The notes under the pieces were generated by a model. That model saw nothing but the letters and a program-made list of their open reading frames with translations, was not told the DNA's origin and did no database searches. Positions 1 through 64,000 of a DNA stretch of 64,000 bases are shown here, piece by piece. Made by a program: the position numbers and the translations under genes. How positions within the stretch are numbered: position 1 is the stretch's first letter; every line of letters begins with the position of its first letter. The DNA is from Candidatus Saccharimonadota bacterium (GTDB lineage: Bacteria; Patescibacteriota; Saccharimonadia; Saccharimonadales; JAGQNJ01), in contig DAISWO010000002.1 of NCBI GenBank assembly GCA_036826295.1, forward strand, positions 77,963 to 141,962. The letters are read 5' to 3'.

Positions 1-494
1 ATGAAGTACCAAAGCTTGAGAAGATTGTACTAAATATTGGGCTAGGTAAAGCTAAGGATGACAAAAAAGCTATGGAAGTAGCTACAACCACGCTGAAAAA
101 GATTTCAGGTCAAACCCCCGTTCAAACATTAGCAAAAATTTCTGTTGCCGGGTTCAAACTTCGCGAAGGTAACAAGATTGGTCTTAAAGTTACCCTCAGA
201 GGCGACAAAATGTATGAATTTTTGGACCGACTTATTAATATCGTTTTGCCAAGACTTCGAGATTTTCATGGATTAAGCCTAAAATCGTTTGATAAACAAG
301 GCAATTACAGCATCGGAATCGTTGATCAAACCGTATTCCCTGAGATCAACTTTGAAGACAGCCCAATAACACACGGGCTCCAGGCGATTATAGTAACTGA
401 CTCTGTTGAGAAAGAATACTGTAAGTTGCTACTAGAAAAATTAGGAATGCCATTTGAGAAAGAATTAGACAACGATAAAGGAAAGGAGAACTAG
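1..494 (+). CDS. rplE: 50S ribosomal protein L5, 5'-truncated by window edge (codons start at nt 3)
   Basis: Translation ..[36 protein letters not shown].. is continuous with ORF 72..494; sits before S14-S8-L6 as in spc operons. Confidence 0.95.
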
Positions 495-496
495 CA

Positions 497-766
497 ATGG
501 CCAAAAAATCAATGATCGCTAGAGATTTAAAACGTCAGAAGATGATACGAAAGTATGCTGCAAAACGCGCAGAGTTGAAGTCTGTTGGAGACCAAGAAGG
601 GCTTGCTAGACTACCGAAAAATTCGTCACCTTCCAGATGGAATAACAGATGCCTTGAGACCGGTCGATCTCGAGGATATATGAGGACCTTTGGACTTTCA
701 AGAATTTCGTTCAGAGAACATGCAAATAAAGGAGAAATACCCGGTGTCACAAAATCAAGTTGGTAA
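497..766 (+). CDS. rpsN: 30S ribosomal protein S14
   Basis: [28 protein letters not shown]...; C-terminal [18 protein letters not shown] typical of S14; operon position. Confidence 0.93.
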
Positions 767-770
767 TACA

Positions 771-1181
771 TTGAAAATCGTTGGGAGTACTTCTACGGAC
801 CCGATAGCAGATATGCTTAGTCGTATTAGAAACGCCATTTTAGTTCATAAAAATGAGATAATGGTGCCTCACTCTAAATTGAAAAAAGCAGTTCTAAAAG
901 TATTGGTCGACAACAAGTTCATCGTGAAAACCGAGGAAGTATCACTTGGGGTAGGAAAAGTACTTAAAGTAACTATAAATAATACGAATGAGAATGCCAG
1001 TATCACTCATATTTCACGGATAAGTAAACCGGGTCGAAGAATGTATGTTAAGTCTAAGGATATTCCTAAGGTTAAACACGGTCGAGGAATTGTAATTGTA
1101 TCTACTTCAAAAGGTCTCTTAACAGATAGACAGGCACGCCAACAAGCCTTGGGCGGAGAGTTGATTTGTAAGGTATATTAG
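771..1181 (+). CDS. rpsH: 30S ribosomal protein S8 (TTG start proposed; track ORF 690 overlaps rpsN)
   Basis: TDPIADMLSRIRNAILVHK S8 N-terminal signature; in-frame TTG at 771 just after rpsN stop. Confidence 0.9.
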   Translation: MKIVGSTSTDPIADMLSRIRNAILVHKNEIMVPHSKLKKAVLKVLVDNKFIVKTEEVSLGVGKVLKVTINNTNENASITHISRISKPGRRMYVKSKDIPKVKHGRGIVIVSTSKGLLTDRQARQQALGGELICKVY

Positions 1182-1182
1182 T

Positions 1183-1719
1183 ATGAGTAGAATAGGAAGA
1201 TTACCAATAACAATGCCCAGTAATGTAACTTTGTCTGTAGACAACGACGTTATTAAAGTTACAGGGCCAAAGGGTGAATTATCAGAGCAAATTTTAAGTG
1301 GTGTCAAGATTATCCAAGAAGAAAATTTAATTACAGTACAAAGATTATCTGATTCAAAAATTGACAAGTCGAATCACGGACTCATGCGCAGTCTAATAAA
1401 TAATATGGTTGTCGGTGTAACAGAAGGTTTCAAAAAAGAGCTTGAAGTAACAGGTGTTGGATTTAGGGTTGCGGTGTCCGGCAACATGCTTAAGCTGAAG
1501 GTCGGATTTTCTCACGATATCGAATACAAATTTCCTGATGGAATCAATGTATCTGTCGAGCAGAATAAGATCACTGTAGAAGGCATAAGCAAACAACAAG
1601 TAGGTCAGACTGCTGCCGAGATTAGGTCATTCAAAAAACCTGAACCTTATAAAGGTAAGGGTATAAGTTATGTAGGCGAAAGAATACTGCGCAAAAGCGG
1701 AAAGTCAGGTAAGGAATAG
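1183..1719 (+). CDS. rplF: 50S ribosomal protein L6
   Basis: MSRIGRLPITMPSNVTLSVDNDVIKVTGPKGEL L6 signature; operon order. Confidence 0.96.
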   Translation: MSRIGRLPITMPSNVTLSVDNDVIKVTGPKGELSEQILSGVKIIQEENLITVQRLSDSKIDKSNHGLMRSLINNMVVGVTEGFKKELEVTGVGFRVAVSGNMLKLKVGFSHDIEYKFPDGINVSVEQNKITVEGISKQQVGQTAAEIRSFKKPEPYKGKGISYVGERILRKSGKSGKE

Positions 1720-1728
1720 GTAAATATT

Positions 1729-2079
1729 ATGAATAGACTATTTGATAAAAAAACTAACTTACAACGAAGAAAAATCCGCATACGTAAACGCGTATCTGGA
1801 ACTGCAGTTAGGCCGCGAATGAGTGTTAGCATTAGCAACAAGAACATCACAGTCCAACTTATTGACGACGAAAAACACAATACCTTGGTCGATCTAAATA
1901 CATTCAAGATCAAGGATAAAAACATGTCAGAAAAAGCAATCCAAGCTGGTACCGAGATTGCCAAGAAAGCCAAGGCAAAAAAGATAACTACAGTGGTGTT
2001 TGACCGTAACGGTAAACTATATCACGGACGAATTAAAGCTCTTGCAGACGCTGCTAGAAAAGAAGGATTGGAGTTTTAA
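1729..2079 (+). CDS. rplR: 50S ribosomal protein L18
   Basis: [54 protein letters not shown]. Confidence 0.95.
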
Positions 2080-2631
2080 ATGTATCAAAAACAAACTGAC
2101 AGAAAAAATGTATTTGAAGAGAAGCAATTTGACGAACGTATGGTACACATCGATAGGGTTGCTCGAGTTGTAAAGGGTGGTCGTCGATTTAGGTTCAGAG
2201 CCTTAGTAATCGTCGGGGATCACAAAGGAAAAATTGGTGTTGGTACATCTAAAGGCGCGGACGTGACGACAGCCGTAACGAAAGCCACAGATGTCGCTAA
2301 GAAGAATATGGTCCAGATTAGTTTATACAATGATACGATTCCTCATGAATCACAAGCCAAAGTCAGCGGAGCAAAAATTCTAGTCAAGCCTGCCAGTCCA
2401 GGTACTGGCCTAATCGCTGGTGGTGTGGTCCGAGTTGTGTTAGAAGTAGCCGGAATTAAAAATGCACTTTCAAAATCCTTGGGTTCAAGCAACAAGATTA
2501 ATATCGCATATGCGACGGTAGAAGCACTAAAAGCCATAGAACCTATGAAAAATTGGGTCACAACGGATGATAAGCCTTCGCAGAAACGACCAATATCAAA
2601 ATCAAAAGTTATTGCCGAGGTTAAAAAATGA
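2080..2631 (+). CDS. rpsE: 30S ribosomal protein S5
   Basis: [39 protein letters not shown]5 dsRBD motif. Confidence 0.96.
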
Positions 2632-3089
2632 AATACAACGAACTTGATCTAAAAAGTTACAAGAATACTCGTCGTAAAGGACGAGGTATTGGATCCGGTG
2701 CCGGCAAAACAGCTGGGCGTGGTACTAAAGGTCAGAATTCTAGATCGGGCGGCGGCGTTAGAATAGGTTTTGAAGGTGGACAAACACCTTTAATGCAGAA
2801 GATGCCAAAAAAACGAGGTTTTACATCCCACCGTACGAAACCTGTAGCAATTACTCTAGATAAACTAAGCCTAATCAAGGGTAAAGTCACAAATTCTAGT
2901 GTTTACGAAGCTAAACTAGTCAGTGATCTATATCTGCCAATCAAGGTCTTGTCAGCTAAAGAACCAATAACAAAAATGACAATAGAACTCCAAGCCATAT
3001 CTAGTGGAGCATTGAAACAACTAGAAAAAGCCGGTGGTACGTTTAAAACAATCGATAATCCAAAACGTAGTAAAAAAGAACAAGCCTAG
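2628..3089 (+). CDS. rplO: 50S ribosomal protein L15 (overlaps rpsE stop; no L30 gene between)
   Basis: [41 protein letters not shown]. Confidence 0.95.
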
Positions 3090-3136
3090 AGCTTCAAAAT
3101 CAAGTATTATAATACTATTAACTAATAGAGGGTTTC

Positions 3137-4630
3137 ATGAGCTGGAAAACAATATGGCAGTCTTTCAAGAACAAGGATATGCGAAAACGTATATTTGCGG
3201 TACTTGGAATGTTATTCATCTTCCGAGTTTTAGCTCATATACCAATTCCATTAGCTGACGGAGAAACTCTTAAACAGATTCTAGAAACCTTATTTGCTTC
3301 GGAAAACCGACCTCAGCTTCTTAGTTTTATCGATGTATTGTCGGGCGGTGCTCTGGCGAACTTTTCTATAATGTTAGTTGGGCTAGGGCCATACATTAAT
3401 GCCTCGATTATCATGCAATTACTAACGAAAGCTATTCCAAAACTTGAGACACTGAACAAAGAGGGTGAATACGGTCGCAAGAAAATCAATCAATACACTA
3501 GGATGCTGGCATTACCACTAGCCGTGGTGCAATCAATAGGAACAATCTTTTTAGTAAGGCAAACTGCCAGCCAAATTGGGGGGTTGGGCGATATTACAGC
3601 CAACACATCTATTTCGCAGTGGGCCTTGATGATAACAGCCTTAACTGGTGGTGCAATGCTTCTAATGTGGCTCGGAGAGCTAATAACCGAGGAAGGTATC
3701 GGTAATGGTATATCGCTAGTAATTACGGTAGGTATCGTCAGTATGCTTCCTAGCACCATTACTTCAATAGTAAGCGCTATATTCGCGGAAGGCGCACAAA
3801 CTCGGCTACTTGGTTTCAATCTACCAATCGACACCACAGCTCTGCTGTACGCGTCCTTAATCTTGGCAACAGTTGTGACGGTAACTGTGCTGGTAGTAAA
3901 GCTAAACGAGGCTTCAAGACAGCTTACTATTCACTACGCTAAACGCGTGCAGGGTAATCGTGCCTACGGTGGCGTTCAAACCACCTTACCAATTAAATTG
4001 ATAACTGCTGGGGTTATACCGATAATATTCGCTCTGGCCTTTTTAAGTGTTCCTAGCTTTGCAGGGCAGTTAATGAGCTCCTCGAGCAATCCAAATATCC
4101 AAGCACTCGGTGTCAATCTTACGCAATGGTTCCAACAACCCACCCCAGAATCATTTGCTAGTGGCGGTCTTCAACCTTATATATATCCATTGGTTTATTT
4201 TATATTAGTATTTGCATTTACATTCTTCTATACGAATATTACATTCAATTCACAAGAGATAAGTGAAAACTTGCAAAAACAAGGTGGTTTCTTCGCTGGC
4301 GTTCGATCTGGTAAACAAACAGAGAAATACCTATCTAGAATGGTTAACAAATTAACTCTCTTCGGCGCTCTTAGCCTTGGCGCTCTAGCTGTTTTTCCAA
4401 TCATTCTTCAAGCATTCGTCAATACTAGTATTGCCCTTGAAGGAACAAGTATCTTGATTCTTGTAGCGGTTGCTCTCGAAACTCTCCGACAAATTGAATC
4501 TAGAGCACTCATGGTAACTTATGATCAGTACGATCAACCTGATTTCTTCTATGATTCTTCAGAACCTGCCAACGCTGCTACGGGAGGAAGAAGACTAAGA
4601 TTTCGTGGCCGAAGCAAAATAAAAAAATAA
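3137..4630 (+). CDS. secY: preprotein translocase subunit SecY, with a roughly 40 aa basic/acidic C-terminal tail
   Basis: 497 aa polytopic protein; LGPYINASIIMQLL and GISLVI motifs; position after rplO. Confidence 0.95.
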   Translation: MSWKTIWQSFKNKDMRKRIFAVLGMLFIFRVLAHIPIPLADGETLKQILETLFASENRPQLLSFIDVLSGGALANFSIMLVGLGPYINASIIMQLLTKAIPKLETLNKEGEYGRKKINQYTRMLALPLAVVQSIGTIFLVRQTASQIGGLGDITANTSISQWALMITALTGGAMLLMWLGELITEEGIGNGISLVITVGIVSMLPSTITSIVSAIFAEGAQTRLLGFNLPIDTTALLYASLILATVVTVTVLVVKLNEASRQLTIHYAKRVQGNRAYGGVQTTLPIKLITAGVIPIIFALAFLSVPSFAGQLMSSSSNPNIQALGVNLTQWFQQPTPESFASGGLQPYIYPLVYFILVFAFTFFYTNITFNSQEISENLQKQGGFFAGVRSGKQTEKYLSRMVNKLTLFGALSLGALAVFPIILQAFVNTSIALEGTSILILVAVALETLRQIESRALMVTYDQYDQPDFFYDSSEPANAATGGRRLRFRGRSKIKK

Positions 4631-4633
4631 CAC

Positions 4634-4663
4634 TTTACAAACAGATACAAAGTAGGCTATAAT
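4634..4663 (+). promoter_or_regulatory. putative sigma70-type promoter for infA (TTTACA, 18 nt spacer, TATAAT)
   Basis: TTTACA 4634-4639 and TATAAT 4658-4663 read directly; 17 nt before ATG 4681. Confidence 0.5.
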
Positions 4664-4680
4664 TAGCTCTTGTTATATTT

Positions 4681-4902
4681 ATGACTAAACAAAAGGAAGT
4701 AATTGAGCTAGAAGGCAAAATAGTTGAGACGCTTCCAGGCGCTCAGTTCAAGGTCGAACTAGAGAATGGTCATCAAATTATAGCTCACGTCGCCGGTAAA
4801 ATGAGGAAATATTTTATCCGCATAGTACCCGGAGACAGCGTGACGGTCGAGTTGACCCCTTACGACCTAACTAAGGGAAGAATCACCTATCGCAAAACGT
4901 AA
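4681..4902 (+). CDS. infA: translation initiation factor IF-1
   Basis: [43 protein letters not shown].. Confidence 0.96.
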
Positions 4903-4991
4903 TATTAAAGCAGTGTGTTCGTGTAAAGCGAATCCGCATCAATCGTTTACAGCTAAACGATAACCCAATTAAGAGAGGAATATCTAACGGG

Positions 4992-5108
4992 ATGAAAGTG
5001 CGTGCAAGTGTAAAAAAGATTAGTCCAGATGACAAAGTAGTTCGCCGTAAAGGACGAGTCTACATTATTAATAAGCTAAAACCTAAGCATAAACAGAGGC
5101 AAGGCTAA
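4992..5108 (+). CDS. rpmJ: 50S ribosomal protein L36 (38 aa; below the ORF-track size cutoff)
   Basis: Hand translation [38 protein letters not shown]; between infA and rpsM as expected. Confidence 0.9.
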
Positions 5109-5110
5109 AC

Positions 5111-5497
5111 ATGGCAAGAATTTCTGGAGTTACTATTCCAACTGATAAACAGATAGAGATTGCCTTGACTTACGTGTATGGCATCGGCCGAAAAACAAGC
5201 CACGATATCGTAGAAAAAGCGAAGATTGATCCTACTATCAGAGTTAAGGATTTAACAGACAGTGAGATCTCTAAGATTCAAGATGTAATTAACGAAAATT
5301 ATTCGGTTGAAGGTGATTTACAACGTGTTGTAACCACTAACATTAAAAGACTTAAGGATATCGGATCGTATCGAGGATTAAGACATCAACGAAGCCTACC
5401 GAGCAGGGGTCAAAGAACAAGGACTAATGCAAGAACCCGTAGAGGCAAAAAAGTTACCGTAGGTGGCACTAAAGTAAAGGCAGCTACAAAGACATAG
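5111..5497 (+). CDS. rpsM: 30S ribosomal protein S13
   Basis: [30 protein letters not shown].. Confidence 0.96.
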
Positions 5498-5504
5498 GCA
5501 ATTT

Positions 5505-5963
5505 ATGAAAGACGACAACAAAACAATCGAAACACCAGAAATTATCGACGATAACGCAGCGGAGAAAGCTGTAGCTGTTGCTCCTGCCACGAAGCGGAAA
5601 AAAGTAAAAAGAACTGTTCCTTACGGTCAGATGCATATCCTAGCTACGTTCAATAACACAATTATCACTTTTACTGATTCTAAAGGCAATGCATTGACAT
5701 ATAGTAGTGCAGGAGCATGTGGCTTTAGAGGATCGAAAAAAGGCACAGCCTATGCAGCCCAAATCGCCGCAGAAAAAGCCGCCAACGCAGCAAAGCAAAA
5801 CTTTGGTTTATCTAAAGTAGATATATTCGTAAAAGGCGTTGGACTAGGACGAGAAGCAGCAATTCGCACACTGATTAACGCAAATATTAAAGCGGAGAGT
5901 ATTGCAGACGTTACTGGCGTACCTCACGGTGGTGTTAGACCAAAGAAAGCACGGAGAGTATAG
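5505..5963 (+). CDS. rpsK: 30S ribosomal protein S11 with a roughly 30 aa N-terminal extension
   Basis: GQMHILATFNNTIITFTDSKGNALTYSSAGACGFRGSKKGTAYAAQ. Confidence 0.94.
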   Translation: MKDDNKTIETPEIIDDNAAEKAVAVAPATKRKKVKRTVPYGQMHILATFNNTIITFTDSKGNALTYSSAGACGFRGSKKGTAYAAQIAAEKAANAAKQNFGLSKVDIFVKGVGLGREAAIRTLINANIKAESIADVTGVPHGGVRPKKARRV

Positions 5964-6584
5964 ATGGCCCGAGATAGAAGCAGTATAGTAAAGCAAAGTC
6001 GACGTGAAGGTTATGCCTTGCATCCAAAAGCTCATAAAGCCCTAGTAAAGAAAACTTCGCTACCTGGTAAAGCACCAAATTACCGAGCAAGGAACAAAGA
6101 CAGCCAATATTCACTACAGTTACGAGAAAAGCAAAAAGTAAAACGACTTTACGGACTCTTAGAAAAACAATTCAGGAAATTAATGAAAGAAGCTAGCGCA
6201 ACTAAAGGTCAATCTGGCGAAACACTACTAAAGTATCTAGAACAACGCGCAGATAATGTAGTCTACCGATCAAGTTTTGCGACAAGCCGTCGCGCAGCTA
6301 GACAGCTAGTTACACACGGGCATTTTGAATTAAATGGCAAAAGATTTGATATTCCATCGATCAGAATTAATCCGGGCGACGTACTAACTGTTCGCGATAA
6401 AAGTAAAAAATCCGAGTACTTTAAACTAATTGATGATCTTAGTCCTGCAGGAGCAGAAGGATCAATCAGTTGGTTGAAAGTAAATAGAAAGAAACTTGAA
6501 GTATCTGTTACGGCCCTCCCGCCGCGCGAAGAAGCCGAACCAGATATTAACGAGCAATTAATAGTAGAGTATTACTCACGATAA
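5964..6584 (+). CDS. rpsD: 30S ribosomal protein S4
   Basis: QLREKQKVKRLYGLLEKQFRK..RADNVVYRSSFATSRRAARQLVTHGHF. Confidence 0.95.
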   Translation: MARDRSSIVKQSRREGYALHPKAHKALVKKTSLPGKAPNYRARNKDSQYSLQLREKQKVKRLYGLLEKQFRKLMKEASATKGQSGETLLKYLEQRADNVVYRSSFATSRRAARQLVTHGHFELNGKRFDIPSIRINPGDVLTVRDKSKKSEYFKLIDDLSPAGAEGSISWLKVNRKKLEVSVTALPPREEAEPDINEQLIVEYYSR

Positions 6585-6601
6585 GGGAGGTGAGCAGTCA
6601 A

Positions 6602-7537
6602 ATGTCAAAATCAATTTATACACCAGGAGTAGTCACCGTCGACGATCACAGCAAAACAAGTGCAACGTTCGTCATAGAACCGCTTCATACCGGTTACGGA
6701 ATGACTCTAGGAAACAGCCTCCGAAGAGTACTATTATCTAGTATCTCTGGAGCATCAATCACAGCATTTAAAATAGAAGGCGTAACTCACGAATTCACAG
6801 GTGTTCCAGGAATCAAAGAAGACGCTGTCGATATTATGCAAAATCTTAAAGGCGTCAACTTTAAGGTCTTCAGCGAAGAGCCACAAACACTCCGAATTGT
6901 TAAAAAAGGTAGCGGAGCAGTTACGGCAAAAGATATTGAAGTGAATGCGGATGTTGAGATAGTTAATCCAAAGCACGTTATATGTACTATCGATGACTCC
7001 AAAGGATCATTTGTTGCTGACATTGTAGTAGAAACAGGTAGAGGCTATCGTCCGATCGAGGAAGGCGCACTTCGAAAGCCAAGTGATATGATTGCAATTG
7101 ACGCAATCTTTGGACCAGTACAGAGGGTGAGATATAAAGTTGAGCATACACGTGTTGGACAAATGACTGACCTAGATAAATTAATTATCGACGTAGACAC
7201 TGACGGCTCTATTACTCCTAGCGATGCTTTTGAAGAAGCAGCAGCAATCTTAGTTAACCAATACACAGCTCTAGCCGGCCAAACAAGAGTTAAAGCTGCG
7301 GCACCAATTACTGCAGAACCAGAAATTGAAAATGCCGTGGAAGAACAGACTGAGCTAATGACACCTATAGAGGATCTAAATCTTTCGGCACGAACAACTA
7401 ATGCGCTAGTGAATAACGATATTCACACACTTAAAGACCTTTTTAGTCTAAGCGACATAGAACTTCGCGAGCTGAAGGGCTTTGGATCAAAAGCACTAGA
7501 TGAAGTAAAAGATAAAATGGCGGAGTTGGAGCTTTAA
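6602..7537 (+). CDS. rpoA: DNA-directed RNA polymerase alpha subunit (ATG 6602 preferred; GTG 6590 abuts the SD)
   Basis: GYGMTLGNSLRRVLLSSISGASITAFKIEGV; C-terminal LNLSARTTNALVNNDIHTLKDL; SD AAGGGAGG 6583-6590. Confidence 0.94.
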   Translation: MSKSIYTPGVVTVDDHSKTSATFVIEPLHTGYGMTLGNSLRRVLLSSISGASITAFKIEGVTHEFTGVPGIKEDAVDIMQNLKGVNFKVFSEEPQTLRIVKKGSGAVTAKDIEVNADVEIVNPKHVICTIDDSKGSFVADIVVETGRGYRPIEEGALRKPSDMIAIDAIFGPVQRVRYKVEHTRVGQMTDLDKLIIDVDTDGSITPSDAFEEAAAILVNQYTALAGQTRVKAAAPITAEPEIENAVEEQTELMTPIEDLNLSARTTNALVNNDIHTLKDLFSLSDIELRELKGFGSKALDEVKDKMAELEL

Positions 7538-7539
7538 AG

Positions 7540-8013
7540 ATGCATCGTCACGGATATCAAGGAAGAAAGTTTGGAAGAGAGCGCGACCAGCGCAAGTCTC
7601 TAATTAAATCGTTGGCTGATTCTTTGATACTCCACGAATCAATTGAGACAACTCTAGAAAAAGCTAAAGAAGTTAACCCATATGTTGAAAAACTAATAAC
7701 TAAAGCCAAAAAAGGCGGGCTAGCTAACCGACGATACATTATCGCTCATCTTCAGACAAAAGAAGCATCGCACAAACTTGTTGATGGTATTGCCCCTCAA
7801 CTAACTGCTAGAAACAGTGGTCATCTAAGAATTGTCAAAACTTCATCAAGGCGTGGAGATAATGCACAGCTAGCCAGAATCAGCTTCGTTGATGAACTCA
7901 AACAAATCACAGCTGAGACAACTACAGAGAAGCCAAGCACTACAGTGAAGCCGAAAAAAACTGTTACTAAAAAGACAGTAGCAAAAAAACCAGTTAAGGC
8001 GGAGAAGAAATAG
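7540..8013 (+). CDS. rplQ: 50S ribosomal protein L17 with Lys-rich C-terminal tail
   Basis: MHRHGYQGRKFGRERDQRKSLIKSLADSLILHESIETTLEKAKE. Confidence 0.94.
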   Translation: MHRHGYQGRKFGRERDQRKSLIKSLADSLILHESIETTLEKAKEVNPYVEKLITKAKKGGLANRRYIIAHLQTKEASHKLVDGIAPQLTARNSGHLRIVKTSSRRGDNAQLARISFVDELKQITAETTTEKPSTTVKPKKTVTKKTVAKKPVKAEKK

Positions 8014-8454
8014 ATGAAAACTTACAGTGCAAAAAATACGGACGTAGAGCGCAAATGGTGGCTTGTTGACGCCTCAGACCTAACTTTAGGAAGATTATCG
8101 ACAGCTATTGCACAAAAGCTAACTGGTAAAGAAAAGCCTATGTTCACGCCTCACGTTGATTGCGGAGACTACGTAGTCGTCATTAACTCTGATAAATTAG
8201 TTGTAACGGGCGATAAACTAAACAAAAAGACGTATTATCGTCACAGTGGATTCCCGGGTAACCTTAAAGAATCAAGCCTTCAAGAGCAAATAGATAAAGA
8301 TTCTCGAAATGTAATCATATATTCAGTTAAGGGCATGTTGCCAAAGAATAAACTGCAGGACCCTAGGATCAAAAGACTTAAGGTATATGCCGGTCCTGAA
8401 CACGATAATACGGCACAACAGCCAACAACTCTAAATCTTAAGGAAGGTAAATAA
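8014..8454 (+). CDS. rplM: 50S ribosomal protein L13
   Basis: ERKWWLVDASDLTLGRLSTAIAQKLTGKEKPMFTPHVDCGDYVVVIN. Confidence 0.95.
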   Translation: MKTYSAKNTDVERKWWLVDASDLTLGRLSTAIAQKLTGKEKPMFTPHVDCGDYVVVINSDKLVVTGDKLNKKTYYRHSGFPGNLKESSLQEQIDKDSRNVIIYSVKGMLPKNKLQDPRIKRLKVYAGPEHDNTAQQPTTLNLKEGK

Positions 8455-8855
8455 TGGCTACAAAAAATGCTTACTTTTATGGCCTCGGGCGACGTAAAAG
8501 CGCCTCAGCACGAGTGAGAATAACTGGGGGCACTGGCAAATTTACGATAAATGACAAAACTTCAGAGGAATATTTTGCAAATAGCAAAAACCTACTTAGC
8601 GAGTTAACAAAACCTTTTACAGTGGTAGATCTTGTCAACAAATTTGATGTTAGTGTAAAAGTTATCGGCGGAGGTCATAGTGGCCAAGCAGATGCCATTA
8701 TCCTAGGTATTTCAAAAGCACTAGCAGTTATGAATGAAGATCTTAGAAGTACGCTCCGCCGTGCTGACCTGCTTGGTCGTGATCCAAGAGAAAAAGAACG
8801 CAAGAAGTTCGGTCTCAAAGGCGCGCGAAAGCAACGACAATTCACAAAGCGTTAA
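8454..8855 (+). CDS. rpsI: 30S ribosomal protein S9
   Basis: YGLGRRKSASARVRI..GGGHSGQADAIILGISKAL..RKKFGLKGARKQRQFTKR. Confidence 0.95.
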   Translation: MATKNAYFYGLGRRKSASARVRITGGTGKFTINDKTSEEYFANSKNLLSELTKPFTVVDLVNKFDVSVKVIGGGHSGQADAIILGISKALAVMNEDLRSTLRRADLLGRDPREKERKKFGLKGARKQRQFTKR

Positions 8856-8878
8856 GCTTTTAGTGTTACAATTTATTC

Positions 8879-9079
8879 ATGGAACAAAACCCTAGTAAAT
8901 GTAATGATGCTCGTGTTGTACATGATATCCAGATGCCAGGAGAACTAGTCGATGGTACTCTATATGACATGCTCCCTGAGGTCACGCCAGAACAGCAAGC
9001 AAAATTCGATAGACTTTCGGCACTTGATGAAGAAATGAAAAGAGCTGGTCCAGATTTTAGCATCCACATTAATACTTGA
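8879..9079 (+). CDS. hypothetical protein (66 aa)
   Basis: ORF only; no recognisable motif. Confidence 0.35.
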   Translation: MEQNPSKCNDARVVHDIQMPGELVDGTLYDMLPEVTPEQQAKFDRLSALDEEMKRAGPDFSIHINT

Positions 9080-9215
9080 CATAAAATCTATAAAGCTGTA
9101 TTGTCTTATGGTTATGTTACGAAACATTATAAATAGCACTTATTGGTTTACCTCCAAATATTCATGGCGGCAAACTTCGTATTGTCTATAAAATAACAAA
9201 ATATCAAGAAATTTT

Positions 9216-9238
9216 AACCGCCACACAGGCGGTTTTTT
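9216..9238 (+). terminator. Rho-independent terminator-like hairpin
   Basis: AACCGCC-acaca-GGCGGTT followed by a T-run. Confidence 0.55.
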
Positions 9239-9260
9239 AATATTTAAAGGGGAAACTATT

Positions 9261-9521
9261 ATGTCAGAACCAGAACTAATAACTGAAAGAATTACGGCAG
9301 GCTTGCCGGCTCGGATAGAATCAATACCAAACGGATTACTTAATGCTCTCGGACAAGGAGTAATCAAAAACTCTGATTTAGTGCCAAATATTGTAGCTCA
9401 GATAAGCAGCGGCAATCGCCCAGACGTTGATCCGCCGTTGAATATTCACGAACAAGTAGCCCGCACTAAGCACATAAATCAGTTAGCATCTAACTGCGTC
9501 GCGCAGTTTTTAACACAATAA
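9261..9521 (+). CDS. hypothetical protein (86 aa)
   Basis: ORF with AGGGGA-like SD 8 nt upstream; no motif. Confidence 0.4.
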   Translation: MSEPELITERITAGLPARIESIPNGLLNALGQGVIKNSDLVPNIVAQISSGNRPDVDPPLNIHEQVARTKHINQLASNCVAQFLTQ

Positions 9522-9540
9522 GAATTTAGGAGAGAATAAA

Positions 9541-10192
9541 ATGAAATTTACACTTACAACACCTGATCAGCTTGATAAAGCTGACATAGACAAATTAAGT
9601 TACATCGCTCAAGCAGGTTTTGAGCGGATTGGCGACCCATCAATGCACGAAGATACACTGCGTCACGTCGCTGAAGCAGAAATGTTACAGGTTATAGAAT
9701 CAGAAGGAAAACCGGTTGCATTTTCTATGTATCAGAGGTGTCTTTGGCAATGAAGCTATAGAAGCAGCTGGAATTGCAGTTTTACCAGGGTTCCAACGAC
9801 AAGGAATCGCCACAACAGCGTTTAGGGCACTCATCGAAGTAGAAAGACCTAGACACTTAACGGCGTACACGCGTAACCCAGCGCTCATTAAGGCTGTAGC
9901 TGAAGCATGTGGACTTGGGAATACATTTCCTTTTAACAGGGAGAATAGATCGGCAGCCATCGCTGCAGCTAACATGGCTAACGCGACTCTCTACATGGGA
10001 GATAATGGACGACAAGTCTTTCATGAGAACCGCTACTGTATACCTGGACTGTCCGGGCTATACGGTGGCGATGATCCTGCCGAGCGAACCCTTCGTTATG
10101 ACGGCCGGAGCTTAAAAGAAGAATTTACTATGCTAGAGCATGTAGGTAACGCCTTGATTGTTGCAGCTACTTTGGAGTACTCAAATGACTAA
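9541..10192 (+). pseudogene. GNAT-family N-acetyltransferase split by a 1-nt frameshift near 9735-9750 (ORFs 9541..9753 and 9716..10192)
   Basis: Frame 1 ends ..EGKPVAFSMYQRCLWQ*. Frame 2 continues ..GVFGNEAIEAAGIAVLPGFQRQGIATTAFRALI, the GNAT motif A (Q/R-x-x-G-x-A). Confidence 0.55.
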
Positions 10193-10898
10193 GGTTCTTT
10201 TACTAGCGTCACAACACGGTAACGAGCTACTAGGGGAGCGGTTGTATAAACATTTTCAACTGCTCTACCCAGAGTATCTTCCTCAAATTGACTTCATGAT
10301 TGCAAACCCTATGGCACGAGACCAAGGATTGCGGTATGTTGAGACTGATCTTAATAGGAGCTACAACAAGCCCGTAAAAAGCTACGAAGAAAAACAAGCT
10401 ACTAAGATTCGTAAGTATATAGAGAGCACAAAGCCAACCATTGTGCTAGATTTACACACTACAACATGCAATCAGCCACCGTGCTTTATTATTGCGTCCG
10501 TAAACAACGAAAACATTGCGTATCTTAAAGCGTCGCATATTAGTCGCGTAGTTATTATGAGTAACGACATTGTAAAGCATTCGTTAATTGGAAACTGCCA
10601 GAATTCTGTATCAATTGAAATAAGTGACAAGACAATAGACACCCAAGTACTAAACAAATTATCGCTAGATATTGTTAACTTTCTTAATCGGTTGTATTCG
10701 TACAAAACAAAGCATTTGTTTGAAGTTAACGAACTGTTGATGAAGTCAAAATTTAGAATCAATAACCAAAAGTCGATGCAAAATTTCAGAAAATCTAAAT
10801 ATGGCTTCTATCCCATATTAGTAGGTGAACAAGCCTACAAGAAAGATAAAATGTATTTTGGATTTAAGGCAGATAAAAGACAAATAATTAAGCTATAA
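10185..10898 (+). CDS. succinylglutamate desuccinylase/aspartoacylase-family zinc hydrolase (start moved to ATG 10185)
   Basis: VLLLASQHGNELLGE, ANPMARDQGLRYVETDLNRSY, VLDLHTT motifs typical of the AstE/AspA family. Confidence 0.65.
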   Translation: MTKVLLLASQHGNELLGERLYKHFQLLYPEYLPQIDFMIANPMARDQGLRYVETDLNRSYNKPVKSYEEKQATKIRKYIESTKPTIVLDLHTTTCNQPPCFIIASVNNENIAYLKASHISRVVIMSNDIVKHSLIGNCQNSVSIEISDKTIDTQVLNKLSLDIVNFLNRLYSYKTKHLFEVNELLMKSKFRINNQKSMQNFRKSKYGFYPILVGEQAYKKDKMYFGFKADKRQIIKL

Positions 10899-10910
10899 TA
10901 GGAGATAATA

Positions 10911-11939
10911 ATGAGTAAACCAGTAATTTTAACAGGCCTAAGGGCCAACAACGATTTGCACCTTGGCAGTTACCTAGGCGCGATGTTGCCTATGGCGCAA
11001 ATGCAAAAGAAATATGGTGAAACCTATCAGTTGAATATGTTTATCCCGGATTTGCATAGTTTTACGACACCTATCGATCACAGTAAGCTATACGAGCAAT
11101 CAATCCACAATATAAAGCTGTTTATTGCATCTGGTTTAGACATTAACCACCCAGAAACATATATTTACAGACAAAGTCGGGTATCCGCGCACAGCGAGCT
11201 TACAGTGATACTTAATTGTTTCACCTATATGGGCGAGATGCAACGCATGACTCAGTTTAAAGAAAAAAGCGCAAAATCGGACTCTGTCTCTGTAGGGCTA
11301 TTTGACTATCCCGTGCTTATGGTCGCAGACATTCTTTTGTATGGCGCTAAATACGTACCAGTAGGCGCCGATCAAACACAACATGTAGAGCTGGCCCGCG
11401 ATATTGCAATACGAATGAACAACAAATTCAACCGAGAATTGTTCGTTTTACCGGAAGCCGAAAAAGAACAAATTGCTTTCGCCACTCAGGACGAGAGATT
11501 GCGTGTAAGGGATTTGCTAGATCCAACTAAAAAGATGAGCAAGTCGGACGAGACGGGTAAAGGTGTGATCTTCCTCGGTGATAGTCCTGAGACAGGTGCC
11601 AAAAAAATTATGAGCGCCACAACAGACAGTCTTAGCAAGATCAACTATGACTATCATAAACAACCAGGCATTAGCAACCTTCTAGATATTCTCAGCGCCT
11701 TAACAAATACGCCTATCAAAGAGATTGTCGCAAAGTATCAAGGTCAGACTCAATACGGCCCGCTAAAGCAAGACGTCGCAGATGCTATAAGGAACTTCTT
11801 GACAAACTTTCAATCAAAACTAGCGAAGGTAGACGAAAAAGAACTAATGGATAAGCTAGAGGCTTCAGAGAAAGCAATGAACGAAGTTGCCAACCAGACT
11901 TTACGTAAAGTTCAAGAAGCCGTTGGCCTCCGAATATAG
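10911..11939 (+). CDS. trpS: tryptophan--tRNA ligase
   Basis: Class I aaRS with HLGSYLG (HIGH-like) and KMSKSD motifs; about 340 aa, TrpRS size. Confidence 0.9.
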   Translation: MSKPVILTGLRANNDLHLGSYLGAMLPMAQMQKKYGETYQLNMFIPDLHSFTTPIDHSKLYEQSIHNIKLFIASGLDINHPETYIYRQSRVSAHSELTVILNCFTYMGEMQRMTQFKEKSAKSDSVSVGLFDYPVLMVADILLYGAKYVPVGADQTQHVELARDIAIRMNNKFNRELFVLPEAEKEQIAFATQDERLRVRDLLDPTKKMSKSDETGKGVIFLGDSPETGAKKIMSATTDSLSKINYDYHKQPGISNLLDILSALTNTPIKEIVAKYQGQTQYGPLKQDVADAIRNFLTNFQSKLAKVDEKELMDKLEASEKAMNEVANQTLRKVQEAVGLRI

Positions 11940-12010
11940 CCAAGTCGGTATAATTGTCGTATAAGTTTGTATTTTTTGTTAGAATACTTACAACACTATA
12001 GGAGAAAATT

Positions 12011-12442
12011 ATGAGTACTAGACTAAGAAATGGCTGGGGAGGAAATAGAGAAGGCGGGGTGTTTTTAGCAAATTCTCCCAACATTAGATTCGGTGACTGT
12101 TTCGTCGAAAAGGAAAAAATCACTCTTCCTAATGGGGCGGAGTTAGAAGGATGTCGAGGAGTTCCTGTTGAGAACTTTCTCGGACTAGGTACATTGGCAG
12201 TGGCAGTAAGACATAGTGGAGATCATTACAATACTTACGTACCTGTATCTGTCCAGTACTATATAGCCCACGGGCAAACTATAATGAGGCCGTATATTGA
12301 TCTTCAATTTGGAGCTTATGACTTTGGCGAGAAAATTGGAACGCTCGATTATAATTCACTATGTCAAATTCAAGCCGGAGGCGAAGCTATATTCGATAGT
12401 TGCGAAAACCCGCTAAATCACGCCAGTCTCGAAACAAATTAA
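12011..12442 (+). CDS. hypothetical protein (143 aa)
   Basis: ORF with GGAG SD; no motif recognised. Confidence 0.45.
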   Translation: MSTRLRNGWGGNREGGVFLANSPNIRFGDCFVEKEKITLPNGAELEGCRGVPVENFLGLGTLAVAVRHSGDHYNTYVPVSVQYYIAHGQTIMRPYIDLQFGAYDFGEKIGTLDYNSLCQIQAGGEAIFDSCENPLNHASLETN

Positions 12443-12446
12443 TTAT

Positions 12447-13307
12447 ATGCAGAAGATTATAGTAGATGCAGAAAATAGCGAAAGACTAGATCTTTTTTTG
12501 GTTGGAATGATTCCAGAATTAAGCAGGAGTTCTATTCAGAAACTCTGTGACAGCGGTAAAGTACTCGTTAACAACGAGCAAAAGCCAACCAAGTACAAAG
12601 TTAAAATGGGGGATGAAATCAAAGTGTATTTCGACCCTAAAGAGTTAGACGAAATACCAAAGATTGACCTTCCAGTCCTGTACGAGGATGAAGACTGTAT
12701 TGTTATCGACAAGCCATCAGGCATCTTGACGCATAGCAAAGGTTCATTCAATCCTGAGGCGACCGTTGCCACATTTATCAGAGATAAAATATCAGATATT
12801 GACAGTGAACGGGCAGGGATTGTACATCGATTAGATAGAGGCACTTCTGGTGTTATTATTTGCGCAAAAAACCAAAAGTCACTGGATTACCTACAAAAAC
12901 AATTTGCTGATCGAAAAACAGTCAAAAAATATATTGCAATAATTGAAGGTACAATTGAACCGAGTAAAGCCATTATCGACATGCCGATTGCACGAGACGT
13001 TCGAAATCCTAAATCTTTCTGCGTTAAAACAAACGGAAAAGAGTCTATCACTGCCTACGAATTACAACAACAAAGCAGTCATTATTCGCTCTTAGTGCTA
13101 ACTCCGAAAACCGGTAGAACACACCAGCTTAGAGTCCATCTGTCTCACCAAAAACACCCAATTGTTGGTGATGAGCTATATGGTGGCAAGCCATTTAGTA
13201 GAATCTTGCTTCACGCAAAAGAGCTAACAATATCTCTACCAGAGGGCAAGACAACAACTTTTGAATCCAAACTTCCTGCCGAATTTATAGATATAATGAA
13301 CGTATGA
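12447..13307 (+). CDS. rluD: RluA/RluD-family 23S rRNA pseudouridine synthase with S4 domain
   Basis: HRLDRGTSGVIICAKN catalytic motif; GRTHQLRVHL; N-terminal S4-like RLDLFL. Confidence 0.88.
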   Translation: MQKIIVDAENSERLDLFLVGMIPELSRSSIQKLCDSGKVLVNNEQKPTKYKVKMGDEIKVYFDPKELDEIPKIDLPVLYEDEDCIVIDKPSGILTHSKGSFNPEATVATFIRDKISDIDSERAGIVHRLDRGTSGVIICAKNQKSLDYLQKQFADRKTVKKYIAIIEGTIEPSKAIIDMPIARDVRNPKSFCVKTNGKESITAYELQQQSSHYSLLVLTPKTGRTHQLRVHLSHQKHPIVGDELYGGKPFSRILLHAKELTISLPEGKTTTFESKLPAEFIDIMNV

Positions 13308-14155
13308 CATACCCGTTAATAAATCCTCGGACTAAGTTTAAAGTTGATGCCTTCATAAAGAACCCGTCCCACGCACTAATAATATCTGGGCCTGTTGGCT
13401 CTGGAAAAACAAAATTAGCGGATTACATTGCTCAGGTTGCTCTCGATACCCAAGATATCAATACATATCCCTATCTACACAAAATAAATCCAATCGATGA
13501 CAAACTAGGGATTGAACAAATTCGGGAACTACAAAGTCTAGTTAAGCTTAAAATCCCAAGCAACAAAGACATTTCTCGAATACTAATAATCGGGAGCGCA
13601 GATATTATGGGTGACGAAGCCCAAAATACTCTACTAAAAACGCTTGAAGAACCCCCAACTGATACTATATTGATCCTACTTACAACCGACATGAATAAAC
13701 TGCTAGAAACAGTGAGATCTAGGGCAGTAACTATTGAAGTAAAAACGCCAACTAAAGGGCAACTTGTTGATCACTTTACCGGAAAAGGCTTTGACCAAAA
13801 GCAGGTCGAACGAGCAATGTTGTTAGGATCAAATAGGCCTGGAATAATTAGTGAGATTCTTGATGAAGATGAATCAGAGTACGAAAAATCGATTGTTGAA
13901 GCCAAGAATATTCTAGCAAGTTCTGAGTTTAATAGACTCATAAAAATAAACGAGCTAGCAAAAGACAAGCAAGTATCTTCCGAGATAATCGACTCATTAA
14001 TCTTAATTGCCCGCTCGGCAATGAAATCTTCCAGCAACCCTGAGCAAACAAAACGTTGGCACAAAATTCTCAAAAACGCTGATAAGGCAAAACAAAAAAT
14101 GGCGAAAAACGGCAACACTAAAATTATACTAACTGACTTGTTCTTGAACCTATAG
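13304..14155 (+). CDS. holB: DNA polymerase III delta-prime subunit
   Basis: GPVGSGKTKLA P-loop and NTLLKTLEEPPTDTILILLT clamp-loader motif; shorter than dnaX. Confidence 0.8.
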   Translation: MTYPLINPRTKFKVDAFIKNPSHALIISGPVGSGKTKLADYIAQVALDTQDINTYPYLHKINPIDDKLGIEQIRELQSLVKLKIPSNKDISRILIIGSADIMGDEAQNTLLKTLEEPPTDTILILLTTDMNKLLETVRSRAVTIEVKTPTKGQLVDHFTGKGFDQKQVERAMLLGSNRPGIISEILDEDESEYEKSIVEAKNILASSEFNRLIKINELAKDKQVSSEIIDSLILIARSAMKSSSNPEQTKRWHKILKNADKAKQKMAKNGNTKIILTDLFLNL

Positions 14156-14172
14156 TATAATTATACCCACTA

Positions 14173-14829
14173 ATGATAGAACTACTTTTAGTCGTCGGTT
14201 TTGGAATAATTGCCTACCGTAGCGCTACAATTCGTGACGAAGATTTGTCGCCGCTCCCTAGAAAGTTAAGTGATAAGCTTGGACAACTTTGGGGAATTGC
14301 CCATCAAGGGATGAAGGATAATAGTTTAATTAGAGCAGAAAAAGCTCTTTTGACTATCCTAAAGATTGACAAAAAAAATGCTGCCGCCTACAACCGTTTA
14401 GGCATCTTATACGCTAAGCAAAAAGAGTACAAAGATGCTATAGATTGCTTTGAGATTGCCTCGAGCATCGAAGTGAGTCCTTCGAGCCTGCATAACTTAG
14501 GATTAATCTACTATGAAACAGAGAATTACGAGAAGGCAGCAACTGCGTTCGAACAAGCACTAAAACTAGAGGATGACTTGGCGGCTAGGCATGTTGCATA
14601 TGCAAAAGTTCAAGAAAAACTAGGCAACAACAAGCTCATGTTTGCAGAGCTCGAGAAAGCTGTCGAGATTGAGCCGACTAAAGAATCGTTAAAATATCTA
14701 CACCAAGCTTATGAGAATAACGATATGCACGATGAAGCACGAAATATTCGCCGTAGACTAGATCGAGCCACAGTTTCAAAAACAAAACCAAAAAAACTAA
14801 CAAGACCAAAACGTAGAGTTGTTATTTAA
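14173..14829 (+). CDS. TPR-repeat protein with N-terminal TM helix
   Basis: Repeated A..YN.LG..Y....Y..A...FE.AL pattern (AAAYNRLGILYAKQKEYKDAIDCFEIA; HNLGLIYYETENYEKAATAFEQAL). Confidence 0.75.
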   Translation: MIELLLVVGFGIIAYRSATIRDEDLSPLPRKLSDKLGQLWGIAHQGMKDNSLIRAEKALLTILKIDKKNAAAYNRLGILYAKQKEYKDAIDCFEIASSIEVSPSSLHNLGLIYYETENYEKAATAFEQALKLEDDLAARHVAYAKVQEKLGNNKLMFAELEKAVEIEPTKESLKYLHQAYENNDMHDEARNIRRRLDRATVSKTKPKKLTRPKRRVVI

Positions 14830-14949
14830 CCCCTGTTCTGGTAAAATTTGACAGTACTTTTCTTTGATAATAAGAGGAAAAGAGCAGCCTGACAAAATGT
14901 ATTCCATTTTGCCAGCGCGATGAGAAAAACCTTTGGTTTGTCTCATTAG

Positions 14950-15026
14950 GCCGCCTTAGCTCAGTTGGTTAGAGCGACGGTTTTGTAAACCGTAGGTCGT
15001 CGGTTCGAATCCGACAGGCGGCTCCA
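14950..15026 (+). tRNA. tRNA-Thr (anticodon UGU), CCA encoded
   Basis: Hand-folded cloverleaf: GCCGCCT/AGGCGGC acceptor, anticodon arm ACGGT-TTTGTAA-ACCGT, T arm GTCGG-TTCGAAT-CCGAC; 77 nt. Confidence 0.93.
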
Positions 15027-15091
15027 CAGAAAGCATCATGACAGTTTACTGTTATTGTGCTTTCGAGGAAGCAACTGCAGCCCGAAGGGCT

Positions 15092-15104
15092 ACAGGCGGC
15101 TCCA
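15092..15104 (+). repeat. 13-nt direct duplicate of the tRNA-Thr 3' end (ACAGGCGGCTCCA) behind a mini-hairpin
   Basis: Identical to 15014-15026; preceded by GCAGCCC-gaa-GGGCT-a-C hairpin. Confidence 0.85.
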
Positions 15105-15173
15105 GTAATATTAAGCTTATTGCGTGAAAGCTTAATTGTGGGCTAGAGTTCATGTAGGTGTTTATGTGTTACC

Positions 15174-15225
15174 TAGCCTAACGAACCAACGAGCGGGTTT
15201 CCCGACTCGAGTGTTCGCTAGGCTA
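15174..15225. other. long imperfect hairpin in the tRNA-Thr/tRNA-Tyr spacer
   Basis: TAGCCTA-a-CGAAC-caa-CGAG..CTCG-agt-GTTCG-c-TAGGCTA read directly. Confidence 0.6.
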
Positions 15226-15302
15226 AGAGGAAGAATCGACTAGAGAGTGAAAGTAAATTATCAAACAATAATTTACTGGAAGTTGACCGTCGGTTCTGAC
15301 GA

Positions 15303-15388
15303 GCAGGGTTAGTGAAGCGGTCAAACACGGCAGACTGTAAATCTGCTGGCTTATGCCTTCGTAGGTTCGAATCCTACACCCTGCACCA
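15303..15388 (+). tRNA. tRNA-Tyr (anticodon GUA), long variable arm, CCA encoded
   Basis: GCAGGGT/ACCCTGC acceptor, GCAGA-CTGTAAA-TCTGC, variable arm TGGCTTATGCCTTC, GTAGG-TTCGAAT-CCTAC; 86 nt. Confidence 0.92.
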
Positions 15389-15431
15389 TCCTTCGTCGCT
15401 ATGTTTCTATACATAGCTATGAAGGATTTTT
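15388..15431 (+). terminator. tRNA-trailer hairpin/terminator (family copy 1)
   Basis: ATCCTTC-gtc-GCTATG..CATAGC-tat-GAAGGAT + TTTTT, starting in the CCA end. Confidence 0.7.
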
Positions 15432-15436
15432 AGTTT

Positions 15437-15488
15437 GTCGTAGGGTTCGAACCGACAGGCGAAAACAGTTGGGGGCTGTTTGAGTTAT
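15437..15488 (+). repeat. T-arm-like mini-element (tRNA-Thr 3'-half-like GTCG..GGTTCGAACCGACAGGCG + AAACAG/CTGTTT hairpin + GAGTTAT)
   Basis: Near-copy at 62061-62106, relatives at 61250-61290 and 56541-56598. Confidence 0.75.
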
Positions 15489-15533
15489 CCATATTTCTAG
15501 CGAGATACTTTAGTTCTCGAGCGGATTAATCAA

Positions 15534-15556
15534 TTCGAATCCTACACCCTGCACCA
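15534..15556 (+). repeat. 23-nt exact duplicate of the tRNA-Tyr 3' end (TTCGAATCCTACACCCTGCACCA)
   Basis: Identical to 15366-15388; followed by a weak hairpin and T-run (15565-15590). Confidence 0.9.
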
Positions 15557-15956
15557 AACTAAGAACCCGACTTGTTCAGGTTTTTTGTTTGGTTTAAGTT
15601 GAAGGTTTCAAAATTACGACGGGAGCCTTCGTAGGGGAGAACTGTCAGTAGCAGTTCGAACAGTCGGGAGCCCGGAGTATATTAATGCCCGAGCTGAGGC
15701 AGGGTCGCGGAAATTTACATATAGAAAATTGTTCGTGACCGAATCCTTTTAGGTTTCGAGCTCGCGGAACGTGACCGAATCCTACTGGTTACTGATCAAA
15801 GCCTAATTCTGTCATAGCAATTATTTCTATGCTCTAAATAGGGCTGATAAAGTTGACGAAAGTATATAATTAAACTATGTTTCAGTAGGAGGCTAATATA
15901 CTGAGCCCATAAGAAACCACTGCTTTGTAAAGTGTAAATATAACAAGGAGTTTATT

Positions 15957-16385
15957 ATGCCGAATAAACCTGGCGTTGGACTGGGAGTAATAATTGAGAA
16001 TGAGCAAGGACAAGTTTTTATCGGAAAAAGAACCGGTAGCCATGCTCCGCATTACTCAATACCGGGCGGTAAGCTAGAACTAGGAGAAACTTTCGAACAA
16101 GGGGCTATTCGAGAGATACAAGAAGAACACGGAATAACAATTGTTAAACCAAAAGTGATAGCAGTAACAAATAACTTAGAGACATATAGGGCAGAAGGAA
16201 TTCACTTTATTTCGGTTATTTTATTAGCAAAGGCGTTCGAAGGAGAACCAAGTATTTGTGAACCGGATAAATGCGAAGAGATTCTCTGGGCAGATCCAAC
16301 CAGCTTACCTCAACCACATTTTGATGCGAGCAGACTTGCAATCGAGTGCTATTTACAAGAAAAACCCTACGTTGGAATTAGATAG
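15957..16385 (+). CDS. NUDIX hydrolase
   Basis: Nudix box GGKLELGETFEQGAIREIQEEHGI. Confidence 0.88.
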   Translation: MPNKPGVGLGVIIENEQGQVFIGKRTGSHAPHYSIPGGKLELGETFEQGAIREIQEEHGITIVKPKVIAVTNNLETYRAEGIHFISVILLAKAFEGEPSICEPDKCEEILWADPTSLPQPHFDASRLAIECYLQEKPYVGIR

Positions 16386-16401
16386 TTAATTTGTTGAAAA
16401 A

Positions 16402-16797
16402 ATGACCAGAACTTACCTAGGAAAAATTGTTGAAACGATTGAACCCGTTAATACAATAGCCCGTGAACTCGACGGTAAAAAATATTTGATTAACTTTATA
16501 GATGATTCGACACTGCGAAAGTCAGGTGTTTATCTAAGTGGTTATGCATATAAAGGTAAAATCTATATACGTTTAGGGCTTCCGAAAAGAGTCGAGCAAG
16601 CTGTATTTCGCCACGAAGTTTATCACTTAGATGACAAACACAGATGGCTGGGTAAGTACGGGATGGAAATGCGAGCGCATGCACACACAATTCTTCATGA
16701 TCCATTTGGATTTCTACTTGTTCTTCTTCATAGTTTGAACTTCAGATACATAAAAACATTTTGGCGACTATATATTTGGCCCAAAAACCCTAGCTAG
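16402..16797 (+). CDS. hypothetical protein with HExxH-like motif (HEVYH)
   Basis: ORF; FRHEVYHLDDKH; function not assignable. Confidence 0.45.
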   Translation: MTRTYLGKIVETIEPVNTIARELDGKKYLINFIDDSTLRKSGVYLSGYAYKGKIYIRLGLPKRVEQAVFRHEVYHLDDKHRWLGKYGMEMRAHAHTILHDPFGFLLVLLHSLNFRYIKTFWRLYIWPKNPS

Positions 16798-16939
16798 ACA
16801 ATCACCACGAACTTAAACTATTCCCCAACCCTAAACAATAGGACATCGTTAACACCAAAACTGTTTTTTGCTACAATAAAACTATGAAATGTCCAAAATG
16901 CAAACCGCAAGTAACGAATTAATGAATAAAGGCTAGACT

Positions 16940-17317
16940 ATGAATACAGAGTCAAACCAATTAGAAAGTTACGTTAATCAGCAGTTTGACCAAGGAATAT
17001 CAGAATCAGAAGTTCGTCAAAATCTATTGCAAAAAGGTTGGGATAAAATAACAGTGGATAAAGCTATTGAATATGCAGTAGATTCTCGTCAATCAAAAAA
17101 ATCATCACATAATTCAAAAGTTAAAAATGGGATTTTTTGGATTTTATCACCATTTATTTTTCTATTAATTGTTATCATTTTGAACATAATATCCCGATTT
17201 TCAGGAATTGATTCGACAATAATTGACGTTATATCTCTTATGGCGGGGATAACCGGAATAATTCTCATATTTGTGGGTCCAATTATCGGGATATTAAAGT
17301 TGTCAAAACATAATTAA
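16940..17317 (+). CDS. hypothetical membrane protein (soluble N-terminus + 2 TM helices)
   Basis: C-terminal hydrophobic stretches IFWILSPFIFLLIVIILNII and LMAGITGIILIFVGPIIGIL. Confidence 0.5.
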   Translation: MNTESNQLESYVNQQFDQGISESEVRQNLLQKGWDKITVDKAIEYAVDSRQSKKSSHNSKVKNGIFWILSPFIFLLIVIILNIISRFSGIDSTIIDVISLMAGITGIILIFVGPIIGILKLSKHN

Positions 17318-17387
17318 ACTCTTTCTCTAACTTTGAAAACAGTGCTAAACCAATAATATGGATGTCCATGAATCAAAGTAGATATTT

Positions 17388-17396
17388 TGTTAATAT
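17388..17396 (+). promoter_or_regulatory. extended -10 (TGtTAATAT) 6 nt before ATG 17403; implies a leaderless mRNA
   Basis: read directly. Confidence 0.45.
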
Positions 17397-17402
17397 AGTA
17401 AT

Positions 17403-17585
17403 ATGATTTGTCCGAAATGCAATAAGCCAATGGGAAATGTACGCTCAGAAATTACCAACAACCTCAAATCAGGCAAAAACTATAAAGAATACGATAAAAC
17501 AACTTACGAATGTAAAACAGATGACATCTGGCTTACAACAGAAACCCCAATCACTAAAAAGTCTACCGAGAAGTTATCGAAATAG
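17403..17585 (+). CDS. small zinc-ribbon-like protein (60 aa)
   Basis: CPKC ... YECKTDD; a truncated look-alike MKCPKCKPQVTN* lies at 16885-16923. Confidence 0.45.
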   Translation: MICPKCNKPMGNVRSEITNNLKSGKNYKEYDKTTYECKTDDIWLTTETPITKKSTEKLSK

Positions 17586-17630
17586 TTCTGATTTTTTGTA
17601 GAACAGAGTGTCACGGGCATGAACCTTAAG

Positions 17631-17639
17631 TGATACAAT
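17631..17639 (+). promoter_or_regulatory. extended -10 (TGaTACAAT) 7 nt before ATG 17647; implies a leaderless mRNA
   Basis: read directly. Confidence 0.5.
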
Positions 17640-17646
17640 TAATTCT

Positions 17647-17841
17647 ATGGAACGAATTTCGATCCACAAAACGCAACTAGATGTTGGGCCTGAGGTAAAG
17701 TTCGACACTTTATTGCTCGTTGAACCCACAGAGCGTGCTATTGATGCGTTCGAAAGACGTGAGGCTGAAATTATCGCACAAGAAGCACCAGACCCACGCA
17801 TACACCATTGCATTGGTGATCTAGTACTTATGCCGACATAG
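17647..17841 (+). CDS. hypothetical protein (64 aa); stop overlaps tRNA-Thr(GGU) 5' end by 10 nt
   Basis: ORF with leaderless-type promoter; no motif. Confidence 0.4.
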   Translation: MERISIHKTQLDVGPEVKFDTLLLVEPTERAIDAFERREAEIIAQEAPDPRIHHCIGDLVLMPT

Positions 17842-17906
17842 CTCAGGGGTAGAGCGCATCCATGGTAAGGATGAGGTCCTGGGTTCAAATCCCAGTGTCG
17901 GCTCCA
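17832..17906 (+). tRNA. tRNA-Thr (anticodon GGU), CCA encoded
   Basis: GCCGACA/TGTCGGC acceptor, CATCC-ATGGTAA-GGATG, CTGGG-TTCAAAT-CCCAG; 75 nt. Confidence 0.93.
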
Positions 17907-17952
17907 AAAATACTACTTGAAATAACTATTCTAATCTGTTAATCTATATTTC

Positions 17953-18159
17953 ATGGCTAAAAAAACCGGTAAACGAAAAACTATAGGACTTGTAAGCGAA
18001 CTTTCAGGTCATCGTCATTATTACACTGACAAGAATCAACAAAATACTCCAGACAAATTGAGCCTAAGAAAATACGATCCAGTTGCCCGAAAACACGCAC
18101 TTTATACAGAGACAAAGAAGAGCTTGGGCCGTAACGAAGTTAAGCCTCGTAAAAAATAG
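17953..18159 (+). CDS. rpmG: 50S ribosomal protein L33 (with C-terminal extension)
   Basis: HRHYYTDKNQQNTPDKLSLRKYDPVARKHALYTETKK matches the L33 core pattern. Confidence 0.85.
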   Translation: MAKKTGKRKTIGLVSELSGHRHYYTDKNQQNTPDKLSLRKYDPVARKHALYTETKKSLGRNEVKPRKK

Positions 18160-18336
18160 TTATCCACAACCCCCTCTTGACACTCAAAATAGGTCTTGTA
18201 TGCTGGTCTTTGTGTCTTTTGTCAGTGAGAGTGGAACGCTGTATTTAAGCCCTGGACACACAAATATATAATAGAAAATCATTTCTAAAATAAAAATAAC
18301 CTAAAAACAAAAGGGCAACAATTAAGAGGAGGTGTT

Positions 18337-18951
18337 ATGCGAAAAATCGCACTACTAGCGATGCTAGTATTAAGTGTACTATTTATTAGTACTACAACGG
18401 GTTCAGCACATGCTGAAACAGTTAAAAAAGTGAGTAAAAGTAAGCAAAAAATCGTAACAGTAATGAGTGGAGACTCATTAGCTAAAATTGCTACCAAGCA
18501 CAAATCTACATACAAGCGGATTTTTGATGCTAATAAAAAGATCAAAAGCCCAGATTTAATTTTTCCGGGCCAAAAACTACGAATACCTAAGAAATCAGAG
18601 AAACTTAAATCTAGGACTACAGCTCCAGTTGTCGCTGCACCTTCGGTTAGCGCACAGCCTGTCGCACCAGCTACTCCACAGCCTGCGCCAGCCCCAGCAA
18701 ACTTTGCCCCCGGAAATAGTGTCTGGGATCAGTTAGCGGCCTGTGAATCAGGTGGAAACTGGGCTATAAATACTGGAAACGGTTATTACGGTGGCCTGCA
18801 GTTCTCGCTATCTAGTTGGAGAGGCGTTGGTGGCAGCGGATACCCACATCAAGCTAGCAAAGCCGAACAGATCAAACGCGCCGAAATATTACGTGGAAGC
18901 GGTGGATGGGGCCATTGGCCAGCGTGTTCCGCAAAACTCGGTCTTATTTAA
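18337..18951 (+). CDS. secreted LysM + Rpf (resuscitation-promoting-factor-like transglycosylase) protein
   Basis: Signal peptide MRKIALLAMLVLSVLFISTTTGSAHA; LysM VTVMSGDSLAKIATKH..IFPGQKLRIP; Pro/Ala linker; WDQLAACESGGNWAINTGNGYYGGLQFSLSSW Rpf motif. Confidence 0.88.
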   Translation: MRKIALLAMLVLSVLFISTTTGSAHAETVKKVSKSKQKIVTVMSGDSLAKIATKHKSTYKRIFDANKKIKSPDLIFPGQKLRIPKKSEKLKSRTTAPVVAAPSVSAQPVAPATPQPAPAPANFAPGNSVWDQLAACESGGNWAINTGNGYYGGLQFSLSSWRGVGGSGYPHQASKAEQIKRAEILRGSGGWGHWPACSAKLGLI

Positions 18952-18973
18952 AACAATTTAACAATTCTAGCCT

Positions 18974-19006
18974 AACAATAGCCTCATATATTGAGGCTAT
19001 TGTTTT
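18974..19006. terminator. bidirectional terminator hairpin between convergent genes
   Basis: AACAATAGCCTCA-tatat-TGAGGCTATTGTT, 13-bp stem, followed by TT. Confidence 0.7.
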
Positions 19007-19028
19007 ATAGGAACATATAGTACGTTTA

Positions 19029-19511
19029 TTATATGTCGTATTCTTCTTGGCTTATAATCGCTGTACGTTTCTTCTTATACACCTGCTCAATATCGAATAA
19101 ATCTTGCCATCTTAGAAACTGAGATATTGGCAAATCAACGCTAACCGTACCTGATTCACGCAGCTCTAATACCGGAGTCAGATCAGGATGGATGAACGTA
19201 TTTAGTGTATTTGTATAGGATTCTGAAGCGCTCTCTAACCCATCCCTATTGATAAAGAACCCCGAAACGACGCTTCCGATTGCATTAAAGTCATAAGAAA
19301 CAGCTACTAAGGCATCTCCAGAATGGGATCCACGAGATGGAAATTCGACTATACTTCGGAAGACCACATTCATTGAATGATCACCATAAGGGTTAACTAA
19401 CTGATCGCCTTCAGGAAATACAATTGTATCGGCAGCTCTGTCTGGTCGCGGAAACCTAGTATCATCATTTGGTTGAAAACTAAATGTAAACGGGATTGAT
19501 TCAGATATCAT
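19029..19511 (-). CDS. hypothetical protein (160 aa)
   Basis: ORF only. Confidence 0.5.
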   Translation of the reverse strand: MISESIPFTFSFQPNDDTRFPRPDRAADTIVFPEGDQLVNPYGDHSMNVVFRSIVEFPSRGSHSGDALVAVSYDFNAIGSVVSGFFINRDGLESASESYTNTLNTFIHPDLTPVLELRESGTVSVDLPISQFLRWQDLFDIEQVYKKKRTAIISQEEYDI

Positions 19512-19581
19512 AGGTATATTATACTGCAGAATAAAGTATTATGCAATAGTCCGAGCTCGAATAACTGATAACTTGAATAAA

Positions 19582-19658
19582 TGGCAGGGGTGGAGGGACT
19601 TGAACCCGCGACCTTCGGTTTTGGAGACCGACGCTCTAGCCAGCTGAGCTACACCCCT
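19582..19658 (-). tRNA. tRNA-Trp (anticodon CCA), CCA end encoded; one C-U mismatch in T stem
   Basis: Reverse complement AGGGGTG TA GCTC AGCTGGCT AGAGC G TCGGT CTCCAAA ACCGA AGGTC GCGGG TTCAAGT CCCTC CACCCCT G CCA. Confidence 0.88.
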
Positions 19659-19785
19659 ATACGGCTAATTGATAATTAAAGGTTCAAGTCCGACTTGGTC
19701 ACATTCTGCGACCCCGAAACTTTCATACTCTAAGCATAGCTTATAATCTGAAAGATTTCCTTGCGAAATGCCACAGGCATTTCTC

Positions 19786-19845
19786 ACCCGCGACCTTCGG
19801 TTCTAGCGACCGACGTTTCACACCAACTGAGCTACACCCCTATAC
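19786..19845 (-). pseudogene. partial, diverged duplicate of the tRNA-Trp 5' two-thirds (acceptor, D and anticodon arms; no T arm)
   Basis: 17-nt and 18-nt blocks identical to 19604-19620 and 19645-19662; anticodon-loop equivalent reads CGCTAGA (CUA); D stem not pairable. Confidence 0.8.
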
Positions 19846-19987
19846 CTAGTAACTATTTAGATACCAGTTAATAATACAATACGTTATCTGTTATGTCACT
19901 TGAGCTTTTTATCTATTAATATCTAATGAACACAAATCAATCTTTAGCATTTAACCAAAGTCCAACTCTGTTATACAATAGATGCAC

Positions 19988-20638
19988 ATGTCAAAAATTC
20001 CATTAAAGAAACCCGTACTCATCACACTATTTGGCTTCCCAGGTTCTGGCAAAACATATTTTGCAAAAAACCTAACCAACTATATACAGGCCGTACATAT
20101 CAGTACCGATAAGCTTCGAAACGAGCTGTTTACTCGTCCAAGATTCGACAAAGAAGAAAATAGCGTAGTAAGTCATCTTGCTCAATATATGTGTGAGGAA
20201 TTTTTATCAGCTGGTGTCAGCGTAATATATGACGGCAAATGCGATAGACTTTCAAAGCGCCTAGCTTTAAGAGAAATAGCAAAAAAACATAAAGCTGTAT
20301 ATACACTAATTTGGTTTCAGATAGACAAGGACTCAGCGTTTGCGAGAATGAAAAATCGCGATAAAAGAAGAACTGAAGATAAGTACTCTCGAGATTTCAC
20401 AAAAGAAGAATTTGGCAAGTTTATAAGTAGTGTACAGAATCCAAAACCAGAAGAAGATTATCTAGTTTTAAGCGGCAAACACTCGCCTAATATGCAACGT
20501 AGCGCTCTAGTAAGACGACTGTTCGAAAGAGGAGTCATATCTGCCGATTACGTACCTTCAAACGTTACAAAGCCTGGCATGGTAAACCTTGTACCAGGAC
20601 GAGTTGACGAAAGCCGCAGAAATATTTCAATCCGCTAG
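19988..20638 (+). CDS. P-loop kinase/AAA_33-like ATPase (leaderless start at second ATG favoured)
   Basis: LITLFGFPGSGKTYFAKNL Walker A; TACAAT 19974-19979 lies 8 nt before ATG 19988. Confidence 0.6.
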   Translation: MSKIPLKKPVLITLFGFPGSGKTYFAKNLTNYIQAVHISTDKLRNELFTRPRFDKEENSVVSHLAQYMCEEFLSAGVSVIYDGKCDRLSKRLALREIAKKHKAVYTLIWFQIDKDSAFARMKNRDKRRTEDKYSRDFTKEEFGKFISSVQNPKPEEDYLVLSGKHSPNMQRSALVRRLFERGVISADYVPSNVTKPGMVNLVPGRVDESRRNISIR

Positions 20639-20643
20639 AACCT

Positions 20644-21342
20644 ATGTCAAAAACAACAATTAATATCCCTGATATTGGCGACGTAGATTTTGTTAAAAAC
20701 CCTCGGGCAAAAAATATTAGAATCCATATTAATGGCAGTAGAGTTAAGGTAACATACCCCCGTTACGTTTCCCGTACTCTAGCTCGGTCTTATGTAGTAT
20801 CAAAAAAAACGTGGATCAATAATCATAAATCACAAATTCATGTCTTTCACAGCGGTGATCTTATAGGGAAACAGCACAAACTAGTGCTTGAGACATCAAA
20901 TATCACAAAAATATCTTCAAAAGTGACCAACAATACACTTCATATTAATGTTCCGATGGGTGTCGATCCGTACTCGGCATCCGTACAAACAAAGATTCAT
21001 TCAAAAATTGAAAAGATTCTAAAAACTGAGAGTGAAGATCTAGTCACAGATAGGCTAAAGGATATTTCATTTGAGAACAACATCGACTATAGGTCGATCA
21101 ATTATAAAAAGCTTACAAGGCGTTGGGGTAGCTGCGACAACAAAAAGAACATAATCCTAAATCTTTATCTGGTGCAATTACCATGGGACCTAATCAACTA
21201 CGTAATAGTTCACGAGCTAGCTCACACTATAGAGCTTAACCATAGCCCGAAATTCTGGAATATCGTAGAATCAATAATCCCAGATTATAAAAAATTAAAA
21301 ACCCAGCTCAATAAACATTCCCCAGAAGCATACGTTTTCTAA
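20644..21342 (+). CDS. YgjP-like (DUF45/M48-type) metal-dependent hydrolase
   Basis: RRWGSCDNKKNIILNLYLVQLPWDLINYVIVHELAHTIELNHSPKFW. Confidence 0.82.
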   Translation: MSKTTINIPDIGDVDFVKNPRAKNIRIHINGSRVKVTYPRYVSRTLARSYVVSKKTWINNHKSQIHVFHSGDLIGKQHKLVLETSNITKISSKVTNNTLHINVPMGVDPYSASVQTKIHSKIEKILKTESEDLVTDRLKDISFENNIDYRSINYKKLTRRWGSCDNKKNIILNLYLVQLPWDLINYVIVHELAHTIELNHSPKFWNIVESIIPDYKKLKTQLNKHSPEAYVF

Positions 21343-21391
21343 AACCAATAAGCACAAACAATTACTAAATAATATGCGATAATACGACTAC

Positions 21392-22516
21392 ATGGGCGAA
21401 GAACCAACAAAACAACCTACCAAACCACAAGCTGCTGATCATGAAAGGCTAACTAGCCTTATCAATAGTATGGGCGACGGAGTTATTGCTATCGACCAAA
21501 ATCAGAAAATCATTCTTTATAACGGCGCTGCACTAAATATATTAGATAAAAACACTGCCATTCAAAATAGTTTTCTCTCGAGCGTTTTGACAATTATCGA
21601 TAAAAATAAGCAACCAGTTGATATTGCGACTATTATTAATAACACAAAGACTGCATATTTTAATCGCGATTACTTACTGCTCTACCCAGACAAAAGCACG
21701 ATCAATCTATACCTGAGTATTGCGCCCGTAAGGTTAGGTTATGGTCAATCTGATACAGGCGGTTACGTAGTACTGCTCCGCGATATAACCCGTGAAAAAT
21801 CATTAGAAGAAGAACGGGACGAGTTTATCAGCGTTGTTAGCCATGAACTTCGTACACCAATTGCAATTACCGAAGGTAATATTGGAAACGCCCAAATGAT
21901 AGCAGAAAAAACTGGCGATATGGCGCAAATAAAAGAAGCGCTTAGACAGGCTCACGATCAAGTACTTTTTTTGGGTGATATGATTAATGATTTATCCACT
22001 CTGTCTAGAGCCGAGCGGGGAAAATTGAACGTTGAGGTCGAAGCGATAAATGTACACGATCTAATCTTAGATTTGGTTCATAACTATACATCGGATGCAG
22101 AAAAAAAGGGAATCACTATCAAGACACAGATCGACCCAAGCCTAGAATTATTATATTCGAGCAAACTCTACGTTAGAGAAATCCTACAAAACTTTGTAAC
22201 AAACGCTATAAAATACACCGAAGAAGGGTATGTACAGATCGAGGTCCAACGAAGCGAAAAAAGCGTAATTTTCAAGATAACTGATACGGGTATCGGTATC
22301 GGCAAGGCAGACAAAGAAAAATTATTCGACAAATTCTTCCGATCCGAGGACTATAGAACACGAAAGAATAGCGGTACAGGTCTTGGGCTTTACGTAACAA
22401 TGAAGTTGGCTACCTTAATACACGCAAAAATTTCTGTAGATAGCGAGTTAGACAAAGGCTCTACTTTTAAAATCTCTATACCGAATCTACAAAAGCCCAT
22501 TGTAAAGGAAAAATGA
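21392..22516 (+). CDS. cytoplasmic PAS-domain sensor histidine kinase
   Basis: H-box SHELRTPI; N/G boxes NFVTNAIKYT, DTGIGI, GTGLGLY; no TM segment. Confidence 0.88.
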   Translation: MGEEPTKQPTKPQAADHERLTSLINSMGDGVIAIDQNQKIILYNGAALNILDKNTAIQNSFLSSVLTIIDKNKQPVDIATIINNTKTAYFNRDYLLLYPDKSTINLYLSIAPVRLGYGQSDTGGYVVLLRDITREKSLEEERDEFISVVSHELRTPIAITEGNIGNAQMIAEKTGDMAQIKEALRQAHDQVLFLGDMINDLSTLSRAERGKLNVEVEAINVHDLILDLVHNYTSDAEKKGITIKTQIDPSLELLYSSKLYVREILQNFVTNAIKYTEEGYVQIEVQRSEKSVIFKITDTGIGIGKADKEKLFDKFFRSEDYRTRKNSGTGLGLYVTMKLATLIHAKISVDSELDKGSTFKISIPNLQKPIVKEK

Positions 22517-22540
22517 CTGTGGTAGTATTGACATAGACAG

Positions 22541-22567
22541 CACATACTATAGATGTATGTGTTTTTT
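22541..22567 (+). terminator. Rho-independent terminator after the kinase gene
   Basis: CACATAC-tatagat-GTATGTG + TTTTTT. Confidence 0.7.
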
Positions 22568-22582
22568 AATTAGGAGGATCGA

Positions 22583-22978
22583 TTGAGTAAAGAAAAATCC
22601 AAAAACGTCAAGTCACAGTCATTACGGCAGAACATCGAAAGTAATGCTGGATCAAGTAAAAAGAATAGGCGTTTAAAAACTGGGGCGAGTACTGTTTCGA
22701 AACCTCTTAAAAAGGTTATTGGCAAAGGTAAAAACGAATATCACATCCCGTTGCCAGATAACAAAGCTGGACGAATTCTAGGCAAACGAGTTCGGATTTT
22801 TCCTAAATACTTTCGTGATAGTTGGGCTGAGTTAAGGCAAGTTGTCTGGCCAGACAGAAAGCAAACCATCAAGCTAACAACAGCTGTAATTGTTTTTGCC
22901 CTTGTTTTCGGTGTTGCAGTAGCAATAGTTGATTACGGGCTTGATAAATTATTTAGAATATTAATATTGGAGAAATAA
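22583..22978 (+). CDS. secE: preprotein translocase subunit SecE (TTG start, long basic N-terminus)
   Basis: AELRQVVWPDRKQTIKLTTAVIVFALVFGVAVAIVDYGLDKLF; AGGAGG SD 5 nt upstream; precedes nusG. Confidence 0.88.
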   Translation: MSKEKSKNVKSQSLRQNIESNAGSSKKNRRLKTGASTVSKPLKKVIGKGKNEYHIPLPDNKAGRILGKRVRIFPKYFRDSWAELRQVVWPDRKQTIKLTTAVIVFALVFGVAVAIVDYGLDKLFRILILEK

Positions 22979-23520
22979 TGACAAAAAGATACGACACAAC
23001 AAAACAATGGTACGCAATCCACACTTATAGTGGATATGAAGAGAAGGTAGCTGAGAGCATTCGACAGCGCGCCGACAGTCTAGATATGAAAGACAAGATC
23101 TTTCAGATTCTGGTACCAAAAGAAAAGATGATCGAAGTAAAAAACGGCAAACGTAAAGTAGTAGAAAAACGAATCTTTCAAGGTTACTGCTTGGTCGAAA
23201 TGAAGCTGACAGAAGATGCTTGGTATATTGTGCGAAACACCCCTAACGTTACAGGCTTTGTTGGCACGGGTACTGAACCAACGCCAGTGTCATACGAAGA
23301 AATAGAAAAAATCATGAAGCGAATGGGACGAGAAGAGCCAAAGCACAAAATTGACTTTAAAGTTGGGGAAGTCGTAAACATTATCGATGGCCCTTTCAAA
23401 GGTTTTGATGGAGCAATTAACGAGATTGACGTACAAAAAGGCAAACTAAAGGTGCTCGTGAACATGTTTGGTCGTGAAACTCCAGTAGAATTAGACTCGT
23501 TGCAAGTAAAACGCGTATAG
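22978..23520 (+). CDS. nusG: transcription termination/antitermination factor NusG
   Basis: WYAIHTYSGYEEKV.. NGN domain; KOW GEVVNIIDGPFKGFDGAINEID. Confidence 0.94.
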   Translation: MTKRYDTTKQWYAIHTYSGYEEKVAESIRQRADSLDMKDKIFQILVPKEKMIEVKNGKRKVVEKRIFQGYCLVEMKLTEDAWYIVRNTPNVTGFVGTGTEPTPVSYEEIEKIMKRMGREEPKHKIDFKVGEVVNIIDGPFKGFDGAINEIDVQKGKLKVLVNMFGRETPVELDSLQVKRV

Positions 23521-23606
23521 ACAACAGGGGTAATCTATAGTAGTATGTATCAGTTACGCACGATAACTGCATGCTTCAGCAGTATTATGCAAATAAGGAG
23601 ATAAAA

Positions 23607-24029
23607 GTGGCTAAAAAAGTTACAGCAAATTTAAAGATGAAAATACCTGCCGGTAAAGCTAGCGCTGGACCCCCAGTTGGTTCAACTCTTGGTCAATACG
23701 GTGTTAATATGATGGATTTTGTGACACCGTTTAACGAGCAAACACGTGAGTTAAAGGGTACGGTTACAGCACATATTCAGATTTATGATGATAGGAGTAT
23801 GGATTTTAGAGTTGTCGCCGAACCTACAGATGATCTAATTCGACAAAAACTGGGTATCGACAAGGGTAGTGGTAAGCCAAATACCGAGAAAATCAGCAAA
23901 AAACTATCTGATGCACAACTTACTGAAATAGCAGAAATTAAAGCAAACGACATGAACACTGATGATATAGAAGCCGTTAAAAAAATGGTAGCGGGCACAG
24001 CCAGAAGCATGGGCGTGGAGATAGGATAG
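23607..24029 (+). CDS. rplK: 50S ribosomal protein L11 (GTG start after AAGGAG)
   Basis: KMKIPAGKASAGPPVGSTLGQYGVNMMDFVTPFNEQT. Confidence 0.93.
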   Translation: MAKKVTANLKMKIPAGKASAGPPVGSTLGQYGVNMMDFVTPFNEQTRELKGTVTAHIQIYDDRSMDFRVVAEPTDDLIRQKLGIDKGSGKPNTEKISKKLSDAQLTEIAEIKANDMNTDDIEAVKKMVAGTARSMGVEIG

Positions 24030-24033
24030 CAAT

Positions 24034-24447
24034 ATGAGTGGAAACTTTGATTTTTCAAAAGGAACTAGTCGATTCGAAAGTCGAGTAGCAGAAGGTGAAG
24101 GTGATAATACAGGAGATGTTTCTTGGTGGGGATCATTGTCACATAGTGAGGTTACGGAAGCTGCTCAGGATATTTGGCGCGCCGGACACGCTTCATGGGG
24201 CGTAACCGGTAATCCTATCGACCTTTCGAATTTCTCAAGGTTAGCAGACTCTTTTTTAGACGATAGATGGAGCCTACACGCATTGCACCTTGTAAGCAGG
24301 ATTAATCTTAAGACTGCACACCAAGCTTATGAAACTGCGCTAGAAGATAGAATAGATGAACTTGAACGCGTAGTTAGTATGGTGGATACAGGAATATCGG
24401 CAATAATCGATAAGTTCAAGCATGACCAATTTGTTGATCAAACATAG
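24034..24447 (+). CDS. hypothetical protein (137 aa) inserted between rplK and rplA
   Basis: ORF 5 nt after rplK stop; Trp-rich, no motif. Confidence 0.5.
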   Translation: MSGNFDFSKGTSRFESRVAEGEGDNTGDVSWWGSLSHSEVTEAAQDIWRAGHASWGVTGNPIDLSNFSRLADSFLDDRWSLHALHLVSRINLKTAHQAYETALEDRIDELERVVSMVDTGISAIIDKFKHDQFVDQT

Positions 24448-24511
24448 CGTATAAAACATTTAATTTGTGGGAGGTTATAAAAATGCCGATTGAACCACGA
24501 GAGGAGCTAAA

Positions 24512-25486
24512 ATGGCAGAAGCCAAAAAAACAACAAAAAAGACACCAGAACAAGAAGTAGAGATTCTTGAATCTATTAAGAAGGCCGACAAAGCCGTCGT
24601 AGACAAAGAAGCTAAAGAGATCGTTGAAGAAGAAAAGTCTGAGACTATGATCAAAAAAGCCGGAAAACACAGCGCTAAAGGTCTGAAAGAAGAGCAAGAA
24701 AAGTTAGAAAAAATTGAGCGCCAAAAGCATAAAGAAGAGCAAGAAGCCGTTTCTGAGTCAAAACCAAAAGTAATCCAGAAACCAGCACGACCGCATCATG
24801 AACGAAAAGGTAAAAAATATCGAGAAAGCTACAAACTAATCAACAAAGATACTGAATATAACCTAAATGATGCGATTGATCTTGCAAAAAAGACAAGCAA
24901 CGTTAAATTTGATGCATCTGTAGAATTACACGTAAAACTAAACGTCAACCCTAAACACGCTGATCAGAATATTCGTGAAAGTATAGTATTGCCAGCCGGA
25001 ACAGGCAAGAAAATTACTGTAGCTGTCTTTGCCGAAGCAGAAGATGCAAAAAAAGCAAAAACTGCCGGTGCGGATATCATTGGTGAAGATGATTTCTTGC
25101 AACGACTCGACAAGGGGCAATTCGATTTCGATGTACTGATCTCTACACCCAAGCTAATGGCTAGACTAGGTAAATACGCTAAAGACCTAGGGCCAAGAGG
25201 TTTAATGCCAAACCCTAAAAGTGGTACCGTCACAAAAGATGTTGCCAAAGCTGTTACTGAGTCTAAAGGTGGTAAGGTTGAATATCGTGTAGATAGTACT
25301 GGGATAGTCCACTTGGCTACTGGTAAAGTTAGCTTTAGTGACAAAGATCTTGCTCGCAATATAGACACAGTATTTGCTAGTATAAAAAACGCTAAGCCAA
25401 CCTCAATAAAAGGGACTTATGTCGATTCTATCTACATCAGTACATCAATGGGGCCAAGCATAAAAGTTGCAAACACCGTAATTTAG
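24512..25486 (+). CDS. rplA: 50S ribosomal protein L1 with roughly 95 aa Lys/Glu-rich N-terminal extension
   Basis: Canonical L1 begins near RKGKKYRESYKLINKDTEYNLNDAIDLAKK; GPRGLMPNPKSGTVT motif. Confidence 0.92.
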   Translation: MAEAKKTTKKTPEQEVEILESIKKADKAVVDKEAKEIVEEEKSETMIKKAGKHSAKGLKEEQEKLEKIERQKHKEEQEAVSESKPKVIQKPARPHHERKGKKYRESYKLINKDTEYNLNDAIDLAKKTSNVKFDASVELHVKLNVNPKHADQNIRESIVLPAGTGKKITVAVFAEAEDAKKAKTAGADIIGEDDFLQRLDKGQFDFDVLISTPKLMARLGKYAKDLGPRGLMPNPKSGTVTKDVAKAVTESKGGKVEYRVDSTGIVHLATGKVSFSDKDLARNIDTVFASIKNAKPTSIKGTYVDSIYISTSMGPSIKVANTVI

Positions 25487-25616
25487 TTTTAAAACACCCG
25501 ATTAACGCAATATAGTAAATCAAGTTGTAAAAATGATGTTGTAATAATCATCATTTGCTTGTTTGCTGTTGCCCCACCACAGTACAATATAGATATTACT
25601 AAGTGAGGGGAACAAG

Positions 25617-26330
25617 TTGTCTGTATATAGCAACACTCAAATTAATCAAGCAATAAATTATGGGCATATTGTCTGCACGCCGTTCAACCCGAAGCACGTA
25701 GCGCATGCCAGCCTAGACGTGACTCTAGGATATTACTATTATCGAACAGAAAGAGCCGGTGACCACACAATCTACAATCCATTTGATGAAGCCGATGTCT
25801 CTAGATATTTTGAAGGCCCACACAAAGCTGTACCTCATAAAAAATGGTGTGATGACAATGGAGTAAAACTTCTCAAAGGAGTGCCCGCTGATCATCCAGT
25901 AATCCCACTAAAACCCGGAGAGAGAATCCTGGCTCATACACACGAATTTTTCGGCATAAAACCACCAGGCGCATATGAACTAAAATCTCGTTCAAGTTGG
26001 GGCCGAAACGGCATAGCAGTTTGTTTTGATGCTGGTTGGGTTGATCCAGGCTATATTAATCGTTTGACATTAGAAATCTTTAATCTCAACCACAAAGAGA
26101 TCGTACTGTTGCCCGTAGGAGAACGTATCGGTCAAGCAGTATTTCATGACACCGGACAAGTTGAAGGAAACTACGGTGAAGGTCGAGAAAACGGCTTTAG
26201 CGGAAAGTACCAAAGTGGCACAGATCTAGATACCCTAATAAAAACCTGGAAACCAGAAATGATGCTACCAAAAGCGTATAAAGACAAACGCTCGTTGCCA
26301 GTAAAAATCAAAGGACTAAAAGGTGACTGA
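25617..26330 (+). CDS. dcd: dCTP deaminase/dUTPase-superfamily protein (TTG start)
   Basis: SLDVTLG.., SRSSWGRNGIAVCFDAGWVDPGYINRLTLEIFNLN, GERIGQAVF motifs of the Dcd family. Confidence 0.78.
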   Translation: MSVYSNTQINQAINYGHIVCTPFNPKHVAHASLDVTLGYYYYRTERAGDHTIYNPFDEADVSRYFEGPHKAVPHKKWCDDNGVKLLKGVPADHPVIPLKPGERILAHTHEFFGIKPPGAYELKSRSSWGRNGIAVCFDAGWVDPGYINRLTLEIFNLNHKEIVLLPVGERIGQAVFHDTGQVEGNYGEGRENGFSGKYQSGTDLDTLIKTWKPEMMLPKAYKDKRSLPVKIKGLKGD

Positions 26331-28665
26331 CATCCCACAAAACTTTGGTGGGGAAGAATCTACTAATTTAGCTAAAGGCATTTTTATCGTTATCGAGGGC
26401 ACAGACGGCTCTGGTAAGAGTACGCAATATCAGCTACTTAAAGAACATTTAGAAAGTATGGGCCACGACATTGTCCCAATACACTTCCCGCGCTACGACC
26501 AACCATCGAGTTATTTTATCAGGCAATATTTAAGCGGAGCATATGGCATGGGCGACGAAATTAATCCGTATTCTGGGTCAATATTCTACGCGCTGGATCG
26601 ATACGAGGCATCTAATGAAATACGCCAAGCACTTAGCGAGGGTAAAATTGTCCTTTGCGATAGATATGTAGGCTCGAATATGGCTCATCAAGGTACGAAG
26701 TTTGATAACCCAGCCGAGCGTAGAGGTTATTTTATTTGGCTGGACAATCTAGAATTTGGAACACTCGGCATCCCTCGTCCAGATATTAATTTTGTACTGA
26801 ATAATCCATACGACGTGATAACGTCTCGGCTAAAAAATAAACAAGAATCAAGCACACATATCAAGAAAAAAGACGTACACGAAGTGGACCCCAATCACAT
26901 CAAACGATCAATTGATGTATATCGAGACATGTGCGAATTATTCCCTAAAGACTTTGTACGCATTGACTGCGCAAGAAATGACGTTGTATTGCCAGCCGAA
27001 GAAGTCCATTCACTACTCTGGGAAAAGATTACTCCAAGATTACCTGTAATCAATCAGCCTGTTCCTGACAACGAAGATCAAGACTACATCACAAAAAACG
27101 AAAACGGCTCGTTCTCTATTACTAACGCCGGAAAAGAATTCCTTAACGATGCTATTACAAATACAGATGATAATGTCTATGCATTCACTGGCGAAAAGCT
27201 AACACCAATAACCGCAGCAGCAGCTATGGCCAGACTGAGCCGTCGAGGCGATGATATGCGCGTAACAATATTAGATGAGTTCGCAAAAAACCTTGGCAAG
27301 GACGAAGGGTTACTTAAACGCGTGATTACTGCGTACGGAGACGACTCTGTCCAACAACTTGTCGGCCAACACTTGGTGGTAGAAGAAGCGTCAAATCTAC
27401 TAACAAAAAAACTTGAGTGGGGAAGATTGGCTTCATATCTAGAACAATCAACACGTTACATTTATTTTGATCAAAAGGATAAAAACGGTCGATACAAATA
27501 TTTTACCCCGCCAGAGCTAGATGAGTTAACAAAACAAGTTTATGAACAAACGATGGATGAACTCTTTGATAATTATTCAAAACTTGCTAGTGATTTGACG
27601 GAATATGTACGAAATAAATCTACGGTTGCCGAGTCAGAACGCGATATCGCTTGGAAGGGCGCAACCCGTGCCCAAGCTTGCGATGCAATTCGTGCAGTAC
27701 TTCCAGTAGCTACAAAATCAACTGTAGGAATTTATGCGTCAGGACAAGCACTTGAAAGCCTAATAATGCATTTACAAGCTGACGAATTAGCAGAAGCAAG
27801 AACAACTGGCGATAAAATCTTAGCTGAATCTCGAAAAGTATTGCCAGCATTTTTAGAGCGCGCCGACAAGCCAGAACGAGGTGGAGCCAACATTGCTTAC
27901 AAAGCTAATACGGCAAGAAAAGTAAAAAAGCTTGCTTTAGATTACCTGCCTAACAATAACGTTGGCTCTAATGATGATGTGGTTCTGACTGATTATTGGC
28001 CAAAGAACGAGTTCGACCTAGTTGCCGACATGTTATACGATCACAGCTCGTTATCGCTTGAGGATATTCGTAGTGAGGTTTCTGACTGGCCATATGAGCG
28101 TAAAAAAGAGGTTTTTGACGCGTATGTGGGCGAAAGACTAAATCGGCGTCATAAACCCGGTAGAGCCCTAGAAAAGGCTCATTACAGCTGGGATCTTGTG
28201 TGTGATTACGGGATTTTCCGCGATTTACAGCGTCATCGTATTGTAGATGATCTAGAGTGGCAACTATTAACACCAAGATATGGTTATGAGATTCCAGAAC
28301 TTGTAGAAAAAGCCGGTTTGAGTGACCTTTTCGAACAATGCTTTGATTTAAGCCTAAAATTGTACAGCGACATGCAACAAGCTGGATATCCCCTTGAGGC
28401 CCAGTACGCAACACTCCTTGGTCACAAAATGCGCTGGAAAGTTACTTATAACGCAAGAGAAGCATTTCATTTACACGAACTGCGTACTGCGCCTCAAGGT
28501 CACCCTGGATACCGAAAGTTAGTTAAGCAAATGCACGACAAATTATGCGAGGTACACCCATCAATTGGCGTAGCCATGAAGTTTGTTAATAAAGATGAAG
28601 ATCCCGAGCTAACCAGACTAGCAGCTGAAAGATATACTCAATTTAAACTTAAAGACCTTCAGTAG
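26323..28665 (+). CDS. fusion protein: N-terminal thymidylate kinase + C-terminal extended ThyX-type (flavin-dependent) thymidylate synthase region
   Basis: Tmk P-loop IVIEGTDGSGKSTQ and DRYVGSNMAHQ; C-terminal ThyX RHR motif FRDLQRHRIVD plus HLHELRTAPQGHPGYR. Confidence 0.72.
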   Translation: MTDIPQNFGGEESTNLAKGIFIVIEGTDGSGKSTQYQLLKEHLESMGHDIVPIHFPRYDQPSSYFIRQYLSGAYGMGDEINPYSGSIFYALDRYEASNEIRQALSEGKIVLCDRYVGSNMAHQGTKFDNPAERRGYFIWLDNLEFGTLGIPRPDINFVLNNPYDVITSRLKNKQESSTHIKKKDVHEVDPNHIKRSIDVYRDMCELFPKDFVRIDCARNDVVLPAEEVHSLLWEKITPRLPVINQPVPDNEDQDYITKNENGSFSITNAGKEFLNDAITNTDDNVYAFTGEKLTPITAAAAMARLSRRGDDMRVTILDEFAKNLGKDEGLLKRVITAYGDDSVQQLVGQHLVVEEASNLLTKKLEWGRLASYLEQSTRYIYFDQKDKNGRYKYFTPPELDELTKQVYEQTMDELFDNYSKLASDLTEYVRNKSTVAESERDIAWKGATRAQACDAIRAVLPVATKSTVGIYASGQALESLIMHLQADELAEARTTGDKILAESRKVLPAFLERADKPERGGANIAYKANTARKVKKLALDYLPNNNVGSNDDVVLTDYWPKNEFDLVADMLYDHSSLSLEDIRSEVSDWPYERKKEVFDAYVGERLNRRHKPGRALEKAHYSWDLVCDYGIFRDLQRHRIVDDLEWQLLTPRYGYEIPELVEKAGLSDLFEQCFDLSLKLYSDMQQAGYPLEAQYATLLGHKMRWKVTYNAREAFHLHELRTAPQGHPGYRKLVKQMHDKLCEVHPSIGVAMKFVNKDEDPELTRLAAERYTQFKLKDLQ

Positions 28666-28978
28666 GGATTTGGTAGTTAACCTGTGAGAGCGTTTGGTCA
28701 TCGCTAAAGAATCTGACAACATCTAATACGAGTTCTCCTACCGCAAGAACACGATCGGGATTATCAATACTACAAGGCGTGATATCAGCCTCGTATTGAA
28801 AAACTTCGTGAGCAATAGCGTGAATAGGATCTTCGCCAACCATAAAAACCCCTACAAGGGGTCTACTCGGTGCCTCGCCATAGGCGATTCTTTTAACATT
28901 CATATAGACATCGAACCCCATTCGTTGTCCTCTGCTTTCTATAGAATCATCGGGCCTAGGTAATCTTATTAGTGACAT
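28649..28978 (-). CDS. hypothetical protein (109 aa)
   Basis: ORF only; convergent overlap with the tmk-thyX stop. Confidence 0.5.
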   Translation of the reverse strand: MSLIRLPRPDDSIESRGQRMGFDVYMNVKRIAYGEAPSRPLVGVFMVGEDPIHAIAHEVFQYEADITPCSIDNPDRVLAVGELVLDVVRFFSDDQTLSQVNYQIPTEGL

Positions 28979-29169
28979 AATATCCTCATTAAAAAGGCCT
29001 CCGTTTTTGTGGAGGCCAGTCTTTCGTTCTTTATTGCTTTATCGCAATCGGCCTCCACGCATATCGCCACAAATGATCACTCGATTTGTGAGCATTGTTT
29101 TATGGCTATATTTAACCGGACGTATTAATTTATTCATACCGCAATTAAAATTACTCCTATAAAAAGGGG

Positions 29170-29197
29170 TTGTCAAGATTATTTTTTATGATAAATT
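29170..29197 (+). promoter_or_regulatory. promoter of Leu leader (TTGTCA, 16 nt spacer, TGaTAAATT)
   Basis: -10 ends about 9 nt before ATG 29207, implying a leaderless or near-leaderless leader peptide. Confidence 0.5.
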
Positions 29198-29206
29198 ATA
29201 TATCTA

Positions 29207-29284
29207 ATGACTACAAAATCGTTGAAGCAACAAAACCTGCTACTCAGCCTACAAGGGTTGTGCTTCAACATGGTTGAAGCCTAA
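29207..29284 (+). CDS. Leu-rich leader peptide MTTKSLKQQNLLLSLQGLCFNMVEA (25 aa)
   Basis: Hand translation; codons 11-15 are CTG CTA CTC AGC CTA; overlaps attenuator segments 1-3. Confidence 0.7.
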   Translation: MTTKSLKQQNLLLSLQGLCFNMVEA

Positions 29285-29342
29285 GCGAATAACTCGCTTC
29301 TAGCACAACCGACATCAAACGGCTTCAACGAAGCCGTTTTTT
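29221..29342 (+). promoter_or_regulatory. four-segment transcription attenuator upstream of the leuA-like gene
   Basis: Seg1 GTTGAAGCA 29221-29229. Seg2 TGCTTCAAC 29261-29269. Seg3 GTTGAAGCC 29273-29281. Seg4 GGCTTCAAC 29321-29329, inside terminator AAACGGCTTC-aac-GAAGCCGTTT+TTT 29317-29342. Confidence 0.8.
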
Positions 29343-29360
29343 AAATAATAAGGAGCTAAA

Positions 29361-30644
29361 ATGAGTTTTGAACAAGTAGATGTACATATTTTTGACACAA
29401 CTTTACGTGATGGGGCCCAATCGTTACCTAGAGACCATCAGTTTCCTGTAGGTTCGAGGACAGAAATTGCTGATAAGATAGCCGGCTTAGGCGTTGGTGA
29501 AATCGAAGCTGGGTTTCCCGTCACACCAGGCGATGCGACTGAAGTAGAAGAGGTTGCTAGAACAATTGGCAATAAAGCCTATTCTGTCTCTCGATGGGAA
29601 CAAGCAGAGCTATCGGGAGAAGTTACGCGACCACCTGTTATTGCGGGCCTATCTCGTACAACTCAAGGTGATATCGAAGCAACATGGGAGGCAATCCAAT
29701 ACGCATCTCGCCCACGAATACATACTTTTGTCTCGACAGATCCAGAGCATATGGCCGCAAAGTTTCCAGGAAAGTCTCAGACCCAAGTACTAAATATGGG
29801 AAGAGATGCTATCCGTATGGCACGGGATTTTTCAGATGAGCATACCGGAGCTTCAGTAGAATTTTCCGCGGAAGCTGCTAGTACAACTGATACCGAATAT
29901 TTAGAAAGAGTAATTAGGACAGCGGTGTCAGAAGGAGCTGATATAATCAATCTTCCAGATACCGTAGGACAAAGAAATCCATTTTGGATGAAAGATTTTT
30001 ACTCTAAAGCTATCGAGTGGATTCGTTCAGAGAATCCTGACGTAGTAATCTCCGCGCACAACCATAACGATTTAGGGATGGCTGCCGCGAATAGCTATGC
30101 TTTATTGTTAGCCGCCGCAGATGCTGCACAAAAATCACAGTCCAGAGTCAATATACAAATCGAAGGAACAATTTGTGGCTTAGGCGAACGCGCAGGTAAT
30201 GCAGACATCTTCACTGTGATGGGAGAGATCTATAAGTTTGTTGGTGACTTGGCAGTACCGGTTACATGGGGCTTTAATCCAGAAAAGTCAGTCCAAATAG
30301 CAAATGATGTAATGGGTTACGCAGGATTAAGTGTTGATCGACAGAATCCTATTGTTGGCCGAGACACAATGGTACATCGATCCGGAATCCACAGCGATGG
30401 TGTAATTAAGGGTGGTCATCAAATATACACTCCACATGACCCTACTTTCTGGGGCCACAGAGAACAAGCCGTCCACGAAGAAGGACGATATCAAGGCAAA
30501 GCAGGTCGTGCCGCCGCGAGAAAATCAATTTCACAAATTGGCGCATCCGACTTAAGGGAAGTAATAGATGGAACCGTGAACCCAGACGAACACGATTACG
30601 ACGGATTCGAAAATGAACTAAGAGCCGCTGGCGTCACTATTTGA
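29361..30644 (+). CDS. leuA: 2-isopropylmalate synthase/homocitrate synthase-family (HMGL-like) enzyme, short form
   Basis: FDTTLRDGAQS, EAGFP, HNHNDLGMAAANS, HRSGIHSDG motifs; 427 aa, apparently lacking the usual LeuA C-terminal regulatory domain. Confidence 0.8.
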   Translation: MSFEQVDVHIFDTTLRDGAQSLPRDHQFPVGSRTEIADKIAGLGVGEIEAGFPVTPGDATEVEEVARTIGNKAYSVSRWEQAELSGEVTRPPVIAGLSRTTQGDIEATWEAIQYASRPRIHTFVSTDPEHMAAKFPGKSQTQVLNMGRDAIRMARDFSDEHTGASVEFSAEAASTTDTEYLERVIRTAVSEGADIINLPDTVGQRNPFWMKDFYSKAIEWIRSENPDVVISAHNHNDLGMAAANSYALLLAAADAAQKSQSRVNIQIEGTICGLGERAGNADIFTVMGEIYKFVGDLAVPVTWGFNPEKSVQIANDVMGYAGLSVDRQNPIVGRDTMVHRSGIHSDGVIKGGHQIYTPHDPTFWGHREQAVHEEGRYQGKAGRAAARKSISQIGASDLREVIDGTVNPDEHDYDGFENELRAAGVTI

Positions 30645-30669
30645 CATTAATCGACACAGAAATTATGAT
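30641..30669 (+). promoter_or_regulatory. TTGACA, 17 nt spacer, TATGAT promoter overlapping the leuA-like stop
   Basis: read directly; would start transcription near ATG 30677. Confidence 0.45.
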
Positions 30670-30727
30670 TGATGATATGAATATTTCAATTATTCAAATT
30701 ATTGAAGGGACCGTAAGCGCGGAGTAG
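30665..30727 (+). CDS. Ile-rich mini-ORF MIDDMNISIIQIIEGTVSAE (or leaderless MNISIIQIIEGTVSAE from 30677)
   Basis: Hand translation; all Ile codons are ATT; stop lies 3 nt after GCGCGG (30717-30722), which can pair with the terminator 5' arm. Confidence 0.5.
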   Translation: MIDDMNISIIQIIEGTVSAE

Positions 30728-30751
30728 TGTTAGTTTTACAAAAAAAACAAA

Positions 30752-30773
30752 CCCCGCGCCAAGCGGGGTTTTT
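30752..30773 (+). terminator. Rho-independent terminator / attenuator
   Basis: CCCCGC-gccaa-GCGGGG + TTTTT; CCGCGC 30754-30759 is complementary to 30717-30722. Confidence 0.75.
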
Positions 30774-30845
30774 AAATTTTCGAAGGAGTTTACCATTAGC
30801 CCTAACCATGAATTACTAGATTACAGCACACCCGACCACGATGCA

Positions 30846-31163
30846 GTGTTAGCCGTTCGAGGGGTTAGTTTTGAAGAGCGAGAACGCATAGCCCAAGAGT
30901 TGGCCCAATTTATGATAGGTGGTTTTAGCGCAGAGCAGCTCATTATAGCGACTTCAGCCATCGATCAACTCTATTCCAGAGCATCCGCAGGTAAAAATTA
31001 CACGCATTCTGAAGCAGATGTTTTTGCTAGAGCCGCAATATTTGCAGTGCAAACTCGAGGTATACCCGAACAAGGCTTAATAGTCGATAAGATCAAACGA
31101 AATCGTAATAGATCGCTAGGCAAACCAGGCAAAGCCGAAGTTCAAGAGTTGCAAAACATTTGA
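30846..31163 (+). CDS. hypothetical protein (105 aa from GTG; frame also open from ATT 30795, 6 nt after GAAGGAG)
   Basis: ORF; start codon uncertain. Confidence 0.4.
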   Translation: MLAVRGVSFEERERIAQELAQFMIGGFSAEQLIIATSAIDQLYSRASAGKNYTHSEADVFARAAIFAVQTRGIPEQGLIVDKIKRNRNRSLGKPGKAEVQELQNI

Positions 31164-31310
31164 CACCGACGCTTTACTCTGTTAAGATTGCATAGTTAAT
31201 TACCAAAGACAGCGATGGTCGCACGCGACTTAATCATATCGCCGAGGCAAAAACATCAACTTTTTGTATCGTACGTTTTTAAAAGTCTTTGGTAACCCAA
31301 AGGCTTTTTT
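31160..31310 (+). promoter_or_regulatory. rplJ promoter and L10-leader-like attenuator
   Basis: TTGACA 31160-31165, 17 nt spacer, TAAGAT 31183-31188. Long-range helix TTACCAAAGAC 31200-31210 / GTCTTTGGTAA 31285-31295 competes with terminator 31284-31305 + T-run. Confidence 0.6.
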
Positions 31311-31356
31311 AGTCTTCGTACATTGAAATGAATAAAATAATCAAAGAAAGGAAGAT

Positions 31357-31887
31357 ATGGCTTTAACAAAAGATCAAAAGAAAGATGTTGTTGAAGAAGT
31401 GTCTAACTTGCTTGAGAATTCAAAATTAACTGTTATCGCAGAGTACAAAGATACTAGCGTTAAACAATTACAACAGCTAAGAAAAAACGCTCGAGAAAGC
31501 GAAACTTTAGTTAAAGTAATCAAAAACCGTCTAGTGATCAAAGCTATCAAGCAAAGCGAACGGTATAGTGACGTTGATACAGCCAGTATTACCGGACAAC
31601 TATTGTACGCGTTTAACTCTGTTGACGAAGTTGCACCGGCTCAAAGCTTGGCTACTTTTGCAAAAAGTAACCCAAGTATAAAGTTTGTTGGCGGAATTAC
31701 ATCTGATGGTCAGCTAATAAGCGCCGACGATGTAGCAGCCCTAGCAGCTTTGCCAAGCAAAGATCAGTTGCGTGCACAGTTAGTTGGTACAATCGCAGCT
31801 CCACTAAGTGGATTCATGAATGTACTTTCAGGCAACGTTAGAGGTGTACTAAATGTTCTTCAAGCGAGAGCAGATTCAATTAATTAA
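31357..31887 (+). CDS. rplJ: 50S ribosomal protein L10
   Basis: MALTKDQKKDVVEEVSNLLENSKLTVIAEYKDTSVKQLQQLRK. Confidence 0.94.
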   Translation: MALTKDQKKDVVEEVSNLLENSKLTVIAEYKDTSVKQLQQLRKNARESETLVKVIKNRLVIKAIKQSERYSDVDTASITGQLLYAFNSVDEVAPAQSLATFAKSNPSIKFVGGITSDGQLISADDVAALAALPSKDQLRAQLVGTIAAPLSGFMNVLSGNVRGVLNVLQARADSIN

Positions 31888-31911
31888 GTAATAAATAGTA
31901 GGAGAAATTAA

Positions 31912-32334
31912 ATGAGCGAAGAAGTAAATAAGAGCGAAGATAAAAAAGTAGAGACTCCAAAAGAGTTCGAAAAACTAGTTTCAGAACTAGACAAAATGTC
32001 AGCACTAGAAATTAGCAAATTTGTTAAGTTTCTAGAAGAGTATTGGGGCGTAAGTGCAGCAGCACCAGCAGTAGCTATGGCAGCAGCACCAGCAGGCGGT
32101 GACGCACCAGCAGAAGAAGAAAAATCTGAGTACGACGTTATTCTAAAAGACGCAGGCGCACAGAAAGTTGCAGTTATTAAAGCTGTTAAAGATATAACTG
32201 GCCTTGGTCTTGGCGAAGCAAAAGCAGTTGTTGACGGTGCTCCAAAACCAGTACTAGAAAAAGCTAAAAAAGAAGACGCTGATAACGCTAAAAAAGCATT
32301 GGAAGATGCTGGCGCAACAGTAGAACTAGCTTAA
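31912..32334 (+). CDS. rplL: 50S ribosomal protein L7/L12
   Basis: Ala-rich hinge [15 protein letters not shown]; [28 protein letters not shown]. Confidence 0.95.
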
Positions 32335-32356
32335 ACCCGATCAGAAAAACTCGATT

Positions 32357-32845
32357 ATGGTAAGACGACATAAATTAGCAGCAATTGGATTTAGTCTTGC
32401 TTTAACAGCTGGTAGTTGCTCTAGTGGCGAAGGATTACCTGCAGCTGAAACTCAACCGGCCCCTACTGAGGGCAGGAGTCTATTTGACCCGCTATACACG
32501 GCGGGTTGTGTTGCTGATGTGGTCGGAGACTTAACTTTATCGAATTTCGGCCTCTTAAAAGCCGAAGACGATCTAGTAGGTGAGTCGAATGGACAAGTTA
32601 TCTACAGAGCTGCAAGAGAGCTAGCAACACCTTTATGTGGGCTTGTCTATGCTGATCCCGACCATCGCGATATTCACTTATCTCTAGAGTCTGCCGATTG
32701 CATAAATTTTCAAGATAGGGCAGCGGCTGTGATTATAGCAACGGTCGTCGAAAACAATACTGAGGAAAGCTTTCCTGCTGTACTGGGTCAAGAAATAGCG
32801 TTCCCTGAAGCTAGCTTTGGCGAACCGCGCTGCAACAGCCAATAG
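32357..32845 (+). CDS. putative lipoprotein (162 aa) on a visibly GC-richer insert
   Basis: MVRRHKLAAIGFSLALTAGSCSSGEG signal/lipobox-like; bracketed by the rplL 3'-end duplication. Confidence 0.55.
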   Translation: MVRRHKLAAIGFSLALTAGSCSSGEGLPAAETQPAPTEGRSLFDPLYTAGCVADVVGDLTLSNFGLLKAEDDLVGESNGQVIYRAARELATPLCGLVYADPDHRDIHLSLESADCINFQDRAAAVIIATVVENNTEESFPAVLGQEIAFPEASFGEPRCNSQ

Positions 32846-32914
32846 ATTATGCGTGTTTCTACGGTGAGTTTTTTATACCATGTTTTTAGCTGTAACCCAT
32901 TTCAACCCTTCATT

Positions 32915-32967
32915 GATAACGCTAAAAAAGCATTGGAAGATGCTGGCGCAACAGTAGAACTAGCTTA
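32915..32967 (+). repeat. 53-nt exact duplicate of the rplL 3' end (32281-32333); here ends in TAG instead of TAA
   Basis: GATAACGCTAAAAAAGCATTGGAAGATGCTGGCGCAACAGTAGAACTAGCTTA occurs twice. Confidence 0.92.
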
Positions 32968-33096
32968 GTTTTTAGATAAAATCAGTAAAACAACCAAAAA
33001 GTTGTCCACAGGTTTTTTGACTATTACTATCATTAATGATATTTTAATGGTAACAGTACTGCAATAATAAAAAGTACGTGTAAAGAGACAAACAAA

Positions 33097-33606
33097 ATGG
33101 CGGATGTATCAGATAAACAAATAAAAAGATTAAAAATACTACTTCAAGAGTCGGAGACGAGTCTAGCGGCGGCTAAAGAATTGTTAGTCAGTCTTATAGG
33201 CGACGATGACAGTGCGCCAGTTATTCCTAGCGAAGATATAGCTGGAAAGATCATTGAAGGAGTTTTTGACGGGCAAAACATGGTCGGAAGTGACGGCAAG
33301 ACATATCCAGTGCCAGCTAACTACGCATCAAAGTCAAAACTAGTAGAGGGTGACATCCTAAAGCTTACAATCGCTGACGACGGAGCATTTCTTTACAAGC
33401 AAATTGGCCCAGTGGCTAGAACCCAAAAAGTCGGAACCCTAGTCATGGAGAGCGGCCATTACTTTGTAAATGTCGATAAGCAAAAATACCGCGTACTTCT
33501 CGCTAGCGTTACCTACTTCAAAGCAAAACCGGGTGATCAAGTCAGTATCAACGTTCCTGAAAGCAACGATAACGCCGAATGGGCCGCACTCGAAGCCGCA
33601 CTATAA
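33097..33606 (+). CDS. hypothetical protein (169 aa)
   Basis: ORF only. Confidence 0.55.
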   Translation: MADVSDKQIKRLKILLQESETSLAAAKELLVSLIGDDDSAPVIPSEDIAGKIIEGVFDGQNMVGSDGKTYPVPANYASKSKLVEGDILKLTIADDGAFLYKQIGPVARTQKVGTLVMESGHYFVNVDKQKYRVLLASVTYFKAKPGDQVSINVPESNDNAEWAALEAAL

Positions 33607-33679
33607 ATCTAGAGACTTCTGTTTAGTGTTTTTTATACAATCATATTCGCATAACAATTGACGTATAATATATAACCCG

Positions 33680-35110
33680 ATGGGGGAAGCATTATACCGA
33701 AAACATCGGTCAAAATCTTTGGATGAGATTGTTGGCCAAGAACACATTACTACGACACTTAGTAATGCTATTAAATCTGGCAAAATTAGTCACGCTTATC
33801 TACTCACCGGCCCAAAAGGTGTAGGCAAAACAAGTGTAGCGCGAATACTGGCCCACGCTGTCAACGAACTCGATTATCAACCAGATGCTGGCCCAAAATA
33901 CATAGATATTATCGAAATTGACGCTGCCAGTAACCGACGTATCGACGAAATTAGAGAACTACGAGAAAAAGTTCAAACAGCCCCAACATCCTCAAAGTAT
34001 AAAGTCTACATCATTGACGAAGTCCACATGCTAACTCGCGAGGCATTCAACGCCCTACTAAAAACGCTAGAAGAACCACCGGCCCACGCGATATTCATAC
34101 TGGCGACAACCGAAGCCCACAAACTACCTGAGACCATCATCAGCAGAACACAGCACTTCAGCTTTAAACCGATATCGAGCGAAGACCTAATATCGCACTT
34201 GGCTCAAATTGCAAAAACTGAAAAAATCGATATCGACGACGAAGCATTGAAGGTAATCGCATCCTATGGCAGAGGTAGCTTCAGGGATAGCATTAGTCTA
34301 CTAGACCAACTTAGTTCCTCGGGATCGAAAATCACAGCTAAAGACGTACAAGAAGCCGTTGGGATTGCTCCATCAGAAATTATTAGTAGCATTATCAATT
34401 CTATTTCGGCTCATGACCAAAAATCCCTGCTAACAACAATCGATGATATTGAGTCGCAGAACCTAGATACTGCTATTGTTGCAAGTAGTTTAATCGAATC
34501 GCTTCTCCAATCCGTCAGGAATAACAATAACAACCTTTCAAAAAAAACATTGTTATGGCTAGTTAATGAACTTACATCAGTCCAAAAATCGCCAAACCCA
34601 GATATTCGCTTAGAAATAATTCTACTTGAAGCCGTCTGGGGCGAACAAGTTAACACAAAGCCCAAAACACCAGAGGCACAATCAGCCCCCATAAATGAGG
34701 CGACACCAAAAACCGAAGCTAAAATTGAAAAACCAGTACAAAAACCGGCGGAATCGGTTCAAAAACCCGCTCAAAAAACTGACGATCTATGGACTAGAGT
34801 AATCGCTATGTTAAAAGGTAAACATAATACACTTTACGGCGTAGCAAGAATGGCAAACCCAGAAATCGGAAAAGACCGAATAAAATTAATCTTCAAACAC
34901 GATTTTCACAAACGGCGCTGTGGCGAACCTCGAAACAAAAAAATATTACAAGATACCCTTCAAGAACTTTCAGGCCAATCATTTGAAATCGAGTTTATTA
35001 CAGACAAATCTGCGCCTACTCCAAAGCTAGAAACACAAGAGCCCAAGCCATCTGATACACTAGATACAATAACTAATGTTTTTGGTGGTGGGGAAGTATT
35101 GGAAGATTAA
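33680..35110 (+). CDS. dnaX: DNA polymerase III gamma/tau subunit
   Basis: GPKGVGKTSVARILA, DEVHMLT, NALLKTLEEPPAHAIFILATTE, SRTQHFSF. Confidence 0.93.
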   Translation: MGEALYRKHRSKSLDEIVGQEHITTTLSNAIKSGKISHAYLLTGPKGVGKTSVARILAHAVNELDYQPDAGPKYIDIIEIDAASNRRIDEIRELREKVQTAPTSSKYKVYIIDEVHMLTREAFNALLKTLEEPPAHAIFILATTEAHKLPETIISRTQHFSFKPISSEDLISHLAQIAKTEKIDIDDEALKVIASYGRGSFRDSISLLDQLSSSGSKITAKDVQEAVGIAPSEIISSIINSISAHDQKSLLTTIDDIESQNLDTAIVASSLIESLLQSVRNNNNNLSKKTLLWLVNELTSVQKSPNPDIRLEIILLEAVWGEQVNTKPKTPEAQSAPINEATPKTEAKIEKPVQKPAESVQKPAQKTDDLWTRVIAMLKGKHNTLYGVARMANPEIGKDRIKLIFKHDFHKRRCGEPRNKKILQDTLQELSGQSFEIEFITDKSAPTPKLETQEPKPSDTLDTITNVFGGGEVLED

Positions 35111-36472
35111 ATGAGCCCTACCCAAAATAACCCAAGAATACCCCCACAGAATACCGACGCCGAAGCCAGCTTACTCGGGGCCATACTAATTGATAGTGAC
35201 GCTATCGTTAAGATTGCCGACCAACTGAGCCCTGACGATTTTTACGACGACAAGCACAAAATCATTTTCGAGAACGTAAAAATCCTCTATGACAAACATA
35301 GTCCAATAGACGTATTAACCTTAACTAATCAATTAAGAGCTCATAATGTCCTAGATTCCGTCGGTGGCTCTTCGTATTTGAGCGAACTGACTAATTATGT
35401 GCCAACCGCTGCTCACGTGGAACAATATTCTGAAATTGTGTCCCAAAAAGCCTTGAGACGTCGGCTAATCCAGAACAGTCAAAACATCGTGAATCTCGGT
35501 TATGACGAGACAAAAAACCTGCAAGAACTAATCGAACAGTCCGAAAAAGAATTATTCGAGACCAGCCACCGCTACGTTGGACAAAATGTTGTCAGCTTAG
35601 AAGAAATCCTGTCAGAATCTTTTGATAGATTAGACGAACTCCATAAAGACAAAGGCAAAATTCGCGGTGTGCCGACCGGATTCCGCGACCTTGATAAAAT
35701 CCTAGCAGGTCTTCAACGCTCTGACCTGTTCATTCTTGCCGCCCGTCCATCTATGGGAAAGACCGCGCTAGCATTAAACCTAGCCCATAATGTCGCTTCA
35801 AAATCAGGTGAGCCCGTACTACTCTTCAGCTTAGAAATGAGCAAAGAACAGCTAGTTGATCGATTGCTAGCGATGGAGTCAGGCGTCGATGCTTGGGCGC
35901 TTAGAACAGGTAATCTAACAGACTCGGATTTTGAAAAAATTGGTCAGGCTATGGGCACGTTAGGCGAGGCTCCGATCTTTATTGACGACAGTCCTGGTAT
36001 TACAGTTAGCGACCTTCGGACCAAATCACGTCGAGAAGCCCACAAAAGACCGATTGGATTAATCATCATCGACTATTTACAGCTAATGAGCGGTGGCGGT
36101 CGCTATAACGAAGGCAACCGCGTGCAAGAAATCTCTGAAATCTCTAGAGGGATAAAAGGGATAGCCCGTGAGCTTAATGTACCAGTGATTGCCCTCAGCC
36201 AGTTGAGTCGTTCAGTAGAGAGTAGAAGCCCACAGATACCTCAACTAGCCGACCTGCGTGAATCTGGGTCAATTGAGCAAGATGCTGACGTCGTAGCCTT
36301 TATGTACCGTGAGGATTACTACAAACCAGACACTGAAAGACGAAATATCACAGATATCTTAATCAAAAAACATCGAAACGGGCCGGTAGGTACTGTAGAG
36401 CTATACTTCGACAAAGAGCATCAACGCTTTAGATCTCTAGACAAAAAGCATGATCAACCATTTTCGGACTAG
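35111..36472 (+). CDS. dnaB: replicative DNA helicase DnaB
   Basis: PPQNTDAEASLLGAILID; ARPSMGKTALALN Walker A; IIDYLQLM; ALSQLSR. Confidence 0.95.
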   Translation: MSPTQNNPRIPPQNTDAEASLLGAILIDSDAIVKIADQLSPDDFYDDKHKIIFENVKILYDKHSPIDVLTLTNQLRAHNVLDSVGGSSYLSELTNYVPTAAHVEQYSEIVSQKALRRRLIQNSQNIVNLGYDETKNLQELIEQSEKELFETSHRYVGQNVVSLEEILSESFDRLDELHKDKGKIRGVPTGFRDLDKILAGLQRSDLFILAARPSMGKTALALNLAHNVASKSGEPVLLFSLEMSKEQLVDRLLAMESGVDAWALRTGNLTDSDFEKIGQAMGTLGEAPIFIDDSPGITVSDLRTKSRREAHKRPIGLIIIDYLQLMSGGGRYNEGNRVQEISEISRGIKGIARELNVPVIALSQLSRSVESRSPQIPQLADLRESGSIEQDADVVAFMYREDYYKPDTERRNITDILIKKHRNGPVGTVELYFDKEHQRFRSLDKKHDQPFSD

Positions 36473-36507
36473 ACTGCTATTCATAGTGGTATACTGGTAC
36501 CAATAAC

Positions 36508-37683
36508 ATGGGCAAACTCAAGAGTATCTTACGTCAAAACTGGCTTACTGTAATTATTTTTGTTGCAGTAGTAGTTGGTGGACTATTTGCGGTCTTCAAC
36601 CAACTATCTACGATACCGCCAGGAATCTCCTCGCCTGAAAGAGCCTTTATCAAATCTTCCCTGAGCCTAGAATCCATCACCGACAATCCCCTAAACGCCC
36701 CAATAAAACTATTGTTTTTCGTAGTCAATCAACTAAATCTTGACTCTATAACGGTCTACAGGGGGCTATCGGGAGTTTTTGGGGTAATATTTCTTATCTG
36801 CTTTTACAACTATCTTAAACATTTTCAGACTCGCAGAGTATCATTACTTGCAACCATCCTGCTGTTTACTAGTAGCTGGTTCCTTCATAACACACGACTT
36901 GCGCTTGCTAACATCCTCTTGCCATTATCTGTAATGATAATACTAATGTCGGCCCGAAAACTTCAACAATCAAGCAATACAGCAATAATTAGTGTCTTGC
37001 TGGGGATAGTTCTGGGCTTATCTCTGTATGTCCCAGCAGCTGCATCGGTCGCGCTGTTAGTGCTAATATTCGGACTAAAAACCAAGAAAACCAAGCTGAA
37101 ATTTAAACATTTATCTTCGTTTTTTATTTCGTTAACCATAACTATAGCTCCACTGATTTATGCGAGTACCCAAAACGTTGAGCTAATTTATGGCATCTTC
37201 GGATTACCTCAGACATTTCTACCAATAGAATGGCTAAAGCGAGTCTTGGCAATTCCAATCTTTCTATTCGCCAAAGGACCTCTTAATCCAGTCACTAATT
37301 TAGCTAGGCTTCCGATACTTGACGTTTTTAGTAGCGCACTCTTAGTCTTAGGTGTCTACGCCGCCTACTTCAAGGTAAAACAACCTCACTTTCGGCATAT
37401 TATCTTGGCGCTAATAGCGTCGTTTGTTCTAATCGCCTTAAACGGCGAAAGTCTACTTCCGGTGATTATGCCAATTATCTACATCGTGCTTTCTTACGGT
37501 ATCGCTATCATATTGCAACAATGGTTAACCGTCTTTCCTAAAAATCCACTAGTAAAAAATATCGGGATATTCATTGTAGTTATTTCGCTATCCTTCATTA
37601 GCTTTTATCATCTAAAGCGATACTTTATAGCCTGGCCAAACTCTCCAACTACAAAAATTGTATTTCGGCCACATATAGACTGA
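36508..37683 (+). CDS. polytopic membrane protein, possibly GT-C/PMT-ArnT-like glycosyltransferase
   Basis: About 10 predicted TM helices by eye; function tentative. Confidence 0.4.
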   Translation: MGKLKSILRQNWLTVIIFVAVVVGGLFAVFNQLSTIPPGISSPERAFIKSSLSLESITDNPLNAPIKLLFFVVNQLNLDSITVYRGLSGVFGVIFLICFYNYLKHFQTRRVSLLATILLFTSSWFLHNTRLALANILLPLSVMIILMSARKLQQSSNTAIISVLLGIVLGLSLYVPAAASVALLVLIFGLKTKKTKLKFKHLSSFFISLTITIAPLIYASTQNVELIYGIFGLPQTFLPIEWLKRVLAIPIFLFAKGPLNPVTNLARLPILDVFSSALLVLGVYAAYFKVKQPHFRHIILALIASFVLIALNGESLLPVIMPIIYIVLSYGIAIILQQWLTVFPKNPLVKNIGIFIVVISLSFISFYHLKRYFIAWPNSPTTKIVFRPHID

Positions 37684-37726
37684 GTATTTGGTACAATATA
37701 GGTACGAAGATTAAAGAGGAGAAAAC

Positions 37727-38020
37727 GTGAGTAAATTTGATCAAGCAAAAATGCTACTGAAAGTAAAAAAACTTCAAAAAGAGCTATCAAAACAAGTAAT
37801 CGAAGTTGAAGCAGGTGACGGGGCGGTTAAAGTCGAAATCACTGGTGAGCAAAAAATTAAAAAGATTCATATAGATCCAGAGTATGTTGATCTTGATGAT
37901 ATCGGCCAATTAGAAAAATGGGTAGAAGAAGCCGTGAAAGAAGCGATTGCCGAGAGCCAAAAAATAGCCGCCGAAAAAATGCAACCAATGATGGGTGCGT
38001 TAGGCGACCTAGGACTGTAA
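37727..38020 (+). CDS. ybaB: YbaB/EbfC nucleoid-associated protein (GTG start)
   Basis: AKMLLKVKKLQKELSKQVIEVEAGDGAVKVEITGEQKIKKIHIDPE; precedes recR as usual. Confidence 0.88.
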   Translation: MSKFDQAKMLLKVKKLQKELSKQVIEVEAGDGAVKVEITGEQKIKKIHIDPEYVDLDDIGQLEKWVEEAVKEAIAESQKIAAEKMQPMMGALGDLGL

Positions 38021-38026
38021 GCCTAC

Positions 38027-38329
38027 TTGGACATCATGAGTAGTGAACCATCGCAAGAAACAGCTGAAGCGCAATTTCCGTCAGTGTCACACTTTTATCA
38101 GACTCTTGAGGAATCCGACAAGCTAGGCAAGACTACACTCATAGGCGGAGTTAGTGCATGCGCTGATGCTGCCATGAGCATTGCTATAAGTATTCAGCCT
38201 ATACAAAATTCAGCCACTGAACTAATGCATACTTTAACGCTTGGTAAGGCTGTAGCAGGCGTAGCACTTATGACAGTTGGTATAATTCGTGAAGCAGTTA
38301 ATCAGTATAGCGTATATAAAAAACAATGA
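38027..38329 (+). CDS. hypothetical small membrane protein (alternative ATG 38036)
   Basis: ORF between ybaB and recR. Confidence 0.45.
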   Translation: MDIMSSEPSQETAEAQFPSVSHFYQTLEESDKLGKTTLIGGVSACADAAMSIAISIQPIQNSATELMHTLTLGKAVAGVALMTVGIIREAVNQYSVYKKQ

Positions 38330-38931
38330 ATGTGCTGCCCCAAAGCCTGCAAGACGCGATCGACTCTCTACGACTGTTACCGGGCGTCGGCCCGCGTTCA
38401 GCTGAACGTTATGCTTACTACTTACTAAGAGCTGATTCTAGTAGAGCAACAGAGATTGCAGATACTATCGGGAGGTTACATGACAGTATCGCATATTGTC
38501 AAAAAACGTTCGCTCTTGTAGAAAAAGGTAAAAAATATTCCGACCTTTATACTGACGCATCAAGGGATAAAACTACCGTTGCTGTTGTAGCAGAACCGTT
38601 TGACATCGTAGCGCTAGAGAACACTAGCCACTTTAAGGGAACTTATCATGTGCTAGGCGGGTTAGTCTCGCCAATTGACGGTGTTTCCCCTGACAGTTTG
38701 CATATAAAGGAGCTGATTGAAAGAATCGATAGTGATAATGTTACTGAGATTATCCTAGCAACAAACTCTAGTGTAGAAGGCCAATCTACGGCACTATACA
38801 TTCAACAACAGATTGGTGACCGCCCAGTAAAGGTAACCCGCTTAGCCAGAGGCCTACCAATAGGTGTAGACTTAGAGTACGCCGATCAAATAACCCTAAC
38901 CAGTGCGCTGGAAGGTAGACAAACACTATGA
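38326..38931 (+). CDS. recR: recombination protein RecR (Cys4 zinc-finger region degenerate)
   Basis: LPGVGPRSAERYAYYLL HhH; Toprim ILATNSSVEGQSTALYI; only one Cys (YCQKT) where C-x2-C...C-x2-C is expected. Confidence 0.88.
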   Translation: MNVLPQSLQDAIDSLRLLPGVGPRSAERYAYYLLRADSSRATEIADTIGRLHDSIAYCQKTFALVEKGKKYSDLYTDASRDKTTVAVVAEPFDIVALENTSHFKGTYHVLGGLVSPIDGVSPDSLHIKELIERIDSDNVTEIILATNSSVEGQSTALYIQQQIGDRPVKVTRLARGLPIGVDLEYADQITLTSALEGRQTL

Positions 38932-39935
38932 ACAAATCAAATATAGACAAGATTAAGCAAATCATCGATAAGGCAAAGAATATCTTAATTATTCAGGCCG
39001 ACAATCCTGATGGCGACAGCCTGGCCAGCAGTTTGGCGCTCGAGCAGATCCTACACAAACTAGGTAAAGAACCGACGATGTACTGCAGTGTGTCGGTGCA
39101 GAGTTATCTAAAATACCTCGATGGCTGGGATCGCGTCAGCACCATTATCCCTAAAAATATCGATGCCAGTATTATAGTTGATACTTCCACCATATCGTTA
39201 CTCGAAAAACTCCAAAACAGCGGTTCGGCCGGCTGGGTTAGTTCAAAACCGTGTATCGTTCTCGATCACCACGGCGAAACCAAAAGCGACATATCATTTG
39301 CCACTGTCGAGATAACAGATCCAACCTCGTCCTCGACCGGAGAGTTAATTTATCGGTTGTCTCGTGAACTAGACTGGCCAATCGACAAAATCTCTGGCGT
39401 TAACATAATGTCAGCCATCTTGAGCGACACCCAAGGACTTACTAACGACCTTACGTCACCGCAGACATATCGATTATTGGCAGAATTAGTCGACTTAGGC
39501 GTCAACCGACCAACCCTTGAAGACAAGCGCCGAGAAATGTCAAAAATGGAGCCTAGTATCTTTAAATACAAATCGCGTCTTATCGAACGAACAGAACTAC
39601 TACTAGATAATCAACTCGCCTACGTAGTTGTGCCGCATAACGAGATTATGGAGTTCAGCCCGCTATACAACCCGGCACCGCTAATTCAGGCCGATATGCT
39701 CCAAACTAGCGGTGTGGGGATCGCTCTGGTCGTCAAGCAATACGATGATGGCCATATCACCGGATCAATTAGGTGTAACCAAGGATTCGCGATTGCTGCT
39801 AAAGTCGCCGAAGAGCTTGGTGGAGGAGGTCACGAATACGCCGCAGGTTTTAAAATTCACGGTTCAAAACCTATAAATGACCTCAAAACTGAGATTATCA
39901 ATATAATTAGTAAAAATTTGGACGAATTAAAATAA
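38928..39935 (+). CDS. DHH/DHHA1 phosphoesterase (NrnA-like)
   Basis: DNPDGDSLASSLAL, VLDHHGE, GGGHEYAAGF. Confidence 0.85.
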   Translation: MNKSNIDKIKQIIDKAKNILIIQADNPDGDSLASSLALEQILHKLGKEPTMYCSVSVQSYLKYLDGWDRVSTIIPKNIDASIIVDTSTISLLEKLQNSGSAGWVSSKPCIVLDHHGETKSDISFATVEITDPTSSSTGELIYRLSRELDWPIDKISGVNIMSAILSDTQGLTNDLTSPQTYRLLAELVDLGVNRPTLEDKRREMSKMEPSIFKYKSRLIERTELLLDNQLAYVVVPHNEIMEFSPLYNPAPLIQADMLQTSGVGIALVVKQYDDGHITGSIRCNQGFAIAAKVAEELGGGGHEYAAGFKIHGSKPINDLKTEIINIISKNLDELK

Positions 39936-41356
39936 TGGCTGGGTTTAAATTATTTAATACCGCGTCAAAAAAAGTTGAAGACTTTACCCCGCATAAAGCA
40001 GACAATGTTAGTTTTTATAGTTGTGGGCCAACCGTCTATGACTATCCACACATCGGTAATTGGTACACCTTCATTCGCTATGATCAGCTTAACAGAGCTC
40101 TAAAACTAGTTGGTTACAAAACCACTTGGGTTATGAATGTTACTGATGTTGGGCATCTTGTTAGCGACGAAGACGAAGGCGAAGACAAGCTAGAAAAAGG
40201 AGCCAAAAGGGAAGGCTCAACCGCTTGGGACGTGGCAAAAAAATATACCGACTATTTTACCGATGCCCTAAATCGGCTAAACATAAATACGCCAGACAAA
40301 CTGCCGAAAGCTACCGACCACATTCAGGAGCAAATCGATTTGATTAAAAAATTAGAAAACAATGGCCATACTTACGTTATCGATGATGGCGTATATTTTG
40401 ATACCTCTACATTCTCGGACTATGGCAAAATGGCCGGGCTTAATATAGCCGAGCAAAAAGCTGGTGCTCGAGTCGCGCTTAACAAACAAAAACGAAACCC
40501 TAGCGACTTCGCATTATGGAAACTTTCACCGAAAGGCGAAAAAAGAGACATGGAATGGGACAGTCCGTGGGGCAAAGGTTTTCCAGGGTGGCACATCGAA
40601 TGCTCCGCAATGAGCATGAAATACCTCGGCGAAACTCTCGATATACACGGCGGGGGGGTTGATCATATACCAGTACACCACACCAACGAAATCGCCCAGT
40701 CAGAAGGCGCTACCGGCAAACCGTTCTCAAGATTCTGGTTTCATAGTCACTTTAATCTCGTAGACGGTAAAAAAATGTCAAAGTCACTAGGTAACTTTTT
40801 TACCCTAGAAGATGTCGAGAAAAAAGGCTTCGATCCACTGGCTTTTAGATTATTAGTATTACAATCTCATTATCGAACTGAAGCCCATTTCAGCTGGGAG
40901 AATCTTCGTGCTGCACAGAACCGGTTAAATGAGCTACGTGCATGGGCAGACCTACGACATCAACCCAGTACTGATTCCATGTCTGATGAGCTAAACGAAA
41001 AATGGGGAAAAACACTCACGGACATGAAAGAATGTCTAGCAAACGACCTCGATACGCCTGGCGCGCTGGCTGCTCTAGCAAAGCTTGTCAACTTTATGAG
41101 TAGCGTGCCTATTCCTAGGCAAAACGGCTCAAATACGGGTACAGCTTTGGCCCAGATCGACGAAATGCTCGGTCTCTCTCTAGATAACCGCCCAGATATA
41201 TCCGGTGATCAAAAATCGTTACTAAAAAAACGCCAAGAGGCGAAAGACGACAAAGATTACGCAACTGCCGATAAAGTCAGGGAAGAGCTAGAGTCCCAAG
41301 GTATTGCCATCCGCGATACAGATAACGGACAAATTTGGCAGAGAACTCGGGGCTAA
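39935..41356 (+). CDS. cysS: cysteine--tRNA ligase
   Basis: HIGNWYTF (HIGH), GWHIECSAM, KMSKSLGN. Confidence 0.94.
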   Translation: MAGFKLFNTASKKVEDFTPHKADNVSFYSCGPTVYDYPHIGNWYTFIRYDQLNRALKLVGYKTTWVMNVTDVGHLVSDEDEGEDKLEKGAKREGSTAWDVAKKYTDYFTDALNRLNINTPDKLPKATDHIQEQIDLIKKLENNGHTYVIDDGVYFDTSTFSDYGKMAGLNIAEQKAGARVALNKQKRNPSDFALWKLSPKGEKRDMEWDSPWGKGFPGWHIECSAMSMKYLGETLDIHGGGVDHIPVHHTNEIAQSEGATGKPFSRFWFHSHFNLVDGKKMSKSLGNFFTLEDVEKKGFDPLAFRLLVLQSHYRTEAHFSWENLRAAQNRLNELRAWADLRHQPSTDSMSDELNEKWGKTLTDMKECLANDLDTPGALAALAKLVNFMSSVPIPRQNGSNTGTALAQIDEMLGLSLDNRPDISGDQKSLLKKRQEAKDDKDYATADKVREELESQGIAIRDTDNGQIWQRTRG

Positions 41357-41357
41357 C

Positions 41358-42443
41358 TTATTCTGAAAGCTTTTCAGAAATCGTATTGCGGTCTTCAAAG
41401 TACTCTACTAATACTAGCCTAATGCAGGCCACGATCGGTATCGCCACGAAAGCTCCAATTATACCGCCAACACTTACTCCGATTAGTGCGGCAATAAAGA
41501 CGGTCAATGGGCTTATTTCACTCTGCCATGATTGAATGAGCGGTTGAATGGTAATGTTTTCTAGTTGTTGGTAGGTAATAAAGAATATAGCCATAACTAA
41601 AGCTAGAGGCAACGATGTAAAAGCACAAAGAGTAACTACGATTATCGCACCGATCATGGCGCCAAACATCGGAATCAGACTAGTAAGAGTCACGATCAGA
41701 GCAAATACTACAGCGTTGATATCGCCTCCAACGAGCGAACTTGCGGCTAATAGAGCGAATAAAGTTGCTGTACCAGCTATTAATGCAATCAAAAGCTGTC
41801 CATTGACATAGCCAGTAACTAACTGATACATCTTGGCCAATAAGCGTTTACGTTTTTGTAGTTGCTTAGGATTTTGTAACGTCCAAGAATATTTAATCCA
41901 ATCCGGGCCTTCAACCAACATCATGAAGGTTAGTGTCAGCACGATAATCAGCGACAAGACGGTTGTCCATACTTTATTAGCAGTCGATAAGGCCGAGCTA
42001 CCAACATTTTCAAATCTATCCCTGATCGAGAGAGTCGCTCGATCGATGTCATCTTCTAGGTTGTATTCCTGAATATATTTCTGCACCGTACTGTCATCGC
42101 TAGTATATCTAGAAAAAGTTACTGGCAGATCTTTAACAAAAGTCGAAGTTTGAGACACAATAGTTGGCACCACTACAATTAAAAATGACGAAATCAGCAA
42201 CAACACCATCAGGTAGGCAACACCAGTAGCTCGCACCCTGCTTTTACTCTTGAGGTGCTTTGATATCCAACTAACGGCTGGGTTAAGTGCCACTGCTAAA
42301 AAAGCCGAGATAAAGATTAGCGCGAGGATATGGGCAATACGCGTTATGAATGCCACAACTAGAATGGACAGGACCCCAATAATGACTACCCGAATTATTG
42401 TGCGATAACTAAATGAGACGGTAATTTTTTTGTCACTAAACAT
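41358..42443 (-). CDS. AI-2E/PerM-family transporter
   Basis: 361 aa, about 8 TM helices, typical length and topology; C-terminal ITYQQLENITIQPLI. Confidence 0.75.
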   Translation of the reverse strand: MFSDKKITVSFSYRTIIRVVIIGVLSILVVAFITRIAHILALIFISAFLAVALNPAVSWISKHLKSKSRVRATGVAYLMVLLLISSFLIVVVPTIVSQTSTFVKDLPVTFSRYTSDDSTVQKYIQEYNLEDDIDRATLSIRDRFENVGSSALSTANKVWTTVLSLIIVLTLTFMMLVEGPDWIKYSWTLQNPKQLQKRKRLLAKMYQLVTGYVNGQLLIALIAGTATLFALLAASSLVGGDINAVVFALIVTLTSLIPMFGAMIGAIIVVTLCAFTSLPLALVMAIFFITYQQLENITIQPLIQSWQSEISPLTVFIAALIGVSVGGIIGAFVAIPIVACIRLVLVEYFEDRNTISEKLSE

Positions 42444-42445
42444 AA

Positions 42446-43576
42446 TTAGTTCTTATTATGGGTTGCGTCAGTCTTTTTTGCAATTATTGTCTTATACTTA
42501 GCCATAATTTTTGGGGCCACAACGTCAATATCGTACTTCTTCATTATTTCATTTTGTATTCTATGATCATCTCTTAAATCTTTGTGCAAATACTTTTCTA
42601 AAACTTCTGCAACTTCATGGGGTTTTTTTGGATTAAATATATAGTTAGGGCTAGAGAGAACTTCACTGTAGCCTGGATTGTTGCCTCCTAGGACTACGCC
42701 AGAACCAGCCGCCATAGCCTCAATTAATACTATTCCAAAACTTTCGCCACCTTTTGAGGGAAACACCGCGATTTTGGCACTAGAGAGAATTTTGCCCTTA
42801 GCCTCTTCCGAAATCCTACCGAGCATTTTTACTTTATTGGTGAGCGATTTCTTTTTAATAAATGTCTCTATTTTGTCTCGGTCTGGACCATCGCCGGCAA
42901 TTACTAGTGTCGGAGTATTTGTTCCGAGTTTTCGCAACAGCAAATCATAGCCTCTTAGCAACTCGAGACAACCTTTACGGTCAACTAATCTTCCTAAAAA
43001 AACAATATTATCCTGCGAGCTGGGTTTAACATTTGTTTGCCTGAAGGCCGAATAATCCACGACGTTCGGCAACACCATAGAGTCTATTTTGAAAGTTTTT
43101 TTAGCCGTTTCTTGAGCAGCGCTAGATACACTAAAGACCGCGTCAAATAACCGCAAGTTCGGACGTAGGACATAACCCAAGACTGACGCTGCGGCCTGAT
43201 GGAACCTAGAGTATGGGGCGATATGAAAAGTCCCAACTACTGCAGTATGAGGCGGAGACAACTGTACGATTCTAGCAGCCAACATCGGGCTATAAGGCAT
43301 CTGAACGTGCAGTACATCAAAGTTCTCCTTAACTAGTAGTTGCCGAATCGCTCGGGGTGAGCTAGGCAAGGGGATTGTCAGCCGATTGTTATTAAATCTA
43401 ACTGGGATTTTTTTAGCCAACGAATGAACACCGCTTAGATCTGCCCGCTTGCTAGAACCACACAAATAATGGACATCTATGCCTTTTCGCTTCATCCATT
43501 TGCCTAGATTTAGCACATACTGCTGTACCCCGTCGGTAGAATCTAAACTATCGTCAACTACAAATCCCACCTTCAT
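42446..43576 (-). CDS. GT4-family glycosyltransferase
   Basis: GGESFGIVLIEAMAAGSGVV (E-x7-E region). Confidence 0.85.
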   Translation of the reverse strand: MKVGFVVDDSLDSTDGVQQYVLNLGKWMKRKGIDVHYLCGSSKRADLSGVHSLAKKIPVRFNNNRLTIPLPSSPRAIRQLLVKENFDVLHVQMPYSPMLAARIVQLSPPHTAVVGTFHIAPYSRFHQAAASVLGYVLRPNLRLFDAVFSVSSAAQETAKKTFKIDSMVLPNVVDYSAFRQTNVKPSSQDNIVFLGRLVDRKGCLELLRGYDLLLRKLGTNTPTLVIAGDGPDRDKIETFIKKKSLTNKVKMLGRISEEAKGKILSSAKIAVFPSKGGESFGIVLIEAMAAGSGVVLGGNNPGYSEVLSSPNYIFNPKKPHEVAEVLEKYLHKDLRDDHRIQNEIMKKYDIDVVAPKIMAKYKTIIAKKTDATHNKN

Positions 43577-44715
43577 TAATTTCTCGTTTTCTCTATCTCA
43601 ATTGCTTCCTTATAAGTTGCTTCATATTGATCAGTTATTTTCTTGTAATCAAACTGCTTAATATAATCTTTAGCCCAATTCAACCACAGCTTCCGAAGTT
43701 CTTGATCTGATAGCATTAGCTCTAATTTTTTAGTAAATGACTCTGTATCTTTAGGGTTAATGATAGACAGGTTACCTTTGCCTTGCATAACAGCGCTGTA
43801 GCCTGGATTATTACCAGCGACCACAACCGCTCCAGCCGCCATAGCTTCTAATAGTACAATTCCAAAACTTTCTCCGAATATTGCCGGCGAGCAATAGATA
43901 TCACAACTACGAAGCAAATCAATTTTTTGTTGATCGCTTACGTAACCTAAAAACTCTACTCCGCTAATTTTCTTTTCGCGCACATATGTTTCTAGTTTTT
44001 TTCGCTCCGGACCATCGCCGGCAATTACTAAGCGGACTTTATCGCCGTTTTTAATCAACTGAGAAAATGCCATCAATAAATATTTAACGCCTTTACGTTT
44101 TTCTAAACGACCAACAAACAAAATAGTTTTGGTTTCTTCGTTAGATTTATCTGAGGCTCGAGTGTACTTATTGATATTAACGCCATTAGGGATAATCACC
44201 GGGTTATGTTTGCTAATTGCCGTGTAATACTCCGCGGCAGCGCTCGACACGGCTGTGCTAATATCTAACGACTTCAGTATGGATTTAGTGTATGGGGTAA
44301 TGACTTTTTCAACTGTTTTACTCAGCATCGTTTCGGGTAATTTGGCATGGAAGGTAGCGACGTTAGCACAACTAGATTTTGCCAAAATTTGCATAGACAA
44401 CATCGGTACCCACGGCTCGTGAAAGTGGATCACATCAAATTTGTGTGTAGCAAGCATCTCATCGATAGCCTTGAGATCCACCGAGGCTGAGACTTGGGCT
44501 GTCGTAGCCTGAAAAGGCGACTTGATATCAGCCGACGTGCCAATTAACACCATACCCTCGCTACTGCGGTTCAATTTGCTAAAGCCTCTGGGACGAGGTG
44601 TAATTATTAATACCTCATGGCCGCGATTAACTAGCTCCGTCTGAAGAGCCCGCACGCACTCTTGTACGCCACCACCTTTGAACATGTCATAAGGGCAAAC
44701 TAACCCAATCTTCAT
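43576..44715 (-). CDS. GT4-family glycosyltransferase
   Basis: FGESFGIVLLEAMAAGAVVVAG. Confidence 0.85.
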   Translation of the reverse strand: MKIGLVCPYDMFKGGGVQECVRALQTELVNRGHEVLIITPRPRGFSKLNRSSEGMVLIGTSADIKSPFQATTAQVSASVDLKAIDEMLATHKFDVIHFHEPWVPMLSMQILAKSSCANVATFHAKLPETMLSKTVEKVITPYTKSILKSLDISTAVSSAAAEYYTAISKHNPVIIPNGVNINKYTRASDKSNEETKTILFVGRLEKRKGVKYLLMAFSQLIKNGDKVRLVIAGDGPERKKLETYVREKKISGVEFLGYVSDQQKIDLLRSCDIYCSPAIFGESFGIVLLEAMAAGAVVVAGNNPGYSAVMQGKGNLSIINPKDTESFTKKLELMLSDQELRKLWLNWAKDYIKQFDYKKITDQYEATYKEAIEIEKTRN

Positions 44716-44732
44716 GAATTAATTATATCATT

Positions 44733-45650
44733 CTACTGTTTATTTAGCGCTTTTCTAATGCGTCCAGGGATAAATTCGATAGCCTCATCAGCTGACGCTA
44801 CTACAGTTGGGGCATGACGTTCTGATTTAATTACACTAGTATTAAAGTCGCTAAACACTATCTTATTGTGTTGCTGGACTATATGCCTATCCAGATATTG
44901 ATCGTTATCCACGGCAATACATTCTAGATGTGTCGACACGCTACTAGAGCAAATATCGATATTCAGGATTCTATTTAACGTGTAAAAGTGCGTCCGGATG
45001 TCATTTATGCGCCATAGATTAGTTTCAAAGTCGATTCGCAGTCGCTTCTGTTCTGGCGGTTCACTTTTATTATGTCTATCGGCAAACAGTAGGCTCCACC
45101 GCACTAGCGGTTTTATTTTTAGCCCAAGTCGCATTATGCCCGAAACGATCCTAGTTGACAGAATCTTCGTCAATGCCCGAAAAAGCTTCATTTTTCTAGG
45201 CGGATACTTTATGTCACTATGATGTAAAAATCCCACACCGCTAACCAGTAAATCCACTCTATCAGCAAGATCAGGGTATTTTTGCAGCATCCGTGTAGCA
45301 ATTCCAAAACCAAGCGAAACGCTCACGATCGTAATCCGGCGATTGCGGTAACGCAGTTTAATAAAGGCCGCTAAATAATCAGCCAGATTATCAATCGTCG
45401 GCGTTAATCCAATCTTAAAGTAGCTGTCCATCCCACCAAATCCCGGCAAATCCGGTATAGTAATGGCCCCGTAGCGATTGAGTGCTCTAGCGAACCCCTC
45501 CATGCGCTCTAGGCTGGCGTGATGACCATAGACTACTAGTATTTCTTTGGTTTTATTTTTCGGCGCTGGCATACGAAGCATTCGGCCATGCAAACCATTG
45601 ATAATAAATGGCTTAATATAGTGTTCTAAATCTTGATTATTCTTGGTCAT
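44733..45650 (-). CDS. alpha/beta-fold hydrolase-like protein
   Basis: ILVVYGHHASLERMEGF.., IVSVSLGFG nucleophile-elbow-like. Confidence 0.55.
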   Translation of the reverse strand: MTKNNQDLEHYIKPFIINGLHGRMLRMPAPKNKTKEILVVYGHHASLERMEGFARALNRYGAITIPDLPGFGGMDSYFKIGLTPTIDNLADYLAAFIKLRYRNRRITIVSVSLGFGIATRMLQKYPDLADRVDLLVSGVGFLHHSDIKYPPRKMKLFRALTKILSTRIVSGIMRLGLKIKPLVRWSLLFADRHNKSEPPEQKRLRIDFETNLWRINDIRTHFYTLNRILNIDICSSSVSTHLECIAVDNDQYLDRHIVQQHNKIVFSDFNTSVIKSERHAPTVVASADEAIEFIPGRIRKALNKQ

Positions 45651-45729
45651 ATACCTTCATAGCCTACTAAATTTATTTGGTTTAACACAATTAACTGGTG
45701 TAATTTGCTATAATTCTACTACTGATTTT

Positions 45730-46467
45730 ATGAAAAATGAAAAACTTCTGTACGCGGTCGCAATAACACTTCTAGCAATATTTGCTTTTGGCCAGCTAAA
45801 ATCACTGCTAACCCGCGAAGAACAGCGCGCTTATAAGAGTGGCGAGGTGGTGTCTAGTATTAATAAAACCAAATACTCTACATCAGAGCCCGCTAGCCTA
45901 TGGGTAATTGTTAACAAACAAAACCCCTTGCCAAAGACTTACTCACCAGCAAACTTATCCGAAGTTAAAGCGCTAACTGTCACTAATCCAGATGAATCCA
46001 AGCTTCGGGAGGATGCCAACAAGGCTCTAGCAGATCTGGTTAAATCAGCTGGCAAGGAAAAATTAAAATATCAGATGATTAGCGGTTATCGGTCTTATGA
46101 TCTACAAAATATCGTCTACGGCGGTAATGTCAGTAGTGATGGGCAAAAAAAGGCAGATGATACCAGTGCCCGACCAGGGCATAGCGAGCACCAGACTGGG
46201 CTAGCGGTTGATCTAGGTAGGACAGATGGTAAATGTCGGCTAGAGACGTGTTTTGGTGATACTCCGGAAGGCAAGTGGCTAGCTGATAATGCCTACAAAT
46301 TTGGTTTTATCGTGCGTTATCAGCAGGGAGAGCAAGGTATCGTTGGTTATAGTTACGAGCCTTGGCATCTGCGTTATGTCGGCAAGGAGCTAGCGGATGA
46401 ATTGTTTAAGAAGGATTTGACGATGGAAGAGTTTTTTGGGTATCCGGCGGCACCTGATTATAAATAA
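45730..46467 (+). CDS. VanY/M15B-family D-alanyl-D-alanine carboxypeptidase (start moved to ATG 45730)
   Basis: SGYRSYDLQ, HSEHQTGLAVDL, EPWHLRYVG; N-terminal TM anchor. Confidence 0.85.
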   Translation: MKNEKLLYAVAITLLAIFAFGQLKSLLTREEQRAYKSGEVVSSINKTKYSTSEPASLWVIVNKQNPLPKTYSPANLSEVKALTVTNPDESKLREDANKALADLVKSAGKEKLKYQMISGYRSYDLQNIVYGGNVSSDGQKKADDTSARPGHSEHQTGLAVDLGRTDGKCRLETCFGDTPEGKWLADNAYKFGFIVRYQQGEQGIVGYSYEPWHLRYVGKELADELFKKDLTMEEFFGYPAAPDYK

Positions 46468-46482
46468 TTCTCTAACTCAGTT

Positions 46483-46760
46483 TGCAAGCTAGAAGCTTGC
46501 GTAGAATCATACTTTTATCTCCAGCAATAAAAGTATGCAAAAGTGCCGCCCCGGCTCAAGCCACATGATGTAAATTGTTGTTTGTTTGCACCGTGCCTGC
46601 GGAACGCAAGCGATCTGATTCATTGATTTTGAAGTATGGAATCAGATTAGTCCTCGGCATTGATTCGGTACAAATCAAACAAAATTCGCTCAGTGTTTGA
46701 GAGGGGGTATAACAACAACTCAGGAAAAAGCCGATGCCCAGTTTAGACAGCTGGGTGCTG
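46483..46760 (+). repeat. structured repeat SR-A
   Basis: P1 hairpin CATACTTTTAT/ATAAAAGTATG 46508-46537. AAGTGCCGCCCCGGCTCAAGCCAC 46541-46564. Core CCTGCGGAACGCAAGCG 46596-46612. Hairpin ATCTGATTC/GAATCAGAT 46613-46647. TAGTCCTCGGC 46648-46658. Tail TCAGGAAAAAGCCGATGCCCA 46720-46740. Confidence 0.85.
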
Positions 46761-46789
46761 GTTTTAATAAGAAAAACGTTATGAACAAA

Positions 46790-46798
46790 TGATACAAT
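46790..46798 (+). promoter_or_regulatory. extended -10 (TGaTACAAT) 7 nt before ATG 46806
   Basis: read directly. Confidence 0.5.
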
Positions 46799-46805
46799 AT
46801 AGTTT

Positions 46806-47111
46806 ATGAGTGATAGTGCGACAAAAGCTGATTTTAAGCGAGTAGAAAAAAAGATTGACGGTGCTGTCGAGGATTTATCGCAAATTATTTCTGATTTTGC
46901 TAGTATTGTCGACAACCGTTTCAATAAAATTGAAGAGGATATTGCAGACTTGAAGCGTTCTCACGATAGGCTAGTTAACACCATAGATGGTTTTATTGGC
47001 AGAATAGACAAATACGAGACTGAACTTGCTGCGCGGGATCACAAAATTGACCGATTAGAGAAGTGGATAGAGCAGTTAGCTAAAAAAACAAACACAAAAC
47101 TGACAGTTTAA
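46806..47111 (+). CDS. coiled-coil hypothetical protein (101 aa)
   Basis: Heptad-rich sequence; cassette between SR-A and SR-C. Confidence 0.5.
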   Translation: MSDSATKADFKRVEKKIDGAVEDLSQIISDFASIVDNRFNKIEEDIADLKRSHDRLVNTIDGFIGRIDKYETELAARDHKIDRLEKWIEQLAKKTNTKLTV

Positions 47112-47177
47112 TTATCAATAGGTTTTTGAAAGCCTTTGCTTCACGCTTTTCCATAATTATGTGTCGACAAAATTGCG

Positions 47178-47216
47178 ATTACTTTTGGCAGGCAAAAGTA
47201 ATACAAAAGCTCGAGC
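47178..47216 (+). repeat. structured repeat SR-C (partial: P1 + P2 only)
   Basis: ATTACTTTTG-gcagg-CAAAAGTAAT then ACAAAAGCTCGAGC; parallels the SR-D 5' part. Confidence 0.65.
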
Positions 47217-47282
47217 TATCCGCTTTTATTGACATAACTAATACGGTATATATTGACTATAACGCAATAGTATTGTTAAAAT

Positions 47283-47918
47283 ATGATTATGACGGATATT
47301 GAGCGTGGCGAAGCTACGCCTCCACTTTTTGTAATGCGAACGGGGCTGATTTATTCATCACCTTTCGGCTTTTTTGATGATCTAGCTGATTGTCTTGATG
47401 CTCATGTGATTGTCCCGGACGACATCAGGCAAGACTTTATCGAAACACACGATGTTCCTGAGGGATTAGAAAGATCTGCTCCTGTCAGAGAGATGACACG
47501 GATTATTGCCGAGGACCAAGTTATTCGAGGTTTAGAACAGGGTGACAATGTAGTCTACGAGGGCCTTTTGAATCAAATTGAGCGTAGACAACAATTACGA
47601 GAAGTTGCAGAAAGTTGCGGTGCTTTAACGCTGTTAATTGCTACTAGATCATCTTTTGATGATATCTCAAAGAGGATACATCAACGCGCTAATGGCGAAA
47701 TTGATGGTATAGGCCCAGAAGATCAAGACTGGATAGATAGAAAATTATTTGCCTATCATAGCGTCAAGAAAAATATTGAATGGCCAGACGATGAACCGAA
47801 TTTAATATTGCGTTGCGATTTTGATAGAGATAACGAAGAGCTAATACAGATTGTCGAAAAACGTGTTGAGGTAATGTACTCCAAAGTAACCGAAAGTTGT
47901 AACATACTATTATCATGA
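47283..47918 (+). CDS. hypothetical protein (ATG 47289 possible leaderless start)
   Basis: ORF, visibly GC-richer; overlaps the next ORF by 4 nt. Confidence 0.55.
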   Translation: MIMTDIERGEATPPLFVMRTGLIYSSPFGFFDDLADCLDAHVIVPDDIRQDFIETHDVPEGLERSAPVREMTRIIAEDQVIRGLEQGDNVVYEGLLNQIERRQQLREVAESCGALTLLIATRSSFDDISKRIHQRANGEIDGIGPEDQDWIDRKLFAYHSVKKNIEWPDDEPNLILRCDFDRDNEELIQIVEKRVEVMYSKVTESCNILLS

Positions 47919-48541
47919 GGCTAAACGAAACAGCAACTGAATTACTGACTCCTCAATCTCAAGATCTTATTCGTAGGGAAGCGGATGATTTCGATAACCC
48001 TCGAGGTTATACATTTTCTTTAGCGGTAACAAATATCGGCAAACCATTAACAGTCAAACTAACTCAGGCATCAGAAATAATTGAACCTTATGATCCCGAT
48101 TTGGATGGTGTGATTGATAAAGACCCAGTCTATCGGGATGCATTTATCAGAGGCGGTTTATTAGCGGTCAGACTTTGTTACGAACATTTTGGGTCAAATT
48201 TTCGTGGTGAAATGAGAGATTTTGAACATGGACTAGAGCCTCTTCCCGATCCAAAGGATCCATTTTATCCAGAATCAAGAAAAGATAGAACCGAAGCTTT
48301 AAGGGAATTTTCAGAAGACGGTTGGAAAGTTGCGCAACCTACTTTCGGCGATTTATTTGAGCAATGGGAAGATATAGTTGTGCCTGATATATCAGCACAA
48401 TATTATTTGCGACCAGGTTTTGGTTATATTGTTCAGCTTGCATCAAAAGCTGAAGAGGTGATAGCTAGTAAACTAGAGGCTGTAGCCAGTGCGCCATCAG
48501 ATGCTTGGGATGATGCTATGACAAGAGAGTTGTCTCTTTAA
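47915..48541 (+). CDS. hypothetical protein (208 aa)
   Basis: ORF translationally coupled to 47283..47918. Confidence 0.55.
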   Translation: MRLNETATELLTPQSQDLIRREADDFDNPRGYTFSLAVTNIGKPLTVKLTQASEIIEPYDPDLDGVIDKDPVYRDAFIRGGLLAVRLCYEHFGSNFRGEMRDFEHGLEPLPDPKDPFYPESRKDRTEALREFSEDGWKVAQPTFGDLFEQWEDIVVPDISAQYYLRPGFGYIVQLASKAEEVIASKLEAVASAPSDAWDDAMTRELSL

Positions 48542-48587
48542 GCAAAATTCATATCTTTCTGGCGATCCTGTCAGCTCGTGTAGCTCT

Positions 48588-48766
48588 TATACTTTTGACC
48601 GCCAAAAGTATGGCAAAAGCTCGGGCTTAACGTTTTTTCTTGATTGACTCACTAGTCAAGACAAACAACAGGCTGTGGAACTCATCCATCAATAGATGGA
48701 CTCAAACAGTCCTCGCCTGATAGTTGTTTGTTTGACGTATAGTCATCAGGAAAAAGCCGATGCCCA
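48588..48766 (+). repeat. structured repeat SR-D
   Basis: P1 TATACTTTTG/CAAAAGTAT. Helix ACAAACAAC 48661-48669 / GTTGTTTGT 48723-48731. Core GGCTGTGGAAC. Hairpin TCCATC/GATGGA. GTCCTCGCC. Tail 48746-48766 identical to SR-A 46720-46740. Confidence 0.8.
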
Positions 48767-48853
48767 ACGAAAACTACAAAAGAACGCTCTAAATAGTAAA
48801 ATATGGGGGGGCATTATAATAATGCATATTAAGCTAAGGATAGATCAAACATC

Positions 48854-49252
48854 ATGAACAAGACTTACAATTGGTATCAGACACTGCAAAAGCCGTCATG
48901 GTCACCACCAGAATCGCTGTTTGGCCAAGTCTGGTCGGTTTTGTATCTCATTATTTTTTTCAGTTTTGGCATGGTGTTTTACAAGACAGCCTCCAAAGAT
49001 CTACCTTGGCTGGTAGCCTTGCCGTTTGGCCTCAATCTGCTGTTTAACTTTGCATTCACACCTTTACAATTTGGCCTCAAGAACAACCTACTAGCATCAA
49101 TCGATATTCTATTAGTGGTCGTCACGCTAATCTGGGCATTGATAGCAATTTGGCCACACATGCGCTGGGTAGCCCTAGTAAATGTTCCATATCTTCTCTG
49201 GGGCCTCTTCGCCACCGCCCTCCAACTATCCATTACTTATCTAAACAGATAA
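48854..49252 (+). CDS. tspO: TspO/MBR-family tryptophan-rich membrane protein
   Basis: WYQTLQKPSWSPPESLFGQVWSVLYLIIFFSFG and 4-5 TM helices. Confidence 0.8.
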   Translation: MNKTYNWYQTLQKPSWSPPESLFGQVWSVLYLIIFFSFGMVFYKTASKDLPWLVALPFGLNLLFNFAFTPLQFGLKNNLLASIDILLVVVTLIWALIAIWPHMRWVALVNVPYLLWGLFATALQLSITYLNR

Positions 49253-49290
49253 CAAAATTGTTTTTTGCGAGTAAGAACTCGCTTATCTTC

Positions 49291-49480
49291 CATACTTTTC
49301 TCAGTAGCAAGAAAAGTATGCAAAAGTGCCATGCCGACTGTTTGTTCTTGATATAACTTCTAGTCAATGCCTACAACAGCCTGTGGAACGACAAGCGCCC
49401 CGAATTATTGTTTTTGAGTATGAATTCGGGGATGTCCTCGGCTAACTAGTTGTAGGATTGACGGTGTTATTCAGGGACAA
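49291..49480 (+). repeat. structured repeat SR-E
   Basis: P1 CATACTTTTCT/AGAAAAGTATG 49291-49320. Helix CCTACAAC 49370-49377 / GTTGTAGG 49449-49456. Core CCTGTGGAACGACAAGCG. Hairpin CCCCGAATT 49398-49406 / AATTCGGGG 49423-49431. ATGTCCTCGGC. Confidence 0.85.
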
Positions 49481-49546
49481 CAGAGGCAACCAGAATGCAA
49501 TTGGGTTAAAAAAAACACCGCCCTAGAACTTCTATCACATTTAGCC

Positions 49547-49552
49547 TAAAAT
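49547..49552 (+). promoter_or_regulatory. -10 box TAAAAT 7 nt before ATG 49560 (leaderless R-M operon mRNA)
   Basis: read directly. Confidence 0.4.
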
Positions 49553-49559
49553 AGGGGTA

Positions 49560-50423
49560 ATGGGGCAGAAAATTCTTGAAGGTATTATAAAAAAAGCATA
49601 TTTTTCGGATAAGGGTTTTGTGCTTTTTAAAGATAATTCTATTGAATTACTCCAGAAAATCCCTGAAAACAGTATTGATATGATTTTTGCGGATCCTCCA
49701 TATAATCTATCAAATGGTGGTTTTACTGTACACGCCGGCAAAATGGTAAGTGTGAATAAAGGCGAATGGGATAAGAGTAAGGGGCTAAAAGCAGATTTTG
49801 ATTTTCATATACGATGGCTCGAGGAATGCTATAGGGTTCTAAAGCCAAATGGCACTATTTGGGTTAGCGGTACGTACCATTCTATATATCAGTGTGGATA
49901 CGCACTACAACTGCTTGGTTATAAAATTTTGAATGACATCGCATGGTTTAAACCAAATGCGTCCCCAAACCTAAGCTGTAGATATTTTACTGCCAGCCAC
50001 GAGACTTTACTGTGGGCAAGAAAAGACCCGAAGGGAAAGCATACTTTCAATTACGAAGTGATGAAAGGCTGGACAGATAACTACAAAAAACCGTTCAAAT
50101 CACCTACAACTGGCAAACAAGAATATATTGAGATTATGCATGAAGCAGGGAAGCAGATGCGCTCCGTGTGGGCCATAGGTACACCAAAACGAGAAGAAAA
50201 GACATTCGGTAAACATCCAACCCAGAAACCCGTAGCACTACTAGAGCGGGTCGTACTCTCTTCTACTAACAAAGGCGACGTAATCTTGGACCCCTTTACT
50301 GGCAGTTCTACAACAGGGATAGTAGCAGCAAAAAACAACAGGAAATTTATTGGAATAGATCTAGACAAAGAATACCTAGAAGTTTCAATAAAGAGATATA
50401 ATCTACTGAAAGCCGTGAAATGA
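49560..50423 (+). CDS. beta-class N6-adenine DNA methyltransferase, DpnA (M2.DpnII)-like, probable GATC specificity
   Basis: DMIFADPPYNLSNGG (motif IV) precedes ILDPFTGSSTTG (motif I). Long collinear similarity to my recollection of DpnA (SPNLSCRYFT, GKHPTQKP). Confidence 0.88.
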   Translation: MGQKILEGIIKKAYFSDKGFVLFKDNSIELLQKIPENSIDMIFADPPYNLSNGGFTVHAGKMVSVNKGEWDKSKGLKADFDFHIRWLEECYRVLKPNGTIWVSGTYHSIYQCGYALQLLGYKILNDIAWFKPNASPNLSCRYFTASHETLLWARKDPKGKHTFNYEVMKGWTDNYKKPFKSPTTGKQEYIEIMHEAGKQMRSVWAIGTPKREEKTFGKHPTQKPVALLERVVLSSTNKGDVILDPFTGSSTTGIVAAKNNRKFIGIDLDKEYLEVSIKRYNLLKAVK

Positions 50424-51280
50424 TTGATAAAGATTTTGATAAACTGGTTTCAACTTTCAAGAGTTCAATTAAAACCTGGGACTATTTTGTAAATTGGGAC
50501 AAAGTTTATTTAAATTCATCGGAACTTGAAATCGCCCTAAACAAGCTAAATTATTTACTCGGCAAGGAAAAGCTCGAAGAAGAGTTTATAAAATTATATG
50601 CTGATAACTCAGATATAGTTAAAGCACTGCCAGCACTATTGGCAATTAGAGAAAAGAAAATTGAGATTTTTGACAAAGCAACTAAAGATTCAGAATTTTT
50701 TAATTTCAATGATCAATCCGCTGGCGCAAAAAAATATTTCGAATTTATTGAGAAATCTGGACTTGCCAAACTTTTTAAAGAAGATGGGGTCAAGAATCTT
50801 GTCGACTATGTATTAGGGGTTGAGGTAGGGCTTGATAGCAATGGCAGAAAAAATAGAGGCGGTACGTTAATGGAAGACATTGTCGGCACTCTCTTAGCGG
50901 ATTTTTGCAAAGATAATGACTTACAACTAATGTCGCAAGCTACTGCAAAGAAAGTTAAAAATATTTGGGATATTAATATAAAAGTTGATAAATCTGCGCG
51001 AAGTTTCGATTTTGCAGTTTATAACCCCAGAAGTAATAATATAAAGTTATTTGAAGTAAATTTCTATAATGGGGGAGGCTCTAAGCTCAAAGCCGTTTGC
51101 GGTGAGTTTCGTAGTTTGTACGATGAGTTAAAGTCTCAAAGCATTGATTTTGTTTGGATTACAGACGGTTTGGGGTGGCATACTACTAAAAAACCACTTG
51201 AAGAAACTTATAATCATAACGAATTTGTCTTTAACCTTACCATGATCGAAAACAATATATTACAGCGTATGGAGTGGTAG
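50420..51280 (+). CDS. type II restriction endonuclease, DpnII/MboI family (GATC)
   Basis: LVDYVLGVEVGLDSNGRKNRGG, EVNFYNGGGSKL, WITDGLGW match remembered R.DpnII blocks; ATGA overlap with the methylase gene. Confidence 0.85.
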   Translation: MIDKDFDKLVSTFKSSIKTWDYFVNWDKVYLNSSELEIALNKLNYLLGKEKLEEEFIKLYADNSDIVKALPALLAIREKKIEIFDKATKDSEFFNFNDQSAGAKKYFEFIEKSGLAKLFKEDGVKNLVDYVLGVEVGLDSNGRKNRGGTLMEDIVGTLLADFCKDNDLQLMSQATAKKVKNIWDINIKVDKSARSFDFAVYNPRSNNIKLFEVNFYNGGGSKLKAVCGEFRSLYDELKSQSIDFVWITDGLGWHTTKKPLEETYNHNEFVFNLTMIENNILQRMEW

Positions 51281-51506
51281 GGGACGGATACTATAAATTA
51301 ACAATACAATTGCCCTTGTATTCTATAAGTTAGTATATTTATCGTTATTCAGAACACATTAGAATGTATATGGAAATGAGAGCGTGGCTATCCACACATA
51401 AAACTGGGACAGTCTATTCAAAACTTCCTATTCATGAATATTGCACATATGAGTCGTTCGTTTGCAACTGGTCATTTTTATGTTCATGTAATACAATTAG
51501 AAAGAT

Positions 51507-53507
51507 ATGTTGTCAGATCTAGACATCAAGCTAACCTATAGCTCTGCATATGATGACATTGTTAACGATTTTTTTATTCCAACTTTAAAACAATCGATTT
51601 CATATGATAGAGTCGCAGGGTATTTTTCTCCGTCAGTGTTAGCACTCGCTTCGGTTGGCATTGCTAGTTTCGTAAAAGAGAAAAAAGGAAAAATTAGAAT
51701 TATATGCAGTGTGAATATTAGCTCTAAGCTTTGCGATGCGATAATGGAAGACGACGGCTCGAAAATATCATTAGACGAAATGTCGGTAACAGAGCTAACT
51801 TCTGAACTCGAGAAAGACTATTATAGACTGTTTGTAAAAATGTTAAATGCAGGAATTATAGAATTAAAGATTGTTGCTATGGATAATGCGTTTAATATTT
51901 TTCATTCAAAAATTGGCATATTAAAAGATTCAGCTGGAAATGCCGTTTCTTTTGTCGGTTCGGTTAATGAAACATCAAACGCGTGGCAAGGAAATATAGA
52001 GGATTATCCAACTTTTACATCCTGGCGTCCTGGCGGGCAAGAATATATAGATAAATATATGTCAATATTTGAAGCATACTGGAATGGGGACATACCTAGA
52101 TCTACCACATTCAGCCTCAGTAAATCAGTGATTAACCGCATCCAAGAAATTTCAGGTGCTAACCAATTTGAGACCACTGAATTAGTTAAAAAAATCGAGA
52201 GCAAGTTGGTTGAAGAGAAAAAGAAACCCTATAAATATCAATTGAAAGCAATCGAGAACTGGAAAAATGCAAATTATAACGGGATATTTGCAATGGCAAC
52301 AGGGACCGGAAAAACATTTACGGCACTATGCGGATTAAAAGATTATTTCTTATCATCCGACGTCAATGTTGCTATCGTTGTCGTGCCACTAGCGCAACTA
52401 GTGTATCAATGGGTGGAGGAGATTAAAGACCATGAATTTTTCGCTAAAGCAAATATAATTATGGCACCATACGCTAGAGACTGGAAAAAAACAATAAAAG
52501 ATGAGCTATTCTACAATAGCGGGGGCAATAATTTAATCGTGGTCACTACTTATTCAACGTTTTTCACGGAAGATTTCATAAAAATCTTTAAGAGCTACGG
52601 TAAGACAACAATGCTGATAGCTGATGAGGTACACAACGTTGCTGGTGGCGCTAGACTTGAACATTCTGACTTTATATCAGAATTTCATTCAAAGTTGGGG
52701 TTAAGTGCGACACCGTTAAGCATTTGGTCAGAAGATAATTCTAATCAAATGATTGATTTGTTTGGGGGTGTGGTATATGAATACAGCTTAGAAAAGGCAT
52801 TGAAAAAGAATGATCTTACAAATTTTGATTATGAATACTTTGAAGTTCCACTGACTCAGCAGGAGTTTGAAGAGTATGTAGACCTATCGAAAAAAATATA
52901 TCCAAAAACAAACGAAGACAAAAAATTATCTGGAACAAGTGCAGAAATAAAAAGAGCAAACATAAAGAAGAATGCAGAGCAAAAAGTTTTAATGCTCGAA
53001 AAAAAACTTGCAACGCATAGTTTTGACATTAAAAAAACTTTGATTTACGCAAACGATCAAATTCAATTAGATAAAATACAAAAAATGATGGATGTCCATG
53101 GTCTAAAAACAAGTAGATTTACCGGTGAAGAGAAAAACCCAGTATTAAGAAAAAGCATTATCGAAAACCTCGAAGATGAGATATATGATGCAGTAGTTGC
53201 AATCAAATGTCTAGATGAAGGAGTAGATATTCGTTCAGCCCAAACCGCCTACTTAATTTCGAATAATACGGAGCCAAGGGAGTACACTCAACGATTAGGG
53301 AGAGTACTTAGGAAGTGTGAAGGTAAGAAGCTATCTTATGTAGTGGATTTTGTTGTTGTGCCCCCCGAGTCGTTTCGAGACAATAAATACGGAAAGCAAT
53401 TAGTTAAAAATGAACTAAAAAGAGTCGGTTTCTTCTCTGATCTTGCATCGAATAGTTCGGATGTTGCGGGTCATTTAATTGATACTAAACTAAAATACGG
53501 TATATAA
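51507..53507 (+). CDS. HKD(PLD)-family nuclease fused to SF2 (ResIII/DEAH-type) helicase
   Basis: FHSKIGILKD..GSVNETSNAW; helicase motifs AMATGTGKT, IADEVHN, SATP, QRLGRVLR. Confidence 0.85.
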   Translation: MLSDLDIKLTYSSAYDDIVNDFFIPTLKQSISYDRVAGYFSPSVLALASVGIASFVKEKKGKIRIICSVNISSKLCDAIMEDDGSKISLDEMSVTELTSELEKDYYRLFVKMLNAGIIELKIVAMDNAFNIFHSKIGILKDSAGNAVSFVGSVNETSNAWQGNIEDYPTFTSWRPGGQEYIDKYMSIFEAYWNGDIPRSTTFSLSKSVINRIQEISGANQFETTELVKKIESKLVEEKKKPYKYQLKAIENWKNANYNGIFAMATGTGKTFTALCGLKDYFLSSDVNVAIVVVPLAQLVYQWVEEIKDHEFFAKANIIMAPYARDWKKTIKDELFYNSGGNNLIVVTTYSTFFTEDFIKIFKSYGKTTMLIADEVHNVAGGARLEHSDFISEFHSKLGLSATPLSIWSEDNSNQMIDLFGGVVYEYSLEKALKKNDLTNFDYEYFEVPLTQQEFEEYVDLSKKIYPKTNEDKKLSGTSAEIKRANIKKNAEQKVLMLEKKLATHSFDIKKTLIYANDQIQLDKIQKMMDVHGLKTSRFTGEEKNPVLRKSIIENLEDEIYDAVVAIKCLDEGVDIRSAQTAYLISNNTEPREYTQRLGRVLRKCEGKKLSYVVDFVVVPPESFRDNKYGKQLVKNELKRVGFFSDLASNSSDVAGHLIDTKLKYGI

Positions 53508-53529
53508 TGCAAGATATTAAGGTTAGGAT

Positions 53530-53712
53530 ATGAGCACAACGATCAATAAGACAATACTTGCACAGATTGACTCCTCTAATTATTCGGACGAGGTAAAGTA
53601 CCTTGTTACTCAATTTATCCAGAAGGAAAAAGAACATTTTGAATCTCATCTAGATTTTGCAAAAGAACTTGATAAATTAATTAAAGTTGTCACAGATGAA
53701 AAGTTTAAATAG
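53530..53712 (+). CDS. small hypothetical protein (60 aa) of the defence operon
   Basis: ORF with AGGTTAGGA SD-like sequence; 3' end overlaps the ATPase start. Confidence 0.45.
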   Translation: MSTTINKTILAQIDSSNYSDEVKYLVTQFIQKEKEHFESHLDFAKELDKLIKVVTDEKFK

Positions 53713-55597
53713 CATACGAATAAAAAACTTTATGTGTTACGAAGATCAAACTATTGATTTTGAAAAAGATATTGGTCTATATTTGATTACTGGCGATAAC
53801 AACGCTGGTAAATCAACGATTTTTAACGCCATTAGCTGGTGCTTTTTCGAGAAAACTCCCTTCAGAAAACCAGGAGACGATATAGATATTGAGTTCTCGG
53901 GTAAATTAAAAGGTGCACCTACAGAAATCGAAGTACGCTTCACGCTGGACAACAATAAATTTTCAATATTTAGAAAGCTCGGCGGGTTGAATGGTTCGAA
54001 GCAAGTAGTGTCAAGTGTTAGTAAGAGCGGCGGTCTACAACCCATTTATTTTCATGCCGACGATTTAATATCGAAATTTTTACCAGAAAATATTAAGCAT
54101 TTATTTATGTTTGATGGTGAGATGATTAAGAATTTGTTTGACGATGATACAAGAGAAGGATTAAAAAACAGCATAAAATACATTAGCGACATAAACGTGC
54201 TAGAGCGTGCGAACCGTCATATAAGTAGTGAAGCTACCAAACTTTTAAAAAAAACCACCACAGATCGGAAGCAGTCTGAGCAGATCGATCAATTAGAGTC
54301 GACAATAGATAACAACAACACAAGAATTGAAGATTTTAAGAAAAAAGTCTCAGAGAAAAATAAAAGGATAAATGAGAATAAACAACGCTTGGATGATTTG
54401 GACGAACGGATAGAGAAAAACAAAGGTTATGAAGATCTATTGGCTATAAAAAATCGGAGCAACAACGAACGCAAAAAATCCGAAGAGTTAATAGAACTTG
54501 AAGAAAAAGATATGTTCAAGATGCTGACAGAGATTACACCCTTCATAATGGTTTACGACAAAATGTCTAAATTAGTAGGCACAATTGACGAAGAGATTGA
54601 CTTACACAATCTCCCAGCACCTATCGAACCATCTGAGCTCAAAAAGTTTGTTAAAGATGGGAAATGTGTTTGTGGGACGAAGGTAGACGAAAAGATAGAA
54701 AAACATTTTTTGAAACTGATCGACGAGTATTCGAAAGTTAATGAGAAGCAATATATTGTAGACATCTCAAAAGACTTCTGGTCTATTACGAATTCCATAA
54801 AGGATCTTACGAGTAAAATTGAGGACTCTCGCTCTAGGATAGCGAAAAATCGGCAATATAAAAACGAGCAAAATCTAGAGTTTGATATGGCGGTAGAAAA
54901 GCTAGATAAAATCCAAAGCATAGATCCCGAAGCTGACAAAGCATCCAGGAGAGATTTAATCGACTTGAATAATAAGTTAACTGAAGAAGTTACTGATTTG
55001 AAAAGAGATATTGTGCAGCTCGAAGCCGATGTGAGAAATGACACTATTACGAGAGATAACATACGACGAGATTTAGCGAAAGCCGAAGGAAAGAATTCTA
55101 AAATTAACCTACTACAAGAAGCAATGCAACTTATTGAGGAAACCATCAAAAAGACAACTCATGACACTAAGAATTTAATCGAAAGAAAGTTTAATGACAC
55201 ATTTTTAGAGCTGTCCGGAACAACAAATTTCACCGGGATAAAAATGGAGGACGACTATTCAATAATGCTAAAAACGGCTGATGGTTCGTACAGGGGGCCA
55301 TCTGGATTTGGGACTGGTTATCATAAAATGCTAGGCCTTTCTATTGTCTTTGCCTTGAGCGAACACCTAGATAATTCAGATTTTCCAATAATGGTTGACA
55401 ACCCTTATGATTCAATCGCTCCAGAGCATAAGCCGACGATTAATAGTTACCTAAAAAAACTCTCGAAAAAGAAACAGGTAGTAGTGACTGCCCTTGATGA
55501 AGAAGAGATGCTTGAAGGATTTAGCAAGGATGATGTAATGCGTCATTTTTTTATATCTCAGAAAAATAATGTTTCTAGTGTGGAGATAAAAAAATGA
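53696..55597 (+). CDS. SMC/Rad50/DndD-like ABC ATPase with long coiled coil (ATG 53696; TTG 53687 alternative)
   Basis: IRIKNFMCYEDQTIDF..ITGDNNAGKST Walker A. About 300 aa K/E/L-rich. CVCG in the middle. C-terminal GFGTGYHKMLGLSIVFAL..FPIMVDNPYDSI (signature/Walker B-like). Confidence 0.8.
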   Translation: MKSLNSIRIKNFMCYEDQTIDFEKDIGLYLITGDNNAGKSTIFNAISWCFFEKTPFRKPGDDIDIEFSGKLKGAPTEIEVRFTLDNNKFSIFRKLGGLNGSKQVVSSVSKSGGLQPIYFHADDLISKFLPENIKHLFMFDGEMIKNLFDDDTREGLKNSIKYISDINVLERANRHISSEATKLLKKTTTDRKQSEQIDQLESTIDNNNTRIEDFKKKVSEKNKRINENKQRLDDLDERIEKNKGYEDLLAIKNRSNNERKKSEELIELEEKDMFKMLTEITPFIMVYDKMSKLVGTIDEEIDLHNLPAPIEPSELKKFVKDGKCVCGTKVDEKIEKHFLKLIDEYSKVNEKQYIVDISKDFWSITNSIKDLTSKIEDSRSRIAKNRQYKNEQNLEFDMAVEKLDKIQSIDPEADKASRRDLIDLNNKLTEEVTDLKRDIVQLEADVRNDTITRDNIRRDLAKAEGKNSKINLLQEAMQLIEETIKKTTHDTKNLIERKFNDTFLELSGTTNFTGIKMEDDYSIMLKTADGSYRGPSGFGTGYHKMLGLSIVFALSEHLDNSDFPIMVDNPYDSIAPEHKPTINSYLKKLSKKKQVVVTALDEEEMLEGFSKDDVMRHFFISQKNNVSSVEIKK

Positions 55598-56058
55598 TAG
55601 ATTCTGAAAATTGGCCAGCAGTAAAAACATCGAAAGAAGTTCACGCGCAAATCGAAGATCTTCAAAATTCCGAAGGGTTTTTCCGAGGGATGAACCAGAT
55701 AGAGATTATGAAACTTGGAGCAGCTCATACTATTAAGAATGGACTGTCGGCTCCAGCAGAACATAAGAGAGAAACCGATATATCAGCACCTAAATATGTA
55801 GCGAGCAAAGAAACTATGTATGTAAACCTACGTATGCTTATGCTGTTATGTTACTCTACCGATTCTGGTATCAAAATTAGCGATGATTTTGAAAGAATTG
55901 ATATTGTTAAAACTTTTGAAAGATTTGCCGAAGCAGGTATTAGGGACCTGCATGATAAATACATAATTGGGAGCGATACACCCGAAGACTTTCTCAGACT
56001 TGCTTTTGAAGATGCACAATCGGTGAAACCAGCAATAGAAGAAAAGTTATCGAATTAG
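55594..56058 (+). CDS. small protein, tentatively DndE-like (DUF1832-type) DNA-binding protein
   Basis: VKTSKEVHAQIEDLQNSEGFF..IMKLGAAHTI resembles the DndE N-terminal pattern as I remember it; ATGA-coupled to the ATPase. Confidence 0.4.
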   Translation: MIDSENWPAVKTSKEVHAQIEDLQNSEGFFRGMNQIEIMKLGAAHTIKNGLSAPAEHKRETDISAPKYVASKETMYVNLRMLMLLCYSTDSGIKISDDFERIDIVKTFERFAEAGIRDLHDKYIIGSDTPEDFLRLAFEDAQSVKPAIEEKLSN

Positions 56059-56115
56059 GTTAGGAGGTCAGGGGGGGTTTGAGGGGCGTCCTCTAACGGA
56101 TAGGGAGAATTTGAA

Positions 56116-56427
56116 ATGTATGAGAATTTGAAGGATAGACTAAAAAAAGATTTTGATGTTGATCTGGACATATCAGGCGGTAATGGTAAAAGCTTAGCTG
56201 ATCCAATCGTAATCAACCAAAGTATTAGAGACTGTGTTGGTACAGAATATTATATTGTTAAGTTAATTTTTCAAGCAATGGGCAAAGAGTGGAAAACCGT
56301 AAAACAAACTATAGTTACTGCAGCTGACAAGAAAATTGATCAACTTACCATTGAAGTAACTGATGTTGACGGGGCTAAACACGAAACAGATTTTTATTTC
56401 GACATAACCAAGCATATTAAAAATTAA
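56116..56427 (+). CDS. hypothetical protein (103 aa), last gene of the defence cassette
   Basis: ORF with GGGAGA SD; no motif. Confidence 0.45.
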   Translation: MYENLKDRLKKDFDVDLDISGGNGKSLADPIVINQSIRDCVGTEYYIVKLIFQAMGKEWKTVKQTIVTAADKKIDQLTIEVTDVDGAKHETDFYFDITKHIKN

Positions 56428-56539
56428 TGGGGTTTGAAATACTTTTTGGTTGTATTGATGCTGATAAAAAATCAATACTACCCTGGGGTTTGAAATACTT
56501 TTTGGTTGTATTGATGCTGATAAAAAATCAATACTACCC
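56428..56539 (+). repeat. perfect tandem duplication of a 56-nt unit, followed by a diverged partial third unit starting at 56540
   Basis: TGGGGTTTGAAATACTTTTTGGTTGTATTGATGCTGATAAAAAATCAATACTACCC x2; each unit contains hairpin GTATTGAT/ATCAATAC. Confidence 0.92.
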
Positions 56540-56836
56540 TGGGATTTGAAAGGTGTCTCTGAATTTTCCTGAGCAGAGGTTGTGCCTGTTTGAGTTATTT
56601 TCCCCTCTCAAACACTGACGTAGCGAATTTGTTTTTGGTTGAATCATTTTCGAGGACCACTCCCGAACCATACAATAGAATAATGTTCGGGAGCGCTTTG
56701 CGTTCCGCAGAAACGATCAAAAACTAATTTGTGACCATCACGTGGCTTGAGCCGGGGCGGCACTTTGCCATACTTTCTTGCTGACTGAGAAAGTATGAAA
56801 AATCCGCAAACCGTAGGATCGTAAGAAAAGTATTTT
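56540..56836 (-). repeat. structured repeat SR-B (inverted relative to SR-A, C, D, E)
   Basis: Reverse complement carries P1 CATACTTTCT/AGAAAGTATG (56769-56797). The 24-nt block at 56742-56765 is identical to SR-A. CTGCGGAACGCAAAGCG (56694-56710). Hairpin CTCCCGAAC/GTTCGGGAG. GTCCTCG. Confidence 0.88.
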
Positions 56837-56867
56837 GATATAGCGGAGTTCAGACCTCTAAATAAGT

Positions 56868-56873
56868 TATACT
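56868..56873 (+). promoter_or_regulatory. -10 box TATACT 6 nt before ATG 56880
   Basis: read directly. Confidence 0.4.
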
Positions 56874-56879
56874 TGCACT

Positions 56880-57572
56880 ATGGATAACAATATTCGTCTT
56901 AAAGAATTGAAAGAGTTATCATCAATCGAAATACCGGCTGGCACTAATAGACTTCAAACCGCTCTTTTAATTGCTGATTTTGCCCATAGTGCTTTTTCGC
57001 ACAACGGCGACAGCAAACCCAGCTCATCTGACCCTGTGACTATACTGACAGAAGCACAGGCAGGTTCAAGCTTCAGATGCGTAGAATACAGTCACCTAGC
57101 CGCATGGCTTATGGTCGCCCACGGGATTGATGTCCGGACGTTGAACATTATGAACAAAGACGTCGAAACAATGGAATATGGCGCCGGTCATGTCGTTGTT
57201 GAATTTTATGAAGGCAAACAACACGGTTGGGTCATGGCGGATATCCAGGCGGGTGTTGTCGCCAGACAAGGAGGCGTGTTGCAATCAGCTTTTGAGCTAA
57301 GAGATTCTTTAGATGAAGCAAGCATAGAAGATTTTAGAGGGAATAAATTCGTCGCAGCGAAAGGGATGTTTGGCGGCAATTACAAAGAATGGCTCCGACC
57401 GTACCTATATTTTATAGACAGGTCAAAAAAACTTAATTACGAATACTCTGACGACTCAGAGCCGCATTTAATACTGGTGCCTGACGGCGGTAAGCCACCC
57501 AAGTTTTTTCAGCGGAATCATAAGCTCAATCTTATTGTTACGTCGCCTGATGTTTTTTATAAAGTAAAATAA
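56880..57572 (+). CDS. transglutaminase-like (Cys-His-Asp) domain protein
   Basis: SFRCVEYSHLAAWLMVAHGIDVR .. GAGHVVVEFY .. GWVMADIQ spacing typical of the TGase core. Confidence 0.55.
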   Translation: MDNNIRLKELKELSSIEIPAGTNRLQTALLIADFAHSAFSHNGDSKPSSSDPVTILTEAQAGSSFRCVEYSHLAAWLMVAHGIDVRTLNIMNKDVETMEYGAGHVVVEFYEGKQHGWVMADIQAGVVARQGGVLQSAFELRDSLDEASIEDFRGNKFVAAKGMFGGNYKEWLRPYLYFIDRSKKLNYEYSDDSEPHLILVPDGGKPPKFFQRNHKLNLIVTSPDVFYKVK

Positions 57573-57595
57573 ATATAGTATGGAGCGGAAGGTCT

Positions 57596-58096
57596 TTGGT
57601 CATAGTTTGCAGTTTTCCTGTGCATCTGGTTTTCCTAAGCAGATGTTCTATTTGTATTTACTACCACAATCCTACTGCCAGTGAACTGGCAATCGGTTGT
57701 CGCCACGCCTCGACTCGGGCAATAATTTGCGCCGGGCTTCCGGCCTTGCAAACTGCCACAGGCAGTTCTCACCTTATCAAAAAACAGAGGGAATGGGAGG
57801 TTTATTGTCCGAATGAATGCTGAGGACTAATCCGATTCCATACAATGGAATAATGAATCGGATCGCTTGCGTTCCACAAGCACGGACTAGAAACATCCCA
57901 AGACCATCTATCTTTTTGATAGGGCGGCTTTTTTGCATACTTTGGTAGCTGCAGACAAAAGTATGAAAATATATTTCAAAGCTTTGTTTTTTGTTTCGCA
58001 GGGCACCTTTGCCATTCCGCTAGACAGCAGATTCTTACTGACTGAGAAAGTATGTGAAATTCGCGAACCGTAGGATCACAAGAAAAATGTTTTGTA
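57596..58096 (-). repeat. structured repeat SR-F (composite: full core plus a second partial copy of the P1-side end)
   Basis: Reverse complement has CTTGTGGAACGCAAGCG + ATCCGATTC/GAATCGGAT + TAGTCCTCAGC (57819-57880). P1 at 57946-57975. 58040-58096 repeats SR-B 56780-56836. Confidence 0.8.
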
Positions 58097-58219
58097 GTTT
58101 TGGGCTGGTGTAAGAGTTCTGTGCTCTAGACGTTTGTCTGTACCTGTTCTATGGCACTATCGTCTTTGATATCAGTACGCATAATTGTTGGTAAGACCGA
58201 AACAGGCTAGAATTAAGCC

Positions 58220-58510
58220 ATGAAGAAACTCGTAATTATATCGTTTATAGTAGCGGCGATAATCTTCTTGTTACTACCATCACGCAGCGAAGAACTTTAC
58301 AGATGCCCCGACGGGTCTACTGTTTGTCCAGCCTTATACTCGTCTGAGACTAAACAATTCACCGGTATGACTCTTTACGGATTATTGACACCAGATAATG
58401 AAGCCGACGACCAAACCTACAGCGATTTAGCTAGAAATTCACTGATCTTTATTCCACCTTTTATTCTTCTAAGTGTTTATCTATACAACAAAAGAAAAAC
58501 CCACAAATAA
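58220..58510 (+). CDS. small membrane protein (96 aa)
   Basis: N- and C-terminal TM helices. Confidence 0.45.
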   Translation: MKKLVIISFIVAAIIFLLLPSRSEELYRCPDGSTVCPALYSSETKQFTGMTLYGLLTPDNEADDQTYSDLARNSLIFIPPFILLSVYLYNKRKTHK

Positions 58511-58531
58511 CCAAAATTTGTTGATATTTGT

Positions 58532-59221
58532 TTAGGCTACTTTTTGGTCTTGAATATATTCGGGGCCTAAATTGATGTCCGTAACGTTTGGCGACCTGCG
58601 CAGAGCAAGCACTGGATGCCCGGTGACTAGTTCTCCGATCAAAAAGGGGCGATTATCTGATGGAGGATTGCCCATGAAGTCGGGATTAAAATCCTGATCG
58701 GATAGTGTCGCCTGAAGCGCCCCCAGTACCATCATTGTGTCCTCATTCCTCTCCATAGAGAGTTCTTTGAATACTTCTTCAATTTGCTTGGTTGTGTGGT
58801 ATCCACCAATTCCGATACCTGTCTCGGCAACTGACTCAATAACGTTCGACTTGCCAGCACCGGGATACGATAGGAAACGTTCGCCATCAAATGTCCCAGC
58901 AACAACATACTCAATGATTATTCGTGTAGTCTTATATACTGCCTCTGGATCGTTATATTTTTCGCGTGCGATTGCTCCGAGCATGGTTGAAGCAAACAAG
59001 TCTAATCCATTAGCAATTTCCTCCGGTTGTTCAGCTATTTTCTCTAAATACTGTCCAGATTCACGCTGTAATAAATGACCGAGCTCAGCCTCGGCCCACT
59101 GGCAAGCTGTCTCGTAATTGTTTGAATCTGATTCAAAATTCGTTGACATTTTTACTCCATTTATTATTGATGAGCAACGTATTATTATAATGCATTTAAG
59201 ATATGTTTGCAATATGTCCAC
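58532..59221 (-). CDS. hypothetical protein (229 aa or shorter)
   Basis: ORF only. Confidence 0.5.
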   Translation of the reverse strand: MDILQTYLKCIIIIRCSSIINGVKMSTNFESDSNNYETACQWAEAELGHLLQRESGQYLEKIAEQPEEIANGLDLFASTMLGAIAREKYNDPEAVYKTTRIIIEYVVAGTFDGERFLSYPGAGKSNVIESVAETGIGIGGYHTTKQIEEVFKELSMERNEDTMMVLGALQATLSDQDFNPDFMGNPPSDNRPFLIGELVTGHPVLALRRSPNVTDINLGPEYIQDQKVA

Positions 59222-59253
59222 GATTAAGTTCTTGGCCCATGATGTTAAAAATT

Positions 59254-59455
59254 CGTACTACTTTTGTTTAGTTTAAAAAGCAATGTAGGACCATCGTATT
59301 CCTGTTAGCCAACTGAAGTGAAATCTTTTGTTTTTGGATAGCTATTGTGGAAAGACAAGCACCCTTCGCAATTATTTTAGACTATTGGCGCAAAGTAGTT
59401 CTCGGAATTGACTCAACTAAAAACAAACCCATTCACTTAACGTCAGGAGAGGCAC
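59254..59455 (+). repeat. structured repeat SR-G (degenerate)
   Basis: ATTGTGGAAAGACAAGC 59344-59360, AGTTCTCGG 59396-59404, TCAGGAGAGG tail, decayed P1 TACTACTTTTG..AAAAAGCAATG. Confidence 0.55.
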
Positions 59456-59512
59456 ACAGAATACTGCAGAACATGATTGCATTTGCTAATATTATGTGTT
59501 ATAGTTATATAT

Positions 59513-60028
59513 ATGAGTGAATTTATATCATTAGGAGAAATAATAACAGAGCCCGATGGGAGCAATCTGGTCCCTGTTGCTGTTTACAAAGCAATAGACG
59601 TACAAACAACTTCAGACCCTGAAGGCAACAAAGTCTATGAGGTGGTAATAGAGCGTCCTGTTGAGCAAGAAGAACGTTATTATCCTGAATTCGGCCTTTA
59701 TTCAGATGTGCCATATTTAAGGACTGTTGTTGTCCCCGAACAAGATGTTATTACTACTGATAATTCTCCAGACGCCAAATACAGACTATTTAGCGGTGTA
59801 GTCGTAGAGCGTGCTCCTCGCGGTCCATCTCGATTAGATCTAATGGGCAGTTTCGACGAACTTCTAGAAGCATCTAATGGAGACGATCAAGAGGAAGTTG
59901 CCGTTGCTCGTGCAGCCGCACTTGGTGCGTTACATCGCTGCGTGATTGATGAATTTCGGCCGATAACAAATTCTAGTGGTCAAGCTCAAGTTGACCCAAG
60001 ACCACTATTGGTAGGTAAAACACAATAG
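59513..60028 (+). CDS. hypothetical protein (start moved to ATG 59513 behind TGtTATAGT)
   Basis: ORF; extended -10 about 6 nt upstream. Confidence 0.5.
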   Translation: MSEFISLGEIITEPDGSNLVPVAVYKAIDVQTTSDPEGNKVYEVVIERPVEQEERYYPEFGLYSDVPYLRTVVVPEQDVITTDNSPDAKYRLFSGVVVERAPRGPSRLDLMGSFDELLEASNGDDQEEVAVARAAALGALHRCVIDEFRPITNSSGQAQVDPRPLLVGKTQ

Positions 60029-60101
60029 CACAACAAAGTCCTTGTTATTGCCTTGGTGTTTAATTAATCCTCAAATACTGAAGAGGTCTTATTTGCATGT
60101 T

Positions 60102-60995
60102 CTAATTAATTAGAGTTTGTAACCCAACCCACACATATTCCCATGGCTCTGGCTCTGGGCCCTGATCATCCACACCCTCAGGATAGCTAGGTAGGAAACC
60201 AACTGTTTTTGCGACTTTGTAATTATCTTTCTTTAGCCAATTAAAACAAACGGTGTATTTAAACGACTTCTGACCGTCGCCACACACAAAATCAACGGTG
60301 TAGCCGTTATGGTGTCTAGAGTAGCCGGGAGGGGCAGTAGTCAACAGCACGCTGGCAATTTTGTCATCAAGACTGCCACTTGGTATCTTGGCCACGTCAA
60401 CACCAGCCGAGGCCAATCTAGACACAAACAGACTCTTTTGAAGCTCTATTGATCTATAGCCAGAATTTAACTTAAGGGGAATTCCAGCGCGATCAGCTTT
60501 ACTCTTTAGTGCTCTCCATGACAAATAGGCTTTTGGCTGAAGCAAATCATCTTCACCGAGTCCAGGCTCGTTAGTTTTTACAATTGGAAGTTTAGGAACC
60601 GAGCGGAGTAGATAGCCACGACTCTCAGCAATGGTTCTAATCCGTTTATCAGCATCAGCATTGCCAGTGATATCAGGCGGGCTACTTAAAGGGGCGGTAT
60701 TAGGATAAACAATTGTCTCGTATAATTTTTGTATCTGATCGCCGGTCAAATAGTTAAAGTTAGAGTCGCTAACACCAGCCACTTTTGATGAATCTACTTC
60801 AATACTGGTCGCAAGTGTCGCGTTATTATCTTGATGCTTTAAAGCAGTTTCTTTATATGAGTTGGCAAGTGATAAAAATAATAAGCTAATAATTAACAGG
60901 CCAGCAATAATTACCAGAGGCCGAGTGTGCGTACGTTTTGATCTAGATATTTTTTTTCGAGATTGATGTCTGGTTTTTGGTTCGATTATTCTCAT
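60102..60995 (-). CDS. VanY/M15-family peptidase, membrane anchored
   Basis: SGYRSIELQ, GYSRHHNGYTVDF, EPWEYVW; N-terminal TM. Confidence 0.78.
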   Translation of the reverse strand: MRIIEPKTRHQSRKKISRSKRTHTRPLVIIAGLLIISLLFLSLANSYKETALKHQDNNATLATSIEVDSSKVAGVSDSNFNYLTGDQIQKLYETIVYPNTAPLSSPPDITGNADADKRIRTIAESRGYLLRSVPKLPIVKTNEPGLGEDDLLQPKAYLSWRALKSKADRAGIPLKLNSGYRSIELQKSLFVSRLASAGVDVAKIPSGSLDDKIASVLLTTAPPGYSRHHNGYTVDFVCGDGQKSFKYTVCFNWLKKDNYKVAKTVGFLPSYPEGVDDQGPEPEPWEYVWVGLQTLIN

Positions 60996-61068
60996 GGTTA
61001 TTTTGTCTTATTTTAGTTTATCATCATAATTGTATAACAACAGAGAATAAGCTACAATTTAACAGTTA

Positions 61069-61084
61069 TATTTCGGGATCGTCT
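61069..61084 (+). repeat. 16-nt duplicate of the tRNA-Gln 5' end (TATTTCGGGATCGTCT) followed by hairpin TCCGCC-ggtt-GGCGGA
   Basis: Identical to 61120-61135. Confidence 0.85.
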
Positions 61085-61122
61085 TCCGCCGGTTGGCGGA
61101 GGTAAGATGCTTAAAAAACTAT

Positions 61123-61196
61123 TTCGGGATCGTCTAATGGTAGGACACTGGTTTTTGGTACCAGCAATCTAGGTTCAAATCCTAGTCCCGAAGCCA
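61123..61196 (+). tRNA. tRNA-Gln (anticodon UUG), U1-A72, CCA encoded
   Basis: TTCGGGA/TCCCGAA acceptor, CTGGT-TTTTGGT-ACCAG, CTAGG-TTCAAAT-CCTAG; 74 nt. Confidence 0.9.
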
Positions 61197-61241
61197 TCCT
61201 TCGTCACTATGCTTTAAACGCATAGTTATGAAGGATTTTTT
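61196..61241 (+). terminator. tRNA-trailer hairpin/terminator (family copy 2)
   Basis: ATCCTTC-gtca-CTATGC..GCATAG-ttat-GAAGGAT + TTTTTT. Confidence 0.7.
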
Positions 61242-61249
61242 CGTTATAT

Positions 61250-61290
61250 GGAGTTGAACCTTGGTCGTAAACAGCCTAGTGGCTGTTTAC
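61250..61290 (+). repeat. T-arm-like mini-element (GGAGTTGAACC + GTAAACAG/CTGTTTAC hairpin)
   Basis: Same architecture as 15443-15488 and 62061-62106. Confidence 0.65.
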
Positions 61291-61354
61291 GTTTTACTCT
61301 CTTGTCTGTATGCGCGTTGGCTACGCCAACTAGTCGCTAACAGATGATGAACAG

Positions 61355-61445
61355 TCCTAGTCTAGGGAGCCATCCTTCGTCGCAAACCCATTGATGGGTT
61401 AGCTATGAAGGATTGTTGCGTTCTATGGGTTTGAACCTTGATAGT
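61355..61445 (+). repeat. second trailer module: degenerate tRNA-Gln 3' end + ATCCTTC..GAAGGAT hairpin (inner stem swapped) + TATGGGTTTGAACC
   Basis: GTCCTAGTCTAGGGAGCCATCCTTCGTCGC compared with the tRNA end ATCCTAGTCCCGAAGCCATCCTTCGTCAC. Confidence 0.7.
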
Positions 61446-61462
61446 GCTAGTCACATAAGCTT

Positions 61463-61471
61463 TGATATAAT
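61463..61471 (+). promoter_or_regulatory. extended -10 (TGaTATAAT) 6 nt before ATG 61478
   Basis: read directly. Confidence 0.5.
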
Positions 61472-61477
61472 TTTAGT

Positions 61478-62023
61478 ATGTCAGAGAATCCAAAAGTACT
61501 TCTTATAACCGGTCCTTCTGGAAGTGGTAAAAGCACTTTGGCGCAAAGCGTAGCTGAAAAACTTGACTGGGCATACGTGTGCGAGGACGACTTTTGGGTT
61601 AAAACAGGTTGGGGTGTAGATATTAGAACAGCTGAACAAGAACGGGTAATTCAAACCCAGGTCAATAGCAAAGTAACTGATGAATTAAATAAAGATAAGG
61701 GTGTTGTGCTTGAGTTTATACTATACAAAAAAGCACCAAACACCCTCACAGCCTATCAAGAAAGTCTTACCAATAGCGGTATAGAGTTTGACACAATCGC
61801 ACTAAAACCTCCCGTTGGCGAAATCCTTAATAGAATTGCCAACAGAGGGAGAGCAGCAGATCTAGACAACCCAAAGCGACGACTACAAGAAGTAGAGAGC
61901 CAGCTACAAGTTATTGAGCCAGAACTGATTCATCCCGGTTTAATGATAGATCCTACCGGAATGTCTATAGATTTGCTTCGCGACATGTGTATAGAGCGAA
62001 TTTTTCACTCCCCTCATATTTAA
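61478..62023 (+). CDS. P-loop NTPase/kinase
   Basis: LITGPSGSGKSTLA Walker A. Confidence 0.6.
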   Translation: MSENPKVLLITGPSGSGKSTLAQSVAEKLDWAYVCEDDFWVKTGWGVDIRTAEQERVIQTQVNSKVTDELNKDKGVVLEFILYKKAPNTLTAYQESLTNSGIEFDTIALKPPVGEILNRIANRGRAADLDNPKRRLQEVESQLQVIEPELIHPGLMIDPTGMSIDLLRDMCIERIFHSPHI

Positions 62024-62060
62024 ACGTATTTAGCTCTACTAATGGCCCAGCTCGCTATAT

Positions 62061-62106
62061 GGATTTGAACAGTCAGGCGAAAACAGTCAGGGACTGTTTG
62101 AGTTAT
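62061..62106 (+). repeat. T-arm-like mini-element (GGATTTGAAC-AGTC-AGGCGAAAACAG..CTGTTTGAGTTAT)
   Basis: Close copy of 15443-15488; fills the gap before the deaminase gene. Confidence 0.75.
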
Positions 62107-62115
62107 ACTTATATC

Positions 62116-62598
62116 ATGAATGACGAAGACTTTATGAAACTTGCAATCGAGACCGCACAAAAGGCAGAGGCCGATGGTGGTGCAGCAATTGGTGCAATAA
62201 TGGTAAAAGACGGCAAGATTATAGCTAAAGGCTTAAGCAACCCTTGGGGCAAACGCGATCCATCCAATCATGGCGAGATTGACTGTATCCGTCACTGCGC
62301 CAAAGACAATGACCTCATGGATATGCAGGGCTGTACGATGTACGGCACGCTTGAACCGTGTTCTATGTGTGTTGGTGCTGCGCTCTGGGCTGGTGTGGAC
62401 CGTATAGTATTTGGCGCCTACGCTATAGATGTGGCCGGCAACGAGTACGAATACGATAATTACAGCGCGGAAGCATTGGCTAAGACATCTAGAAAAGCTG
62501 CCGACCCATCCCGAGGTAAAATCGAGATTATCGGCGGTGTACTCCGCGAAGAGTGCAAAGCACTACTAAATAATTACAAAGGCTGGCAAAAAACATGA
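62116..62598 (+). CDS. CMP/dCMP-type zinc deaminase (TadA/RibD-deaminase/guanine-deaminase-like); start moved to ATG 62116
   Basis: HGEIDCIRH and PCSMCVGA zinc motifs; the track ORF N-terminus (61987-62115) covers a repeat. Confidence 0.8.
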   Translation: MNDEDFMKLAIETAQKAEADGGAAIGAIMVKDGKIIAKGLSNPWGKRDPSNHGEIDCIRHCAKDNDLMDMQGCTMYGTLEPCSMCVGAALWAGVDRIVFGAYAIDVAGNEYEYDNYSAEALAKTSRKAADPSRGKIEIIGGVLREECKALLNNYKGWQKT

Positions 62599-63272
62599 TT
62601 GCCACACTTTTTATGCTGATGTCGCTTGACGGCAAAATCTCTACAGGGACAGGGAATGATCGCGACTTCGACAAGGACCTGCCTAAGATCCCGGGGGCAG
62701 CTGAAGGACTAGAGCAATACTACGCATTAGAACAACAAACAGATTTCTATTCATTTAACACTGGTAAGGTTATGGCAAAAGTTGGGCGGAACGAAGCTAA
62801 AAAAAATATTCAAAAAATTCCAGTTACGTTTGTACTAGTGGATAACCAACCACATCTCACTAAACAGGGCGTTGAAAATCTCTTAAAACGTTGCAAATCT
62901 TTAATCATAGCCACTGTCGATGCAACGCATCCTGCACTCGACTTTCACGATGAAAATTTGAAAGTTATAACATATGGTCACGAAATTGATTTAGTTGACC
63001 TATTTAAACAAATCGAAAGCCTCGGTGCCGAGAGAATCACTATCCAATCAGGTGGTGAAATGAACGCAAGCCTACTAAGAACAGGATTAATTGATGAGCT
63101 ATCGATAGTTGTCTGTCCGGTATTGATAGGTGGGACCGAAACACCGAGCCTAATAGGAGGCGAGTCCATACAACGCCTAGAGGATCTAAACAAAATCAAA
63201 ATACTTGAGCTAATCGAGTCGAAACAACTTGAAAATAACTATCTGCATTTACGATATCGGGTCAAAAAGTAA
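62595..63272 (+). CDS. RibD C-terminal/DHFR-like reductase domain protein
   Basis: MLMSLDGKISTG, ITIQSGGEMNASLL, LSIVVCPVLIGG; ATGA-coupled to the deaminase. Confidence 0.72.
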   Translation: MIATLFMLMSLDGKISTGTGNDRDFDKDLPKIPGAAEGLEQYYALEQQTDFYSFNTGKVMAKVGRNEAKKNIQKIPVTFVLVDNQPHLTKQGVENLLKRCKSLIIATVDATHPALDFHDENLKVITYGHEIDLVDLFKQIESLGAERITIQSGGEMNASLLRTGLIDELSIVVCPVLIGGTETPSLIGGESIQRLEDLNKIKILELIESKQLENNYLHLRYRVKK

Positions 63273-63341
63273 TGCACCGAAAAAACAATGAGACTATTGC
63301 GTGTAGTTTCTTCTAGACCAGAAGTTGTCATTAGTTGATTT

Positions 63342-63350
63342 TGGTACAAT
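63342..63350 (+). promoter_or_regulatory. extended -10 (TGgTACAAT) 6 nt before ATG 63357
   Basis: read directly. Confidence 0.5.
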
Positions 63351-63356
63351 TGTTAA

Positions 63357-63791
63357 ATGAAGATTAGACTAACAGCTGTAATTATCGAAGATGGAAAGAT
63401 TCTTCTGCTAGATCAAAATGTCAATAAACACCGCTCTTGGTCATTACCTGGAGGTAAGCTCGAAGAGAATGAAACGATTGAAGAGGGTCTAGTCCGAGAG
63501 CTACTTGAAGAAACAGGCTTGATTATTACGGTTGGCAAACTGCTTTACGTCTGCGATCACAGTCATAATAACGAATATGTCCTTCACATGATGCTTGAAG
63601 CAAAACGTGTTGGCGGAAAGCTGGGCACCACAATCGAAGGATTAGATGTCAATACAATTCGCGGTATGGAATTTGTACCAATTGAGCAGATAACTACCAA
63701 AGGCTTTAGTGCTAAATTTCAAAACCTGGTCGAGAATAATTTTCCGGGTGCGGGCAGTTACATGGGCCCAAAAAGTGCAATCGGTTTATGA
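63357..63791 (+). CDS. NUDIX hydrolase
   Basis: GGKLEENETIEEGLVRELLEETGL. Confidence 0.88.
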   Translation: MKIRLTAVIIEDGKILLLDQNVNKHRSWSLPGGKLEENETIEEGLVRELLEETGLIITVGKLLYVCDHSHNNEYVLHMMLEAKRVGGKLGTTIEGLDVNTIRGMEFVPIEQITTKGFSAKFQNLVENNFPGAGSYMGPKSAIGL

Positions 63792-63857
63792 AAACGTTAT
63801 AGGTAAAGAATCGACGGAATCCGCACACTGTCTATAGAGGTGGTATAGTATAACGAC

Positions 63858-64000
63858 ATGGTCTCACACCTCAAGCGTCGCTCATACTCAATGTATTTGT
63901 TAAGAATACTATTAATCTCAACTTTAGTAATTTTGATTGCTCATTTAGTTTTGCAGTATCTGAATCTGATAATTTATGACCAGCAGAATGGTTTTATTTA
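63858..64000 (+). CDS. hypothetical membrane protein, 3'-truncated by window edge
   Basis: Open frame MVSHLKRRSYSMYLLRILLISTLVILIAHLVLQ.. to the end of the window; TGgTATAGT 8 nt upstream. Confidence 0.4.
   Translation, partial: MVSHLKRRSYSMYLLRILLISTLVILIAHLVLQYLNLIIYDQQNGFI

Follow-up and report, generated by a model that had tools for sequence, protein, structure and literature searches.

Inserted DNA flanked by direct repeats of a tRNA gene's 3′ portion carries the classical att signature of site-specific integration. Two tRNA genes in the window analyzed here, the whole 64,000-nt stretch taken from contig DAISWO010000002.1 of a Candidatus Saccharimonadota genome, are each followed by an exact copy of their own 3′ end at a short distance. 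A preliminary description attributed this locus to repeated cycles of integration and deletion or to miniature non-autonomous elements. We ask here what the duplicated tRNA ends belong to, and which known system they resemble.

Structured units behind tRNA-Thr and tRNA-Tyr

The last 13 nt of tRNA-Thr(UGU), ACAGGCGGCTCCA, occur at 15014-15026 and again 78 nt downstream at 15092-15104, and the last 23 nt of tRNA-Tyr, TTCGAATCCTACACCCTGCACCA, occur at 15366-15388 and again 168 nt downstream at 15534-15556. Both duplications are as first described, and neither string is found elsewhere. Two matches were reached in none of 100 shuffles for either string, and in both cases the identity ends precisely at the CCA. 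The features of the locus, and of related loci in the window, are collected in Table 1.

Table 1. Positions of tRNA genes, units and associated hairpins in the window
Feature	Position	Strand	Basis or remark
P1-like hairpin GATGAGAAAAACC-TTT-GGTTTGTCTCATTAG	14919..14949	+	abuts the tRNA-Thr 5′ end
tRNA-Thr(UGU)	14950-15026	+	intact, CCA encoded; ARAGORN; Rfam tRNA 76.1 bits
Class A unit	15027..15104	+	begins right after the tRNA-Thr CCA, no terminator
Hairpin ATTAAGCTT-ATTGCGTGA-AAGCTTAAT	15110..15137	+	after the Thr copy; flank comparison, MFE fold
Structured tRNA-Tyr leader	15166..15302	+	long hairpin 15174-15225 (inverted repeat I3), then ...GAAGTTGACCGTCGGTTCTGACGA
tRNA-Tyr(GUA)	15303..15388	+	intact, CCA encoded; ARAGORN and Rfam
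Terminator-like hairpin TCCTTCGTCGCTATG...CATAGCTATGAAGGA and T run	15389..15431	+	inverted repeat I7; fold
Class D unit body	15432..15556	+	MFE fold z = -5.19; RNAalifold of 5 class D units
Second terminator-like hairpin AACTAAGAACCCGACTTGTTCAGGTTTTTTGTTTGG	15557..15597	+	right after the CCA of the copy; fold
Decayed third unit	15598..15790	+	R1 18.7 bits, E 0.006; nhmmer to 57703-57775, E 1.7e-8
Module upstream of tRNA-Trp, mirror layout	19697..19841	-	tRNA-Trp at 19582-19658, minus strand
Orphan canonical module	57688..57773	-	no tRNA called nearby; R1 40.5 bits, E 1.7e-8 (absent from the rows of A2, but the search pattern drew partly on its first hairpin)
Tandem pair of class D units after tRNA-Gln (61123-61196)	61197..61450	+	sequence; nhmmer
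Partial class D body TATGGATTTGAACAGTCAGGCGAAAACAG...CTGTTTGAGTTATAC	62053..62117	+	nhmmer E 4.8e-7 versus the tRNA-Tyr unit; beyond a kinase-like ORF

The unit behind tRNA-Thr, class A, consists of CAG, a hairpin (15029-15064), the segment CGAGGAAGC, another hairpin and ACAGGCGGCTCCA, and the 13-nt tRNA-Thr copy makes up the 3′ strand of its terminal helix. RNAalifold on six copies of the class gave 20 pairs, with compensatory changes in six, and the 5′ strand of the terminal helix covaries with the Thr(UGU) versus Thr(GGU) ends. Model R3 matches class A behind tRNA-Thr only: in the window, in L110, in L018, in L078 (three copies) and in L125. The alignment identifies the L110 copy as orthologous. 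The hairpin that follows the tRNA-Thr copy has a variable stem and a similar loop (..UGCGAGA) in L110, L078 and L043. The 5′ flank of tRNA-Thr is polymorphic between strains, as contig L006, from a strain ∼98% identical, carries a different flank; in both L006 and L110, alignments place a leader homologous to that of tRNA-Tyr before tRNA-Thr.

The terminator-like hairpin behind tRNA-Tyr starts at the first base after the CCA. Its sequence also follows tRNA-Gln at 61197 and recurs at 61373, and the string TCCTTCGTC is found at 15389, 61197 and 61373 only. In the class D body, both the single-sequence fold and the alignment predict a closing helix between GTAGGGTTCGAA (15440-15451) and TTCGAATCCTAC (15534-15545), the latter within the 23-nt tRNA-Tyr copy; the 3′ tail ACCCTGCACCA is unpaired in the fold, and a P1-equivalent hairpin lies at 15463-15481. 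The body is ∼85% conserved in L110 while the neighbouring spacer is unalignable, and nhmmer connects it to 61198-61294 and 62053-62117. The orthologous tRNA-Tyr copy in L110 is without its acceptor/CCA part (CATACACCGG), and thus the tRNA-like end is not maintained in every case. For the hairpin right after the copy, a terminator scan matched the stem on the opposite strand; equivalent hairpins come after the copies in many loci.

The segment at 15437-15461 had been taken for a diverged 3′ half of tRNA-Thr. It is instead a conserved portion of the tRNA-Tyr-linked unit: its motif GGRTTCGAAYCGAYAGGCG also occurs in L110, L043 and L024, the tRNA-Thr sequence of L043 is a different one, and the segment pairs, as 5′ strand, with the T-loop/T-stem part of the 23-nt copy in a helix of 10-12 bp. 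The description of the intervening segments as non-coding holds: they have no plausibly coding ORF, and a single one reaches 40 aa or more (15223-15414, minus strand), overlapping tRNA-Tyr. These segments are nevertheless structured and conserved rather than junk.

A covarying three-hairpin module in loops of partial tRNA copies

A module of ∼90 nt has three hairpins (P1, P2 and P3), and a metagenome scan gave 50 copies of it. Wherever the adjacent tRNA was readable at these 50 loci, the module lies within a loop of a partial tRNA copy. Next to each partial copy is an intact tRNA for the same amino acid, mostly of identical sequence (L128, L140 and L141 differ), and about 13 amino-acid identities are represented. 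Two layouts were found, one in which the tRNA is followed by the unit and a 3′ copy, and one in which a 5′ copy and the unit precede the tRNA. The junctions of the module map at or beside positions 17-20 (D loop), 26, 37 (anticodon loop) and 54-58 (T loop), and identity to the tRNA mostly ends at the mature ends, at +1 in 9 of 10 and at CCA in 11 of 15 informative loci.

The pairing of the module exceeds its controls by a wide margin: 94.8% of cells are paired, versus 27-45% with the partners slid, and double changes occur in 21 of 35 pairs, versus 6-9, where hairpin P1 was set by the search pattern save for one pair, which covaries 15:15. None of 500 shuffles reached the observed pairing or covariation score. 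The pair 83-93 is a conserved G.U in 28 of 30 sequences, and such conserved G.U pairs identify the folded strand as the tRNA sense strand. With compensatory changes beyond controls and a strand-specific fold, the module looks as a functional structured RNA would. Subtypes of P2 recur beside different tRNAs, and tRNA-Gln alone bears four of them. The units open with a TGG-led segment that is complementary to the tRNA 3′ end, resembling a primer-binding site.

Searches of Rfam with the window, 16 related loci and one metagenome locus, at gathering thresholds and at permissive E values, returned only tRNAs and chance matches. A CUGAUGAG-like string in L023 recalls the hammerhead ribozyme; its core does not fit, and neither hammerhead nor another small ribozyme has an Rfam match there. 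Transfer-messenger RNA, Y-RNA-like RNAs and T-box leaders were also considered, with nothing in their support. A literature search by sequence and topic found no account of these elements.

The window holds about eight units in total, close to four of its five tRNAs. The scraps of tRNA-like sequence noticed at 15.6-15.8 kb are all present, with GCCTTCGTAGG at 15625-15635, GTTCGAAC at 15654 and CGTGACCGAATCCT at 15734 and 15770, but they are parts of one decayed copy of the three-hairpin module (R1, 15636-15740) and not separate scraps. This third unit begins with GCCTTCGTAGG, a variable-arm/T-stem piece of tRNA-Tyr, and after the module continues with GAATCCT, a partial P3 repeat, GAATCCTAC (15777-15785) and a decayed acceptor. 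The P1-like hairpin on the other side of the locus, abutting tRNA-Thr, matches R1 weakly (15.1 bits, E 0.05) and is possibly a remnant of a module.

The unit at tRNA-Trp shows the mirror layout: a decayed 56-nt 5′ copy of tRNA-Trp (19841-19786), reaching to the T-stem, is fused to a canonical module (19788-19697), and the intact tRNA-Trp lies 38 nt beyond. The 17 nt of the copy that adjoin the module are identical to tRNA-Trp up to position 55. The R1 score of 83.6 bits at this unit is by construction, because the search pattern was taken from this copy, which is also one of the rows of A2. Behind tRNA-Gln, the first unit (61197-61373) terminates in TCCTAGTCTAGGGAGCCA, which copies the 3′ end of tRNA-Gln in degenerate form, and the second is truncated ahead of an ORF at 61478. 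Two AAA_33 kinase-like ORFs, not related to one another, adjoin tRNAs that carry units; their adjacency therefore looks like coincidence, and we rejected a link between them and the units.

Conservation and distribution in Saccharibacteria

In L110, a relative ∼80% identical to the window, the units stand at the same places and their hairpins are kept by compensatory changes. Across Saccharibacteria species loci, a copy of the tRNA 3′ end is found within 450 nt of 27 of 104 tRNA-Tyr genes (26%) and 13 of 90 tRNA-Thr(UGU) genes (14%), at spacings that form two modes, one at about 100-113 nt and the other at 147-179 nt. Duplicates shared among relatives at a conserved spacing had been named in advance as evidence against integration, and this is largely what the L110 ortholog and the two modes present. 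The copies agree with the variant of the tRNA at their own locus (GGCGGC, GGTGGC, AAGTGGC or TGTCGGC, for example); those that form units are 12-23 nt long and end at CCA, and class B copies are exactly 18 nt, tRNA positions 59 to 76. CCA is encoded in 76 of the 77 tRNA genes of unit-bearing loci. Tandem arrays occur in L044, L109 and L120 (176-nt units), and at tRNA-Gln in the window. The units are patchy, being absent from most species and decayed in some. The genes downstream of them are unrelated housekeeping genes; the neighbours of the window locus are TPR, NUDIX and similar.

Comparison with E. coli RtT and other known systems

The closest known counterpart appears to be the 178-bp RtT repeat of E. 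coli tyrT (rttR), which has the same architecture, although sequence homology is not demonstrable. To our knowledge, the tyrT repeats have been recognized for decades without a function or relatives beyond the enterobacteria. In the tyrT/tyrV layout, as checked on NC_000913.3, RtT units stand directly behind tRNA-Tyr and in the tyrT-tyrV spacer, as the sequence at 15389-15556 stands behind tRNA-Tyr on the plus strand of the window. Each of the four E. coli copies ends in the last 19 nt of tRNA-Tyr (AATCCTTCCCCCACCACCA), from the T-loop (AATCC...) to CCA; the window unit likewise ends in its exact 23-nt copy. The RtT closing helix GGGGAAGG:CCTTCCCC sets a 5′ strand on the T-stem/acceptor part of the copy, as does the class D closing helix, and the Rfam RtT consensus pairs GgGaaGG with CCuuCcC. 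The tandem period of 178 bp is comparable to the 176 bp of L120 and to the 168 bp of the window, where tRNA-Tyr has one exact copy at that distance and the next unit is different and decayed. The annotated 3′ end of E. coli rttR is the CCA of the first repeat copy. A motif (A/G)TGAGAA after the T-stem strand is common to RtT and the Saccharibacteria units, and an internal ...AAGGTTCG piece is found in RtT as in class B units.

The two also differ. The interior consists of three consecutive hairpins in Saccharibacteria units and of a junction in RtT. RtT accompanies tRNA-Tyr, whereas the Saccharibacteria units accompany Thr, Tyr, Gln and Trp tRNAs in the window alone and the wider range of identities seen in metagenomes. 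Unlike RtT, they also lie in the D, anticodon and T loops of partial tRNA copies, and upstream of a tRNA with a 5′ tRNA copy. The Rfam RtT model, which scores 133-137 bits on E. coli, had no match in the window at the gathering threshold (45 bits), in 14800-16000 at E values up to 10, or in the 16 related loci. Reciprocal models between Saccharibacteria and E. coli gave just 8-11 bits, and R1 on E. coli was likewise weak. The best match of R2, a weak model of class B cores with nine base pairs, was the RtT of the E. coli tyrT-tyrV spacer, at a non-significant 9.8 bits (E 0.23). Without a match to the RtT model and with 9.8 bits from R2, kinship to RtT rests on architecture and a short motif. 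RtT is still described as having no known function (bioRxiv 10.1101/2024.07.17.603846), and Rfam classifies it as cis-regulatory (RF00391).

Like MITEs and REPINs, the units are short, non-coding, multi-copy, highly structured and patchy, with strain-level polymorphism at the locus and inverted ends formed by the antisense and sense copies of the tRNA 3′ end. In contrast to MITEs, their ends follow the local tRNA instead of a fixed terminal repeat, their repeats range from 12 to 66 nt, they have no fixed-length target-site duplication, and we know of no candidate transposase for them. The conserved G.U pairs of the module point to a strand-specific RNA and not to a DNA site. Patescibacteria are rich in introns, and tRNA introns, whether archaeal bulge-helix-bulge introns at non-canonical positions or group I introns, are likewise insertions in D, anticodon and T loops. 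Group I introns occur in Patescibacteria tRNA genes (PMC13011429). Unlike these, the module is just ∼90 nt long and matches neither a group I intron model nor another Rfam family. The interrupted tRNA copies lack their 5′ or 3′ part and always stand beside an intact tRNA; they are therefore not split functional genes.

Origin and role of the units

If the duplications were integration scars, phages or islands with an integrase would have entered the tRNA 3′ ends and duplicated the att core before nearly all of the inserted DNA was deleted, leaving the short attL-attR intervals as remnants. The units do share with the att repeats of islands and prophages a tRNA 3′ direct repeat downstream of an intact tRNA, a patchy occurrence, and junctions in the T loop or anticodon loop, which are used by many tyrosine integrases. 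Larger insertions are also seen, a 1.4-kb insert between 47-nt repeats of tRNA-Thr(GGU) in L125 and 3.3 kb more in L120 than in L124 behind tRNA-Trp, but these true island-type insertions flanked by tRNA fragments are separate events laid over the units. At the units themselves the expected integrase and attP-bearing element were not found, and no clean pair of empty and filled sites turned up. The intervals hold no integrase or remnant of one, and clustering of ORFs within 3.5 kb of the 50 module copies yielded housekeeping families only, with no recurring integrase, transposase or other recombinase family. Neither the 23-mer nor the module motif matched any viral contig, blastn of the module against phage and plasmid records gave no match, and a phage search with the whole locus matched the tRNAs and nothing else. 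The intervals of 78-170 nt are conserved across species in length, sequence and covarying hairpins, unlike random deletion remnants, the units within a tandem array are of one size but have diverged, and the same module also has junctions in the D loop and at position 26 and is found where the 5′ portion of a tRNA is duplicated. Given the conserved spacings, the covarying hairpins, and the lack of a linked integrase and of viral, phage or plasmid matches, integration and deletion cycles are unsupported for these intervals; the repeats themselves agree with such a history, its integrase and matching attP elements were not found, and we consider it quite improbable. The other half of the original proposal, miniature non-autonomous elements, fits much better, as the same module families stand beside many tRNAs, usually with a matching fragment, in tandem arrays, patchily among species and in several copies within one window.

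Neutral decay would make the copies leftovers of tRNA genes duplicated by unequal crossing-over, with the exact 3′ ends as chance survivors or products of gene conversion. Whole-unit identity in tandem arrays such as that of L120, duplicated terminators in L051 and L150, and variable-arm or T-arm pieces inside units (L081, L105 and 15625-15635 in the window) agree with such duplication. However, 23 of 23 identical positions border on zero similarity, with the same sharp boundary in the relative at ∼80% identity, and the non-tRNA interior is conserved and covarying and recurs next to tRNAs of about 13 identities. For RecA-dependent conversion, moreover, 13-23 nt of identity is short, and we regard decay as very improbable.

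Another alternative is a cis-regulatory or processing device, in which the antisense-like strand would have two possible partners, the copy in cis and the 3′ terminus of the genuine (pre-)tRNA; it would thereby sense tRNA status and regulate either read-through at the flanking terminators or how the upstream tRNA matures. The order of terminator, antisense strand, module, sense copy and terminator would suit such a switch, as would the conserved position and spacing and the cis-regulatory classification of RtT. The patchiness speaks against it, with units behind about a quarter of tRNA-Tyr genes, absent in most species and sometimes decayed, as do the tandem arrays, the orphan module (57688-57773), the 5′-copy layout that wholly lacks the sense 3′ copy, and the unrelated housekeeping genes downstream; on balance such a device is unlikely. 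Alternatively, the module may be a small intron-like or SINE-like mobile RNA, the partial tRNA copies arising from mature tRNAs by reverse transcription with template switching, or the module reverse-splicing into tRNA loops, followed by recombination of the chimeric cDNA into the tRNA locus. The mature tRNA ends that bound the copies agree with this, and so do the exactly 18-nt class B copies, the TGG-led unit start and the recurrence of P2 subtypes next to different tRNAs, with four at tRNA-Gln. The junctions fall at or beside positions 17-20, 26, 37 and 54-58, which are commonly modified and block reverse transcriptase. But selection on tRNA-like parts can also give sharp boundaries, and in L150, L138, L130 and L120 the flanking terminator or leader is duplicated as well, which indicates duplication at the DNA level there. 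We judge mobility through RNA unlikely.

We favor, with moderate confidence, the interpretation that the duplicated tRNA ends belong to RtT-like units, as their tRNA-derived termini. The units are conserved, folded, strand-specific and non-coding, and their anatomy suggests that they are built like RtT rather than like ordinary integration scars. In each, a folded module sits inside a partial copy of the adjoining tRNA. The tRNA 3′-end copy is the predicted 3′ strand of a closing helix, paired with an upstream antisense-like segment, and that helix would leave an acceptor-like single-stranded ...NCCA tail. From this arrangement we infer how the units may be transcribed, processed and spread, and what they may do in the cell. 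They may be co-transcribed with the tRNA operon, in which class A abuts the CCA without a terminator, whereas transcription of the other classes would have to pass through a hairpin. The tRNA 3′-processing machinery could free them as small stable RNAs, as the annotation of E. coli rttR would suggest, and the tRNA-like end may define and protect the 3′ terminus of the unit RNA. As non-autonomous repeats, they could amplify in tandem and reach other tRNA loci through recombination in shared tRNA sequence, and a single crossover joining a tRNA gene with a tRNA-like segment that bears a unit would yield both observed layouts. Most units are separated from the tRNA by terminator-like hairpins, which speaks against efficient co-transcription, and the interpretation must also contend with the copies that differ from their adjacent tRNA and with partial copies that, missing one half, cannot be processed as a tRNA.

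A bolder reading, which we think unlikely, would have the ∼90-nt modules form a widespread uncatalogued RNA family in loops of tRNA-derived sequences beside most kinds of tRNA gene, spread in a SINE-like or mobile-intron-like manner by an RNA intermediate, with E. coli RtT as a relic; the family is demonstrated in Saccharibacteria genomes, and its 50 scan copies are metagenomic. The mature-end bounds, the junctions at modified positions and the primer-binding-like segment would then mean spread through RNA. If the units are mobile, or yield stable RNAs capped by tRNA ends, they would add a new layer of tRNA-locus biology in minimal genomes.

The RtT architecture is now found in the very distant, ultra-small and genome-reduced Saccharibacteria, beside many tRNAs and with a strongly covarying core, which turns an E. 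coli curiosity into a testable comparative problem. The units provide several candidate RNA families missing from Rfam, and island-finding tools can mistake them for att scars. They also break metagenome assemblies at tRNA genes: the contigs of the same species, found by look-ups of flanking proteins, all terminate inside tRNA-Thr or tRNA-Tyr.

Duplicated tRNA 3′ ends close folded, conserved units

The preliminary description reported duplicated 3′ ends of tRNA-Thr and tRNA-Tyr, together with smaller tRNA-like scraps, and likened them to a scar of site-specific integration, suggesting repeated integration and deletion or miniature non-autonomous elements. The duplicates are real, and of greater interest than a scar would be. 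The terminal 13 nt of tRNA-Thr are found again at 15092-15104, the terminal 23 nt of tRNA-Tyr at 15534-15556. Neither string has a third occurrence in the 64-kb window, none of 100 shuffles contained two, and both duplications run exactly as far as CCA. The scraps are likewise all found in the sequence. Each duplicate lies within a unit, a folded non-coding repeat adjoining a tRNA gene, which we call class A behind tRNA-Thr and class D behind tRNA-Tyr or tRNA-Gln.

tRNA genes, units, module copies and a leader in the window
Feature	Position	Description
tRNA-Thr(UGU)	14950-15026	ARAGORN and Rfam
Class A unit, behind tRNA-Thr	15027-15104	CAG, hairpin, CGAGGAAGC, hairpin, A plus acceptor 3′ strand plus NCCA
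tRNA-Tyr(GUA)	15303-15388	ARAGORN and Rfam
Class D unit, behind tRNA-Tyr	15389-15556	Terminator-like hairpin starts at first base past CCA
Decayed module copy	15636-15740	Between GCCTTCGTAGG and GAATCCT
tRNA-Trp unit, mirrored layout		Minus strand; decayed copy of first 56 nt of tRNA-Trp, to T-stem, fused to module
Ribosomal protein L10 leader	31185-31320	Rfam RF00557, 63.3 bits; upstream of rplJ/rplL region; ordinary
Orphan module copy	57688-57773	
Class D-like unit behind tRNA-Gln (61123-61196)		Opening hairpin TCCTTCGTC...ATGAAGGA as in tRNA-Tyr unit; 3′ end is degenerate tRNA-Gln 3′ end

Across six class A copies, RNAalifold finds 20 pairs, 6 with compensatory changes, and the strand pairing with the tRNA-derived end co-varies with that end between Thr(UGU) and Thr(GGU) copies. 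The class A covariance model matches only behind tRNA-Thr, in five genomes, with contig L125 outside the training set. In class D, the strand GTAGGGTTCGAA pairs with TTCGAATCCTAC of the 23-nt tRNA-Tyr copy, further hairpins lie inside the helix, ACCCTGCACCA forms an unpaired 3′ tail and a second terminator-like hairpin follows directly. This fold (MFE z = -5.19) is also seen in the alignment fold. What had been taken for a diverged tRNA-Thr half is the 5′ strand of the tRNA-Tyr unit helix, kept in the related contigs L110, L043 and L024 independently of how their own tRNA-Thr reads.

L110, the nearest relative among the contigs compared (~80% identical), carries matching units after its tRNA-Thr and tRNA-Tyr. 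Their bodies align at ~85% with those of the window, whereas the adjoining spacer is unalignable, which argues against the intervals being remnants of integration.

Two smaller elements accompany these genes. At 15110-15137, past the CCA that ends the tRNA-Thr copy, stands a hairpin whose counterparts after the tRNA-Thr unit in L110, L043 and a further contig, L078, vary in the stem but resemble one another in the loop (..UGCGAGA / UUGCGUGAA). A conserved motif, either GTCGACCGTCGGTTCTGACGA or just its tail (TCTGACGA / TTCGACGA), comes immediately before +1 in several tRNA genes, or in their 5′ partial copies, from different genomes (window 15283-15302; L110 ~5630-5650; contigs L134 and L136); it is possibly a leader or a signal for processing.

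Recurrence across Saccharibacteria

A 23-mer scan of one genome per species yielded 119 stretches, of which all but a few carry the title Candidatus Saccharibacteria or Saccharimonadales; most contain the tRNA-Thr(UGU) / tRNA-Tyr / tRNA-Thr(GGU) cluster, in variable order and strand. Defining a 3′-end copy as the tRNA's own last 16 nt with <=2 mismatches, <=450 nt downstream, we found copies behind 27/104 tRNA-Tyr, 13/90 tRNA-Thr(UGU) and 1/63 tRNA-Thr(GGU) genes. The copy tracks the local tRNA variant (e.g. ACAGGCGGCTCCA, ACAGGTGGCTCCA, ACAAGTGGCTCCA, CTCTGTCGGCTCCA). Lengths of tRNA-Tyr units fall into two clusters, ~100-113 nt and 147-179 nt, and tandem arrays occur on three contigs (four copies in L044, three in L109, two or three 176-nt units in L120).

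Eight contigs (L029, L056, L069, L084, L096, L097, L117, L118) start 30-32 nt upstream of the tRNA-Tyr 23-mer; many species assemblies are therefore interrupted at one position within tRNA-Tyr, as would be expected if the units, being repeats, split the assembly graph.

A three-hairpin module inside partial tRNA copies

The module is a ~90-nt element of three hairpins (P1-P3). Scanning metagenomes with its first hairpin, two positions left degenerate, gave 50 loci, and the two degenerate positions covary perfectly. An alignment of 30 distinct copies folds as three hairpins in a row: 94.8% of alignment cells are paired (27-45% with partners slid) and 21/35 pairs show two-sided changes (6-9 when slid); 0/500 shuffles attained the observed pairing or covariation score. 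Because the search pattern fixed the first hairpin, the independent covariation evidence comes from the second and third. One G.U pair is kept in 28 of the 30 copies, and other G.U pairs are conserved too; consequently, the folded strand is the tRNA sense strand, a signal that points to the module acting as RNA.

For ~40 of the 50 loci, sequence matching part of a nearby tRNA was detected beside the module; here the module is lodged in one of the loops of that partial tRNA copy. The usual site is the T-loop, with the match to the tRNA ending at position 53-55 and restarting at 56-57; others are the anticodon loop (37-38 / 39-41), the position-26 junction and the D-loop. An intact tRNA for the same amino acid adjoins the partial copy (Leu, Arg, Ser, Gln, Lys, Gly, Ala, Glu, Pro, His and Ile among them), either upstream with the 3′ copy kept or downstream with the 5′ copy kept. 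Identity with the intact tRNA ends at its mature ends in 9/10 informative loci of one layout and 11/15 of the other; in a few loci (L150, L138, L130) the adjacent terminator or leader is also duplicated. The sense copy pairs with a degenerate antisense counterpart of the tRNA 3′ end, which starts TGG and is located past the first terminator and ahead of the module. In three loci (L128, compared with L142; L140; L141) the partial copy differs from the adjacent intact tRNA in T-stem or acceptor, implying either a move of the unit from one locus to another or a replacement of the tRNA.

Among the species genomes, three Saccharibacteria loci contain the canonical module. No recurrent protein family lies near it among the 50 metagenome loci, no Rfam family matches it, viral contigs and phage and plasmid records gave no match, and we found no paper containing its sequence.

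Further copies within the window

In the decayed module copy, GCCTTCGTAGG is the tRNA-Tyr variable arm plus the T-stem 5′ strand, GAATCCT is the T-loop 3′ half plus T-stem, and CGTGACCGAATCCT joins the 3′ strand of the last module hairpin to the tRNA-Tyr T-loop. As this module sits between tRNA-Tyr pieces, every scrap at 15.6-15.8 kb is accounted for. tRNA-Thr, tRNA-Tyr, tRNA-Gln and tRNA-Trp (the intact tRNA-Trp lies 38 nt beyond its mirrored unit) all have units close by, which makes 4/5 tRNAs of the window.

The first tRNA-Gln unit is followed by a truncated second unit, an AAA_33 kinase-like ORF (61478-62023) and a partial unit body (62053-62117). Similar TATGGRTTTGAAC... stretches border the ORF on both sides (61425, 62060), an arrangement that would fit insertion of the gene into units or its capture between them. 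A second AAA_33 ORF (19982-20638), unrelated to it, adjoins the tRNA-Trp unit.

Comparison with E. coli RtT repeats

We checked the E. coli tyrT repeats directly on NC_000913.3. Three 178-bp repeats lie behind tyrV and a fourth RtT copy in the tyrT-tyrV spacer, each ending in AATCCTTCCCCCACCACCA; the Rfam RtT model (RF00391) scores ~133-137 bits on each copy. In its consensus, GgGaaGG pairs with CCuuCcC of the tRNA copy, closing the RNA, and the annotated 3′ end of rttR is the CCA of the AATCCTTCCCCCACCACCA copy. The spacer itself amounts to a full RtT copy (1564-1695 of our E. coli stretch L176, minus strand, 132.9 bits) reading GGGGAAGG and then GTGAGAACC...

E. coli RtT and the Saccharibacteria units have the same architecture. 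After the T-stem strand, E. coli continues with ATGAGAAGC... or GTGAGAACC..., a short motif that the units share, and both contain an internal ...AAGGTTCG piece; the spacer copy also shares its start, GTGAGAAC, with the metagenomic module. Run on the window and 16 related loci, the RtT model detects none of the units, and models built from the present units score E. coli only 8-11 bits; the units thus fall outside the Rfam RtT family, and the likeness rests on architecture and short motifs.

Origin and role of the units

The best-supported reading is that the units are an RtT-like family of tRNA-end-capped structured RNAs, riding tRNA operons and behaving as non-autonomous repeats. They would be transcribed and processed, and a single crossover within shared tRNA sequence could generate both observed layouts. 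Of the integrase-scar reading, the repeats of tRNA 3′ ends stand, but it fails on its defining features: we found neither an integrase nor an attP donor, and the interiors are conserved and covarying rather than junk.

Among the strongest alternatives is RNA-mediated spread, suggested by tRNA copies bounded by mature ends, junctions at commonly modified tRNA positions and a strand resembling a primer-binding site; another is a cis-regulatory role. The evidence runs against an essential role, because the distribution is patchy, copies decay (e.g. the CCA end is lost in L110) and copy and tRNA mismatch in L128, L140 and L141. An RtT-like family has precedent, as RtT is this kind of tRNA-linked repeat, now extended to many tRNAs and a distant phylum; several RNA families among the units are not yet catalogued. 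The mode of action of rtT was still called unknown in a 2024 preprint (bioRxiv 10.1101/2024.07.17.603846).

Islands and strain-level rearrangement

Island insertions flanked by tRNA fragments are real, but are events separate from the units. L125 carries a classical island signature: a 1.4-kb insert between 47-nt direct repeats of tRNA-Thr(GGU), from anticodon loop to CCA. The insert has two ORFs, both small at 112 and 134 aa, and none of integrase size; a class A unit comes directly after. From tRNA-Thr(GGU) to the displaced 3′ copy spans ~1.5 kb (4154-5720 in the re-oriented copy, the L125 reverse strand). L120 and L124 are 92% identical, yet L120 has ~3.3 kb behind tRNA-Trp (1270-4598, re-oriented copy, reverse strand) where L124 has an 85-nt terminator (5407-5491). 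The extra DNA holds a putative transglutaminase-like ORF (by eye), a unit with a tRNA-Trp 3′-end copy and a large Pro/Thr-rich ORF.

Same-species contigs all end inside tRNA-Thr or tRNA-Tyr. In a ~98% identical strain (Logan contig L006), the tRNA-Thr 5′ flank is wholly different (window 14867-14949; L006 795-935) and homologous to the window's tRNA-Tyr leader (..GGCTAAGAGGAAGAA.CGACTAGAGA...GTCGACCGTCGGTTCTGAC), whereas the window and two other strains (L002, L005) have a hairpin like module hairpin P1 at that place. This locus is therefore subject to recent rearrangement.

Follow-up and report, generated by a model that had tools for sequence, protein, structure and literature searches.

We analysed a window of 64,000 nt from a Candidatus Saccharimonadota bacterium (contig DAISWO010000002.1), in which a short open reading frame (ORF) precedes a LeuA-like gene. 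All features described below lie on the + strand. A sigma-70-type promoter is located at 29170..29197, with the -35 box TTGTCA at 29170-29175, a 16-nt spacer and the extended -10 box TG-a-TAAATT at 29189-29197; it is invariant among close relatives. The gap between the -10 box and the ATG of the short ORF is 9 nt (7 nt with the alternative -10 box AATTAT), and the promoter position would place the transcript start 0-3 nt before this ATG. No SD was found before the leader ATG in the window sequence. The original prediction had the leader translated from a leaderless or near-leaderless mRNA, and this appears to hold, as the start codon sits where the transcript start is expected.

The leader ORF (29207..29284) was borne out by the sequence check. 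It runs from the ATG at 29207 to the TAA at 29282-29284, comprises 25 codons encoding MTTKSLKQQNLLLSLQGLCFNMVEA and is conserved in all relatives; we infer that it is translated, either leaderless or from a leader of at most 3 nt. As had been claimed, 6 of the 25 codons are for leucine. The regulatory run CTG CTA CTC AGC CTA (L11 L12 L13 S14 L15) occupies 29237..29251 and is followed by Leu18 (TTG, 29258-29260). CTG and CTC are the rarest two Leu codons of the window.

The four complementary segments of the original prediction were found at their positions. Seg1 (29221-29229, taken here as TCGTTGAAGCA at 29219..29229) lies in codons S-L-K-Q and is complementary to both seg2 and seg4. Seg2 (TGCTTCAAC, 29261..29269) forms the 5' arm of a helix named P2 by pairing with seg3 (GTTGAAGCC, 29273..29281). 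The latter provides the P2 3' arm and the 5' strand of the putative antiterminator, and the TAA stop codon adjoins it. Seg4 (GGCTTCAAC, 29321-29329) contributes the 5' arm and loop of the terminator and also the 3' strand of the antiterminator. The pairings 1:2 (9 bp), 2:3 (8 bp) and 3:4 (9 bp) are perfect. We detected further pairings that were absent from the original prediction, namely seg1:seg4 (TCGTTGAAGC:GCTTCAACGA, 10 bp) and the helices P1 and P3. The 5' arm of P1 (GGTTGTGCT, 29256..29264) falls within codons G17-L18-C19, is modelled as the ribosome-sensitive strand and forms 9 bp with the 3' arm (AGCACAACC, 29302..29310). P3 is the hairpin AGCGA-ataac-TCGCT at 29284..29298, supported by folding and covariation. 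The 5' arms of P1 and P2 both fall inside codons 17-21 of the leader ORF.

An intrinsic terminator, likewise supported by folding and covariation, occupies 29317..29342. Its 10-bp hairpin AAACGGCTTC-aac-GAAGCCGTTT (29317-29339, -11.2 kcal/mol) runs into a T6 tract at 29337-29342. The terminator had been placed 18 nt before the SD; it is in fact the start codon (29361) that lies 18 nt beyond the end of the T-run. The consensus terminator scan of the window did not list the 29317-29342 hairpin, because the scan extends the stem into the T-run; the hairpin was confirmed by folding. The minimum free energy of the leader was -43.6 kcal/mol, compared with -24.6 +/- 3.75 for shuffled sequences (z = -5.1), and 0 of 200 shuffles were as stable. 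Since, in addition, the whole element is conserved in relatives, the signal exceeds chance. Covariance model R1 recovered a single copy, and no additional copies were found within the window.

The regulated gene together with its SD spans 29350..30644 (SD AAGGAG at 29350-29355, coding sequence 29361-30644). It is monocistronic, and no leuBCD genes were seen near it. The best profile matches of its 427-aa product were 2-isopropylmalate synthases (IPMS), all under the NCBIfam equivalog cut-offs (top score of 246 bits, cut-off 532). In Pfam only HMGL-like and, weakly, HCS_D2 were matched; the regulatory domain at the C-terminus of LeuA (LeuA_dimer) was not. The nearest solved structures were IPMS catalytic domains. 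Judged by its sequence, the product is probably best described as a LeuA-like/HMGL-like protein that falls short of 2-isopropylmalate synthase (LeuA).

Conservation and covariation of the leader

We observed the element in all 24 Saccharibacteria (GTDB) loci that have the LeuA-like gene (55-93% protein identity) and upstream sequence. The 24 loci share one layout: a sigma-70 promoter whose -10 box is followed after about 7 nt by the start codon, then an L-L-L-(S/G)-L run, x-(G/R)-L-C-F, a stop codon and the terminator. The original prediction regarded such a leader as unexpected in a reduced, CPR-like genome. The element proved to be no oddity of one genome and is widespread in Saccharibacteria. 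In the relatives carrying the same gene both the leader ORF and the complementarity of seg2, seg3 and seg4 were conserved.

Close relatives (85-93% protein identity) retain the whole leader, and their runs read CTG CTA CTC, CTA CTG CTA or TTA CTC CTC, with synonymous changes only. Position 3 of the codons in the run varies while position 2 is fixed. The four Leu positions of the run are occupied by Leu in 22, 24, 26 and 24 of 26 LeuA-linked leaders. In 79 of 96 family members the first in-frame start was found 6-10 nt past the -10 box, with a peak at 7 nt. Leu18 (CTG or TTG) is invariant, the Ile-type leaders included, which blurs specificity. In one relative, L022, a stop codon comes immediately after the run.

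The RNA structure was also retained. In relatives the pairing of P1 stands at 98-99%, and UA<->CG exchanges are compensatory; P2 is 86-89% paired, with both-sided changes in 3 of 6 pairs; P3 shows double-sided changes in 5 of 5 pairs. The observed covariation score of P1/P2/P3 was reached by 0 of 500 shuffles. For the antiterminator, seg3 and seg4 are paired at 90-91%, and 7 of 10 pairs have changed on both strands, a result matched by 0-1 of 500 shuffles; slid controls reached 24-54% pairing. The terminator helix is 88% paired and 4 of its 6 pairs covary. RNAalifold independently found P1 and the terminator. This covariation supports a three-way junction (P1/P2/P3), the terminator and an antiterminator that excludes the terminator. 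A further helix, P0, which pairs codons S14-L15 with the start of P1, was 93.5% paired, with one-sided changes only, and was excluded from the model.

The four-segment scheme of the original prediction was upheld in part. The pairings of seg2, seg3 and seg4 covary, while seg1 is kept in only about 60% of the family: N-terminal complementarity of the seg1 type to seg2 was enriched in 59% of 120 leaders (p<=0.05 vs shuffles).

The wider RNA family and its codon runs

Further members were collected by a structure-only DNA search of metagenomes, which gave at least 120 matches, of which about 108 were leaders; about 12 pattern matches inside long ORFs were due to chance and were left out. About 130 members of the RNA family are recognised. 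Downstream genes were assigned from SD-anchored, clustered ORFs.

The leaders of LeuA-family and LeuS genes carry Leu-only runs on the common scaffold (L 74%, I 3%, V 0%). Ile runs were found in threonine-dehydratase leaders, and mixed I/L/V runs in most IlvB leaders and in all M20-deacylase leaders. Run composition was associated with the class of the downstream gene (Fisher p = 4e-5 and 1e-7, in tests that ignore phylogeny). The genomes L014 and L021 each have a Leu-type leader before the LeuA-like gene and a V-I-I-I-L leader before ilvB.

On balance we favour the reading that these leaders form a phylum-wide modular attenuator cassette of Saccharibacteria. In it a leaderless mini-ORF would have its 3' half fixed by the three-way junction, and a 5-codon run would be swapped (Leu, Ile, Ile/Val), placing different genes under branched-chain amino-acid supply. 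In the same reading, and with the same moderate assurance, the controlled genes would be biosynthetic remnants (LeuA-like, IlvB, IlvA, RidA), leuS, M20/ArgE-type deacylases and many small uncharacterised ORFs adjoining the rplJ operon. In many metagenome loci the next ORF encodes a small non-conserved protein and is not an amino-acid gene.

Proposed mechanism of attenuation

The element in the window is very probably a ribosome-mediated (leader-peptide) transcription attenuator that senses charged tRNA-Leu and controls the monocistronic LeuA-like gene. The comparison of relatives argues for this reading, which was also that of the original prediction, through the conserved ORF, frame and Leu codons, the covariation of seg2:seg3 and seg3:seg4 and a run that tracks the gene.

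In the proposed mechanism, transcription would start at the leader ATG or no more than 3 nt from it, and a 70S ribosome would load on the 5' end and closely trail RNA polymerase. The default fold would be the three-way junction, in which P1 (29256-64:29302-10) encloses P2 (seg2:seg3) and P3. With seg3 locked away, seg4 would pair with the 3' arm of the terminator, and transcription would stop at the T-run (~29340). A ribosome reaching the stop codon (29282-84) would cover seg3 and would lead to termination as well. When charged tRNA-Leu is scarce, the ribosome would linger on the Leu codons. If the A site then stood at about L15 to F20, the leading edge would cover the 5' arm of P1 or seg2, P1 and P2 would be blocked, the seg3:seg4 antiterminator would form in place of the terminator, and the gene would be transcribed. 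We infer the termination at the T-run, the decisive ribosome positions and the direction of regulation, in which starvation turns the gene on.

We assessed these steps by mask folding of 31 leaders. Transcripts were ended before the 3' arm of the terminator, and the antiterminator was scored at a probability >0.5. The final method folds the RNA 3' of the ribosome and is thermodynamic, not kinetic. Equilibrium mask folding of the whole leader was dropped; it lets seg1 and seg2 pair across the bound ribosome, which is sterically implausible. A free P1 arm gave the antiterminator in 4 of 31 leaders and a masked one in 27 of 31; when the ribosome was placed on the stop codon, the antiterminator appeared in none of the 31. 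The masks thus yield the expected switch for stalls from about L15 to F20 and also for the stop codon, where the original prediction had the ribosome let the terminator form. L022, with its stop codon right after the run, is at odds with the proposed covering of seg3 by a ribosome that has reached the stop.

Two points of the original prediction have to be modified in the light of mask folding. The strand masked by the ribosome had been taken to be seg2; the sensitive strand would chiefly be the P1 5' arm, which had been missed. Further, a stall at the Leu run was said to free seg3. A standard footprint puts the leading edge 11-13 nt beyond the first base of the A site; from the two or three Leu codons that open the run, a stalled ribosome would then fall short of P1/P2. 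In the window sequence the antiterminator requires a leading edge at or beyond 29262. The claim would thus hold for the last Leu of the run (L15, 29249-29251), which is borderline, and for Leu18 (29258-29260), and would fail for the earlier Leu codons.

Full-leader equilibrium folding always favoured the terminator, and therefore the switch model depends on kinetics. In the truncated transcript without a ribosome the favoured fold was seg1:seg2 together with seg3:seg4; therefore read-through is predicted for an untranslated leader. In the model, seg1:seg4 could block the terminator once seg1 is uncovered.

Since this geometry leaves only L15 and L18 within range, and Leu18 is invariant across all classes, we considered whether the switch might depend on translation and still not be specific for leucine. 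It could report general translation or coupling, could act by nascent-peptide arrest, or could work in the opposite direction (on when Leu is plentiful). The read-through predicted for untranslated RNA would suit such a device. So would a host with, as a passage of PMC7427843 puts it, "limited biosynthetic capabilities", where the role of the enzyme is not evident. However, the runs are specific for gene classes (Leu-only for LeuA/LeuS, Ile-only for threonine dehydratase), even inside one genome, and the targets are those induced on starvation by known attenuators and T-boxes. We therefore regard a switch without leucine specificity as improbable.

A riboswitch, or a leader that binds a protein or tRNA and switches between terminator and antiterminator without translation, the ORF being incidental, seems less probable still. 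It would account for the constraint on the 3' two-thirds at the RNA level, with P1/P2/P3 and the terminator covarying; aptamers often take the shape of a three-way junction, and equilibrium folding by itself yields no switch. The coding signals speak against it. Counted from the predicted transcript start to the run, stop codons in 96 leaders number 1 in the leader frame, which is open in 95 of them, and 177 and 47 in the other two frames. The distance from the -10 box to the start is fixed, and the Leu run shows synonymous drift and codon periodicity. Moreover, the sole systematic difference among gene classes is the codon run, which differs by amino acid (Leu, Ile, Ile/Val) and not by structure, and the Rfam searches of the window and 9 related loci gave no match to the element, T-box included.

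Equally remote is the possibility that the ORF yields a small hydrophobic peptide with a function of its own, or that the unit is a separate small-RNA or small-protein gene ended by its own terminator, and in neither case a sensor for the downstream gene. The run is indeed always hydrophobic (L/I/V/F/M), a promoter and a terminator both belong to the unit, and many metagenome loci continue with the small ORFs mentioned above; but the C-terminal half varies freely when RNA pairing is kept (GLRFSRAKVSR in L017, GLCLAYAKA in L031), the antiterminator covaries with the terminator, which would be pointless for a stand-alone gene, run composition tracks the function of the downstream gene, and in most complete loci an SD and start codon follow about 10-50 nt past the terminator on the same strand. 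Because the peptide changes where the RNA covaries, the C-terminal GLCF..VEA of the attenuator leader reflects a constraint at the RNA level.

Comparison with known leaders

We searched Rfam 15 at E<=10 over 28600-29700 and obtained no relevant match, Leu_leader (RF00512), the leu/phe leader and T-box included. A gathering-score search of the window and 9 related loci gave no leader or riboswitch family matching the element; the matches obtained were only chance ones, tRNAs and the L10 leader. The literature searched gave no relevant earlier report of such an element from Saccharibacteria, Patescibacteria or CPR. The saccharibacterial attenuator family is thus absent from Rfam 15 and from this literature, while the kind of switch is already known. 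Four features that characterise the attenuator class were found here: a short ORF maintained as coding upstream of the gene, clustered cognate codons, a terminator between ORF and gene, and a predicted antiterminator and protector, the latter overlapping the ORF.

Among known systems, the leaderless leuA/leuS leaders of actinobacteria come closest. These comprise LeuL1 (leuA), LeuL2 (leuS) and IlvL (ilvBHC) of Streptomyces lividans and the leu and ilvB leaders of Corynebacterium diphtheriae (PMC8079986; PMC5784534); leuA, leuS and ilvB are listed under leaderless leader peptides in Streptomyces (PMC8079986). They share with the present family a short ORF, leaderless in the actinobacteria and predicted to be so here, a run of the L-L-L(-L)-S type (MRAVRLLLSEPR, MRFGLLLLSCRGEGL, MNRANLLLLRRGGSQA), the targets leuA, leuS and ilvB and, in some cases, a hairpin with a U-tract terminator. 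The promoter geometry of the window would similarly fit a start at the ATG, as in actinobacterial LeuL (gap of 9 or 7 nt, the mode in 96 leaders being 7 nt). In contrast, the actinobacterial peptides have 12-16 aa and stop soon past the run, whereas the saccharibacterial ORF continues through the anti-antiterminator strands. LeuL1 was reported without a typical terminator. No common RNA scaffold was reported for the actinobacterial leaders, while Saccharibacteria reuse P1/P2/P3 and the terminator for Leu, Ile and Ile/Val. Homology between the two groups is not evident.

With enterobacterial leuL (RF00512) and the classical trp/leu/his attenuators the element shares a short ORF with consecutive Leu codons (leuL), mutually exclusive protector, antiterminator and terminator, and a stop codon placed so that a ribosome that has finished would favour the terminator. 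The Salmonella his leader also has a chain of more than four alternative segments. The enterobacterial leu leader differs in having an SD, in not being leaderless and in controlling the full leuABCD operon, whereas here an orphan LeuA-like gene follows. The Rfam search at E<=10 gave no match in sequence or structure, and the protector here is a three-way junction.

T-boxes, too, are modular leaders before aminoacyl-tRNA synthetase and amino-acid genes, in which a short exchangeable codon element determines the specificity of an otherwise constant terminator/antiterminator scaffold. They differ in that a T-box binds uncharged tRNA directly and needs no translation, whereas the codon element here would be a translated run. 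No T-box or specifier-loop match was found in the Rfam searches of the window and related loci.

Significance of the probable attenuator

Saccharibacteria are ultra-small episymbionts with minimal biosynthesis, and to our knowledge little is known about their gene regulation. A conserved leader-peptide attenuator would imply canonical intrinsic termination, tight coupling of transcription and translation and leaderless initiation in these bacteria, as well as monitoring of charged tRNA-Leu, Ile and Val by their cells. It would also link limitation of branched-chain amino acids to an orphan LeuA-like enzyme, an M20 deacylase family and numerous small unknown ORFs, and therefore the functions of these genes become testable. 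Should the cassette reading be true, it would be the first evidence of ribosome-coupled attenuation and leaderless translation as a general CPR regulatory strategy, and it would define a starvation regulon able to assign roles to unknown genes. The leaders add an RNA family that Rfam lacks. Genome annotations should label the 25-codon ORF and its relatives as leader peptides.

Structure of the leader in the window

The element in front of the LeuA-like gene (window 29170-29342, plus strand) is very probably a translation-dependent, Leu-responsive transcription attenuator, and the original prediction was essentially right in this respect. The leader ORF (29207-29284) encodes MTTKSLKQQNLLLSLQGLCFNMVEA, with Leu at 6 of 25 codons and the Leu run CTG CTA CTC AGC CTA at 29237-29251. 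Directly 5' of it we found a sigma-70-type promoter (-35 TTGTCA, 16-nt spacer, extended -10 TG-a-TAAATT ending at 29197), and the window sequence contains no SD 5' of the leader ATG. We therefore expect the mRNA to start 0-3 nt 5' of the ATG. Four segments (seg1, 29221-29229; seg2, 29261-29269; seg3, 29273-29281; seg4, 29321-29329) share a common 8-9 nt core in alternating orientation, with perfect pairings of 9 bp (1:2), 8 bp (2:3) and 9 bp (3:4). The terminator hairpin AAACGGCTTC-aac-GAAGCCGTTT (29317-29339, -11.2 kcal/mol) continues into a run of six T (29337-29342) at its 3' end, and the SD AAGGAG (29350-29355) precedes the start codon at 29361.

The ORF, the Leu run, the segments and the hairpin with its T's all matched the sequence as predicted. 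The terminator had been placed 18 nt before the SD; it is the start codon at 29361 that lies 18 nt after the end of the T-run. Pairings absent from the prediction were P1 (GGTTGTGCT 29256-64 with AGCACAACC 29302-10, 9 bp), the small hairpin P3 (29284-98) and a 10-bp complementarity of seg1 to seg4. P1, P3 and P2 (seg2:seg3) are the helices of a three-way junction. The 143-nt leader folded at -43.6 kcal/mol, compared with -24.6 +/- 3.75 for dinucleotide shuffles (z = -5.1).

Predicted translation of the leader ORF

We placed promoters, independently of the ORF, in 96 non-redundant leaders. The first in-frame start was 6-10 nt past the -10 hexamer in 79 of them (mode 7 nt), and in 82 the first ATG of any frame belonged to the leader frame. 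No search pattern had constrained the stretch from the predicted transcript start to the run, and there we counted one stop in the leader frame, compared with 177 and 47 in the other frames. The proposed leaderless or near-leaderless translation is thus consistent with the promoter geometry, the lack of an SD and the modal 7-nt spacing across the leaders.

Conservation and covariation

In close relatives (85-93% protein identity) the entire leader was kept. The differences in the Leu run were all synonymous (CTG CTA CTC, CTA CTG CTA or TTA CTC CTC), and N-terminal leader codons showed non-synonymous changes. Further, we gathered 25 GTDB Saccharibacteria loci by the protein alone (55-65% identity except one close relative). 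The conservation of the leader expected in relatives with the same gene was observed, as all 24 loci that had upstream DNA showed the same architecture: promoter, start codon, approximately 9 variable codons, L-L-L-(S/G)-L, x-(G/R)-L-C-F-x-x-(V/I/G)-E-A, a stop 0-3 codons on (except in the related locus L022), a variable hairpin, GCACAGCCC and the terminator. Across 26 LeuA-linked leaders the four run positions were Leu in 22, 24, 26 and 24, with codon position 2 almost invariant and position 3 variable.

At L022:2377-2485 a TAA follows the Leu run directly (MTFVSDHTANLLLSL), 5' of the P1 5' arm, and the remaining scaffold is kept. In three related loci (L014:1548-1661, L021:3742-3854, L022:3735-3839) the scaffold occurs again directly 3' of the LeuA-like gene, behind a promoter of its own and with a run of the Ile/Val type (MVYNRVKQLVIIILGRQGLCFTMVEASEQ).

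Covariation was assessed on a MAFFT alignment of protein-anchored leaders, which is free of bias from any RNA pattern. P1 was 99% paired and P2 89%, with both-side changes in 3/6 P2 pairs and in 5/5 P3 pairs; the observed score was matched by 0/500 shuffles, and slid controls were 34-44% paired. RNAalifold recovered P1 and the terminator independently. The antiterminator seg3:seg4, mutually exclusive with the terminator, was 90-91% paired with both-side changes in 7/10 pairs (for example GGTGAAGC:GCTTCACC, ATTGAAGCC:GGCTTCAAT and GCCAAAGTTT:AAACTTTGGC); its score was equalled in 0-1 of 500 shuffles, and slid controls were 24-54% paired. In a model-based alignment the terminator helix was 88% paired, with 4/6 pairs covarying. 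Where the RNA covaries the peptide is altered (GLRFSRAKVSR in L017, GLCLAYAKA in L031), which indicates that the constraint on the conserved 'GLCF..VEA' acts at the RNA level and not at the peptide level.

The four-segment scheme held in relatives for seg2:seg3 and seg3:seg4, which covary; the complementarity of seg1 was not universal. Seg1 corresponds to frequent L/V-K-Q codons (TTGAAGCA or GTGAAGCA), and in 59% of 120 leaders its complementarity to seg2 exceeded chance at p<=0.05.

Folding of the RNA ahead of the ribosome

For 31 leaders we folded the RNA 3' of the ribosome, in transcripts that stopped short of the terminator 3' arm. As long as the P1 5' arm was free, P1 formed and the antiterminator appeared in only 4/31 leaders. 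It appeared in 17-21/31 when the leading edge covered the P1 arm, in 26-29/31 when the first seg2 bases were covered as well, and in 0/31 when the leading edge had passed seg3, the position of a ribosome on the stop codon. In bacterial footprints and toeprints the leading edge of the ribosome lies 11-13 nt past the first A-site base. Assuming this distance, we calculated that productive stalls would extend from approximately S14/L15 to F20 of the leader peptide in the family, and from L15 (borderline) to F20 in the window.

In these models the folding results reproduce the trp/leu logic. P1 plus P2 would serve as the protector, seg3:seg4 as the antiterminator, and seg4 paired with the terminator 3' arm as the terminator; given the position of the stop codon, a ribosome at the end of the leader ORF would cover seg3. 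This specific scheme is probably correct, if less certain than attenuation itself.

In these folds the predicted ribosome-stall switch behaved as proposed with the P1 arm and seg2 masked and at the stop codon. With the assumed footprint, however, a stall at the initial two or three Leu codons would not reach P1, and these codons may only slow the ribosome. Other weak points are that Leu18 is invariant, Ile-type leaders included, and that the L022 stop codon directly follows the run. Also, full-length RNA at equilibrium always favours the terminator, so the switch must be kinetic. In the folds without a ribosome, seg1, which is also able to pair directly with seg4, favours seg1:seg2 plus seg3:seg4, and read-through is therefore predicted for an untranslated leader.

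Codon runs and downstream genes

We searched metagenome contigs with a pattern of the structural core only (GGCTGTGCTT, N9, TGAAGC, a 12-40 nt gap, CAGYC). There were at least 120 matches, approximately 108 of them leaders of the same design and approximately 12 due to chance; one contig with the scaffold was annotated as Candidatus Saccharibacteria. Among the matches listed, most leaders were not followed by a LeuA-like gene, and in approximately 30 loci rplJ lay 0.5-2.2 kb downstream, which places these leaders at the genomic position of the window's attenuator. The downstream genes among these matches included LeuA-family genes (some full-length with the regulatory domain), leuS, ilvB, ilvA, a divergent threonine-dehydratase-like gene, ridA and an M20 ArgE/DapE-type deacylase; IlvB, IlvA, LeuS and RidA scored above their NCBIfam cut-offs.

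Runs of LeuA-family and LeuS leaders (n = 39) contained 74% L, 3% I and 0% V. Threonine-dehydratase-like leaders had Ile runs (e.g. IIIPGI, IIIIPDI), while RidA+IlvA, M20 and IlvB leaders had I/L/V mixtures, except three Leu-only RidA+IlvB leaders. The codon run was associated with the downstream gene (Fisher p = 4e-5 and 1e-7, kinship ignored). The same contrast occurred within genomes, as L014 and L021 carry a Leu-type leader before the LeuA-like gene and a V-I-I-I-L copy of the scaffold before a small ORF and ilvB. A constant scaffold in which only codon identity tracks the pathway is predicted by a sensor read by the ribosome; the alternatives, a ligand-binding RNA or a functional peptide, do not predict it.

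In most metagenome loci (L036-L155; e.g. L037, L053, L054, L096, L112) an SD and a small ORF of 45-100 aa with little conservation come after the terminator and precede the first recognisable gene; several of the small ORFs share the C-terminal sequence ...(F/W)xxNLPA. The M20 deacylase (approximately 385 aa) scored under every equivalog cut-off. Mixed I/L/V leaders frequently have it as their target (L036, L048, L055, L073, L076, L085, L100, L103, L106), which suggests that it helps to free branched-chain amino acids bound in peptides or acyl-amino acids. In L090 and L095 the scaffold, here with a Leu run, is found 240-340 nt 5' of leuS and is separated from it by a small ORF, in parallel with the leaderless LeuL2-leuS attenuator of Streptomyces.

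Comparison with known systems

No Rfam 15 family matched the element, whether in the window or in the nine related loci searched, and full-text literature searches on Saccharibacteria, Patescibacteria and CPR found no account of leader peptides or attenuation. Among described systems, the nearest are the leaderless leader peptides of Actinobacteria, namely S. lividans LeuL1 (MRFGLLLLSCRGEGL) upstream of leuA, LeuL2 (MRAVRLLLSEPR) upstream of leuS and IlvL upstream of ilvBHC, and the leu and ilvB leaders of C. diphtheriae (PMC8079986; PMC5784534). They resemble the Saccharibacteria element in the LLL(L)S-type run, in the set of targets and in the leaderless start predicted for the latter, but the peptides are shorter and have no reported common scaffold. 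The enterobacterial leu leader works on the same principle; it is not homologous, however, and carries an SD. T-boxes are likewise modular in design, but tRNA is what they sense directly. The class of mechanism is therefore already known, whereas this RNA family, and its occurrence in a CPR phylum, appear undescribed; the attenuator is of interest for its lineage, for the modular family to which it belongs and for the regulon that this reveals.

The LeuA-like gene and its surroundings

The downstream gene (29361-30644) encodes a 427-aa HMGL-like/LeuA-family protein, in which no C-terminal LeuA regulatory domain was found. Its best matches were 2-isopropylmalate synthases, with a score far under every NCBIfam equivalog cut-off. 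Nearly all homologues were from Candidatus Saccharibacteria, and the closest genome record (93% identity) was an uncultured Saccharibacteria MAG. The gene is monocistronic, flanked by a tmk-thyX fusion gene and the rplJ-rplL operon, and no leuBCD was present nearby in the window or in two longer contigs.

The fusion gene (26323-28665, 780 aa) joins an N-terminal thymidylate kinase to ThyX (Thy1 domains) and is preceded by a dCTP-deaminase-like gene, an arrangement kept in the related loci L001 and L034. An ORF of 84-105 aa at 30846-31163, after the LeuA-like gene, occupies a position equivalent to the small ORFs of the metagenome loci. At 31185-31320, 5' of rplJ-rplL, there is a ribosomal protein L10 leader (RF00557, 63 bits), which also occurs downstream of the attenuator in related loci.

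The divergent 109-aa gene (28649-28978, minus strand; no Pfam/NCBIfam match) appears to have its own leader-peptide attenuator at 28979-29175 on the minus strand, with an RNA scaffold unlike that of the plus-strand leader. The -35 boxes of the two promoters overlap (minus strand, TTGACA, 29175-29170). A small ORF from ATG 29136 to TAA 29039 encodes MNKLIRPVKYSHKTMLTNRVIICGDMRGGRLR. The putative antiterminator pairs GTGGAGGCC (29058-29050) with GGCCTCCAC, and a terminator (GGCCTCC-acaaaaac-GGAGGCC + T5, 29017-28996) lies directly before the SD and ATG 28978. The small ORF is kept in L001, and the syntenic gene of L034 has a leaderless leader, MRAFNQIIIAKHLCRTYGFVFVMA, with a III run, an antiterminator and a terminator.

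Follow-up and report, generated by a model that had tools for sequence, protein, structure and literature searches.

A probable leader-peptide attenuator with isoleucine codons and a putatively leaderless reading frame behind a leuA-like gene of Saccharibacteria

Leaderless ilvL, leuL and trpL attenuators have been described in Streptomyces (PMC8079986), and in Streptomyces and Corynebacterium such elements are found as ilvL before ilvBHC/ilvBNC, leuL before leuA and trpL before trpE (PMC8079986, PMC1262725, PMC11857589). The locus considered here belongs to a member of the Saccharibacteria and lies in a stretch of 64,000 nt, which we call the window. Saccharibacteria are usually described as incapable of making amino acids, and to our knowledge leader-peptide attenuation has not been reported in this reduced-genome phylum. 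The region 30641-30800, behind a leuA-like gene (29361-30644; features are on the forward strand unless stated), carries a unit that we consider likely, from its sequence and conservation, to be a leader-peptide attenuator of transcription, in which a ribosome senses the supply of charged tRNA-Ile.

The unit begins with a sigma-70-type promoter (30641-30669) consisting of TTGACA (30641-30646), a 17-nt spacer and TATGAT (30664-30669), which agrees with the consensus at 11 of 12 positions, is the top promoter-like site in the 14 kb between 24000 and 38000, and overlaps with its -35 box the TGA stop codon (30642-44) of the leuA-like gene. The ATG of a 16-codon leader ORF (MNISIIQIIEGTVSAE and stop; 30677-30727) follows 7 nt past the -10 hexamer, without a Shine-Dalgarno (SD) sequence. 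In the putative regulatory run I-S-I-I-Q-I-I (30683-30703), five of seven residues are Ile, all encoded by ATT (codons at 30683, 30689, 30692, 30698 and 30701). The last codons of the ORF and its TAG stop codon (30725-30727) overlap the 5' strand of a candidate antiterminator (30716-30726, core GCGCGG at 30717-22), the 3' strand of which (30750-30760, core CCGCGC at 30754-59) comprises the end of the terminator 5' arm and the first loop bases. The intrinsic terminator itself (30749-30773; AAACCCCGC, loop GCCAA, GCGGGGTTT) has the core CCCCGC (30752-57), gccaa, GCGGGG (30763-68) and a TTTTT tract (30769-73); its stem of 9 bp (6 G-C), flanking A/T pairs included, amounts to -17.9 kcal/mol. An SD sequence (GAAGGAG, 30782-88) and, after 6 nt, an ATT start codon (30795-97) complete the unit (30782-30797). 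A previous sequence-only reading had proposed the promoter, mini-ORF, Ile codons, antiterminator strands, terminator and downstream SD/ATT, and all are present at the coordinates it gave; the gap between GCGCGG and the stop codon, put there at 3 nt, is in fact 2 nt (AG). It had also allowed two alternative ATGs, the mini-ORF extending over 30665-30727 from the first and 30677-30727 from the second. The second is conserved, while the first, inside the -10 hexamer, is not, being missing in L161, L168, L169, L173, L174 and L177.

The leader unit occurs in 8 distinct sequence variants (type W: the window and loci L001, L161, L168, L169, L173, L174 and L177), which come from related genomes of shared ancestry and are not independent samples, and in one truncated locus, L167. 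Conservation of the mini-ORF, which the sequence-only reading had named as the test of its proposal, is borne out, as the ORF is kept in all eight and its length changes only by multiples of 3; the indel between the ATG and the Ile core is likewise 3 nt. The peptides read MNISIIQIIEGTVSAE, MYIAIIQIIGGTVSAE, MYIAIIQIIEGTVSAE, MAKIIIIQIIEGTVSAE, MGKIIIIEIIEGTVSAE, MTRSMIVKIIDNPLTRD, MTCAIIIEIIEETPTRA and MAQTTIIKIIRDSV. Their N-terminus or C-terminal half differs in five of the eight, with stretches as dissimilar as EGTVSAE, DNPLTRD, EETPTRA and RDSV outside the Ile core, and the core alone is kept throughout, as II-x-II in seven variants and as IV-x-II in L173. The runs of L168 and L169, IIIIQII and IIIIEII, contain additional ATA/ATT codons, and changes at the extra positions are either synonymous (ATT/ATA) or gains of Ile from Ser/Ala. 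The Ile-codon run is thus retained as the rest of the peptide diverges, so that codons and not the peptide are conserved, as expected of an attenuator. A small hydrophobic toxin was considered and rejected, the peptide being 14–17 aa long, not hydrophobic throughout and unconserved outside the Ile core.

The flanking signals are equally constant. TTGACA is invariant in all eight type-W variants and in L167, with a TAnnnT-like -10 box at a distance of 16–17 nt, and exactly 7 nt separate the -10 hexamer from the ATG in all ten leaders found downstream of a leuA-like gene, none of which has an SD sequence. Because of this constant spacing and the lack of an SD, the leader transcript is probably leaderless and starts at the second ATG (30677). 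The terminator is present in every variant, and only in loci that possess the mini-ORF.

Folding of the 105-nt transcript gives z = -3.09. The terminator dominates the full-length fold, and the antiterminator appears in the minimum free energy structure once the terminator 3' arm is excluded. In the window, the segment that pairs best with the terminator 5' arm (-14.2 kcal/mol) lies at -9 to +1 relative to the stop codon, and in all eight variants the best complement to this arm falls on the stop codon, by three pairing solutions (GCGCGG:CCGCGC, GCGGG:CCCGC and GGGCG:CGCCC). The pairing bases are invariant in the window, L001, L161, L168 and L169; the covariation comes from the other three variants, which are more distant, and part of it does not fall in register in the alignment. 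For the four most divergent variants, equal or better antiterminators were obtained in 6, 4, 7 and 0 of 2000 dinucleotide shuffles (window, 6/2000), a rate of at most 0.35%. When a ribosome is placed on an Ile codon in the folding, 8–13 nt of arm and loop are sequestered, at -11.5 to -15.1 kcal/mol, in each of the eight variants, and when it is placed at the stop codon, no nucleotide of the terminator 5' arm is sequestered in any of them. The earlier suggestion that ribosome position picks between antiterminator and terminator is therefore supported by the compensatory pairings and by thermodynamic modelling with ribosome-masked folding. As the antiterminator has a core of only 5–6 bp that closes a loop of some 31 nt, and at about -14 kcal/mol falls well short of the stability of the terminator (-17.9 kcal/mol), it would need to act kinetically.

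We propose the following course of events. Transcription would start about 7 nt past TATGAT, on the A of ATG 30677 or beside it, and a 70S ribosome would load on the leaderless ORF upon its emergence. With Ile-tRNA plentiful, the ribosome would reach the TAG at 30725 and cover GCGCGG (30717-22), so that CCCCGC/GCGGGG and the U tract could form and RNA polymerase would stop at about 30773. With Ile-tRNA scarce, it would stall at an AUU codon among the five of the run (30683-30703), with its leading edge short of 30717; GCGCGG would then pair with CCGCGC (30754-59) once the 5' arm has been made, no terminator would form, and transcription would run into the SD/AUU-initiated gene at 30795-31163. 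The same hairpin would also terminate transcripts of the leuA-like gene, since there is no earlier terminator. A bidirectional terminator was considered and discarded, as L161 and L169 do not keep the A run that precedes the hairpin and there is no convergent gene on the minus strand; minus-strand ORFs (30686-30796 and 30699-30809) and a promoter-like site at 30689-30662 were treated as chance occurrences.

The gene that would be regulated encodes a helical protein of 122 aa (30795-31163) and is annotated from GTG 30846 as 105 aa. Two observations bear out the earlier proposal that it starts at ATT 30795: the stretch of 17 codons ahead of the annotated GTG changes mostly at third positions, and the homologue P0124 has an ATG at exactly the same residue. 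Moreover, L161, L168 and L169 retain both the SD and the ATT. A profile search of 1.84 billion proteins returned a family of only 4 cluster representatives, restricted to Saccharibacteria, and Pfam and NCBIfam gave no match to the 122-aa ORF. Structure prediction, which had been recommended for this product, yields a helical bundle (AF2, pLDDT 71.7), for which Foldseek found no match in the PDB (best E 0.43); the product has neither a recognisable family nor a known link to isoleucine. Among the small ORFs behind the leaders, those of the window, L161, L168 and L169 are related to each other and to a 134-aa ORF in L173, the family standing directly behind the leader in the first four and after one extra ORF in L173. 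The ORFs of L001 (199 aa), L002 (69 aa), L003 (112 and 159 aa) and L177 (75 aa) were compared and are unrelated.

A biological reason for Ile codons is provided by two other loci. In L174 the same leader stands before the genes of RidA and threonine dehydratase (PALP and Thr_dehydrat_C; ridA-ilvA), and in L002 a paralogous Ile leader (ATT ATT ATT) is followed by the large and small subunits of acetolactate synthase and RidA (ilvBN-ridA). In some Saccharibacteria, such branched-chain amino acid (BCAA) genes (leuA-like, ridA-ilvA, ilvBN) are found at a constant position, between rplA and rplJ. The downstream boundary in the window is a promoter (TTGACA-17-TAAGAT, 31160-88) with an L10 leader (RF00557, 63.3 bits vs a gathering score of 44; together 31160-31320) before rplJ-rplL. 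A metagenome scan with the leuA-like protein gave relatives at about 35% identity only and no useful loci. A phage origin was rejected, as 29300-31400 had no megablast match among phage records and the genes (SecY, RpoA, L1, L10, L7/L12, DnaB, CysRS) are those of a small bacterial genome.

The leuA-like gene is itself preceded by a leader (29170-29342), with Leu codons in an ORF at 29207-29284 (MTTKSLKQQNLLLSLQGLCFNMVEA and stop), a three-way junction, the antiterminator pairing TTGAAGCC:GGCTTCAA and a terminator at about 29317-29342. It was found before this gene in 16 of 16 genomes checked, with the motif LLLSL written in varied Leu codons, and across these its structure is 83–100% paired and shows covariation. 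The corresponding covariance model, R1, defines a type C of leader, with members in the window (29203-29345, 140.1 bits), in L002 (1514-1664, before ilvBN-ridA) and in L003 (7195-7342). The Ile element resembles type C in that it occurs in the same genomes, has its -10 box and ATG likewise 7 nt apart, and ends its ORF close to an antiterminator strand that can pair with the 5' arm of the terminator; with those of L002 and L003 it also shares a promoter on the leuA-like stop codon and a run of Ile codons that are exclusively ATT. However, only type C has the three-way junction, in which GGGCTGTG/CACAGCCC enclose two hairpins, and the pairing TTGAAGCC:GGCTTCAA, whereas the Ile element of the window is about 40 nt shorter, lacks the junction and pairs by GCGCGG:CCGCGC. 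Model R1 gives the element (30661-30776) a non-significant 13.6 bits (E 0.24), so that it is not assigned to type C, and a MAFFT alignment of the two is poor; common descent is plausible. Further copies of either leader type within the window were not significant. Weak matches at about 9076-9263 correspond to a third leader-like unit, and a match at 56366-56538 is a tandem duplication.

The element may be a local version of an ilv-type leader: the ilv genes, which are absent behind it in the window, would have been lost or replaced in this lineage, and the leader would now drive a small protein. A wider generalization, which we rate as somewhat unlikely, is that Saccharibacteria possess modular leaderless attenuators, with codons swapped among paralogues (Leu, Ile, possibly Trp/Tyr at about 9076-9260), and that an Ile sensor has been re-used for the 122-aa protein where ilvA/ilvBN were lost. 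If so, this protein would be part of the isoleucine-starvation response of the epibiont, for example in Ile acquisition from the host.

Among the other explanations that we weighed, the one that survives best, although improbable, is that the element is an orphan with a function in trans, its terminated transcript of about 97 nt acting as a small RNA and/or its 16-aa product as a micropeptide, with control of the downstream gene incidental. Although the ilv genes controlled elsewhere are missing here, the leader hardly varies among the window, L001, L161, L168 and L169, and it is kept even in front of a different gene, the 199-aa ORF of L001. Two reports on trpL of Sinorhizobium describe sRNAs that derive from the attenuator and a leader peptide that acts in trans (PMC7968998, PMC7298713), which lends this explanation a precedent. 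A functional micropeptide fits poorly with a sequence that is not conserved across the family outside the Ile core, and the constant presence of the 122-aa family behind the leader, including L173 where one ORF intervenes, argues for control in cis.

The extreme conservation of the Ile core could also reflect constraint at the nucleotide level, for example by a protein-binding site, to which we give little credence. In its explicit form, which we consider very improbable, AUUAUU-NAR-AUUAUU (or its DNA form, +7 to +27) would be bound by a protein, either an RNA-binding attenuation protein or a repressor, and this protein instead of a stalled ribosome would choose between antiterminator and terminator, with the reading frame secondary. 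The string ATTATT-NAR-ATTATT is indeed almost invariant across the eight variants and forms a direct repeat with 9-nt spacing, and all 37 core Ile codons, those of the L002 and L003 leaders included, are ATT, compared with 40% ATT and 60% ATC plus ATA in the genes of the window. The position of the repeat is that of neither a TRAP nor a PyrR site, as 14 nt separate it from the antiterminator strand downstream, without overlap. The extra Ile codons of L168, L169 and L174 use ATA and derive from Ser/Ala codons, so it is the identity of the amino acid that is preserved; the paralogous leaders of L002 and L003 have ATT ATT(ATT) without a repeat; and the Leu codons of the sister leader vary freely, as sensing of codons predicts. 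Nor would a protein site leave any role for an ATG 7 nt past the -10 box or for a stop codon on the antiterminator.

Finally, the notion of a plain terminator of the leuA-like gene, combined with an ordinary or chance promoter and an accidental Ile-rich mini-ORF in AT-rich intergenic DNA, draws on the facts that the hairpin is the first terminator past that gene and must end its transcripts, that promoter-like sites in the 14 kb are as many as shuffling predicts, so that the promoter match by itself is no proof, and that ATT is the commonest Ile codon in an AT-rich region, but conservation already largely refutes it and we regard it as extremely improbable: all eight variants retain the ORF, the 7-nt start spacing, the Ile core and a stop codon that falls on the antiterminator strand, while the peptide remainder and the spacer between leader ORF and terminator diverge freely, a plain promoter about 100 nt ahead of a strong terminator would be senseless, L004, L005, L175 and L176, which lack the mini-ORF after the leuA-like gene, also lack the terminator, and the antiterminator beats at least 99.65% of shuffles.

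Attenuation by a leader peptide, the reading that we prefer, would be evidence, at the level of sequence, for the sensing of amino-acid supply by coupled transcription and translation in a member of the Candidate Phyla Radiation. It further suggests that this group has leaderless mRNAs, promoters of the sigma-70 type and an AUU start codon, and indicates that some Saccharibacteria retain regulated pieces of a branched-chain amino acid pathway. The mechanism is textbook attenuation, and the gain is one of breadth and annotation, not of principle: Rfam has no entry for these leaders, which could be annotated across Patescibacteria with covariance models like R1 and R2, and the identity of a codon run is a functional hint for hypothetical genes behind leaders, such as the 122-aa family.

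With respect to known systems, the Rfam 15 covariance models detected no family at its gathering score over 30600-30850; Trp_leader (RF00513) scored 19.6 bits (gathering 41, E 1.1) and Leu_leader (RF00512) 15.4 bits (gathering 50, E 9.4). Unlike the enterobacterial attenuators (ilvGMEDA/ilvL, leu RF00512, trp RF00513, thr, his, pheA), the element has no 1:2 protector hairpin conserved among its variants, no leader SD and an antiterminator core of just 5–6 bp; as in those systems, a ribosome would pick between a 2:3 antiterminator and a 3:4 terminator, and at the stop codon would mask segment 2. The actinobacterial attenuators belong to another phylum than the Saccharibacteria/Patescibacteria, and the likeness is one of layout, not of compared sequences; the run here is purely Ile (4–6 residues) rather than mixed Ile/Val/Leu, the window copy does not precede an ilv gene, and the leaderless start is deduced from the constant 7-nt spacing, not from a mapped transcription start site. 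The layout is nevertheless that of the Actinobacteria, where a short ORF (12–18 codons) without 5' UTR carries codons for the end product and is followed by a hairpin and U tract before BCAA genes, and the parallel extends to a Leu version, with LLLS, before leuA, beside which the Actinobacteria likewise have an Ile/Val/Leu version before ilvB.

The leader unit at 30641-30800 begins on the stop codon of the leuA-like gene (29361-30644) and was found on checking the sequence to be laid out exactly as the sequence-only reading had placed it. Its promoter, consisting of TTGACA (30641-46), a 17 nt spacer and TATGAT (30664-69), matches at 11 of 12 positions and is the best in 14 kb. A mini-ORF with a run of five ATT codons (30683-30703) ends at TAG (30725-27), just after GCGCGG (30717-22), the proposed 5' strand of an antiterminator whose 3' strand, CCGCGC (30754-59), lies within the terminator CCCCGC-gccaa-GCGGGG-TTTTT (30752-73). 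A Shine-Dalgarno sequence (GAAGGAG, 30782-88) and ATT 30795 follow. Folding of the full RNA of 105 nt gives a structure of -27.1 kcal/mol (z = -3.09) that contains the terminator, and GCGCGG:CCGCGC is present in the MFE structure of an RNA ending before the 3' arm. An Rfam search found no family at threshold, the best plus-strand matches being at chance level (Trp_leader 19.6 bits vs 41, Leu_leader 15.4 vs 50), and the unit is outside every Rfam family. A promoter -35 hexamer TTGACA overlapping the TGA stop of the preceding gene (..ATTTGACA..) is seen at three places in the window (30642-30646, 31160-31165, 9076-9081), and the leuA-like stop is overlapped likewise in L001, L002, L003, L005, L173, L174 and L176 (L numbers denote loci from related Saccharibacteria genomes).

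With the leuA-like protein and the small downstream ORF as handles, eight different full-length versions of this leader, termed type W, were recovered, along with one truncated version in L167, where the contig ends within the peptide (MHISI...). The mini-ORF is kept in all eight full-length versions. The peptides read MNISIIQIIEGTVSAE (window), MYIAIIQIIGGTVSAE (L001), MYIAIIQIIEGTVSAE (L161-166), MAKIIIIQIIEGTVSAE (L168), MGKIIIIEIIEGTVSAE (L169/170), MTRSMIVKIIDNPLTRD (L173), MTCAIIIEIIEETPTRA (L174) and MAQTTIIKIIRDSV (L177). All have a -35 TTGACA on or beside the upstream gene's stop codon and, at a spacing of 16-17 nt, a TAnnnT-like -10 box (TATGAT, TATTAT, TAAGAT, TAACAT, TAGGAT, GATGCT, TATATT or TAAAAT), from which exactly 7 nt lead to an ATG without a Shine-Dalgarno sequence. 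The core ATT-ATT-NAR-ATT-ATT is kept (ATT-GTT in L173), as are the stop codon and a G+C-rich hairpin with a T tract. Variation affects the N-terminal codons, with a 3-nt indel among the changes, the peptide's C-terminal half, the spacer before the terminator and the terminator sequence. The mini-ORF had been proposed to start at ATG 30665 or ATG 30677; only the second stands, as the first falls within the -10 box and six variants lack it, so that the leader ORF is 30677-30727. A search of the window and the related loci with a model of type W (R2) gave no further copies. We conclude that the Ile leader is a genuine cis-regulatory unit under selection.

The frame of the downstream gene is open from 30777, and several observations agree with the earlier suggestion that translation starts at ATT 30795. 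Over the 17 codons between this ATT and the annotated GTG 30846, the window and L161 differ 1, 2 and 7 times at codon positions 1, 2 and 3 (6 synonymous and 2 non-synonymous codon changes), and the window and L168 by 2 synonymous changes only; the other two frames over 30795-30846 contain many stops. In L161, L168 and L169 the Shine-Dalgarno sequence and ATT recur with unchanged spacing. A profile search through 1.84 billion representatives yielded just four members of the family (83, 126, 127 and 127 aa). The N-terminus of the homologue P0124, MSFNHNSLEYSTPDHEAA, aligns residue for residue with ISPNHELLDYSTPDHDAV of the window, so that the window's ATT occupies the position of the P0124 start codon, and the regulated gene is therefore 30795-31163, encoding 122 aa from an AUU start. 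This AUU, in a gene annotated from GTG 30846, lies behind AAGGAG and is kept in three relatives; P0124 has ATG there. Neither Pfam nor NCBIfam gave a match for the protein, which is predicted to form a helical bundle plus a basic tail (pLDDT 71.7); the model has no significant structural neighbour. All recovered contexts of the family (window, L161-166, L168, L169/170, L173) lie behind a type-W leader, in L173 with a 61-aa ORF in between. In L001 the leader is kept and the downstream ORF is an unrelated one of 199 aa.

For each variant we determined the leader stretch that pairs best with the 5' arm and loop of the terminator. It falls on the stop codon in 8/8 variants (positions -9..+1, -8..+1, -6..+8 and +1..+15 nt), and the proposed antiterminator pairing is upheld by three sequence solutions: GCGCGG:CCGCGC in the window group and L177, GCGGG:CCCGC in L173, and GGGCG:CGCCC in L174, where a changed loop supplies the partner. 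Among 2000 dinucleotide shuffles of the leader, the observed value was reached by 6 (window), 4 (L173), 7 (L174) and 0 (L177). The suggestion that ribosome position selects the structure was modelled with ribosome protection of up to 12 nt beyond the first base of the A-site codon, and the predicted fold switches as proposed in all variants: a ribosome on the first or last Ile codon would leave 8-13 nt of the arm and loop sequestered (8/8; -11.5 to -15.1 kcal/mol for nascent RNA up to the terminator loop), and one on the stop codon 0 nt (8/8). No conserved 1:2 "protector" hairpin was seen in the variants, which points to a minimal two-state attenuator. Such a design could work with ribosomes loading directly at the 5' terminus of a leaderless RNA. 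At about -14 vs -17.9 kcal/mol, the antiterminator is less stable than the terminator and, like that of the trp operon, would need to form before it in order to prevail.

The window is a stretch of about 42% G+C encoding SecY, RpoA, ribosomal proteins, DnaB, CysRS and five tRNAs, with Candidatus Saccharibacteria / Saccharimonadales MAGs as nearest public genomes; the protein adjoining the unit is 93% identical in L001 and 59-64% in L002-L005. A phage origin was rejected, the gene content being that of a small bacterial genome and megablast against phage records giving no match. An intergenic tandem duplication of a 57-nt unit (ggggtttgaaatactttttggttgtattgatgctgataaaaaatcaatactaccctg) occurs at 56428-56545. 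The local order is rplA (24512-25486), dcd, a tmk-thyX fusion (26323-28665), the leuA-like gene of the HMGL family, the Ile leader unit, the small ORF ending at 31163, a promoter with an L10 leader (RF00557, 31185-31320, 63.3 bits) and rplJ-rplL. Normally rplA and rplJ are neighbours; in this clade they lie ~6 kb apart (window 24512-31887; L173-L177), separated by dcd, the thymidylate kinase-ThyX fusion (780 aa), the leuA-like gene and a variable slot holding ridA-ilvA, ilvBN-ridA or small hypothetical ORFs. The leuA-like protein matches 2-isopropylmalate synthase models only in its catalytic part (246 bits vs a cut-off of 532) and lacks the C-terminal regulatory domain. In L168 (1-1628) the Ile leader follows a gene for a full-length LeuA instead of one for the short 427-aa enzyme; the product has 524 aa and scores 552.6 bits, where the NCBIfam cut-off is 532. 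Upstream of this gene lies the 3' end of a Leu leader of type C (described below; model R1, 32.5 bits at 1-39).

The neighbours in relatives indicate why isoleucine would be sensed. In L174 the type-W leader precedes RidA and a biosynthetic threonine dehydratase (499 aa; PALP and Thr_dehydrat_C domains), followed by the L10 leader. L002 has at the same position a longer, paralogous leader (MVYNRVKQLVIIILGRQGLCFTMVEASEQ) with ATT ATT ATT, then a 69-aa ORF, the large (594 aa) and small (ACT_AHAS_ss) subunits of acetolactate synthase and RidA; in L003 the same leader carries the run VVII. L175 has no second leader, and its leuA-like gene, ridA and ilvA directly adjoin one another; the upstream leader reads LLILLSL, with one Ile inside the Leu run. 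Neither mini-ORF nor terminator follows the leuA-like gene in L005 and L176, where the stop-codon promoter feeds directly into the L10 leader; the terminator thus travels with the mini-ORF and not with the leuA-like gene. In the window genome, the Ile leader stands apart from isoleucine biosynthesis genes and precedes the gene of an uncharacterised small protein.

The paralogue of L002 is homologous at the nucleotide level to the window's leader at 29203-29345, part of a Leu-codon leader (MTTKSLKQQNLLLSLQGLCFNMVEA*; 29170-29360) with three-way junction, antiterminator and terminator that precedes the leuA-like gene in 16/16 Saccharibacteria genomes examined. This type, termed C, has no Rfam entry; its runs (LLLSL, LLLGL, LLLRL and others) use varied Leu codons. 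On an alignment of 18 sequences (A5), the terminated state, made up of the outer helix GGGCTGTG/CACAGCCC, a pair of inner hairpins and the terminator, is 83% paired, with covariation exceeding 500/500 shuffles; pairing of the outer helix reaches 100% and includes five CG-to-UA changes. For the antiterminator TTGAAGCC:GGCTTCAA, which is the RNAalifold consensus structure, pairing is 93%, vs <=56% when slid. The L002 and L003 paralogues have Ile codons instead. The same genomes thus hold a Leu attenuator with good support, and in a paralogue of it Ile has taken the place of the Leu codon run. R1, the type-C model, gives 13.6 bits (E 0.24) on the window's Ile leader, which may be a shortened derivative of type C and was treated as a separate family.

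A third leader-like unit lies at 9076-9260, where TTGACA overlaps the upstream ORF's stop codon. Its mini-ORF (MLRNIINSTYWFTSKYSWRQTSYCL*) includes 2 Trp and 3 Tyr codons as well as TGGCGG, complementary to the 5' arm of a terminator (CCGCC-acaca-GGCGG-T6) that is followed by a Shine-Dalgarno sequence and an 87-aa ORF; a class-Ib tRNA synthetase of TrpRS size (10911-11939) is encoded 1.7 kb 3'. A homologous leader with a Leu run (MLRSFINKTALVNLGLLLGLDFTWRQ*) precedes a LeuA paralogue in L033 (5769-5905).

In the Ile leaders (window 30683-30703 and the corresponding positions in L001-L177) the core Ile codons, 37 in total, are ATT without exception, in spite of an Ile codon use in the window's genes of 40% ATT, 31% ATC and 29% ATA. 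This could reflect slower decoding of AUU by a GAU anticodon, a need for an unstructured stretch, or a ligand recognising the core at the nucleotide level. The last is the main rival to ribosome stalling, and we consider it improbable. L168, L169 and L174 carry additional Ile codons (ATA or ATT) at positions that are Ser or Asn in the window; selection there acts on the amino acid and not on a fixed string. We favour an Ile-sensing leader-peptide attenuator on a leaderless transcript, which we think quite likely. Sequence and computation show the parts, their conservation, frame behaviour, compensatory pairing, the ribosome-dependent fold and the ilv association in relatives. Transcription would start at the leader ATG, the mini-ORF would be translated in coupling with transcription in this organism, and the switch would respond to Ile-tRNA.

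Full-text searches, incomplete in coverage, found no paper on Saccharibacteria with leader peptides, attenuation or isopropylmalate synthase, which is absence of evidence only; leader-peptide attenuation is a known kind of regulation, here in a phylum where we found none described. In its logic the unit follows classical attenuation (ilvGMEDA, leu, trp); among described systems, the leaderless leader peptides ilvL, leuL and trpL of Streptomyces and Corynebacterium come closest (PMC8079986; PMC1262725; PMC3890552).
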